Shown here: positions 1-32,000 of the stretch, piece by piece | Numbering within the stretch: position 1 is the first letter of the stretch | Layout of the letters: each line of letters starts with the position of its first letter | Assembly (NCBI RefSeq): GCF_004376175.1 | Contig: NZ_SNUY01000001.1 | Location: 32,373 to 64,372, forward strand | From: Halalkalibacterium halodurans | GTDB taxonomy: Bacteria; Bacillota; Bacilli; Bacillales; Bacillaceae_D | Length of the DNA: 32,000 bases | Direction of reading: 5' to 3' | Program-made: the position numbers and the translations under genes | Notes under the pieces: model-generated | What the model saw: only the letters and a program-made list of their open reading frames with translations | What the model was told of the DNA's origin: nothing | Database searches by the model: none

Positions 1-1436
1 ATCTTCTCATCCGTTTTGAGTAGCTTATCGTTATAGCGAACGACCGTCACGTTATCCGTCATCCATTCACCGAGCTCTTTATGGAGAACGTACGCATTTT
101 CTTTTCCATCCATTTTCAAGATGTCATCGAATTTTTCTTGTTCTTTCTTCAGTTCACCTTCAAATAAAGACGAAGGCATGGATTCTGCAGACTTTTCAAG
201 ACCGTTCATATACTCAACTGCTTTAGGTCCAGCCACCATTCCACCAAAAATCGCTGATAAGAGAGAGTTTGCTCCGAGACGGTTGGCCCCATGCTGCGAA
301 TAGTCGCACTCTCCTGCAGCAAACAAGCCTGGAATGTTTGTCATTTGATCGTAATCGATCCACATGCCGCCCATTGAGTAATGAACCGCTGGGAAAATTT
401 TCATAGGTACTTTACGTGGGTCATCTCCCATGAACTTCTCATAAATTTCAATGATTCCACCAAGCTTAATATCGAGCTCTTTCGGGTCTTTATGAGAAAG
501 ATCCAGGTATACCATGTTTTCACCATTAATTCCGAGCTTTAAGTCGACACAAACGTGGAAGATTTCCCGTGTGGCGATATCACGAGGTACAAGATTTCCG
601 TATGCCGGGTATTTTTCTTCGAGGAAATACCACGGTTTCCCGTCCTTGTATGTCCACACACGACCACCTTCCCCGCGAGCAGATTCACTCATGAGGCGGA
701 GTTTATCATCCCCAGGAATCGCTGTCGGGTGAATTTGGATAAATTCCCCGTTTGCATAATATACACCTTGCTCATAAAGCTTAGCTGCTGCATACCCCGT
801 ATTGATAACAGAGTTCGTAGATTTTCCGAAGATGATTCCAGGACCACCTGTTGCCATAATCACAGCGTCAGCTGAAAAACTCTGGAACTCAGATGTTTTC
901 AAGTTTTGCGCTGTGATGCCTCGACAGATTCCTTCATCATCGATAATAGCTGAAGTAAACTCCCAGCCCTCATACTTTGTTACGAGGCCAGATGTTTCAT
1001 GGCGACGTACTTGCTCATCTAATGCATATAACAACTGCTGACCAGTTGTTGCTCCCGCAAATGCGGTACGGTGATGTTGAGTCCCACCAAACCGGCGGAA
1101 ATCAAGCAAACCTTCCGCTGTTCGGTTAAACATGACGCCCATACGGTCCATTAAGTGAATGATTCCAGGCGCCGCATCACACATGGCTTTAACTGGTGGT
1201 TGGTTCGCTAAGAAATCTCCACCATATACAGTATCGTCAAAATGCTCCCACGGAGAGTCCCCTTCCCCTTTCGTGTTGACAGCACCATTTATCCCGCCTT
1301 GAGCACAGACAGAGTGAGACCGTTTAACAGGAACGAGAGAAAAAAGCTCCACCGGGACGCCTGCCTCTGCTACCTTAATAGTTGCCATAAGACCTGCAAG
1401 GCCTCCACCGACAACGATGACTTTTCCTTTACTCAT
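1..1436 (-). CDS. sdhA: Succinate dehydrogenase flavoprotein subunit; the C-terminal end runs off the left edge of the window
   Basis: The minus-strand frame is open from the window edge to the ATG at 1434-1436. The N-terminus MSKGKVIVVGGGLAGLMAT is a GxGxxG FAD-binding fold, and an internal ...ANGEFIQIHPTAIPGDD... segment is typical of SdhA/FrdA. It lies directly downstream of sdhC. Confidence 0.95.
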   Translation of the reverse strand, partial: MSKGKVIVVGGGLAGLMATIKVAEAGVPVELFSLVPVKRSHSVCAQGGINGAVNTKGEGDSPWEHFDDTVYGGDFLANQPPVKAMCDAAPGIIHLMDRMGVMFNRTAEGLLDFRRFGGTQHHRTAFAGATTGQQLLYALDEQVRRHETSGLVTKYEGWEFTSAIIDDEGICRGITAQNLKTSEFQSFSADAVIMATGGPGIIFGKSTNSVINTGYAAAKLYEQGVYYANGEFIQIHPTAIPGDDKLRLMSESARGEGGRVWTYKDGKPWYFLEEKYPAYGNLVPRDIATREIFHVCVDLKLGINGENMVYLDLSHKDPKELDIKLGGIIEIYEKFMGDDPRKVPMKIFPAVHYSMGGMWIDYDQMTNIPGLFAAGECDYSQHGANRLGANSLLSAIFGGMVAGPKAVEYMNGLEKSAESMPSSLFEGELKKEQEKFDDILKMDGKENAYVLHKELGEWMTDNVTVVRYNDKLLKTDEK

Positions 1437-1449
1437 ATCGACTCACTCC

Positions 1450-2079
1450 TTAAATGTTTGCTAAGTCCGGGTTAATAAACGCCAAGATTGCACGGATTCC
1501 GACAAATGTTAGCGCGAAGAAGATGGCGACAGTTACGTATGTCATGATTTGCTGTGAACGTGGTGATACGGTAATTCCCCAAGAGACGAAGAACGACCAT
1601 AGACCGTTAGCAAAGTGGAATGTCGCTGATACAACACCTAAGATATAAAATACAAGCATAAATGGATTGCTTAAAATGTCGGCCATCATATCATAGTTAA
1701 CTTCTGCACCGAACGCTGCTTGGATTCGAGTCTCCCAAACGTGCCATGCGATAAAAATCAACAAAAAGACACCGGAGATACGTTGCAGCAAGAACATCCA
1801 GTTTCTAAAGTAGCCATAGTGGCTTGTATTATTTTTCGCTTGGAATGCTATATAAAGGCCATAAATAGCATGGTAAAGAATTGGAATGAAAATGATGAAG
1901 ATTTCAAGCGCATAGCGGAACGGTAAAGATTCCATGAAGTGCGCTGCTTGGTTAAATGCACTTGCCCCTGCTGTAGCAAAGTGGTTGACGACGAAGTGTT
2001 GAATTAGAAAGATTCCAATAGGAATGACCCCTAGTAAGGAATGCAGTCTTCGATTGAAAAACTCACGATTTTCGGCCAT
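1450..2079 (-). CDS. sdhC: Succinate dehydrogenase cytochrome b558 subunit
   Basis: MAENREFFNRRLHSLLGVIPIGIFLIQH... is collinear with B. subtilis SdhC as I recall it. I chose the ATG at 2077-2079, which is preceded by GGGGGGAAA. The ORF-track start at 2121 adds 14 aa with no RBS. Confidence 0.9.
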   Translation of the reverse strand: MAENREFFNRRLHSLLGVIPIGIFLIQHFVVNHFATAGASAFNQAAHFMESLPFRYALEIFIIFIPILYHAIYGLYIAFQAKNNTSHYGYFRNWMFLLQRISGVFLLIFIAWHVWETRIQAAFGAEVNYDMMADILSNPFMLVFYILGVVSATFHFANGLWSFFVSWGITVSPRSQQIMTYVTVAIFFALTFVGIRAILAFINPDLANI

Positions 2080-2267
2080 ACCGATTTCCCCCCACTGTTT
2101 TTGTTGACCCTGAATTTTCACTCTGAACCACTACAAACGAACTCCCATCCTCTCTGTATTTCTCGTATCGCACCAAACCTCCTAAGCATGTCCACTTTCA
2201 TTCATTAAAACAGCACCATTTTTGTGACACGTTTTAGAAACTTTCTTGAAAAATTTCCGACAAAATT

Positions 2268-2296
2268 ATTGTACTCCCAACGAAAAGCCGCGTCAA
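2268..2296 (-). promoter_or_regulatory. Candidate sigmaA promoter of sdhCA(B): TTGACG, 17 nt spacer, TACAAT
   Basis: On the minus strand the -35 TTGACG is at 2291-2296 and the -10 TACAAT at 2268-2273, with an exact 17 nt spacer. It sits about 190 nt upstream of the sdhC start. Confidence 0.5.
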
Positions 2297-2387
2297 GAAA
2301 ACGTATACAGACTGAATATTATCAATCCTCTGCACTTTCCTTTATTTTCGCGGCTTTTGTCCCTTAATATTAAGAAAACCAATCGGA

Positions 2388-3737
2388 TTACCCAATAATA
2401 ATTCGTTCCGTAGGATATTTATAGTAGCTTTTTGTTTCTTTTCGGCGAACCGAGAATAAGAAAGCAATGAGCCCTACTCGCCCAATGAACATGAGCACCA
2501 TTAAAATAAACTGACTCGGTAGCGACAACTCATCTGTAATCCCCATTGAGAGCCCGCACGTTCCGAAAGCTGAGGCTGTTTCGAAAATAATCGCGATTAA
2601 CGGAATCGCACTCCCTCTTTCAAAGGCTGAAATCATAATGACTGCAGCAAATAAGAGCACTAGAAAAACCGAGATAACGATGAACGATTTTTGTTGATCC
2701 TCTGGATGAATTTCACGACCAAACACTTTGACATCCTGCTTACCTAAAGCAAAGCTCCGGATCGTCAAAAACATGACAGCAAGTGTCGTCGTCCGAATCC
2801 CTCCGCCCACGCTGGATGGACTAGCGCCAATGATCATCAACCCTGATATGAAGAGCAAGGTCGCCAAGCTTAAGTCAGAAATGTCCATAATCGTCAAGCC
2901 ACCGCTACGAGACGTAGCCGAATTAAACACAGCCGTAAATAACTGCTGATGCCACTCAAGTCCTACGAAATAGTGATTTTTTTCTAAGGCCCAAATACCG
3001 ATGACTCCAAAAATAAAAACGGCAAAAAAGGTCGTCGTGGTGATTTTGGTAAATAGGCTGAACGTAAAGTTCGGGTTCTCCTTTGAAAAGTAAGCGCGCA
3101 CCTCAAGGAGAACAGGAAACCCGATAGCTCCTGCAAAGATAAGCAAAATCGCTACGAGTTGAACGTAATAATCATCCGCAAATGGGATAAGCGACTCTCC
3201 TGTTATATCAAACCCGGCATTGGTGAACGCACTCAAGGCGGCAAACGCTCCTTGATAATAAGCTTCTCCAACCGTATCGAAATAGCGAATATAATATGTA
3301 CCAAGAATGAGCGCACCAATGAATTCAATGGATAACGCGACAAGAAGAATGCCTCGCATTAAATTGACTAACCCTGAAAACTGATTTTGGTTTTGGTCAA
3401 CCATGATGAGCATTCGTTGAGAAAGGATGATTTTTTTTCCAAATAACATCCAGACAAAGGTTCCAAGCGTCATAATTCCAATTCCGCCGAGTTGAATCGC
3501 AAGTGCCAAAAACAAGATCCCAATGTAGCTATAGGTTTCTGAAACATTCACGACCGTAAGACCCGTAACACTCACGGCACTAACCGATGTAAATAGCGCT
3601 TCCGAAAACGTAAGATTGACCCCTGGTTGTTGTGAAATAGGCAAAAATAAAAGCACACTAAATAAAAACATCGCAATGATGTATGAGACCATAATCATTC
3701 GAAATGGGGTCATAAATTGATTCAATGCTGATTTCAT
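2388..3737 (-). CDS. Ktr/TrkH-family potassium uptake membrane subunit (KtrB/KtrD-like)
   Basis: A 449 aa polytopic membrane protein with repeated pore-loop-like segments (SAVSVTGLTV, TNAGFDI, SRSGGLT, SAFGTCGLSMG) characteristic of TrkH/KtrB. I chose the ATG at 3735-3737 because GGAGGG lies 7 nt upstream. The track start at 3758 has no RBS. Confidence 0.85.
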   Translation of the reverse strand: MKSALNQFMTPFRMIMVSYIIAMFLFSVLLFLPISQQPGVNLTFSEALFTSVSAVSVTGLTVVNVSETYSYIGILFLALAIQLGGIGIMTLGTFVWMLFGKKIILSQRMLIMVDQNQNQFSGLVNLMRGILLVALSIEFIGALILGTYYIRYFDTVGEAYYQGAFAALSAFTNAGFDITGESLIPFADDYYVQLVAILLIFAGAIGFPVLLEVRAYFSKENPNFTFSLFTKITTTTFFAVFIFGVIGIWALEKNHYFVGLEWHQQLFTAVFNSATSRSGGLTIMDISDLSLATLLFISGLMIIGASPSSVGGGIRTTTLAVMFLTIRSFALGKQDVKVFGREIHPEDQQKSFIVISVFLVLLFAAVIMISAFERGSAIPLIAIIFETASAFGTCGLSMGITDELSLPSQFILMVLMFIGRVGLIAFLFSVRRKETKSYYKYPTERIIIG

Positions 3738-3852
3738 AAAAAATCCCTCCGCGACCACTCGCGCTTAAGTATATCATGTCCAGGATAGACGATCTATAGA
3801 GAATGGCAACAAAGTAGTTTATAATATAAGGAGCAGAAGAGAGGGATTAGTT

Positions 3853-4269
3853 ATGAGTACAAAAGAACAAGAAACAACCATGGAAACTGTACAATTATTT
3901 GGTTACGATCTACTTCGTAACGATGTTTTGCGCGAGATCCTCGGTTCGGAGCACGATGCCATATTGTATTGGGTTGGCAAATCATTAGCTCGCAAGCATC
4001 CGATTGAAACAATGGAAGAAACGTTTGCTTTTTTTGAGAAAGCCAATTGGGGTCAATTGTCAATCCTGAAACAAAAGCGGCAAGAATACACGTTTGAACT
4101 CCAAGGCCCGTGGATGACAAAATCAGATCAGCGCTGCTATCAGCTAGAAGCCGGGTTCCTCGCCCAACTCGTTCAAAACTGGTCGGAAACGATCGCTGAG
4201 GCTACATATGTCCGAAAAAGAGGCTCTGTTTTAATCGACGTTCATACAGACAAAGGAGACAGCGTTTGA
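3853..4269 (+). CDS. yslB: YslB-like protein (DUF2507 family)
   Basis: 138 aa, with LFGYDLLRNDVLREILG...ILYWVGKSLARK resembling B. subtilis YslB. Its position between sdhC and lysC is conserved. Confidence 0.8.
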   Translation: MSTKEQETTMETVQLFGYDLLRNDVLREILGSEHDAILYWVGKSLARKHPIETMEETFAFFEKANWGQLSILKQKRQEYTFELQGPWMTKSDQRCYQLEAGFLAQLVQNWSETIAEATYVRKRGSVLIDVHTDKGDSV

Positions 4270-4297
4270 TTTTTTTCAGTACCGTTCAAACATAATA

Positions 4298-4337
4298 GGG
4301 TGACTCACATTCATGTGGTCACCCTTTGGTTGTTTTT
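4298..4337. terminator. Bidirectional intrinsic terminator between convergent yslB and lysC
   Basis: Stem GGGTGAC (4298-4304) pairs with GTCACCC (4318-4324), followed by TTTGGTTGTTTTTTT on the plus strand. Confidence 0.7.
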
Positions 4338-4841
4338 TTAAACTTCAACAGCAACAGCAGGCTCCTCTTCATGAAGCTTAAATTGCTCATGGAGCATTTC
4401 AACCGCCAACACCATTAACTCCTCATCAATAACAGCAGACACTTTTATTTCCGATGTACTTACCATTTTGATCGCGATGTCATTGGCTGCAAGAATTTCG
4501 AACATTTTTGCTGCTACTCCTGGATTGGATACCATCCCAGAGCCGACAATTGACACCTTTGCCAACTCTTCTTCATAATCGATGCCTTGAAACGACAGTT
4601 CCCCTTTTAATTCTTCTAGGCGAGCGAGTGTTTCTTTTAATGAGCTTTGCGTAATCGAGAAGGAAATCGCCATTCCTGAATCTGTTTGATTTTGGATAAT
4701 GATATCTACATTAATCCCCGCAGCCGACAAATGGGCGAATAGGGTCGGGAGTGTGTGGATTTCATTTGGTAACCCGTGCACCGTTACTTTTGTCACATCA
4801 TTTTCAAAGGCAATGCCGCGTACTAGTAAATTTTGTTCCAT
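4338..4841 (-). CDS. lysC: Nested in-frame aspartokinase II beta subunit, from an internal start at Met246
   Basis: The in-frame ATG at 4839-4841 is codon 246 and is preceded by GAGGAGGAAGG 5 nt upstream (minus strand ...GAGGAGGAAGGAACAATGGAACAAAAT). B. subtilis lysC is known to yield alpha and beta subunits from overlapping in-phase frames. Confidence 0.6.
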   Translation of the reverse strand: MEQNLLVRGIAFENDVTKVTVHGLPNEIHTLPTLFAHLSAAGINVDIIIQNQTDSGMAISFSITQSSLKETLARLEELKGELSFQGIDYEEELAKVSIVGSGMVSNPGVAAKMFEILAANDIAIKMVSTSEIKVSAVIDEELMVLAVEMLHEQFKLHEEEPAVAVEV

Positions 4842-5576
4842 TGTTCCTTCCTCCTCTATCATTGTTCCTGGCTCATCTACCATGCTCGAGGCGACAAGTA
4901 ACGGAATCTCATAATTTTTTGCAAATTCAACCGCTCGTGGATGAAGGACACTTGCCCCTAGGTTCGCCATTTCAAGCATCTCATCATATGAAATCGTTTG
5001 AAGCTTGCGCGCTTGTTTCACGACCCGAGGGTCTGTTGTAAATACACCTGTCACATCTGTATAAATTTCGCATCGTTCGGCCTTGAGAGCTGCGGCAATC
5101 GCGACTGCCGACGTATCTGATCCGCCTCTGCCGAGGGTCATGATCTCTCCTTGTTGATCGATTCCTTGAAAACCTGCGACGATCACAACGTGGCCTTTAT
5201 CTAGTAATTCATCCATCCGCGCTCTCTCCACTTCCAAAATCCGAGCGTTCCCATGGTGTGATTCTGTGATCATCCCAGCTTGCCAGCCCGTAAGCGATGT
5301 CGCTTCCTGTCCCCGTTTATGTAGGGCCATCGCCAAAAGCGCAATCGTCACTTGCTCTCCTGTTGCTAGGAGCATATCCATTTCACGCTTTCGCGGTTCG
5401 TCGGTAATTTCGCTCGCTAATCCAACTAACTCATCTGTCGTCTTTCCCATTGCTGATACGACAACAACGACTTTCTTTCCTGAAGCAGCCGTTGCGATGA
5501 TCCGGTTCGCTACATGTTCAATTCGTTGAACGGAGCCAACAGACGTGCCTCCATACTTCTGTACAATGATTGACAT
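4338..5576 (-). CDS. lysC: Aspartokinase II, alpha subunit reading frame
   Basis: MSIIVQKYGGTSVGS... is the amino-acid kinase N-terminus, and ACT-type domains follow at the C-terminus. The ATG is at 5574-5576. The 50 aa upstream extension in the ORF track runs through the riboswitch leader and is rejected. Confidence 0.95.
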   Translation of the reverse strand: MSIIVQKYGGTSVGSVQRIEHVANRIIATAASGKKVVVVVSAMGKTTDELVGLASEITDEPRKREMDMLLATGEQVTIALLAMALHKRGQEATSLTGWQAGMITESHHGNARILEVERARMDELLDKGHVVIVAGFQGIDQQGEIMTLGRGGSDTSAVAIAAALKAERCEIYTDVTGVFTTDPRVVKQARKLQTISYDEMLEMANLGASVLHPRAVEFAKNYEIPLLVASSMVDEPGTMIEEEGTMEQNLLVRGIAFENDVTKVTVHGLPNEIHTLPTLFAHLSAAGINVDIIIQNQTDSGMAISFSITQSSLKETLARLEELKGELSFQGIDYEEELAKVSIVGSGMVSNPGVAAKMFEILAANDIAIKMVSTSEIKVSAVIDEELMVLAVEMLHEQFKLHEEEPAVAVEV

Positions 5577-5599
5577 AGGTTTCCCCTTTCTGTTCTTCG

Positions 5600-5895
5600 C
5601 TTGGAAATCGCGCATAAAGAAAACAAAAACGCAACAGCAGGAAAACTCCTCACCATTGCGTACTGTACACGAAAATAAAAACGTGCGCACATTCCCGTAG
5701 CTACGTGAGATAGTCCTCCACAGCACTAGTTGGGGCTAGTGTTGTGACAGCCCTATGCTTATTCAACATAGGTCCAGCGCAAATGGGAATGAGACCCGAT
5801 CTGCACTTCGGCGAATCCCCCTTTCCAACAGTCGTCAACGATTCTCATTTCTCTCAAACTGTGTACTCTTGGTTTTCGCTCCTCTACCATCACTT
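5600..5895 (-). ncRNA. Lysine riboswitch (L box) leader of lysC
   Basis: The minus strand reads GGTAGAGGAGCGAAAACCAAGAGTA...GAAAGGGGGATTCGCCGAAGTG...GCGCTGGACC...TTGAATAAGCATAGGGCTGTCACA...GTGGAGGACTATCTCAC. All the conserved L-box blocks are present, collinear with the B. subtilis lysC leader. A U-rich tract (GCGTTTTTGTTTTC) lies before the RBS. Confidence 0.9.
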
Positions 5896-5927
5896 CAAAT
5901 TGAAGCGCGGTTATTCAATTGGTTAAT

Positions 5928-5956
5928 ATCTTATCAGATGACTGGAAATCTGACAA
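5928..5956 (-). promoter_or_regulatory. sigmaA promoter of the lysC leader: TTGTCA, 17 nt spacer, TAAGAT
   Basis: The -35 is at 5951-5956 and the -10 at 5928-5933 on the minus strand, with a 17 nt spacer. It lies about 35 nt upstream of the first L-box helix. Confidence 0.55.
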
Positions 5957-5965
5957 GAACTTTTT

Positions 5966-7741
5966 TTACTTAGTTTGAAGTTTGTTGTATAACGTCTCTG
6001 CTACTGACTTTGGAATGCTAAGGGCTAAAAAGTCGTCGATACTAGCTTCCTTCATTTTTTTCACTGACCCGAAATGTTTAAGAAGTTGGCGTTTCCGCTT
6101 TTCTCCGATCCCAGGGACATCGTCAAGCACCGATTGGAAAAACGTTTTCGACCGTGTTTGCCTATGGAACGTGAGGGCAAATCGATGAACTTCGTCCTGA
6201 ATTCGTTGCAACAAGTAGAATTCGTGACTATCCCGCTTCAGTGAAACGACTTGCGGCGGATCACCTAGTAGCAACTGGGATGTGCGATGCTTTTCATCTT
6301 TTGCAAGCCCACAGACTGGAATGCTCAGGCCTAACTCATCGTGCAAAATTTCTTGTGCTGCAGCAATTTGCCCTTTGCCCCCATCAATAACAATTAAGTC
6401 AGGCAGCGGTCGTTGCTCCTTTAATAGACGAACGTAACGGCGTCGCACCACTTCCCGCATCGATTCATAATCGTCAGGCCCTGTTACCGTCTTGATTTTA
6501 TACTTGCGGTATTCTTTCTTATTCGGTTTTCCGTCAATAAAAGCCACCATCGCAGAAACCGGGTCCGTTCCTTGAATATTTGAGTTATCAAACGCTTCGA
6601 TTCTGTACGGCGTCGGAATGCCCATCGCCTCGCCGAGCTGTTCGACTGCTTTGATCGTCCGCTCTTCATTTCGCTCGATTAAGGCAAATTTTTCTTTCAA
6701 GGCCATCGTCGCGTTTCGCATCGCCACATCGACAAGTTCTTTTTTCTTTCCCCTCTTCGGAATGTGAACCGATACATCTAATAGTTGTTCTACGAGGGCT
6801 GCATCCGTCCCAGCAGGTAAAAGCACTTCCCCTGGCTTAATATGATCCTTTTGCAAATAAAACTGCCCAATGAAGGTGAGAAAGTCTTCCTCTGCTTCCT
6901 TATAAAACGGAAAGATCGATACGTCCCGTTCAATCAGCTTCCCTTGTCTAACGAAAAAGACTTGTACACACATCCAGCCTTTATCGTATGCGTAGCCAAA
7001 CACATCACGGTCCACACGATCATTCACCATCATCGTTTGTTTTTCCATAACGGCTTCCATATAGCCTAGCGTGTCACGCAATTCCTTTGCCCGTTCAAAG
7101 TTCAACTCTTCGGCAGCCTTGTGCATTTTTTTCTCGAGCTCTACTTTCACTTCCTTGTGACCATACTTGAGAAAACGAGTAATTTCTTGTACCATTTGTT
7201 CATTTTGCTCAGGTGTGACTTCATATACACAAGGAGCTAGGCACTGACCAATGTGGTAATACAAACAAACTTTATCTGGCAATGTCCGGCATTTGCGCAG
7301 CGGGTACAATCGATCGAGCAATTTTTTCGTCTCATTCGCTGCCCCCGCATTCGGATATGGACCGAAATACTTCCCACCATCTTTTTTCAGTTTTCTTGTC
7401 GTGACTAGGCGCGGATGCTCCTCATTCGTCAATTTTAAATAAGGGTACGATTTATCGTCTTTTAACATGACGTTATATTTCGGGTCATGTTTTTTAATCA
7501 AGTTCATCTCCAAAATTAACGCCTCGATGTTCGACGATGTGACGATGTATTCAAAGTCGGCAATTTCTCCGACGAGGCGTTGGGTTTTCGCATCATGACT
7601 TCCAGTAAAGTAAGAACGAACGCGATTTTTTAGCACCTTCGCCTTTCCGACATAGATGATCGTGCCTTGACGATCCTTCATTAAATAACAGCCTGGCTGA
7701 TCTGGCAAGACGGTGAGTTTTTGTTTAATATGATCTTTCAT
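5966..7741 (-). CDS. uvrC: Excinuclease ABC subunit C
   Basis: 591 aa. It has the GIY-YIG N-terminus ([30 protein letters not shown]) and a C-terminal (HhH)2 motif ([18 protein letters not shown]). The RBS AAGGGAGAGGTGG lies 7 nt upstream. Confidence 0.97.
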
Positions 7742-7822
7742 TTAAGCGCCACCTCTCCCTTTATTGTTGGGGAGAATGAGTATTTTTTCAAGTAAACAGG
7801 GTTCCCTTCCTATAGGAACATG

Positions 7823-7860
7823 AAAAAACATCTGTCCCTATGCTGAGAGACAGATGTTTT
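7823..7860 (-). terminator. Intrinsic terminator of trxA
   Basis: CATCTGTC (7829-7836) pairs with GACAGATG (7849-7856). On the minus strand the hairpin is followed by TTTTTT. Confidence 0.8.
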
Positions 7861-7864
7861 TGAA

Positions 7865-8179
7865 TTAAAGATGTTTGTTCAAAAGCTCAGCTAATGCGTC
7901 CTTCGGTTGGAAGCCAGTCACTTGATCCACGACTTGACCGTCTTTGAAAACGATCAACGTTGGGATACTCATTACATTGAATTTGCTTGCTGTTTCTTGA
8001 TTTTCATCTACATCCAATTTTGCAATCTTAACTTTATCGCCCATTTCCCCATCAAGTTCTTCTAGAACTGGAGCAATCATTTTACAAGGGCCGCACCACG
8101 GTGCCCAGAAGTCTGCAAGAACAAGACCTTCGCTTGTTTCTTGAGCAAACGTTTGATCAGTAACATTTACAATTGCCAT
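7865..8179 (-). CDS. trxA: Thioredoxin
   Basis: 104 aa with the WCGPC active site. The RBS GAGGAGG lies 7 nt upstream. Confidence 0.97.
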
Positions 8180-8223
8180 TCGATAACCTCCTCAAAGTTG
8201 TTCAACTTTCCTTCACAATTTGC

Positions 8224-8232
8224 ATTATACCA
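8224..8232 (-). promoter_or_regulatory. Extended -10 sigmaA promoter of trxA (TGgTATAAT)
   Basis: The minus strand reads GGTGGTATAATGC, about 45 nt upstream of the trxA ATG. The -35 is weak (TTCGCA-like). Confidence 0.5.
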
Positions 8233-8291
8233 CCGCAGAAGATCACTTGCGAACAGTTTGCTTACGGCATGACGGCAAATTCTTATTTAAC

Positions 8292-8317
8292 ATATCCGTT
8301 GAACGTGTGTTTCAAAC
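8292..8317 (-). promoter_or_regulatory. sigmaB-type promoter upstream of trxA: GTTTGA, 14 nt spacer, GGATAT
   Basis: On the minus strand GTTTGA is at 8312-8317 and GGATAT at 8292-8297, with a 14 nt spacer. The consensus is GTTTAA N12-14 GGGTAT. B. subtilis trxA is known to have both sigmaA and sigmaB promoters. Confidence 0.45.
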
Positions 8318-8394
8318 ATTTTACCGAAATTGTTATATGTTTTCAAGAAGTTTGCACTTCAGCCAGAGCTTGAGTCTTTTTTCGGGTACAAGAA

Positions 8395-8422
8395 GAGAGA
8401 GCTGCCGAATGACAGCTCTCCA
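8395..8422 (-). terminator. Terminator at the end of the lcfA-fadR-fadB-etfBA unit
   Basis: GAGAGCTG (8397-8404) pairs with CAGCTCTC (8413-8420), immediately downstream of the etfA stop. The following U tract is modest (TCTTCTTGT). Confidence 0.55.
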
Positions 8423-8427
8423 TAGCC

Positions 8428-9405
8428 TTAGCTTGATACGAGAACATTTTTTAGCTCTTCTGTCAATAGCGGTACGACTTCAAATAGATCGCCGACAATA
8501 CCGTAGTCTGCCACTTCAAAAATAGGCGCTTCAGGATCTTTGTTAATCGCTACGATTACTTTTGAGTTGGACATCCCCGCCAAGTGCTGAATCGCACCGG
8601 AAATGCCGATGGCGAAATAAAGATCAGGGGTGACGACCTTGCCTGTTTGCCCAATCTGTAGCGAGTAGTCGCAATAGTCAGCATCACACGCCCCACGGGA
8701 CGCACCAACCGCTGCTCCAAGGACATCGGCAAGCTCTTGTAAAGGCTCAAAGCCTTCCTTGCTCTTGACCCCACGGCCGCCTGCAACGATTACCTTTGCT
8801 TCCGATAGATCTACCCCACCAGTCGCCTTGCGAACAACCTCACGAATCGTCGTACGTAAATCCTTAATATCGACCGTTAACGAGGAAACATCGCCTGATT
8901 TAGAGGCATCCTGCTCTAATGGAGCAATATTGTTAGGACGAATCGTGGCAAATATAATGCCTTCATTGACTTTCTTTTTCTCAAACGCCTTTCCTGAATA
9001 GATTGGTCGTGTAAAGACGATCTCGTCCCCGTCTTTTTCTACTGATATTACATCTGAAATTAAGCCAGCGCCTAGCTTCATCGCGACTCTTGGCGCCACA
9101 TCCTTTCCGATCGACGTATGCCCCAAAATCAATGCTTCTGGCGATTCCACGTCCAGCACTTGTAAAATTGCTTGTTGGTAAGCATCTGTCGTATATTGGG
9201 CGAGATTAGGATGGTTCACAGCAACGACTCGATCGGCTCCATAGTGGATTAACTGATTTGCGAGATCGCTTATATTTTCACCTAAAAGGACACCAACTAC
9301 TTCACCGCCATTTGCGACTTCTTTTCCTGCAGCCACCGCTTCAAAAGAGACGTTCCTTAATTCCCCGTCACGCACTTCTCCAATTACGAGTACTTTTCTA
9401 GCCAT
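8428..9405 (-). CDS. etfA: Electron transfer flavoprotein alpha subunit
   Basis: 325 aa. The C-terminal FAD-binding region (GRGVKSKEGF...AVGASRGACD...QIGQTGKVVTPDLYFAIGISGAIQH) is typical of EtfA. Confidence 0.95.
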   Translation of the reverse strand: MARKVLVIGEVRDGELRNVSFEAVAAGKEVANGGEVVGVLLGENISDLANQLIHYGADRVVAVNHPNLAQYTTDAYQQAILQVLDVESPEALILGHTSIGKDVAPRVAMKLGAGLISDVISVEKDGDEIVFTRPIYSGKAFEKKKVNEGIIFATIRPNNIAPLEQDASKSGDVSSLTVDIKDLRTTIREVVRKATGGVDLSEAKVIVAGGRGVKSKEGFEPLQELADVLGAAVGASRGACDADYCDYSLQIGQTGKVVTPDLYFAIGISGAIQHLAGMSNSKVIVAINKDPEAPIFEVADYGIVGDLFEVVPLLTEELKNVLVSS

Positions 9406-9419
9406 ATGATCCCCTCCAG

Positions 9420-10190
9420 TTAAATCACTTTCGCTTCAGATTTAAGCAATGAAACCAATTCTTTGACCTGTGCTTCGACTTCCCCTTCTAACACCTTTCC
9501 TGCTCCTTTTTCCGGCGGAAGAAATACATCAAGCGTCGTCGTTTTTGCTTCCACATCTTCTTCTTCGAGGTCAAGGTCGTCAAGATCTAATGTTTCAAGT
9601 GGTTTCTTCTTTGCTTTCATGATGCCTGGTAGCGATGGATAGCGCGGCTCGTTCAGCCCTTGCTGAGCTGTTACAAGCAATGGCAATGACGCTGCAACGG
9701 TTTCTTCGTCCCCTTCTACATCACGAACGATTGTCGCCTTCCCATCTTCAATGTCCAAGCTCGTAATCGTCGTTACTTGTGGAATGCCTAACAGCTCCGC
9801 GACACGAGGAGCCACTTGTCCTGATCCTCCATCAACCGCTACGTTTCCACCGAGAATAATATCAAACTCTTGATCTTTTAAATATGCTGCTAGCAAAGTA
9901 GCTGTAGTATATTGATCCAGTTCATCTAATTCTTCACTATCAATAAGGACCGCCTTATCTGCCCCCATCGCAAGGGCTGTACGCAATTCTTTTTCTGCTT
10001 CTTCTTCTCCTACCGTTACGACTGTCACTTCTCCACCATGCTTGTCACGAAGAACAATTGCTTCCTCAATCGCATATTCGTCATAAGGATTAATAATGAA
10101 CTCTGCACCGCTATCATCGATTTGCCCACTGCTAATCGAAATCTTTTCTTCTGTGTCAAAAGTACGCTTCATTAATACGTAAATGTTCAT
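9420..10190 (-). CDS. etfB: Electron transfer flavoprotein beta subunit
   Basis: 256 aa. MNIYVLMKRTFDTEEKI...INPYDEYAIEEA is typical of EtfB. The RBS GGGAGGG lies 8 nt upstream. Confidence 0.95.
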   Translation of the reverse strand: MNIYVLMKRTFDTEEKISISSGQIDDSGAEFIINPYDEYAIEEAIVLRDKHGGEVTVVTVGEEEAEKELRTALAMGADKAVLIDSEELDELDQYTTATLLAAYLKDQEFDIILGGNVAVDGGSGQVAPRVAELLGIPQVTTITSLDIEDGKATIVRDVEGDEETVAASLPLLVTAQQGLNEPRYPSLPGIMKAKKKPLETLDLDDLDLEEEDVEAKTTTLDVFLPPEKGAGKVLEGEVEAQVKELVSLLKSEAKVI

Positions 10191-10211
10191 GTATGAGTCC
10201 CTCCCTAGTAA

Positions 10212-10988
10212 TTATTGATCGTTAAAGTTCGGCTTGCGCTTTTCTAAAAAGGCTTGAATGCCTTCCTTTCCATCCGCAGAGTCGAAAGCTTTACCAAAAA
10301 GCTCCGCTTCTCGTTCAGACCCTTCTACGAACTTGTCGTCGCAAGCGTATTGAACGAGTTCAAGCACCATCGCTGTCGTAATTCGACTTTTTGCTGCGAT
10401 TTTTTTCGCCAATGCTTTTGCATCATCGATGAGCGTTTGCTCAGAATGTAGGGAATTAATAAGACCTAAAGTTTTTGCTTCAGATCCAGTGATCGGTTCG
10501 CTCGTCAACATCATTTCCAACGCTTTTGCTCGGCCAACGAGACGTGGCAAGCGTTGACTTCCAGCAAAACCTGGGATTAATCCGAGCTGCAACTCTGGTA
10601 AGCCGAGCTTCGTATCTTCCGTGGCTAGCCGAATGTGACACGCCATTGCTAGCTCAAGCCCTCCGCCAAGGGCGGCCCCATGAATTGCCGCAATAATCGG
10701 TTTTGAGAACGCTTCCATTCGATCAAAAAGACGTTGGCCCTGCTTTGCTAGTTCTGCAAATTCTGAGCCATCCTTCACCTGCAAAAATTCCTTTATGTCT
10801 GCACCTGCTGCAAAAAATCGTCCTTCCCCGTGGAGGAGAATAACACGTACGTGATCGTCTTTTTCCACCTGCGTGAGAATCTGATCAAGCTGTTCCAATA
10901 CCCTTCGAGATAGGGCATTGGCCGGCGGTCGGGCAATCGTAATCGTCGCAACACCGCCTTCGTCAATGGCAAGCTTCAAAGGTTCCAC
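10212..10988 (-). CDS. fadB: Enoyl-CoA hydratase (crotonase family)
   Basis: Crotonase motifs are present (GEGRFFAAGADIKEF, AAIHGAALGGGLELAMACH). I chose the GTG at 10986-10988, with GGGAG 8 nt upstream, 16 nt after the fadR stop. This gives 258 aa. The track start at 11024 (also GTG) overlaps fadR and has no RBS. Confidence 0.88.
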   Translation of the reverse strand: MEPLKLAIDEGGVATITIARPPANALSRRVLEQLDQILTQVEKDDHVRVILLHGEGRFFAAGADIKEFLQVKDGSEFAELAKQGQRLFDRMEAFSKPIIAAIHGAALGGGLELAMACHIRLATEDTKLGLPELQLGLIPGFAGSQRLPRLVGRAKALEMMLTSEPITGSEAKTLGLINSLHSEQTLIDDAKALAKKIAAKSRITTAMVLELVQYACDDKFVEGSEREAELFGKAFDSADGKEGIQAFLEKRKPNFNDQ

Positions 10989-11004
10989 ATCTATCACTCC
11001 CTTT

Positions 11005-11598
11005 TCAACGATGGCGCAACCCACTTAACAAAAGTTGATGAACAGGTTTCACTAATGCGGTTAAATCATATTTGCAATCTTTCATCACCCAGTTTGTGAC
11101 GACTTCGTCAAGTGTGCCAAAGATCATTTGGCGGGCAAGACGAGTGTCTAACTCTTGGAAAAAGTAGCCCTTCTCTTTTCCTTCCATTAATAGCTCATCG
11201 AGAAGGTTTAAGTAACCCTTTAGAACTTCATTTATTTTTAAACGAAGCTCTGTATTTGATTGACGGAGCTCCAATTGGGTGACAATGGCTAATTTATGAT
11301 CAGCGGCAAGCTGTTTAAAGTGCATGTTTACAAGGATTTTTAACTTTTCTTCTACATCTGTGGCTTCGTTCATTTGCGAACGAATTTTATCAACGAACCT
11401 TCCCATTTTTTCTTGAAACAATGAAATGAGAACATCTTCTTTATTGTTGAAATAAAGGTAAATCGTGCCATCAGCTACTCCGGCTACTTTTGCGATTTTT
11501 GATACTTGTGCTTGATGGTAGCCATGCTCGGCAATGACTTGTACTGCCGCATCGATTATTTGGTCATATTTTGGTCCTTTTTTCTTTCCCACAGTCAT
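11005..11598 (-). CDS. fadR: TetR-family fatty-acid degradation repressor FadR (YsiA)
   Basis: PKYDQIIDAAVQVIAEHGYHQAQVSKIAKVAGVADGTIYLYFNNKEDVLISLF closely matches B. subtilis FadR/YsiA as recalled. The start may instead be the GTG at 11592, which has better SD spacing. Confidence 0.9.
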   Translation of the reverse strand: MTVGKKKGPKYDQIIDAAVQVIAEHGYHQAQVSKIAKVAGVADGTIYLYFNNKEDVLISLFQEKMGRFVDKIRSQMNEATDVEEKLKILVNMHFKQLAADHKLAIVTQLELRQSNTELRLKINEVLKGYLNLLDELLMEGKEKGYFFQELDTRLARQMIFGTLDEVVTNWVMKDCKYDLTALVKPVHQLLLSGLRHR

Positions 11599-11610
11599 CT
11601 TCCTTTCAGA

Positions 11611-11630
11611 ATGAATGAGTATTCATTCAT
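11611..11630. promoter_or_regulatory. FadR (YsiA) box-like 20 bp palindrome ATGAATGAGTATTCATTCAT
   Basis: 18 of 20 positions are self-complementary (ATGAATGA/TCATTCAT arms). It lies in the 78 nt lcfA-fadR spacer, 13 nt upstream of the fadR ATG. Confidence 0.6.
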
Positions 11631-11676
11631 GATTCTTATTTTAATCGATGACCTGGAATCTGTCAACGCCCCTTCT

Positions 11677-13371
11677 TTAACTTGATTGTTTTATCCCTTG
11701 TTTTTTCGTTTCCTCTTCAATAAGGACTCGTTTTAATACTTTTCCGACCATCGTTTTTGGTAGATCATCTCGAAACTCATATTTCCGCGGGACTTTATAT
11801 GCGGCAAGATGGGTTCTGCAATAGTCGTTTAATTCTTTTTCTGAGACGCTTTCTCCTTCTTTGACGACAATAAATGCTTTAACAGTCTCCCCCCGATATT
11901 CATCTGGAACGCCTATGACTACCGCTTCTTGCACTTTGGCGTGAGCGTACAGAACCTCCTCTACTTCCCGTGGATAAATGTTAAAGCCGCCGGCAATAAT
12001 CATATCTTTTTTCCGGTCAACAATATAAAAATACCCTTCTTCATCTTTATATCCCATATCGCCTGTATAAAGCCAGCCGTTTTGCAAGGTTGCGTTCGTT
12101 TCTTCTGGTCGATTCCAATATCCTTTCATTACCTGCGGGCCCCTAACGACAACCTCACCGATTTCACCTGATGGTAAGCTTTCGCCGGTTTCTAATGAGC
12201 GAATGTGCACGTCTGTATCCGGCCATGGGACACCAATGCTTTGGTCCTTTCGCTCTCCCCATACGAGATTGCAGTTGGTTACTGGCGATGCTTCCGTTAA
12301 GCCGTATCCTTCCACAAGGCGACCTCCTGTAAGCTGTTCGAACGTTTGTTGAACCTCTGCTGGGAGAGAAGAAGACCCACTGATACAGGCCTCAATGGAG
12401 GAAAGATCGTATTTCTTCAGGTCTGGGTGGTTAATGAGCGCGATATACATCGTTGGCGCTCCTGGGAACATCGTAATCTTCTTTTTATCAATCATTTTTA
12501 ACACTTGTAATGGGTCAAATCGAGGAACAATATGAAGCTCTGATCCTGTCATCAATGTCAAGTTCATCGACGTTGTCATGCCATACACATGGAAGAATGG
12601 CAATACAGCTAACGTTCGCTCTTCCCCATCGCGCCATTTGTACATCCATTTTCGGCACTGAATCGTATTGGCTACTAAATTGTAGTGGGTGAGCATTACA
12701 CCCTTGGCAACCCCTGTCGTTCCTCCAGTATATTGTAGTAAAGCTAAATCTTCCTTCGGATCAATTGGGACAGAGGTTGGATTAGTTGAGCCTGATTGTG
12801 CCATTGGAACGAAACGATGAACATGGCTACCATAGCCAATTTTTCCTTTTGGCTTCGGCTTTTGGATAAACGGATAAATCATATTTTTCGGAAATGGCAA
12901 ATAATCCTTGATAGCGGTTACAATTATGTGCTCAAGTGGTGCTCCCTCTCTCGACTTTATGACCCGTGGATAAAGGACATCTAAACAAACGATAAAACGG
13001 GCACCAGAATCGATCAGCTGATGATTCAACTCCCGTTCCACATAGAGCGGATTCGTTTGCACAACAACCCCACCGGCTACCAATACTCCATAGTAGGCGA
13101 TCACAGCTTGCGGGCAATTCGGCAACATAATGGAGACACGCTCGCCCTTTTGTAATCCTAGTTGTTGCAAATTAGCGGCAAAACGTTGGACCTGCTCATA
13201 AAACAACTGATACGTCATCGTTTTTCCTAAAAAATGTAGCGCTACGTGATGAGGGTATGTTGTCGCTGCCTCCTTTATTAAATCATGCAGCGTCTGATTC
13301 GGATAGTCGATCGTATGGGGAACTTCCTTCGGGTACGCGTTAAACCATTCTCGGTTCTCTACATCAACCAA
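11677..13371 (-). CDS. lcfA: Long-chain fatty-acid--CoA ligase
   Basis: 564 aa with AMP-binding motifs (LQYTGGTTGVAKGVMLTHYN, GYGLTE, YTGDMG, PKTMVGKVLKR). The start is TTG at 13369-13371 with GGAGG 7 nt upstream. Its position upstream of fadR matches B. subtilis. Confidence 0.93.
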   Translation of the reverse strand: MVDVENREWFNAYPKEVPHTIDYPNQTLHDLIKEAATTYPHHVALHFLGKTMTYQLFYEQVQRFAANLQQLGLQKGERVSIMLPNCPQAVIAYYGVLVAGGVVVQTNPLYVERELNHQLIDSGARFIVCLDVLYPRVIKSREGAPLEHIIVTAIKDYLPFPKNMIYPFIQKPKPKGKIGYGSHVHRFVPMAQSGSTNPTSVPIDPKEDLALLQYTGGTTGVAKGVMLTHYNLVANTIQCRKWMYKWRDGEERTLAVLPFFHVYGMTTSMNLTLMTGSELHIVPRFDPLQVLKMIDKKKITMFPGAPTMYIALINHPDLKKYDLSSIEACISGSSSLPAEVQQTFEQLTGGRLVEGYGLTEASPVTNCNLVWGERKDQSIGVPWPDTDVHIRSLETGESLPSGEIGEVVVRGPQVMKGYWNRPEETNATLQNGWLYTGDMGYKDEEGYFYIVDRKKDMIIAGGFNIYPREVEEVLYAHAKVQEAVVIGVPDEYRGETVKAFIVVKEGESVSEKELNDYCRTHLAAYKVPRKYEFRDDLPKTMVGKVLKRVLIEEETKKQGIKQSS

Positions 13372-13426
13372 GCCGATTCCTCCTTATCCAACCCCTCTCT
13401 TTCTAGCATTCCTCTCTTTCTCCATT

Positions 13427-13450
13427 CTAATGAATAATGATTCATTTTTA
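13427..13450. promoter_or_regulatory. FadR box-like operator (TGAATAATGATTCA core) in the lcfA promoter region
   Basis: The inverted repeat TGAAT..ATTCA is at 13431-13444, about 60 nt upstream of the lcfA start. It overlaps the spacer of a putative TTTAAA, 17 nt, TAGAAT promoter on the minus strand. Confidence 0.55.
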
Positions 13451-13485
13451 AATAGTTTTACTGAAATTTTTTTATTTTCATATAG

Positions 13486-13526
13486 AAAAAGAAAGATGCT
13501 GCACTCCGCACCTTTCTTTTTCAGTT
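13486..13526 (-). terminator. Terminator separating the upstream acyl-CoA synthetase from the lcfA operon
   Basis: AAAAAGAAAGaTGC...GCAcCTTTCTTTTT forms a hairpin with A and T runs on both sides. It sits about 120 nt downstream of the stop at 13643. Confidence 0.6.
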
Positions 13527-13642
13527 TCATTTATCTGTTTAACCGCTACAAAACTTTAGGGATTTGAGTAATCAGTAAGGCTATGCTTAGAGAAGCTGGA
13601 TGCAGACCGAAACTCCCAAAGCCCACTGGCTGAAAGGTCACT

Positions 13643-15343
13643 TTATTCGTTGCTCACCTTTTGTTGCTCTGCCTTTTTCTTTTCCTCTTCGACTAAGACG
13701 CGACGTAATATTTTCCCGACGAAGGTTTTTGGTAGCTCTTCACGAAACTCATAAAGTCGTGGCACTTTGTATGCCGCTAAATGTTTCCGACAAAATGCAT
13801 CTAATTCTTCTTCTGAGACCGATCTCCCTTCTTTTAAGACGATAAATGCTTTCACCGTCTCTCCGCGATAAGCATCTGGTGCACCGATCACAACCGCTTC
13901 TTTAATGGCATCATGCTCATATAAAATTTCTTCAATTTCCCTAGGGTAAATGTTGAAGCCGCCAGCAATGATCATATCTTTTTTCCGATCGACAATGTAA
14001 AAGTAACCATCTTCGTCCATATACCCCATATCGCCTGTTAAAAACCAGTCATCTTTAAACACTTGGGCCGTCTCTTCTGGTCTGTTCCAATAGCCTTTCA
14101 TTACTTGTGGACCACGAACGGCAAGCTCGCCTACTTCGTTGACATCTGCAGGCTCACCCGTTTCCGCAGAAATGATCATAACATCTGTATCTGGCCACGG
14201 GATGCCGATGCTTCGTTGCTTTCGTTTCCCCCAAATCGGTGTCGCAATCGCTACAGGGGACGTTTCCGTCAGCCCATACCCTTCTACTAGCTTCCCTCCA
14301 GTCAACTGTTCAAATTTTTGCTGCACTTCAAGTGGAAGCGGGGCAGCGCCACTAATACAAGCTTCAATAGATGTTAAATTATAGTCCTGTATGGATGGAT
14401 CGTTAATTAATCCTACATACATCGTCGGTGCCCCTGGAAATAAAGTGACTTTATGCTTTTCAATTGCTTTGAGAACGTCCTTCGGGTTAAATTTCGGTAA
14501 AATCACCATTTTATACGCATTCATGATCGCTAAGTTCATACCAGCGGACATCCCATACACATGGAAAAACGGCAGGACGCAGAGTATGACTTCTTCTGCA
14601 CGCTTCGATTTATACATCCAATGGAGCCCTTGAATCGTGTTGGCGACTAAATTGGCATGGGTTAGCATAACCCCTTTCGCTGGTCCTGTGGTTCCTCCCG
14701 TATATTGGAGCAGGGCCAAATCATCTGTTGGTGAGACATCCTCAGATGGCTCCGTCGTCACTCCTCCTTGGAGGAACTTTTTAAACGAAAGGGTATTTTC
14801 ATTATACGTAATGTCAATTTTCATTCCTGTTTGCTTTTTTTGGACAAATGGATAAAGGACGTTTTTCGGAAATGGTAAATAATCTTTAATACTTGTGACA
14901 ATGACATACTCTAATTGGGTTGCTTTTCTTACTTTTGACACTCTTGGGAACACGAGATCCAAACAGACAATGACTTTTGCTCCTGAATCAACTAATTGAT
15001 GTTCCAGTTCTCGCTCAACATACAAGGGGTTTGTTTGCACAACGACGGCCCCGATCATTAACGCTCCGTAGTAACTAATAATCGATTGGGGACTGTTGGC
15101 TAGCATGATCGCCACTCGATCCCCTTTTGAGATACCTAGCGTTTTTAGCTGATTGCCAAATTGCTTTGCTTGTTCATACAGCTCACGATAGGTCATTTCC
15201 TTTCCGAGAAACTGAACGGCAATATGTGACGGGAACTCCTCTGCTGCTTGCTTTAAATACGATTGCAACGTCCTTTCCTCATAGTCAATAGAATGGGGAA
15301 CTTCCTTCGGATAACTCTTCAACCAAACTCGATCAATTGTCAT
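13643..15343 (-). CDS. Second long-chain acyl-CoA synthetase, a tandem paralogue of lcfA
   Basis: 566 aa, collinear with the neighbouring LcfA over its full length (same LQYTGGTTG.AKGVMLTH, GYGLTE, TGDMGY, PKT.VGK motifs; roughly two-thirds identical by eye). A GGAGGAGG RBS is present. Confidence 0.92.
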   Translation of the reverse strand: MTIDRVWLKSYPKEVPHSIDYEERTLQSYLKQAAEEFPSHIAVQFLGKEMTYRELYEQAKQFGNQLKTLGISKGDRVAIMLANSPQSIISYYGALMIGAVVVQTNPLYVERELEHQLVDSGAKVIVCLDLVFPRVSKVRKATQLEYVIVTSIKDYLPFPKNVLYPFVQKKQTGMKIDITYNENTLSFKKFLQGGVTTEPSEDVSPTDDLALLQYTGGTTGPAKGVMLTHANLVANTIQGLHWMYKSKRAEEVILCVLPFFHVYGMSAGMNLAIMNAYKMVILPKFNPKDVLKAIEKHKVTLFPGAPTMYVGLINDPSIQDYNLTSIEACISGAAPLPLEVQQKFEQLTGGKLVEGYGLTETSPVAIATPIWGKRKQRSIGIPWPDTDVMIISAETGEPADVNEVGELAVRGPQVMKGYWNRPEETAQVFKDDWFLTGDMGYMDEDGYFYIVDRKKDMIIAGGFNIYPREIEEILYEHDAIKEAVVIGAPDAYRGETVKAFIVLKEGRSVSEEELDAFCRKHLAAYKVPRLYEFREELPKTFVGKILRRVLVEEEKKKAEQQKVSNE

Positions 15344-15408
15344 TGTCTCCTCCTCCTTAATTCCTAATCTCCTTCCCTATGTGTCAGTCTCCTCTCCTTC
15401 TATTGTAT

Positions 15409-15422
15409 TGTAATCGCTTACA
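15409..15422. promoter_or_regulatory. Catabolite-responsive element (cre) TGTAATCGCTTACA
   Basis: It matches the CcpA cre consensus TGWAANCGNTNWCA at every specified position. It lies between, and overlaps the -10 of, a putative TTGATT (15429-15434), 16 nt, TACAAT (15407-15412) minus-strand promoter of the 13643-15343 gene. Confidence 0.6.
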
Positions 15423-15591
15423 ATTTTGAATCAATTTTTTCAATTTCCATTACTTTTCGTTTCGAAGGTCCTTTTTTTAGGCGGCCTAGGACAATTGAAC
15501 GTACGAAAAACCGGATCTACTATCGAAAAAATCGTTGAATCATCAAAAAGATCCTTCGAGAAGGTCATTTACCTAATACTTAAATCATGAG

Positions 15592-15627
15592 AAGAACGCT
15601 CTTTTGATCGATCAAAAGAGCGTTCTT
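15592..15627. terminator. Perfect 36 bp palindrome; probable terminator of the polX-mutS2-yshE unit
   Basis: AAGAACGCTCTTTTGATC pairs with GATCAAAAGAGCGTTCTT, with all 18 bp complementary. It is downstream of yshE and the small ORF. No clean U run follows on either strand. Confidence 0.5.
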
Positions 15628-15687
15628 TCTAACTGTTATTACATAATTGGAGCTGATATGACTCTTTTTCAAAAGTAGCACCGCTCA

Positions 15688-15762
15688 TTATACAGCAAAA
15701 AAGATCATATAGATGACACCTGCAATAAAAAACGCCGCACAGCAAGCATAGAGGATTTTCAT
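15688..15762 (-). CDS. Candidate 24-aa hydrophobic micropeptide (MKILYACCAAFFIAGVIYMIFFAV)
   Basis: It is below the ORF-track cutoff. The ATG at 15760-15762 is preceded by GGTGGAG at 6 nt. The product is a single TM-like segment with a basic N-terminus, 30 nt downstream of yshE. Confidence 0.35.
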   Translation of the reverse strand: MKILYACCAAFFIAGVIYMIFFAV

Positions 15763-15792
15763 TAGTAACTCCACCGTTTGTTCGCTCCCCTC

Positions 15793-16200
15793 TTAACCTA
15801 AGCTAGCTCCGATAACATACGATAGCCCGACAGAAAGCACCATTGCAATGAATCCGACGGCCTTGTTTCCATTTTTGATCTCTTCATCTACTTTAAAGCT
15901 TGGGGTCAAAAACTCAAACATAAAATACCCAAGGAGTAGAAGCAAAAAACCTACAGTGCCCCAGCTAAGCATAACGAGTAACGTATCTGCTTGCTCTATC
16001 GAATGGCGAAAGATGTTGGCCACGCCAAAAATTTTTCCACCAGTTGCCATCGCCACTGCCACGTTTCCCCGTTTAATCTCTTCCCAGTTTTTATATTTTG
16101 TAACCGATTCAAAAATGGCTAAAAACACGATGAGGGCGAGTACGGCAACGCTATATGCTCCGGCCACCCGCACAATCTCATGTTCAAATAATCCTTCCAA
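15793..16200 (-). CDS. yshE: DUF350/UPF0719 membrane protein YshE
   Basis: 135 aa with 3-4 TM segments. Its position immediately downstream of mutS2 matches B. subtilis yshE. The start is TTG, with AAGAGG 8 nt upstream. Confidence 0.8.
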   Translation of the reverse strand: MEGLFEHEIVRVAGAYSVAVLALIVFLAIFESVTKYKNWEEIKRGNVAVAMATGGKIFGVANIFRHSIEQADTLLVMLSWGTVGFLLLLLGYFMFEFLTPSFKVDEEIKNGNKAVGFIAMVLSVGLSYVIGASLG

Positions 16201-16224
16201 TCCTCTCGCCTCTTTTCTCGTCGA

Positions 16225-18582
16225 TCATCGCAATTCGACGACGGTATTCCCGAGCCCGCCTTCATTTGCCCCGCCATCCCTTGCTGATTTGACATGAGGA
16301 TGACGCTTCAGGAGGTCCTTCACACCTTTTCGTAACGCACCTGTACCTTTTCCGTGAATGATGGAGACTGATGCGTATCCTGCTAACAACGCGTCATCTA
16401 AATATTTTTCCACCTTGAGCATCGCTTCTTCGTAACGCTCCCCGCGAAGGTCAAGCTCAGGCTTGACGTGGTGATCACTTCCTCTTATCGTTGCTAATGG
16501 TTTCGTCTCGACAGGCTGTGGTCGATCAATAAGTTGAAGATCACTTGCCTCCACCTTCATCTTCATGATCCCCATTTGCACTTGATATTCTGCTTCACTC
16601 ACTTTTTCCACGATATGACCTTTTTGGCCGAAGCTAAGCACTTTTACTTCGTCACCTGGTTTGAATTCTCGTTTCTTCTCTGCTGTTCGTTTCACTTTTT
16701 TCTGCTGTTTTGTCAGCTTTGGCGCAGCCTCCTCCAAATGCTTTTTCGCATCGATGATTTGGTGCTCCTTCACTGAGACTCCTTGCTTTTGCAAATCACG
16801 GAGCTCGGAGATGATGACTTCGGCTTCCTCTTTCGCATCTTTCACCGCTTGCTCGGCTTGCTGTTCTGCTTCAGCTAAAATTCGCTCTTTTTCCTTTTCA
16901 AGATCATCTAATTTTTTCTGAAGATCGAGTCGGAGCTGTTCTGCCTCCTGTAAAGCTTTCTCGGCCTCTTCCCAGTCGCTTTCTGCTGATTTTTGACTTT
17001 GTTCGAGAGAAGCGATCATGCTTTCCACTTGGCTTGCATCCTCATCAATATGTGCCTTCGCCTGCTCGATAATTTTCTCTTCTAATCCTAGTCGTTTTGA
17101 AATGGCAAACGCATTGCTTCGCCCAGGAACCCCAATCAGCAAACGATAGGTTGGAGAAAGCGTTTCAACGTCAAATTCTACACTAGCGTTCATGACCCCT
17201 TCTCGATTATAGGCGTACCCTTTTAGCTCACTATAATGGGTAGTGGCAACAATACGTGCCCCGCGGCGGTACACGTCATCAAGGATAGCGATTGCGAGTG
17301 CCGCTCCTTCTGTCGGATCCGTTCCCGCACCAAGTTCATCGAAGAGCACTAAGCTTTCATGATCTACCTTCCCTAAAATGTCAACGATGTTCGTCATGTG
17401 TGAGGAAAACGTGGACAAGCTTTGTTCAATCGACTGCTCGTCCCCTATATCGGCAAACACATGTTTAAAAACTGCAAGCTCCGATTCTTCCTCCGCCGGT
17501 ACGTGCAATCCAGATTGAGCCATGAGGGTTAACAGTCCGATTGTTTTGAGCGTAACCGTCTTTCCCCCGGTATTGGGTCCGGTAATGACAAGGGAGGAGT
17601 AAGAATGCCCGAGCTCTATATCGATTGGGACAATTTCGTCATCAGGGATGAGCGGGTGTCTCCCTTGCTTGATGAGCAAGTAGCCTCGGTTATTCAAAAT
17701 GGGCTGTGTGGCGCGAATCGCCTTCCCATAGTGTGCCCGTGCCATAATAAAATCCAACTCAGCAAGAACGTCTACATTGACGAACAGATCGTCCACGTGC
17801 TCCGACACTTGCATGGATAACTCGGATAAAATCCGCTCGATTTCTCGCTGCTCCTTTGCCTTCGCTTCCCTAAGCTGGTTGTTGATCTCGACAACCGCCT
17901 GAGGCTCAACAAACAATGTGGCACCTGACGCCGATTGATCGTGGACGATCCCACCAAATGCCCCGCGATACTCCTGTTTCACTGGAATCACGTAGCGATC
18001 ATTGCGAATCGTCACAATGGCATCGGATAGCATTTTAGCTGTATTAGAGGAGCGTGTAATCCCCTCGAGCTTTGAGCGGACATTGGCCTCGAAACTACGG
18101 ATTTGATGACGCAATGTTCGCAGCGTTGGACTAGCCGAGTCTAGAACGTGTCCATTATCATCAATACATTGCTTGATCGCTCGTTCCAAATCCGTAAGTG
18201 GGACGATTTGCCGAGCAAACTCCCCAAGCAAGGGAAGGTCGGCCTCCTCCTCCTCAATCATCGTCTCGATGAATTTTTTTAACTGCCGGCCGCCATAAAT
18301 CGTGCTCGCTACCTCCAGTAGTTCTGAGGCATGCAGTAGGCCACCGATCTTTGCTCGTTTAAGGTGAGGTTTAATGTCAAAAATCCCACCGAGAGGAACA
18401 TGTCCTTTAAGCCGTAGCATGTTGGCGCCTTCTTGAGTCTGTGCCTGCCAGAGCTTTACTTTATTAAAATCGGTTGACGGTGTTAATTGTTCAACCTTTT
18501 TCCGACCAAGGCTAGAAGAAACATGCTCCAGCAATTGCTTTTTCATTTTTTCATATTCTAATACGCGTAATACACGCTCCAT
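16225..18582 (-). CDS. mutS2: Endonuclease MutS2 (MutS-family ATPase with C-terminal Smr domain)
   Basis: It has the Walker A motif [17 protein letters not shown], and a C-terminal Smr domain ([11 protein letters not shown]...[14 protein letters not shown]). I chose the ATG at 18580-18582 with AAAGGAG 7 nt upstream, giving 785 aa. The 18-aa track extension overlaps polX. Confidence 0.95.
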
Positions 18583-18605
18583 GTTGCTACTCCTTTCAAG
18601 TACAC

Positions 18606-20327
18606 CTATGGCTGGTGCCGTCGTAAAAAGGCGCAAAATCGTTCAAGGGGCCATGTGTTGATGACCGTTTCTGGACGAATAAGACCTTTTCTGGCAACCC
18701 CAACACCGTACTCCATATAAGAAAACGTTTCTTTTGTATGTGAATCCGTATTAATAGCCATAACAACGCCTTGCTCTTGTGCTTTTTTAAGCGCCTCAGA
18801 ATTCAAATCCAACCGATTTGGATTAGCGTTTAATTCGAGGGCTGTGTTCGTCTCTTTCGCAAGCTCGATCAGCATGTCCACATCAACATCATAACCTTCC
18901 CGCCGGCCGATCAGTCTCCCAGTTGGGTGGGCAATGAGATCAACGTGATGATTCACAAGGGCTGTCTTCAGTCGGTCCATAATTTTTTCACGGGGCTGGG
19001 AAAAGGACGAATGAATGGAAGCAATGACGAAATCTACTTCTGCCAATATGGGATCCTCATAATCGAGGGTGCCATCTGGCAAAATGTCCATTTCAATCCC
19101 AGTGAAAATCGTAAAATCATCATATCGCTCATTTAGTTTACGAATTTTTGCGTGTTGTTCTTTTAAACGTTCCTCCGATAAGCCATTTGCCACCCGCAAA
19201 AATTTCGAATGATCGGTGATCGCAATATATTCATACCCTCGTTGTCGAGCGGCTTCGGCCATTTCCTCAATCGAATGAGCCCCATCGCTCCATGTCGTAT
19301 GCATGTGAAGGTCTGCGCGAATGTCTTCAAGGGTGACAAGAGCATGAGCCTCTTTAAACAGCTCCACCTCTCCTTGATCTTCGCGGGCTTCTGGCGGGAT
19401 GTACGTTAATCCAAAATGTTTAAAAAACGCCGATTCATCGGCAAAGGTTTTTACGTCCCCTGTCTCCGTGTTCTCCACCCCGTACTCGCTAATTTTTTCT
19501 CCACGGGCTTTCGCCAATTGCCGCATCTTCACGTTGTGCTCCTTAGATCCGGTAAAATGATGGAGCGTCGTCGCAAAGGCTTCGTCCTTAACGAGACGGA
19601 AATCAACGGAAATAGGATAGTCATATTTCAGTTCAACCGATACCTTTGTATCACCACTCGCAATCGTTTTGCCCATGTGCTTTAGCTGTAGCAGCTGTTC
19701 CCGCACGGCTTCTGGATCATCCGTGGAAATGATGTAATCTAAATCTTTTACCGTCTCTCTCATCCGCCGCAAGCTCCCAGCACGTGAAAAGCGATGGATG
19801 CTGTCCATTTCCTTGAGCTGCGCTTCAATCTCCACTGCAATTGGGAGGACAAAGGCAATAGGAAACCGTTCAGGCTTGTTCGATAATTCGGCAATCGCGG
19901 CTAAAATTTTTTCTTCAGACTTCTTCCCAAATCCGGCTAATTCGCGAACGTTTCCTTGCTCACATGCCTCCTTTAATGTAGCAAGATCAATCACCCCTAG
20001 CTCTTGATAAAGTTTGGCGATTTTTTTGCCACCCAAACTCGGAAGCTGGAGAAGCGGGATTAGGCCAGCTGGAACGCTTTCTTTTAATTCGTGCATAAGC
20101 GAGGATTCCCCAGTCTCTTTTAAGTCGAGAATCACTTCGGCCGTTCCTTTTCCGATTCCTTTTAACGTAGCCGGATCCTCGATCTCATCCAATGTTCGTT
20201 CATCTTGTTCGAGTGCAAGAGCCGCTTTTCGATAGGCGGATATTTTAAACGGGTTTTCCCCTTTAAGTTCCATATAAATGGCGATTCGTTCGAGTGTGCG
20301 AATCACATCTTTTTTGTTCATCGTCAT
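18606..20327 (-). CDS. polX: DNA polymerase/3'-5' exonuclease PolX (Pol-beta-like domain plus PHP domain)
   Basis: The N-terminal HhH/pol X core ([29 protein letters not shown]) is followed by a PHP domain ([11 protein letters not shown]...ITDHS). The start may be the second ATG at 20321, which has better SD spacing. Confidence 0.93.
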
Positions 20328-20469
20328 CGTCCTTTCTTTCCTCCTCCATGATACCGAGTTTGCCCTATCAAAATCAAACGTTGCTCTCCGTACTTATCCG
20401 AGTTTTTATTTAGAAAAACTCGGTTAGGGCTAATTCCTATGGTGAAAACCGTTGTGTTTCTTAAAGTGC

Positions 20470-20499
20470 AAAAAAACTTCTCTTTGTCGTAAAGAGAAG
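20470..20499 (-). terminator. Intrinsic terminator after cvpA
   Basis: CTTCTCTTT (20477-20485) pairs with AAAGAGAAG (20491-20499). On the minus strand the hairpin is followed by TTTTTTT. Confidence 0.8.
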
Positions 20500-20510
20500 T
20501 CCTATTCCAA

Positions 20511-21050
20511 TTACATTGGGTTGTTAATCCACAAGTTGCGAATAAACTCAGATAAAAATGGTGTATGGTTCATGATAAACTGTGCGACTAACGACTGGTT
20601 TAAATGAGTTTGCACCGTCTCGATCGGCAGCAATGCACCAACATAGAGGAGAACAAACATAATTAAATACACTTCAACAAATCCGAGAATGCCCCCGAGC
20701 CACCCGTTAACCGAGCGCAATATCGGCAAATGGGTTAAAAAGTCAAGCATCGAGCCGACGATGTGCAATAATATCTTTGTTCCAATGAAAAGAAGGGCAA
20801 ACGCAATTCCAGAATAATAGACATTTTCAAAGTTAAACGCTTCAATCAACATCGTCACAGGGCTGTCTGGTGAAAATTGAGGGTATGGAATCCATAAACG
20901 AATGTAGGTAGCAACTGGAGCATAGTATTTGTAAGCTACAAAAAACGCAGCAACGAAGCCGAGGAGATGTACGAGCTGTAAAATCAATCCCCTCCGCTTT
21001 CCGATAAAAAAGCTACATAGCAAAATAAACAATAAAATCACACTAAGCAT
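20511..21050 (-). CDS. cvpA: CvpA-family membrane protein (YshB)
   Basis: 179 aa with 4 TM segments. It overlaps the zapA stop (ATGCTTAG). Its position matches B. subtilis yshB. Confidence 0.85.
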   Translation of the reverse strand: MLSVILLFILLCSFFIGKRRGLILQLVHLLGFVAAFFVAYKYYAPVATYIRLWIPYPQFSPDSPVTMLIEAFNFENVYYSGIAFALLFIGTKILLHIVGSMLDFLTHLPILRSVNGWLGGILGFVEVYLIMFVLLYVGALLPIETVQTHLNQSLVAQFIMNHTPFLSEFIRNLWINNPM

Positions 21051-21318
21051 TTTTTTCGTCTCCTGTTAATCTCTGCTGTTCTAAATAACGAATGTACTCT
21101 TCCAATTTTTTTAAATCATCCATCACATTTACGGCCGTTAATACGGCTAGTCTCGTTGTATCTAAGTACGGATTAACCTTCCGTAGTTCACGCATTTTTG
21201 CATCAATTTCAGCGGCCACTTCTTTCATGTATTCGGGACTATCATAGCCAGCAACCGTATACTGCTGTCCATAAATCGAGACGGTGGTACGCTGCTTTTC
21301 TCTTTGTCTCTCTTTCAC
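21043..21318 (-). CDS. zapA: Cell division protein ZapA
   Basis: 91 aa; ...VSIYGQQYTVAGYDSPEYMKEVAAEIDAKMRELRK... is a typical ZapA. The start is GTG with GGAGG 7 nt upstream. Confidence 0.9.
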   Translation of the reverse strand: MKERQREKQRTTVSIYGQQYTVAGYDSPEYMKEVAAEIDAKMRELRKVNPYLDTTRLAVLTAVNVMDDLKKLEEYIRYLEQQRLTGDEKNA

Positions 21319-21367
21319 CGAAAAGCCTCCTATTCGTCAAATCACACTATCAATAAATCTACATTCT

Positions 21368-21376
21368 ATCATAACA
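21368..21376 (-). promoter_or_regulatory. Extended -10 promoter candidate for zapA (TGtTATGAT)
   Basis: The minus strand reads CGTGTTATGATAGAATG, about 45 nt upstream of the zapA start. Confidence 0.4.
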
Positions 21377-21470
21377 CGAAGCGCTATGGATGAAAACAGA
21401 CATTGTAAAAAGGTGACAAATTCCTTAGAACTTTGTCGCTTCAAGCTTCTTGCCCCCTTTTTTTTGCGAT

Positions 21471-21498
21471 TTGACATTTTTTGATAATGTTATAGAAT
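21471..21498 (+). promoter_or_regulatory. Strong orphan sigmaA promoter: TTGACA, 16 nt spacer, TAGAAT
   Basis: TTGACA is at 21471-21476 and TAGAAT at 21493-21498 on the plus strand, divergent from zapA. No ORF of 60 aa or more and no RBS-supported short ORF follows it. Confidence 0.55.
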
Positions 21499-21831
21499 GG
21501 ATGGGCCCTTCGTCATGAATCGTAGCACCCTTCCCTTAGGTTTTATATCGGCACGTTTAAAGGATTTTTTGGTAGCAAGTCATTATAAAAGCAAAGTTTT
21601 TTGTCAAATGTTGGCGTAGCATAGCAAAATTGAAAGGATCATAGCGAAATACTTATCAACATATAGATACGGTCAAAATCCACATTGGCTTCGTGTATGG
21701 TCCACCTTTTCGTTCACACAATTCCCTAATGATTTGTCCAATACTTTTCTTGATCTTACCATGAAGCGAGGATTTTTTTACCATGCTAAAAGCTTTCTGG
21801 AGCCCCTGGTAGCCAGACCTTTCAAAACCAA

Positions 21832-21878
21832 CAAAAACAGGCTAAGCGACTCTTAACTTTCGCTTAGCCCTTTTCTTA
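21832..21878. terminator. Bidirectional terminator, downstream of the LysE-family gene and closing the orphan plus-strand transcript
   Basis: GGCTAAGCG (21840-21848) pairs with CGCTTAGCC (21861-21869). It is flanked by CAAAAACA on the left and CTTTTCTT on the right. Confidence 0.7.
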
Positions 21879-22517
21879 GCCACTGCTCATGAGTTGGAAT
21901 ATAACTGTCACTGCTTGGAAAGCAAAGCTGATCCCAAATCCGATTAGGACTAGGCCCGCCCCAATCGAAAGCCATTTGATAAATTTCTGATTCAAAAATT
22001 TCCGTCCGAAATGGACAGATGTGGCAACCGTTAAATCCCACAACGCGATTCCAATAAAAATAAAACTACTATAAAGCAATGCGTAACTTGAATGTACATT
22101 CGTTAAAGTGGTGGTTAAAACCGAACCATAAATTCCAACCCAGAAAACTATATTTAATGGATTAGAAATAGCAATTAAAAATCCAGATAAGAAACAACGC
22201 CACTTGCTTACTGATTGGATTCCGTCTGAAATGATGACATTTTTAAATGCATCTCTAATACTTTCATAGCCTAGATAGCTTAAAATAGCGAATCCAAAAA
22301 CCCATAAGATAAATTGAGCTAATGGAGCCGTAAGAAAGCTTGAGATTCCTATATAAATTAGGATCATTAAAACAACGTCGGCCGACATTCCACCGAGTCC
22401 TACCGCCCAGGAATGCCAGAACCCACTTTTGATTCCCCTTTTGATCATTTCAACATTAATTGGCCCAACGGGTATAGAAAGAGCTAGGCCTAATACAATA
22501 TAGCTTAGTAGATTCAT
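21876..22517 (-). CDS. LysE/RhtB-family amino-acid efflux protein
   Basis: 213 aa with about 6 TM segments. The N-terminus (LGLALSIPVGPINVEMIKRG) is typical of the LysE translocator family. Its ATG overlaps the upstream stop as ATGA. Confidence 0.8.
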   Translation of the reverse strand: MNLLSYIVLGLALSIPVGPINVEMIKRGIKSGFWHSWAVGLGGMSADVVLMILIYIGISSFLTAPLAQFILWVFGFAILSYLGYESIRDAFKNVIISDGIQSVSKWRCFLSGFLIAISNPLNIVFWVGIYGSVLTTTLTNVHSSYALLYSSFIFIGIALWDLTVATSVHFGRKFLNQKFIKWLSIGAGLVLIGFGISFAFQAVTVIFQLMSSG

Positions 22518-23278
22518 TGATTATTTTTTCTCCCTGTTATTGGACATCTCATTACACTTTCCTCATTTGTTTCAGGTAACACATATTGTTTCCACTCTCT
22601 GCTATCAGGGTCGCCGTAATCTCCGATATCGGGATGACTAGCAATCTTATCATACTTTTTTAATCTCTCGCGAATTACTTCTCTTACTTTTCTACCCTTT
22701 GCTGTATCTCCTGTTATATCATCTAAAGTACCCCTGGGTTGCATCGTTATTTCTAACCCATAAGGTGTATAACGACTTTTTCGATCATTATAGAAAGGTT
22801 CACGACAAACTAAAAAAATGGGTTCGCCTGCAAAACAAAACTCCCATTTAGGATCGTTTGGATCGTTTGGTATATCTGGAGGCCAGACACTTGGATCATT
22901 GACATTTAAAAAATTGATTACATTCCAGAACTGTTTTTTATAGTCTTCTGAAACTCCACCTTCTATGGGTTTGAAAAATAATACAAGTGTTGTACGTTTT
23001 CCAATAGATCTATAACTTTTTATATATTCATAAACCGCATTTTTTACCCTATGTAACTCTTTTTCATCATAAGCTGACTCTGCAAAAATATAACGTATAA
23101 GTCCATTTTTTTCCGCTTCAACAGCAAAATAACACGGATATGGCTCAGTTACATCTAGCAAAGAACGTCTAAAATCATAATATGTTCTTACCATCCATTC
23201 TTCTAATTCCCCATTCCCAATACAGTCAGCCAATTTTTCTTGATCTAACAAACAGCCAACTTTCAACAAAACAATCAA
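22514..23278 (-). CDS. YqcI/YcgG-family protein (PF08892-like)
   Basis: About 251-254 aa. The PYPCYFAVEA motif and the C-terminal FLVCREPFYNDRKSRYTPYGLEITMQPRG block resemble B. subtilis YqcI/YcgG as recalled. The track start is TTG at 23278, directly abutting AGGAG. The TTG at 23269 has better spacing. Confidence 0.7.
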   Translation of the reverse strand: MIVLLKVGCLLDQEKLADCIGNGELEEWMVRTYYDFRRSLLDVTEPYPCYFAVEAEKNGLIRYIFAESAYDEKELHRVKNAVYEYIKSYRSIGKRTTLVLFFKPIEGGVSEDYKKQFWNVINFLNVNDPSVWPPDIPNDPNDPKWEFCFAGEPIFLVCREPFYNDRKSRYTPYGLEITMQPRGTLDDITGDTAKGRKVREVIRERLKKYDKIASHPDIGDYGDPDSREWKQYVLPETNEESVMRCPITGRKNNQ

Positions 23279-23313
23279 CTCCTATATATGATTAATATTG
23301 TTAATTAATCCAT

Positions 23314-23342
23314 ATTATATCTTTAATTTAAATTTTATTCAA
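23314..23342 (-). promoter_or_regulatory. sigmaA promoter of the YqcI-LysE cassette: TTGAAT, 17 nt spacer, TATAAT
   Basis: On the minus strand the -35 is at 23337-23342 and the -10 at 23314-23319, with an exact 17 nt spacer. It lies about 40 nt upstream of the ORF start. Confidence 0.6.
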
Positions 23343-23561
23343 TATCATAATTCATAATCATTTATAATTATTAATCAAAGTAAGAGGATCTAATATTTAG
23401 ATCTGTTCACAGCATCAAGGGAGAGGGTGTGCAATTTGAAGGTTGCTGTATAAAACAATTGCTGACTTGATATTATTAGGTTTCTCTTTTTTATTACTAA
23501 ATTATACCATATATCAAAGGACTAACACGATTTTGTCTCATCATTTAGTATCCATTCTTTC

Positions 23562-23590
23562 AAAAAAAGCCAGCCTGCAATGAGGCTGAC
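23562..23590 (-). terminator. Intrinsic terminator of pheST
   Basis: The minus strand reads GTCAGCCTCATTGCAGGCTGGC followed by TTTTTTTG, 14 nt after the pheT stop. Confidence 0.8.
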
Positions 23591-23603
23591 TCCTTCTCAA
23601 TGA

Positions 23604-26030
23604 TTATCCACGTAAAACAGCTCCAGTTGATGCTTCGAGCTCTTTTAAAATTTGCTCGTGAACCGCTGTGACCTCTTCATCCGTTAATGTGCGCTCCGGA
23701 TCAAAGTAGGTGAGAGAGAAGGCAATGGATTTCTTCCCAACTTCCATATGCTCTCCTTCATAAAGATCAAACAGATAAACATGTTTTAGCCATTCGCCGC
23801 CGTTCGCCTCAATCACTTGCTGCAATTGGGCCGCTGTTACGTTCTCATCAACGACAAGGGCGATATCACGCGAGATCGCTGGGAAGCGAGGAAGTGGTTC
23901 ATAGGCGACCTCAGTCCCTTCCTCTGCCAACAGGGATTCTACATCTAATTGGAACACGTACGTTTCTTTTAAGTCTAACTCGCTTTGTCGCTCAGGATGA
24001 ATCTGACCGGCAAAACCAACGGCTCTACCATTTACTTTTACGTTTGCCGTTCGCCCTGGATGCATCCCTGGCTGCTCCCCACGTTCAAACGTCACCTTTT
24101 CTGATAAGCCTAACTCTGCGAACATTCCTTCAAGAATGCCTTTTACGACAAAGAAGTCGACGGCTTTTTTCTCTCCTTGCCATAAATGCTCCGTCCAAAG
24201 CCCAGTCAATGCACCTGCAAGCATTTCTCGTTCCTCTGGCTGTTTTGTTAACGTTTCTTCCTTGCTTAAAAACACAGATCCGAGCTCGTAAATAAACAAC
24301 GCTTCTTGCTTTCGGTTCAAGTTGTATTGCACCACATCAAGCAAATGTGGCACTAAGCTCGTTCGCATGGTGCTTCGCTCTTCACTCATCGGCATGGCTA
24401 CACGAATCGGTAAGTAATCTTCATTTTCCCCTTGAAGTCCCTTTGCCTTTTCTTCACTCGTTAATGAATACGTCATCACTTCAAATAAGCCTGCCCCTTC
24501 TAAATACCGGCGAATTTTTCGACGCTTCTGTTGATAGTCCGTTAAACCACCACGAGTTGTTCCTCCTACCGGGAACGTTGTCGGGATGTTGTCATAGCCA
24601 TATAAACGGGCCACTTCCTCAAATAAATCTTCCTCGATTCGAATATCGCCTCGTCTCGACGGGGCTGTTACTTCGAACGTATCGTTTTCAACCGTATAAG
24701 CAAAACCGAGTCTGTCAAAAATCGCTGCCACTTCATCGTGAGAAAGTTCCATACCAAGACGTTGATTCATGTGGGGAAGATTCAAAGAAACGACTGGTTC
24801 TTCAATCGCAAGCTCGCCAGCTTCGACGACACCACCAACAACGGTGCCTCCAGCTACTTCCGCGATGAGTGTGGCCGCTCTTGCCGCTGCTTCCCTCACC
24901 CGTTTCGGATCAACCCCCTTTTCAAACCGTGAGCTTGAATCACTCCGTAGTCCCAGATCCCGAGAGGCTTTCCGCACCGTAGCCGGATCAAAATAAGCCG
25001 CTTCAAGGAGTACCGTTGTAGTATCTTCCTGCACCTCAGATGTAGCTCCCCCCATGACACCAGCAATGGCCACAGGATCACGTCCATTTGTAATGAGCAG
25101 GTGGTCTGCTTGTAACGTCCGTTCTATATCATCTAGAGTAACCATTTTCTCTCCTTCTTTTGCAAGGCGAGTGACCACTTTGTTTGATCCTAAGCGATCG
25201 TAGTCAAACGCATGAAGCGGCTGACCGTATTCAAGGAGAACATAGTTTGTTACATCGACGACGTTGCTAATCGGACGAATGCCAGCAGCAATGAGACGAT
25301 TTTGCAGCCATAATGGCGATGGTCCGACTTTCACATTTTTAATAATCGTTGCCCCATAATATGGATTCTTCTCAATGTCGTCAATTTCAACCGATACATA
25401 ATCGCTTGCTTGACCATCAGTTCCACTACTTTCGGCAGTTGGCCAATGAACCTCTTTGTCAAAAAGCGCCGCCACTTCATAGGCCACTCCGTACATGTTT
25501 AAACAGTCGGAACGATTCGGCGTCAAGTCCAACTCAAGTACTTGGTCATAGCGATTGAGAGCTTCCAAAGCGTCGCTCCCGATTTCAACGTCGTCTGAAA
25601 AAACATAGATCCCGTCAGCGAATTCTTTTTGCACAAATTTATTTTCTACGCCAAGCTCCTGCAATGAACAAATCATCCCTTGGGATAGCTCACCGCGAAG
25701 CTTTGCTTTTTTAATTTTAAAATTACCCGGGAGAACAGCTCCAACCTTGGCGACAGCCACCTTTTGACCCGCTGCGACGTTTGGCGCACCGCACACAATT
25801 TGTACAGGCTCTTCTTCCCCAATCTCTACTTGACATAGGTTCAATTTATCTGCATTTGGGTGCTGGCGACATTCAAGGACATGGCCGACGACCACCCCTG
25901 TTGCTCCTTGATTTAAGTCATGAATGATGTCAACCTCAATCCCCCCGCGCGTCAGCTTTTCCGCTACTTCCTCTGCGGAAATACCGTCAAGATCGACGTA
26001 TTGCTTTAACCATTGATAGGATACTAACAT
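23604..26030 (-). CDS. pheT: Phenylalanine--tRNA ligase beta subunit
   Basis: 808 aa. MLVSYQWLKQYVDL is the canonical PheT N-terminus. It follows pheS directly. Confidence 0.97.
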   Translation of the reverse strand: MLVSYQWLKQYVDLDGISAEEVAEKLTRGGIEVDIIHDLNQGATGVVVGHVLECRQHPNADKLNLCQVEIGEEEPVQIVCGAPNVAAGQKVAVAKVGAVLPGNFKIKKAKLRGELSQGMICSLQELGVENKFVQKEFADGIYVFSDDVEIGSDALEALNRYDQVLELDLTPNRSDCLNMYGVAYEVAALFDKEVHWPTAESSGTDGQASDYVSVEIDDIEKNPYYGATIIKNVKVGPSPLWLQNRLIAAGIRPISNVVDVTNYVLLEYGQPLHAFDYDRLGSNKVVTRLAKEGEKMVTLDDIERTLQADHLLITNGRDPVAIAGVMGGATSEVQEDTTTVLLEAAYFDPATVRKASRDLGLRSDSSSRFEKGVDPKRVREAAARAATLIAEVAGGTVVGGVVEAGELAIEEPVVSLNLPHMNQRLGMELSHDEVAAIFDRLGFAYTVENDTFEVTAPSRRGDIRIEEDLFEEVARLYGYDNIPTTFPVGGTTRGGLTDYQQKRRKIRRYLEGAGLFEVMTYSLTSEEKAKGLQGENEDYLPIRVAMPMSEERSTMRTSLVPHLLDVVQYNLNRKQEALFIYELGSVFLSKEETLTKQPEEREMLAGALTGLWTEHLWQGEKKAVDFFVVKGILEGMFAELGLSEKVTFERGEQPGMHPGRTANVKVNGRAVGFAGQIHPERQSELDLKETYVFQLDVESLLAEEGTEVAYEPLPRFPAISRDIALVVDENVTAAQLQQVIEANGGEWLKHVYLFDLYEGEHMEVGKKSIAFSLTYFDPERTLTDEEVTAVHEQILKELEASTGAVLRG

Positions 26031-26045
26031 GTTTGAATTTCCCCC

Positions 26046-27080
26046 TTACACTCGCTTGAATTGTGCCAAGAACCGGCGATCATTTGTATAGAAGTGGCGA
26101 ATATCATCGATACCGTATTTCAGCATGGCAAGTCGCTCAACTCCCATGCCAAATGCAAAACCACTATATTCATTCGGATTAAAGCCACTCATTTCAAGGA
26201 CGCGCGGATGAACCATCCCAGCGCCTAAAATTTCAATCCAACCTGTTTGCTTACAGACGCGGCACCCGTCCCCGTGGCAAATTCCGCAAGAGACGTCCAC
26301 TTCAACAGACGGCTCAGTGAACGGGAAAAAACTTGGGCGCAGACGAATGGAGCGTTCTTCCCCGAAGAATGATTTAGCAAAGGCTTGGAGCACTCCTTTT
26401 AAATCACTCATACGTACCCCATGGTCGACGTAAAGACCTTCGATTTGCATGAATTGGTGAGAGTGTGTCGCATCATCGTCATCGCGGCGAAACACTTTCC
26501 CGGGACAAATGATTTTAATCGGCCCTTTCCCTTTATATTTTTCCATTGTTCTCGCTTGAACAGGGGACGTTTGTGTACGAAGCAGCAATTCATCCGTAAA
26601 ATAGAAGGAGTCTTGCATATCACGGGCCGGGTGATCCTTCGGTAAATTTAACGCCTCAAAGTTATAATAATCGGTTTCAATTTGTGGCCCTTCCGCAACA
26701 GAGAAGCCAAGTCCGATGAATAAGTCTTCCACTTCTGTGATCGTCGCAGTTAACGGATGGGCCCCCCCTTTTAATATTGGGCGACCTGGTAAGGTGACAT
26801 CGATTGTCTCCTCTTGAAGCTTACGGTGAATCTCCGCTTGCTCCAAAGCTTCCATTTTGGACTCAATCGCCTTTCCAATCGCTTCACGAACGTCATTTGC
26901 CAATTGGCCAATAACTGGACGCTCTTCTGGTGAAAGCTTCCCCATGCCGCGTAGCACTTCCGTTACGGGCCCTTTTTTTCCTAGGTATTTGACACGAATC
27001 TCTTGCACCACTTTTTTCTCTTGTGCCTGCTCAATTTTTTCGATCGCGTCATCACGTAACGCCTCTAATTGTTCTCTCAT
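26046..27080 (-). CDS. pheS: Phenylalanine--tRNA ligase alpha subunit
   Basis: 344 aa with class II aaRS motifs ([43 protein letters not shown]). Confidence 0.97.
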
Positions 27081-27189
27081 GTACCATATCCTCCTTTAAT
27101 ACCAATCGAATGTTAGGTTAAAGCAACAAATGTTAAGGCCAAGTTTAAATGATGGCAGCTCATCCTTTATAGAAATTAAACTTTCCTGC

Positions 27190-27460
27190 AAGTGCAAAAA
27201 AACCTTCGTTCCCAAACAAGGGACGAAGGTTTCGCGGTACCACCCTAATTGATGCACAAACTGAGTGCATCCTCTTCATTTCCATAACGGCTGTTGCCGG
27301 GATCACCTTAACAAGCTATTGCGCTTGTGTTCCAGTGCCTGCTCCAGAGCGAATTCAGCTGTCCTTTCCATCGAGGTGCTTTCAGTCGCTGGCATCTCGT
27401 CCCTGGTTGGTAGGGTTCAGCTTACTACTCTCTTTCCACGCATTTTCATACTATTTGGAT
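27190..27460 (-). ncRNA. T-box riboswitch leader, Phe (UUC) specifier, controlling pheST
   Basis: On the minus strand, the stem I base AGAG...CTCT encloses AGTA and the AGCTG/CAGCT helix. The specifier loop reads GAA-TTC-G, with the codon at 27351-27353. The T-box motif AATTAGGGTGGTACCGCG is at 27233-27250. The terminator AACCTTCGTCCC..GGGAACGAAGGTT plus T7 is at 27194-27232. Confidence 0.92.
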
Positions 27461-27466
27461 GTGTCT

Positions 27467-27495
27467 ATTATAGTGAAATTCACTTGAGGTTGCAA
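27467..27495 (-). promoter_or_regulatory. sigmaA promoter of the pheS T-box leader: TTGCAA, 17 nt spacer, TATAAT
   Basis: The -35 is at 27490-27495 and the -10 at 27467-27472 on the minus strand. It starts 14 nt after the ysgA stop codon. Confidence 0.65.
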
Positions 27496-27508
27496 CTCCA
27501 TTTAGCGC

Positions 27509-28264
27509 CTAATCTCGCAAATAATAAAGGAGAATTCCTGTTGCCACCGCTACGTTTAACGACTCAGCCTTCCCGTAAAGAGGGATGTACAAGTTTTGAT
27601 CAGCTTTATCCAATAGCTCTGGCTCAACACCTTCTCCTTCATTTCCCACTAGCAAAGCAAATCGCGCTTGCGGCTCAATCGCTGTGTAAGTGCTTCCTCC
27701 TTCTAAGGCTGTTCCAAAAACAGGGATTCCGGCTTCTTTAAATTGATCCACCCACCCGTGAAGATCTCCTTTAATAACCGGTAAGTGAAAAATCGAACCT
27801 TGGGAAGCGCGAACTACTTTGCTGTTGTAAATGTCAACACTCCCCTCACTTACAATGACAGCCGACATCCCTGCCGCATCGCACGTCCGAATCATCGTTC
27901 CCACATTACCTGGATCTTGAACGTGATCAATGCAAAGAAACATCCCTTCTAACTCTTGAAAGCTAGGCTCATCTGGAATGTGACAAATGGCCGCGATCCC
28001 TTGTGGTGTTTTCGTTTCTGTTAAATCAGCCATGACCCGATCGCTGACGAGGATAACGTCCCGCTCATCTACATGCCAAGCGGTCGGGAGAGTCACCGAT
28101 TCAGTCACTAAAATCGTCTCAATCATAATAGTGGATTTTAATGCCTCCTCCACAAGATGATATCCTTCGATCAGAAACTGTCCTGATTGATCCCGTCCTT
28201 TTTTTGTATGTAATTTTTTCCATTTTTTGACTAGTTCATTTTTCGGTGAATCGATTTGTTTCAT
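27509..28264 (-). CDS. ysgA: TrmH/SpoU-family RNA 2'-O-methyltransferase (YsgA)
   Basis: MKQIDSPKNELVKKWKKLHTKKGRDQSGQFLIEGYHLVEEAL is collinear with B. subtilis YsgA. The SpoU C-terminal motifs are present (LLVGNEGEGV, IPLYGKAESLNVAVA). I chose the ATG at 28262-28264 with AAGGAG 6 nt upstream. Confidence 0.9.
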   Translation of the reverse strand: MKQIDSPKNELVKKWKKLHTKKGRDQSGQFLIEGYHLVEEALKSTIMIETILVTESVTLPTAWHVDERDVILVSDRVMADLTETKTPQGIAAICHIPDEPSFQELEGMFLCIDHVQDPGNVGTMIRTCDAAGMSAVIVSEGSVDIYNSKVVRASQGSIFHLPVIKGDLHGWVDQFKEAGIPVFGTALEGGSTYTAIEPQARFALLVGNEGEGVEPELLDKADQNLYIPLYGKAESLNVAVATGILLYYLRD

Positions 28265-28379
28265 TCTATACTCCTTTTTTATCCGTTTGTCCACATCTTA
28301 CCCAATATTTTCGTTATAATCCAGACTCAATCAGACATACTAATCTCGAACGACCATTTATAAAGCTGAGGTGATCAAA

Positions 28380-28586
28380 ATGAATTTTAATTTACGTCAA
28401 GCAATCATGGCAAACATTCAAGGAAGTAACGAACAAGAGGTTGAAGCAACGATTGTTGACGCCATCCAAAGTGGCGAAGAAAAAATGCTCCCAGGTCTCG
28501 GTGTCTTATTCGAAGTATATTGGAAAAACTGTAACGAGCAGCAAAAAGACCAGTTGTGTGAACAAATTAGTCAAGGCTTACAGTAA
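28380..28586 (+). CDS. sspI: Small acid-soluble spore protein SspI
   Basis: [48 protein letters not shown] matches SspI (conserved [22 protein letters not shown] block). The ATG at 28380 follows GAGGTGAT. The track start at 28371 is the GTG inside the SD. Confidence 0.9.
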
Positions 28587-28596
28587 CGTGCTCTCG

Positions 28597-28632
28597 CCTC
28601 TCCATGAAGCATATCATGGGAGGCTTTTTATT
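28597..28632 (+). terminator. Intrinsic terminator of sspI
   Basis: CCTCTCCATGA (28597-28607) pairs with TCATGGGAGG (28614-28623), followed by CTTTTTATTTAT. Confidence 0.75.
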
Positions 28633-28715
28633 TATAGAGAGCAGGGCACCATTCCTCTCATCGTCTATCCTCTCCATGTTGACGATGAAATAGACCTCAC
28701 GCACGAAGAGTGGGC

Positions 28716-28743
28716 ACAGATACCAAATGAGTCACATACCATA
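28716..28743 (+). promoter_or_regulatory. sigmaK-like promoter candidate: AC, 17 nt spacer, CATACCATA
   Basis: AC at 28716-28717 and CATACCATA at 28735-28743 fit the low-information sigmaK pattern AC N17 CATAnnnTA. It sits about 65 nt upstream of the ATG at 28807. Confidence 0.3.
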
Positions 28744-28806
28744 AGATAAAGATAGCTACCATCATAACATTACAGCTATGAGAGTATTGGAACCGGAGTG
28801 ATCATC

Positions 28807-29016
28807 ATGTCGCCCTTTGCCCCTTCAGAGCTTTCTTGTTATTTATCCGATGAAAAGGGACAGCGCCTTGACCCCTTAAAAACTAATGCTATTTACTATA
28901 AAGAAATCGTTTCGCGGCGAAAACAGCTCCTCGAACTAACAAAACTTCAAACAGGCGAAACGATTTTCCTTCAACAGGTGACCATTACGATTAGTGGTTT
29001 TGTCGTCGTCGCCTAA
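28807..29016 (+). CDS. Hypothetical protein; probably the N-terminal part of a frameshifted gene
   Basis: The ATG at 28807 has GGAG 8 nt upstream (the track GTG at 28798 lies inside the SD). The 69 aa product ends ...QQVTITISGFVVVA. I recognised no family. Confidence 0.5.
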   Translation: MSPFAPSELSCYLSDEKGQRLDPLKTNAIYYKEIVSRRKQLLELTKLQTGETIFLQQVTITISGFVVVA

Positions 29017-29668
29017 TCAACTATCATCAAATCCGATCTCTTTTTCAGCGACAAAAGAGTTACTTATTTCAGCTCCAGAAGAGGTACCTTTAACATTTTC
29101 TGTAAACAAATGCCGTTGTGAAGCATTGTTTTGTCCTCAAGAAGATGAGAAAGAAGGACAAATAAAAGTGATCATCAACATAGATACCATTGTAGATGCA
29201 GAGAAGCAAAGGAAAATTCTATTAGGTTCTAAAACAGGCTCTGCTCCTTTTAAGGAAAAAATGTGTATTGAGACAATGAACATTTTTGACTCAGTAAGCT
29301 TTCAGCAGAAGATTACCGTTTTCACAAATAAGCCAATGGATTCTTCTACTTCCCATATTTCAGGGCATATCGTCCAGCACTGCTCCGAGCCGGCGAAAGT
29401 TTATTTTCGAGCCATAGATCCGTTTCCATCCGCCCAGATTCAAATTGAAAATCATTCAGACTGTCCTATGAAAGCCATTGTGCATGTAGATCACGAACGT
29501 AAAGTCAGTCAAATCATTGAAAAGGATCAAAAAGTTCGCTTTGATGTTAGTGAAATCCAGCGACTCGTCATTAAAGGTGACGGGGAAGGTGGCGTTTGTG
29601 AAGGCGCTTTTTCCTTATTTTTATCCCATAAAAAAAAGCCAGTCTCACGCGATAGCGATTTAGACTAG
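28994..29668 (+). CDS. Hypothetical Cys-containing protein; probably the C-terminal part of the same gene, in the +1 frame
   Basis: A 224 aa ORF that overlaps the previous ORF by 23 nt. Its only start is a GTG with no usable SD. The frame is open only from 28982. It looks beta-strand-rich, contains CRCEALFC and other Cys residues, and has a basic C-terminus (HKKKPVSR). I recognised no family. Confidence 0.5.
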   Translation: MVLSSSPNQLSSNPISFSATKELLISAPEEVPLTFSVNKCRCEALFCPQEDEKEGQIKVIINIDTIVDAEKQRKILLGSKTGSAPFKEKMCIETMNIFDSVSFQQKITVFTNKPMDSSTSHISGHIVQHCSEPAKVYFRAIDPFPSAQIQIENHSDCPMKAIVHVDHERKVSQIIEKDQKVRFDVSEIQRLVIKGDGEGGVCEGAFSLFLSHKKKPVSRDSDLD

Positions 29669-29686
29669 CTGTTTCATTTAAGATGT

Positions 29687-30196
29687 TTACAGATCCTCTT
29701 GATACATGTAAAATGCAAAATCAGTCATGACAGAAGCATCTCCTAGCTGATGCAGCATCGCAGATATGTTTCCTCTATGGTACGTTCCATGGTTTGCTGC
29801 ATGGAGGACAATTTCCGCTAAGCTCGTTTCACGTTCTCCCACATAAGGATTGTTCAATAAAATTCTTCGTTCTAAATTTTCTTCTTTTTCCAAGAAGGAC
29901 AGGAACCGTTCCGACAATGTACGATAAGCAGCTTCCAGTTCCTCTAAGGGCAGGGCATCCGTTTCATGCTGAAGCTGAAAAGCCTCTTCAAGGGCCACCC
30001 CCATGTCCTTCCCCTCAAGGATATCAAGCCATAAATACTCAACTAAATAAATATGAGAACAGACCTTTGCCAATGAAGGAAAAACACTCTTGATTTCCTG
30101 TTCATATTTTTCAGGTGATATCGTTTGTAAATGCTCCATGATTCGCCCATTAGCCCACACATTGTATTGATACAGAGTTTTTGCATGATTGCTCAT
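29687..30196 (-). CDS. DinB-family (DinB_2/DUF664-like) metal-dependent protein
   Basis: MSNHAKTLYQYNVWANGRIMEHL...HAANHGTYHRGNISAML shows the typical DinB helical-bundle signatures with a conserved His triad. I chose the ATG at 30194-30196 with GAGGAGG 8 nt upstream. Confidence 0.8.
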   Translation of the reverse strand: MSNHAKTLYQYNVWANGRIMEHLQTISPEKYEQEIKSVFPSLAKVCSHIYLVEYLWLDILEGKDMGVALEEAFQLQHETDALPLEELEAAYRTLSERFLSFLEKEENLERRILLNNPYVGERETSLAEIVLHAANHGTYHRGNISAMLHQLGDASVMTDFAFYMYQEDL

Positions 30197-30236
30197 TATA
30201 ACGTCCTCCTCAATATTTATTGTTTCTACTGTCATC

Positions 30237-30338
30237 TTATCGAAAGGATACATTGTACTTATGAGCTAATTCAGAAGCAGAAATCACTTCATGATTCAGC
30301 AACATGTAAATCATGGACAGTAGCCGTTCCAATTTCAT
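30237..30338 (-). pseudogene. 33-aa stump of a YafY-type (HTH_11 / WYL) transcriptional regulator
   Basis: MKLERLLSMIYMLLNHEVISASELAHKYNVSFR* is the canonical N-terminal winged-HTH of YafY-like regulators, which normally continue ...RTIYRDI. AGGTGA lies 6 nt upstream. The frame stops inside the HTH and nothing regulator-like follows. Confidence 0.5.
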
Positions 30339-30528
30339 ACATGGTCACCTGCTTTACAAGTTCATGAAAAAACTGTGGACCACTCTACTTTCACCCTTTA
30401 GGTGGTGAAATCCTCTAACCGCATTTATTTTTTCAGCAGTGTGTCTGTTCAACAGTGATTGAAGAATCTATTAGATAGGGTAATTTGAACCTCACAAGAC
30501 CGATATGAACGTCTCCCTAGAATCGCCC

Positions 30529-31446
30529 CTATCTCTTAAACACCGTTTCTCCTACTTTCATGACAAAAAGCTGATGCTCAGGTAGTTGACATCTTTTCCA
30601 TTCATGCAATAAACGCGCCAACGCTTCTGGTCCTGTATCATCAGCGAGCCGATACGTGCCATAATGCATTGGCACAAACGTTTTCGCTTGTAATTCAACG
30701 AAGGCTTTGACTGCATCCTCTGGATTAATATGAGAAGCATATGTAAACCACTCTGGCTCATAAGATCCGATCGGCATGAACACTGTATCGAGCGTAAATT
30801 TTTTCCCGATCTCTTGAAACCCGCGAAAGTATCCTGTATCCCCCACAAAATAGTTCGTTTCTTCGTCCGATTCAAGCACCCATCCTCCCCAATGGGACGT
30901 ATTCGTATCAAATAGGCTCCGCCGCGTCCAATGCTGAGCAGGGACGAAGTGAATTGTTAGGTCTTGGTGCTGAAACGTATCCCACCAATTGGCCTCTTCG
31001 ACACGGTGCAACCCTTTCTTCTGAAACAATAAGTTTAACCCAGCAGGCACGTAATATGTCGGTTCTCCTTTTAATCTTCGCAATGTTGAAAATTCAAGAT
31101 GATCGTAATGACCGTGGGAAATGACGACGATATCGATTTCAGGAAGCTCATCGATCGACAATCCTGGTGAAATCAACCGCTTTGAAAACCCTAAGTATTT
31201 CGCAAAGACGGGGTCGGTTAAAATATTCAACCCTTTCATTTGCAGCAAAAAGCTCGAATGACCGATCCACGTATAGGACGTTTTTGTTCGGTTCTTTTTA
31301 AGCTCCTCCACGTTTCTTTCATCGGCTCTCGGAATGTGGATGCTCAAATCCTTTGATTTACTCCATCGTTCTCGTAAACATTTCCATATCTCTACCAACG
31401 TTTTATTCGTTCCAACTTCATCAAGGTTTTGATATCGCTTTGGCAA
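30529..31446 (-). CDS. MBL-fold metallo-hydrolase
   Basis: 305 aa with the HxHxDH motif (ISHGHYDHLE), plus downstream His and Asp ligands. The start is TTG with AAGGAGG 7 nt upstream. Confidence 0.85.
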   Translation of the reverse strand: MPKRYQNLDEVGTNKTLVEIWKCLRERWSKSKDLSIHIPRADERNVEELKKNRTKTSYTWIGHSSFLLQMKGLNILTDPVFAKYLGFSKRLISPGLSIDELPEIDIVVISHGHYDHLEFSTLRRLKGEPTYYVPAGLNLLFQKKGLHRVEEANWWDTFQHQDLTIHFVPAQHWTRRSLFDTNTSHWGGWVLESDEETNYFVGDTGYFRGFQEIGKKFTLDTVFMPIGSYEPEWFTYASHINPEDAVKAFVELQAKTFVPMHYGTYRLADDTGPEALARLLHEWKRCQLPEHQLFVMKVGETVFKR

Positions 31447-31621
31447 GGAGACTCCTCCTTAATGATTCGATGCTTAAAGAATAAGTAGGTTTAGTATATT
31501 GTAAAACCCCTTGATCAAACATAGGAAACGAAAAGGACCATATTCTATAGTTTTTATCAACGTAAAAAAAGTGCACCTCTGCACATAACCCTGTCAAGTA
31601 GACAATGAAAAAAAGAGTATC

Positions 31622-32000
31622 TTAAGCTGCGGCCTTTTCTCGGTATTCAATCGGGGAAAGGCCTTTAAATTTCTCTTGAAAACGTCCGTTGTTATAGTAG
31701 TTGATATACTCCTGAATCGCCCATTGAGCTTGTTCAACTGTTTTTGGACGTATTAAATATAACTTCTCCACTTTCAAATGTGAAAAGAAGCTTTCTATAC
31801 AAGCATTATCATAGCAATTGCCACGGCGAGAGTGGCTTCCTTGAACGCCTAATCCCTCTAATTGCTTTTCATAAGTCTTAGTTGTATATTGAAATCCTTG
31901 ATCAGAATGAATGAGCGCATTCTTGGCAAAGGACTTACCTGTTAACTGTTTCAACGTATCTACGACTAAATCAAGATCGTTTCTTTCAGGTACCGTCAAG
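31622..32000 (-). mobile_element. IS3-family transposase (OrfB integrase core), C-terminal part; the gene continues beyond the window
   Basis: ...ALIHSDQGFQYTT...SRRGNCYDNACIESFFSHLKVE...YINYYNNGRFQ... is the DDE/rve catalytic core with the typical IS3 C-terminus. The reading frame is open to the window edge. The IS terminus probably lies between about 31575 and 31621 (not defined). Confidence 0.85.

Follow-up and report, generated by a model that had tools for sequence, protein, structure and literature searches.

A YqcI/YcgG–LysE gene pair in Halalkalibacterium halodurans: a possible mobile module for arginine N-hydroxylation and export

Gene content and setting of the cassette

In the window, i.e., the whole stretch of 32,000 nucleotides of H. 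halodurans DNA that was analyzed, two minus-strand genes form a compact cassette. The first, yqcI (22514–23278, minus strand; 254 aa as the longest open reading frame), encodes a protein of the YqcI/YcgG family, a predicted heme-thiolate guanidine N-hydroxylase. The second, lysE (21876–22517, minus strand; 213 aa), encodes a LysE-superfamily efflux permease and is coupled to yqcI by overlap. The ATGA stop/start overlap at 22514–22517, which a first-pass annotation made from the sequence alone had described, was recovered by ORF calling. The same annotation had placed the pair within a block of core genes, and by Pfam its neighbours are pheS-pheT at one end and zapA, CvpA/yshB, polX and mutS2 at the other. 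Its two family assignments hold as well, as YqcI matches PF08892 with 231.6 bits (cut-off 27; E 1.2e-68; profile positions 4–210 of 211) and LysE matches PF01810 with 123.3 bits (cut-off 25.6; E 1.1e-35; profile positions 2–191 of 193). An exact-sequence look-up of the YqcI protein returned no record.

Translation of yqcI probably starts at TTG 23269, giving a protein of 251 aa (22514–23269), since this codon is placed 9 nt after a Shine-Dalgarno AGGAG (23283–23279), the homologues start with M-I/L-K, and the gene call in another strain is also 251 aa. Residue numbers given below follow the 254-aa numbering.

Transcription signals and boundaries

The left boundary of the cassette is the terminator of the pheST operon (23562–23592, minus strand; −20.9 kcal/mol, z −4.0). 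As pheT has this terminator of its own, the cassette is a separate transcription unit, and the position of a sigma-70-like promoter candidate (TTGAAT-17 nt-TATAAT; 23314–23342, minus strand), between the pheT terminator and yqcI, agrees with this. The first-pass annotation had taken this site as the promoter of the cassette; it is indeed present and matches at 10 of 12 positions, but promoter-type matches in the region are not above chance (10 found vs. 8.8 expected from shuffled sequence), which leaves it plausible and not statistically special. The terminator proposed for the pair at 21840–21869 was confirmed. This intrinsic terminator (21831–21869, minus strand) consists of the hairpin GGCTAAGCG/CGCTTAGCC at 21869–21840, with a stem of 9–11 bp (inverted repeat I4), followed by a T-run; it folds with −19.2 kcal/mol (z −3.8), and none of 200 shuffles was as stable. 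With a loop exceeding the 8-nt maximum of a simple terminator scan, it was not reported by that scan.

The AT-rich spacer upstream was searched for riboswitches and leaders with Rfam: nothing in the window reached the gathering threshold, and the sole match at E ≤ 1 within 21300–23650 was a chance one to a mammalian lncRNA model (E 0.79). Besides, when seven regions upstream of cassette copies were aligned in search of a conserved operator or motif, AT-richness alone was common to them.

Composition and an adjacent insertion sequence remnant

Both genes are low in G+C, as the first-pass annotation had noted from hand-counted samples, although the order of its estimates (about 37% for yqcI and 33% for lysE) is reversed by the computed values. 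These are 34.9% for yqcI (GC3 22.7%; z −3.1 and −4.9, respectively, vs. 23 other genes of the window) and 38.0% for lysE (GC3 35.0%; z −2.0 and −1.8), while pheT has 47.3% and the whole window 43.6%. The deviation from the surroundings that had been claimed for the cassette is thus clear for yqcI and marginal for lysE. The upstream spacer is extremely AT-rich, as described, with 27.7% G+C. A codon-bias index (Karlin B) gave z values of 0.9–1.6, which are uninformative at such short gene length.

Between the cassette terminator and zapA lies a probable decayed remnant of an IS200/IS605-type tnpA gene (approximately 21440–21790, minus strand), in which a three-frame reading finds frameshifts and stop codons. 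Its translation, stitched across the frameshifts, scores 22.6 bits against Pfam Y1_Tnp (PF01797; cut-off 23; E 1e-4), and tblastn aligns it with annotated IS200/IS605 tnpA genes of plasmids at 50–55% identity over ~45 aa (E 3e-5). Taken with its plasmid- and transposon-linked homologues described below, the cassette shows the two marks of a horizontal island, deviant composition and association with mobile elements. No convincing repeats were found around it as transposon ends or target-site duplications, tblastn of 50,697 phage records gave no match, and neither protein matched an anti-phage defence system in PADLOC.

Loss of the cassette in H. halodurans and decay of the hydroxylase elsewhere

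The contexts of the locus in other H. halodurans strains were collected through ZapA. In about 20 of the 23 contigs read the cassette is deleted: a segment of 1426 bp (22129–23554 of the window), comprising the promoter candidate, yqcI and the first 389 nt of lysE, is absent, and a 3' stub of lysE is left. The deletion junction carries a 3-nt ACC filler and is identical in loci L102, L103 and L106, which account for these 20 contigs, while in two further loci (L104 and L105) the cassette is present and 99.9% identical to that of the window. An insertion polymorphism among the strains was considered and rejected, since the seemingly empty sites retain the 3' end of lysE; the polymorphism is thus one of deletion. 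In H. halodurans, the cassette is dispensable and being lost.

In several lineages, the hydroxylase gene has been repeatedly inactivated or is missing, with lysE intact. One locus (L092) has a TGA at the Cys codon of the hydroxylase, and in four others (L093–L096), adjoining Tn3-family transposon genes, the hydroxylase is cut off at residue 61. Kroppenstedtia keeps a C-terminal stub alone, and in Heyndrickxia the gene is truncated. In Geobacillus thermocatenulatus, both genes of the pair are pseudogenes. Relatives of LysE with 57–75% identity were also found standing alone, with close ones in B. methanolicus and Planococcus. Together with the intact lysE genes beside lost hydroxylases, this indicates that the exporter is of use to cells lacking the enzyme. 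A strict make-and-export model would not lead one to expect this, and it therefore counts as evidence against that model.

Recurrence and mobility of the pair

The first-pass annotation had tied its proposal to the co-conservation of the two genes in other genomes, and this is what we observe. Coupled pairs with the gene order of the window lie at unrelated sites in one haloarchaeon and at least 12 lineages of Bacillota, among them B. subtilis strains, Rummeliibacillus, two Melghirimyces species, B. paranthracis, B. wiedmannii, B. toyonensis, B. pseudomycoides, Priestia megaterium, Geobacillus thermodenitrificans and a multi-species Bacillaceae element; the haloarchaeon is Natrinema gari, which carries the pair as a unit. 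The spacing of yqcI and lysE ranges from an 8-nt overlap to a 3-nt gap across the coupled copies, and stop/start coupling is kept in 13 of them. The reverse order, LysE followed by YcgG, is present in B. subtilis, Virgibacillus and one Clostridia genome, and the association of enzyme and exporter spans both gene orders and enzyme identities down to 36–38%. The identity matrices of YqcI and LysE covary (r 0.84; Mantel p about 2e-4).

Copies of the pair lie on plasmids, beside IS6, Tn3-family transposase and integrase genes, and on plasmids of Bacillus and Priestia the two genes are annotated next to each other in the arrangement of the window. The pair has a lower G+C content than the surrounding DNA in H. 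halodurans, B. subtilis, Geobacillus and Melghirimyces, and also in N. gari (41% vs. 58%). Other neighbours differ between groups. A gene for a YbaK/EbsC aminoacyl-tRNA deacylase is located 24–33 nt upstream of the pair in B. wiedmannii, B. toyonensis and B. pseudomycoides, i.e., in the B. cereus group only, and pairs of the ycgF-ycgG type are adjoined by genes of the ADI/DDAH superfamily and amino-acid permeases. These neighbours suggest a link of the pair to arginine. Among the haloarchaeal homologues of the enzyme, most lack an adjacent LysE gene and lie beside other partners. Overall, the pairing is real and widespread, and the pair is a mobile module circulating among Bacillota.

The closest arrangement in a model organism is the MarR-LysE-YcgG locus of B. 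subtilis, which we take to be ycgE-ycgF-ycgG; the UniRef name 'Amino acid efflux protein YcgF' supports the identity of its LysE with YcgF. It is flanked by ldh-lctP upstream and by an amino-acid permease, DUF1989 and nadE downstream. The same two families are adjacent there as in the window (LysE 46% and YcgG 37–38% identical to the window proteins), but in the reverse order, with a 69-nt gap instead of the overlap, a MarR regulator that the window cassette lacks, and a chromosomal rather than a cassette-like setting. B. subtilis YcgG also has Ser at position 199 and Phe at position 185, where the window protein has Arg and Leu. The statement of the first-pass annotation that the pairing is not a described system therefore holds for its function and not for the arrangement. 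In the literature, we found no paper on the function of a YqcI/YcgG-LysE pair and none linking hydroxyarginine to a LysE exporter; a search for B. subtilis ycgF/ycgG found only E. coli genes that share these names but are unrelated.

Family, fold and active-site residues of YqcI

Proteins of the YqcI/YcgG family are heme-thiolate guanidine N-hydroxylases (PMC12866846; bioRxiv 10.1101/2024.01.24.577118), as the first-pass annotation had stated. The only significant PDB relative of YqcI by sequence is AglA of the argolaphos pathway of Streptomyces monomycini (PDB 9ub3, 9ub5, 9uba, 9ubb, 9ubs), a member of the same Pfam family, which aligns over the full length with E 4e-40. With the AlphaFold2 model of YqcI (pLDDT 86.4, pTM 0.87), Foldseek likewise retrieved the AglA entries alone as significant (TM 0.79–0.88, E about 1e-19), and YqcI is predicted to have the AglA-type alpha/beta 'sandwich' fold.

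The residues that bind the heme in the characterized enzymes have counterparts in YqcI. [quoted passage not shown] The heme propionates of AglA are bound by Arg166, Lys196 and Arg200 (PMC12866846), positions filled in YqcI by Arg169, Arg199 and Arg203. Phe155, Gln180, Arg182 and Gln231 match Phe152, Gln177, Arg179 and Gln228, which position the arginine in AglA.

The two proteins differ where the substrate is selected. AglA holds the phosphonate group of AMPn-Arg with Lys196 and Lys225 and has essentially no activity on free arginine, whereas YqcI has Arg199 and Glu228 at exactly these positions. In AglA, K196R, K225E or both changes together confer N-delta hydroxylation of free L-arginine, and the introduced Glu binds the alpha-amino group. 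As an AglA-seeded search gave unnamed actinobacterial homologues alone, the two positions were compared clade against clade: the clade of the window protein has R/E in 88 of 101 members and Glu in 97 of 101, the AglA clade K/K in 47 of 48. The active-site residues thus point to a free alpha-amino acid as the substrate of YqcI, most likely L-arginine, which makes the modified basic amino acid suggested by the first-pass annotation more specific. Another substitution concerns Leu185, which replaces Phe182 of AglA, a residue needed for AglA activity that packs against the arginine side chain. We also considered YqcI as an AMPn-Arg-specific orthologue of AglA, and ruled this out as Arg199/Glu228 are not K/K and the surrounding genes (pheT, the insertion sequence remnant and zapA) are not phosphonate biosynthetic genes. 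AglA itself belongs to a phosphonate gene cluster and has a PDR/VanB reductase as native partner, in contrast to yqcI of the window, whose sole partner is the exporter.

ChmN of chalkophomycin/graminine biosynthesis and DcsA of the D-cycloserine pathway belong to the same family and are associated with free L-arginine, a substrate class that YqcI may share. The products of ChmN, which uses NADPH, ferredoxin and ferredoxin reductase, are N-delta-hydroxy- and dihydroxy-arginine (bioRxiv 10.1101/2024.01.24.577118). Both sit in multi-enzyme natural-product clusters, ChmN beside a SznF-like enzyme, whereas the window cassette comes without a downstream tailoring enzyme. In the D-cycloserine pathway, the arginase-like DcsB acts next after DcsA.

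The LysE exporter

Like the LysE/ArgO/RhtB exporters, the window LysE matches PF01810 over its full length and has the typical size of ~210 aa. Unlike these, it falls far below the cut-off of every curated NCBIfam equivalog, with 31 vs. 213.65 bits for LysE (TIGR00948), 43.9 vs. 183.95 for the RhtB subfamily (TIGR00949) and 39.1 vs. 165 for LeuE (NF008201), and homology therefore cannot assign the transported substrate. Besides its similarity to the B. subtilis protein encoded beside the YcgG homologue, it is 72–76% identical to Bacillaceae LysE proteins.

Proposed function and alternative explanations

Considering these findings, we propose that H. halodurans acquired the cassette horizontally, as a self-contained operon of two genes that is one of the copies of a mobile unit and would encode a heme-thiolate N-hydroxylase of free arginine and LysE-mediated efflux of its product. 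To this explanation as a whole we assign a probability of about 0.5. In the proposed scheme, Cys49 would ligate the heme iron, with Arg169, Arg199 and Arg203 holding the propionates, and O2 together with electrons from a host ferredoxin or flavodoxin would drive the enzyme. The reaction of YqcI would then be N-hydroxylation at the guanidino group, with a free alpha-amino acid (most probably L-arginine) as substrate, anchored by Glu228 at the alpha-amino group and by Arg199 at the carboxylate, as in the engineered AglA K196R/K225E, and the translationally coupled permease would remove hydroxy-arginine (or an arginine analogue) from the cytoplasm. Against this explanation count the lack of an encoded redox partner, Leu185 in place of the AglA Phe, the deletion in most conspecific contigs, and the chance-level promoter match.

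A bolder version, which we put forward tentatively and consider less probable, extends to the YcgG-type clade, of which about a hundred close relatives were seen in Bacillota and haloarchaea. Its members might be natural free-L-arginine N-hydroxylases which, paired with a LysE pump of their own, make up the smallest 'biosynthetic gene cluster' known, a mobile two-gene unit by which a cell would secrete hydroxyarginine. The product could then serve as an antimetabolite, an arginase inhibitor or an NO/HNO donor, and the orphan exporters and the YbaK-type deacylase of the B. cereus group could be immunity functions.

The pair might instead be a resistance module, in which the enzyme modifies an arginine analogue that is toxic and comes from outside the cell (e.g., canavanine or the guanidino antimetabolite of a competitor), LysE expels it, and the YbaK-type deacylase of the B. 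cereus group clears mischarged tRNA. The sporadic, often plasmid- or transposon-linked distribution is typical of resistance traits, retention of the exporter after loss of the enzyme fits partial resistance by efflux alone, and the residues binding a free amino acid would suit an arginine analogue as well as arginine. ArgO of E. coli, a LysE-family member, confers canavanine resistance. On the other hand, we know of no N-hydroxylation that serves as a detoxification route for arginine analogues, the window cassette has no sensing regulator, the YbaK gene is confined to the B. cereus group, and all characterized members of the YqcI/YcgG family are biosynthetic (PMC12866846). We regard this reading as unlikely.

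A loose association, with LysE as a general overflow valve for basic or neutral amino acids and the hydroxylase in an unrelated, intracellular role, is very unlikely. It would account for the LysE relatives standing alone, for an exporter substrate that no NCBIfam equivalog defines, and for the haloarchaeal homologues with other partners, but genes that merely co-travel do not fit the stop/start coupling in 13 copies, the persistence of the pairing in two gene orders and at low enzyme identity, the correlated divergence of the two proteins, or their passage into an archaeon as a unit. Still less probable is a silent relic, i.e., a decaying, unexpressed leftover contributing nothing to H. halodurans: the single deletion in most conspecific contigs, the adjoining insertion sequence remnant, a promoter that is a candidate only and the pseudogenes of G. 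thermocatenulatus would suit it, but the window, L104 and L105 all have both open reading frames intact, the catalytic residues are all conserved, and the ribosome-binding site, gene overlap and terminator of the window cassette are intact. Least likely of all is that the enzyme acts on another guanidino or amino compound (homoarginine, enduracididine-like amino acids or lysine) whose product the exporter carries: GntA does hydroxylate a cyclic arginine derivative (NCBIfam description; PMC12866846) and Leu185 stands in for the Phe at the arginine side chain of AglA, but YqcI scores 37.6 bits against the GntA equivalog (NF041366; cut-off 145), keeps Phe155, Gln180, Arg182 and Gln231, and has relatives with ADI/DDAH-type neighbours that point to arginine-type guanidines.

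Implications

Of the more than 4,000 proteins in the YqcI/YcgG family, only six have been characterized, all of them from within large antibiotic gene clusters. In a large Bacillus and haloarchaeal clade that includes B. subtilis ycgF-ycgG, the only constant partner of the enzyme is an amino-acid exporter. The prediction that enzymes with Arg199 and Glu228 are natively active on free arginine is concrete and cheap to test. If it is wrong, the cassette is one more accessory gene pair being lost by H. halodurans. If it is true, conserved genes of a model organism would gain a function, natural catalysts would be at hand for a reaction that now requires engineered AglA, and hydroxyarginine secretion would be a widespread, horizontally traded trait.

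Architecture and composition of the yqcI–lysE cassette

As the first-pass annotation had proposed, the core-gene block of the window is interrupted between pheT and zapA by two overlapping minus-strand genes, yqcI (22514-23278; ORF of 254 aa) and lysE (21876-22517; 213 aa), whose ORFs share an ATGA at 22514-22517. One flank carries pheS and pheT; the opposite flank carries zapA, a CvpA-family gene, polX and mutS2. Pfam searches bore out both family assignments, with PF08892 (YqcI_YcgG) matching the yqcI product at 231.6 bits (E 1.2e-68) and PF01810 (LysE) the lysE product at 123.3 bits (E 1.1e-35). The start codon of yqcI is likely TTG at 23269 (product of 251 aa), which lies 9 nt downstream of AGGAG; homologues start M-I/L-K, and the gene call in another strain is also 251 aa. 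Residues are numbered here on the 254-aa ORF.

The proposed terminator, a hairpin with a T-run at 21869-21840 (minus strand; -19.2 kcal/mol), was recovered, and none of 200 shuffled sequences folded as stably. Since a terminator of its own also closes the pheST operon upstream (23592-23562, minus strand; -20.9 kcal/mol), the cassette forms a separate unit. The proposed promoter exists as a sequence (TTGAAT-17-TATAAT, 23342-23314, minus strand, 10 of 12 positions matching), but the same scan found 10 such sites against 8.8 expected from shuffled sequence, so that it is plausible by position only. An imperfect 21-nt inverted repeat around it (23289-23309/23357-23377, 76% complementary) could be an operator, or a chance occurrence in AT-rich DNA. 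Elsewhere in the window, a lysine riboswitch (111 bits; 5703-5894, minus strand) precedes a 462-aa ORF at 4338-5726, and a T-box leader (110 bits; 27216-27447, minus strand) precedes pheS.

The cassette had also been described as AT-rich, which holds clearly for one gene. Relative to the 23 other window genes (mean GC3 42.2%, sd 4.0), yqcI is a clear outlier (G+C 34.9%, z -3.1; GC3 22.7%, z -4.9), whereas lysE is only marginal (38.0%, z -2.0; 35.0%, z -1.8); the earlier hand-counted G+C values of the two genes were swapped. The upstream spacer is indeed AT-rich (27.7% G+C, compared with 47.3% in pheT and 43.6% in the whole window).

Distribution of the YqcI–LysE pair

We scanned a single genome for each species and looked up individual homologues besides, which recovered the YqcI-then-LysE arrangement many times; the two genes overlap by up to 8 nt or are separated by at most 3 nt. 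The pair occurs in B. subtilis strains (between a DUF2711 and a glyoxalase gene), Rummeliibacillus pycnus, two Melghirimyces species, B. paranthracis, B. wiedmannii and Geobacillus thermodenitrificans (next to toxin-antitoxin and phage-lysin genes), on an element common to several Bacillaceae (next to integrase and Tn3-family transposase genes), and on plasmids of Priestia megaterium (adjoining IS6), B. toyonensis (conjugative), B. cereus and B. pseudomycoides (IS6 on one side, integrase on the other). A complete pair with a 4-nt overlap is also present in the haloarchaeon Natrinema gari (L022, 5974-7397; L numbers denote loci read for comparison), where the unit seems to have passed recently from a bacterium to an archaeon; upstream of it are genes for a TrmB/MarR-like regulator and a TauE exporter. 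The co-conservation of the two genes is thus confirmed across many Bacillota hosts, and their identity matrices correlate (Pearson 0.84, Mantel p ~2e-4, 15 pairs), as expected if they are inherited jointly.

The reverse order, LysE then YcgG, was found in Virgibacillus, a Clostridia genome and B. subtilis (flanking genes noted at L082, 6802-9131; L112, 5326-6279; L091, 5463-7529). The first two have an ADI/DDAH-superfamily enzyme beside the pair, joined in Virgibacillus by an amino-acid permease. In B. subtilis, MarR, LysE and YcgG genes are followed by a convergent amino-acid permease, a DUF1989 protein and NAD synthase, a locus that we take to be the ycgE-ycgF-ycgG-ycgH-ycgI-nadE region; a UniRef entry name labels this LysE subfamily 'YcgF'. 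ADI/DDAH-superfamily enzymes modify guanidino groups, and DUF1989 has a connection to pathways of guanidine and urea carboxylases. Given its two gene orders across hosts, the pairing is widespread. It is also annotated in databases, so the earlier view of it as undescribed stands only for function, of which literature searches returned no description.

The G+C content of the pair equals that of its surroundings in the B. cereus group, Rummeliibacillus and Priestia, and is lower than that of the locus in B. subtilis (35.5 vs 45.1%), Geobacillus (34.6 vs 39.4%), Melghirimyces (41.6 vs 46.2%) and Natrinema gari (41.3% inside a 58% locus). This pattern suggests that low-G+C Bacillaceae are the native hosts of the pair, from which it was exported.

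Members of the B. cereus group have a YbaK/EbsC-type aminoacyl-tRNA deacylase gene (158 aa, PF04073, far under the Cys-tRNAPro deacylase cut-off; L086-L090, 4501-4977; L100, 5495-5971; L101, 4495-4968) 24-33 nt upstream of the pair. The resulting unit of three genes occurs in three distinct contexts, on a chromosome and on two plasmids. This arrangement suggests that the relevant small molecule is an amino acid that can mischarge onto tRNA.

Predicted activity of the YqcI protein

The only solved relatives of the window YqcI protein are AglA structures (E 4e-40), which were also the only entries matched by its AlphaFold2 model (pLDDT 86.4; TM 0.79-0.88). AglA is a heme-thiolate N-hydroxylase of the argolaphos pathway, in which Cys44 ligates the heme, Arg166, Lys196 and Arg200 bind its propionates, Phe152, Gln177, Arg179, Phe182 and Gln228 position arginine, and Lys196, Lys225, Ser221 and Thr222 bind the phosphonate of its special substrate (PMC12866846). 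The window protein shares Cys49, Arg169, Arg203, Phe155, Gln180, Arg182 and Gln231 (window numbering), but has Leu185 for Phe182, Arg199 for Lys196, Glu228 for Lys225 and Pro224/Asp225 for Ser221/Thr222. The AglA mutants K196R, K225E and, above all, the double mutant hydroxylate free L-arginine at N-delta, the introduced Glu holding the alpha-amino group and the Arg reaching the carboxylate (PMC12866846). With Arg199 and Glu228, the two engineered residues of AglA are present by nature in the window protein. The R/E combination is a property of the clade: it occurs in 88 of 101 homologues retrieved with the window protein (Glu in 97), against K/K in 47 of 48 retrieved with AglA. From these residues we infer that the native substrate is a free amino acid, most likely L-arginine. 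Free arginine is also hydroxylated by the fellow family member ChmN, with ferredoxin, ferredoxin reductase and NADPH (bioRxiv 10.1101/2024.01.24.577118). The window protein does not qualify as a GntA equivalog, scoring 37.6 bits where the cut-off is 145.

Other homologues have different partners. In P0092, a 357-aa homologue from a public sequencing-run assembly, the YqcI/YcgG domain carries an N-terminal fusion to cupin/AraC-binding domains (PF07883, PF02311). The haloarchaeal homologues nearest to the window enzyme (52-58% identity; L009-L020, several on plasmids, with hosts including Haladaptatus, Natrialba, Halegenticoccus and Natrinema zhouii) have no LysE; the genes directly upstream on the same strand encode a sulfotransferase-like protein (407 aa, PF13469, PF00685) and a 300-aa fusion of APS kinase with a cytidylyltransferase-like protein, which hints at O-sulfation of an N-hydroxy product. 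In a second haloarchaeal group (L029-L080, at least about 20 loci, 40-47% identity), YqcI is immediately followed by a conserved isochorismatase-family cysteine hydrolase (e.g., L075, 2182-2766; best weak NCBIfam match, biuret amidohydrolase), which may act on a hydroxy-guanidino or ureido product.

Overall, we interpret the cassette as a mobile operon of two genes: a predicted heme-thiolate enzyme would N-hydroxylate free arginine (or a close analogue of it), and the coupled LysE pump would export the product, a reading to which we assign a probability of roughly one half.

Retention of lysE without the enzyme

The lysE product is a LysE-superfamily permease whose nearest relatives are Bacillaceae LysE proteins (72-76% identity), and it reached no equivalog-level assignment. 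Its gene is repeatedly intact where the hydroxylase gene is damaged. In L092, TGA replaces the heme-Cys codon (4381-4383); in L093-L096 (4411-5004), the hydroxylase gene breaks off at residue 61, next to Tn3-family transposon genes; in Kroppenstedtia (L107-L109, 3305-3498), only residues 189-253 are left; and in Heyndrickxia (L012 and L013), the match ends at residue 197, with an intact lysE 3.9 kb away. Besides, B. methanolicus and Planococcus have close LysE relatives without a hydroxylase neighbour, while in Geobacillus thermocatenulatus both genes are decayed. The inactivations are independent events with lysE kept each time, so the exporter has value without the enzyme, and this complicates a simple make-and-export model.

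The retained exporter fits immunity or resistance to some compound from outside, or else efflux of a more general kind. Among rival readings of the pair, a module for resistance to an arginine analogue from outside is unlikely in our view, and a loose association with a general exporter seems less likely still.

Loss of the cassette within H. halodurans

The window YqcI protein is 100% identical to one H. halodurans entry. Among 23 contigs obtained by look-up of the window ZapA protein, the cassette is present in three, namely L104, L105 and one place like L104, where it is 99.9% identical to the window. In the other 20 (L102, L103, L106 and the places they represent), the pheT-zapA spacer is only 862 bp long and aligns with the window to 23555, resuming at 22128 after a 3-nt ACC filler, with the same junction in all three loci read. 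These strains still have the 3'-terminal 253 nt of lysE together with the terminator and what lies downstream of it, which rules out the short spacers as empty sites. The cassette is therefore ancestral in the H. halodurans lineage and was lost via one 1426-bp deletion; it is dispensable in this species. That it is a silent relic in the window genome appears improbable.

No flanking repeats indicating an insertion event were found around the cassette. Between its terminator and zapA lies a probable frameshifted IS200/IS605-type tnpA remnant (approximately 21440-21790, minus strand), which matched annotated tnpA genes (tblastn, E 3e-5) and, when its translation was stitched across the frameshifts, scored 22.6 bits for Pfam Y1_Tnp (cut-off 23). 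Within this remnant, and facing the lysE 3' end in antisense, is the region's best promoter-like match (TTGACA, 16 nt, TAGAAT, 11/12; 21471-21498, plus strand).

Conclusions

Neither protein family is new, nor is the enzyme chemistry. A substrate other than arginine is very unlikely in our judgement. What is new is the recognition of a conserved, mobile hydroxylase–exporter unit outside any natural-product cluster, its equation with the ycgF-ycgG locus of B. subtilis, and a residue-level prediction that the native enzyme would act on free arginine.
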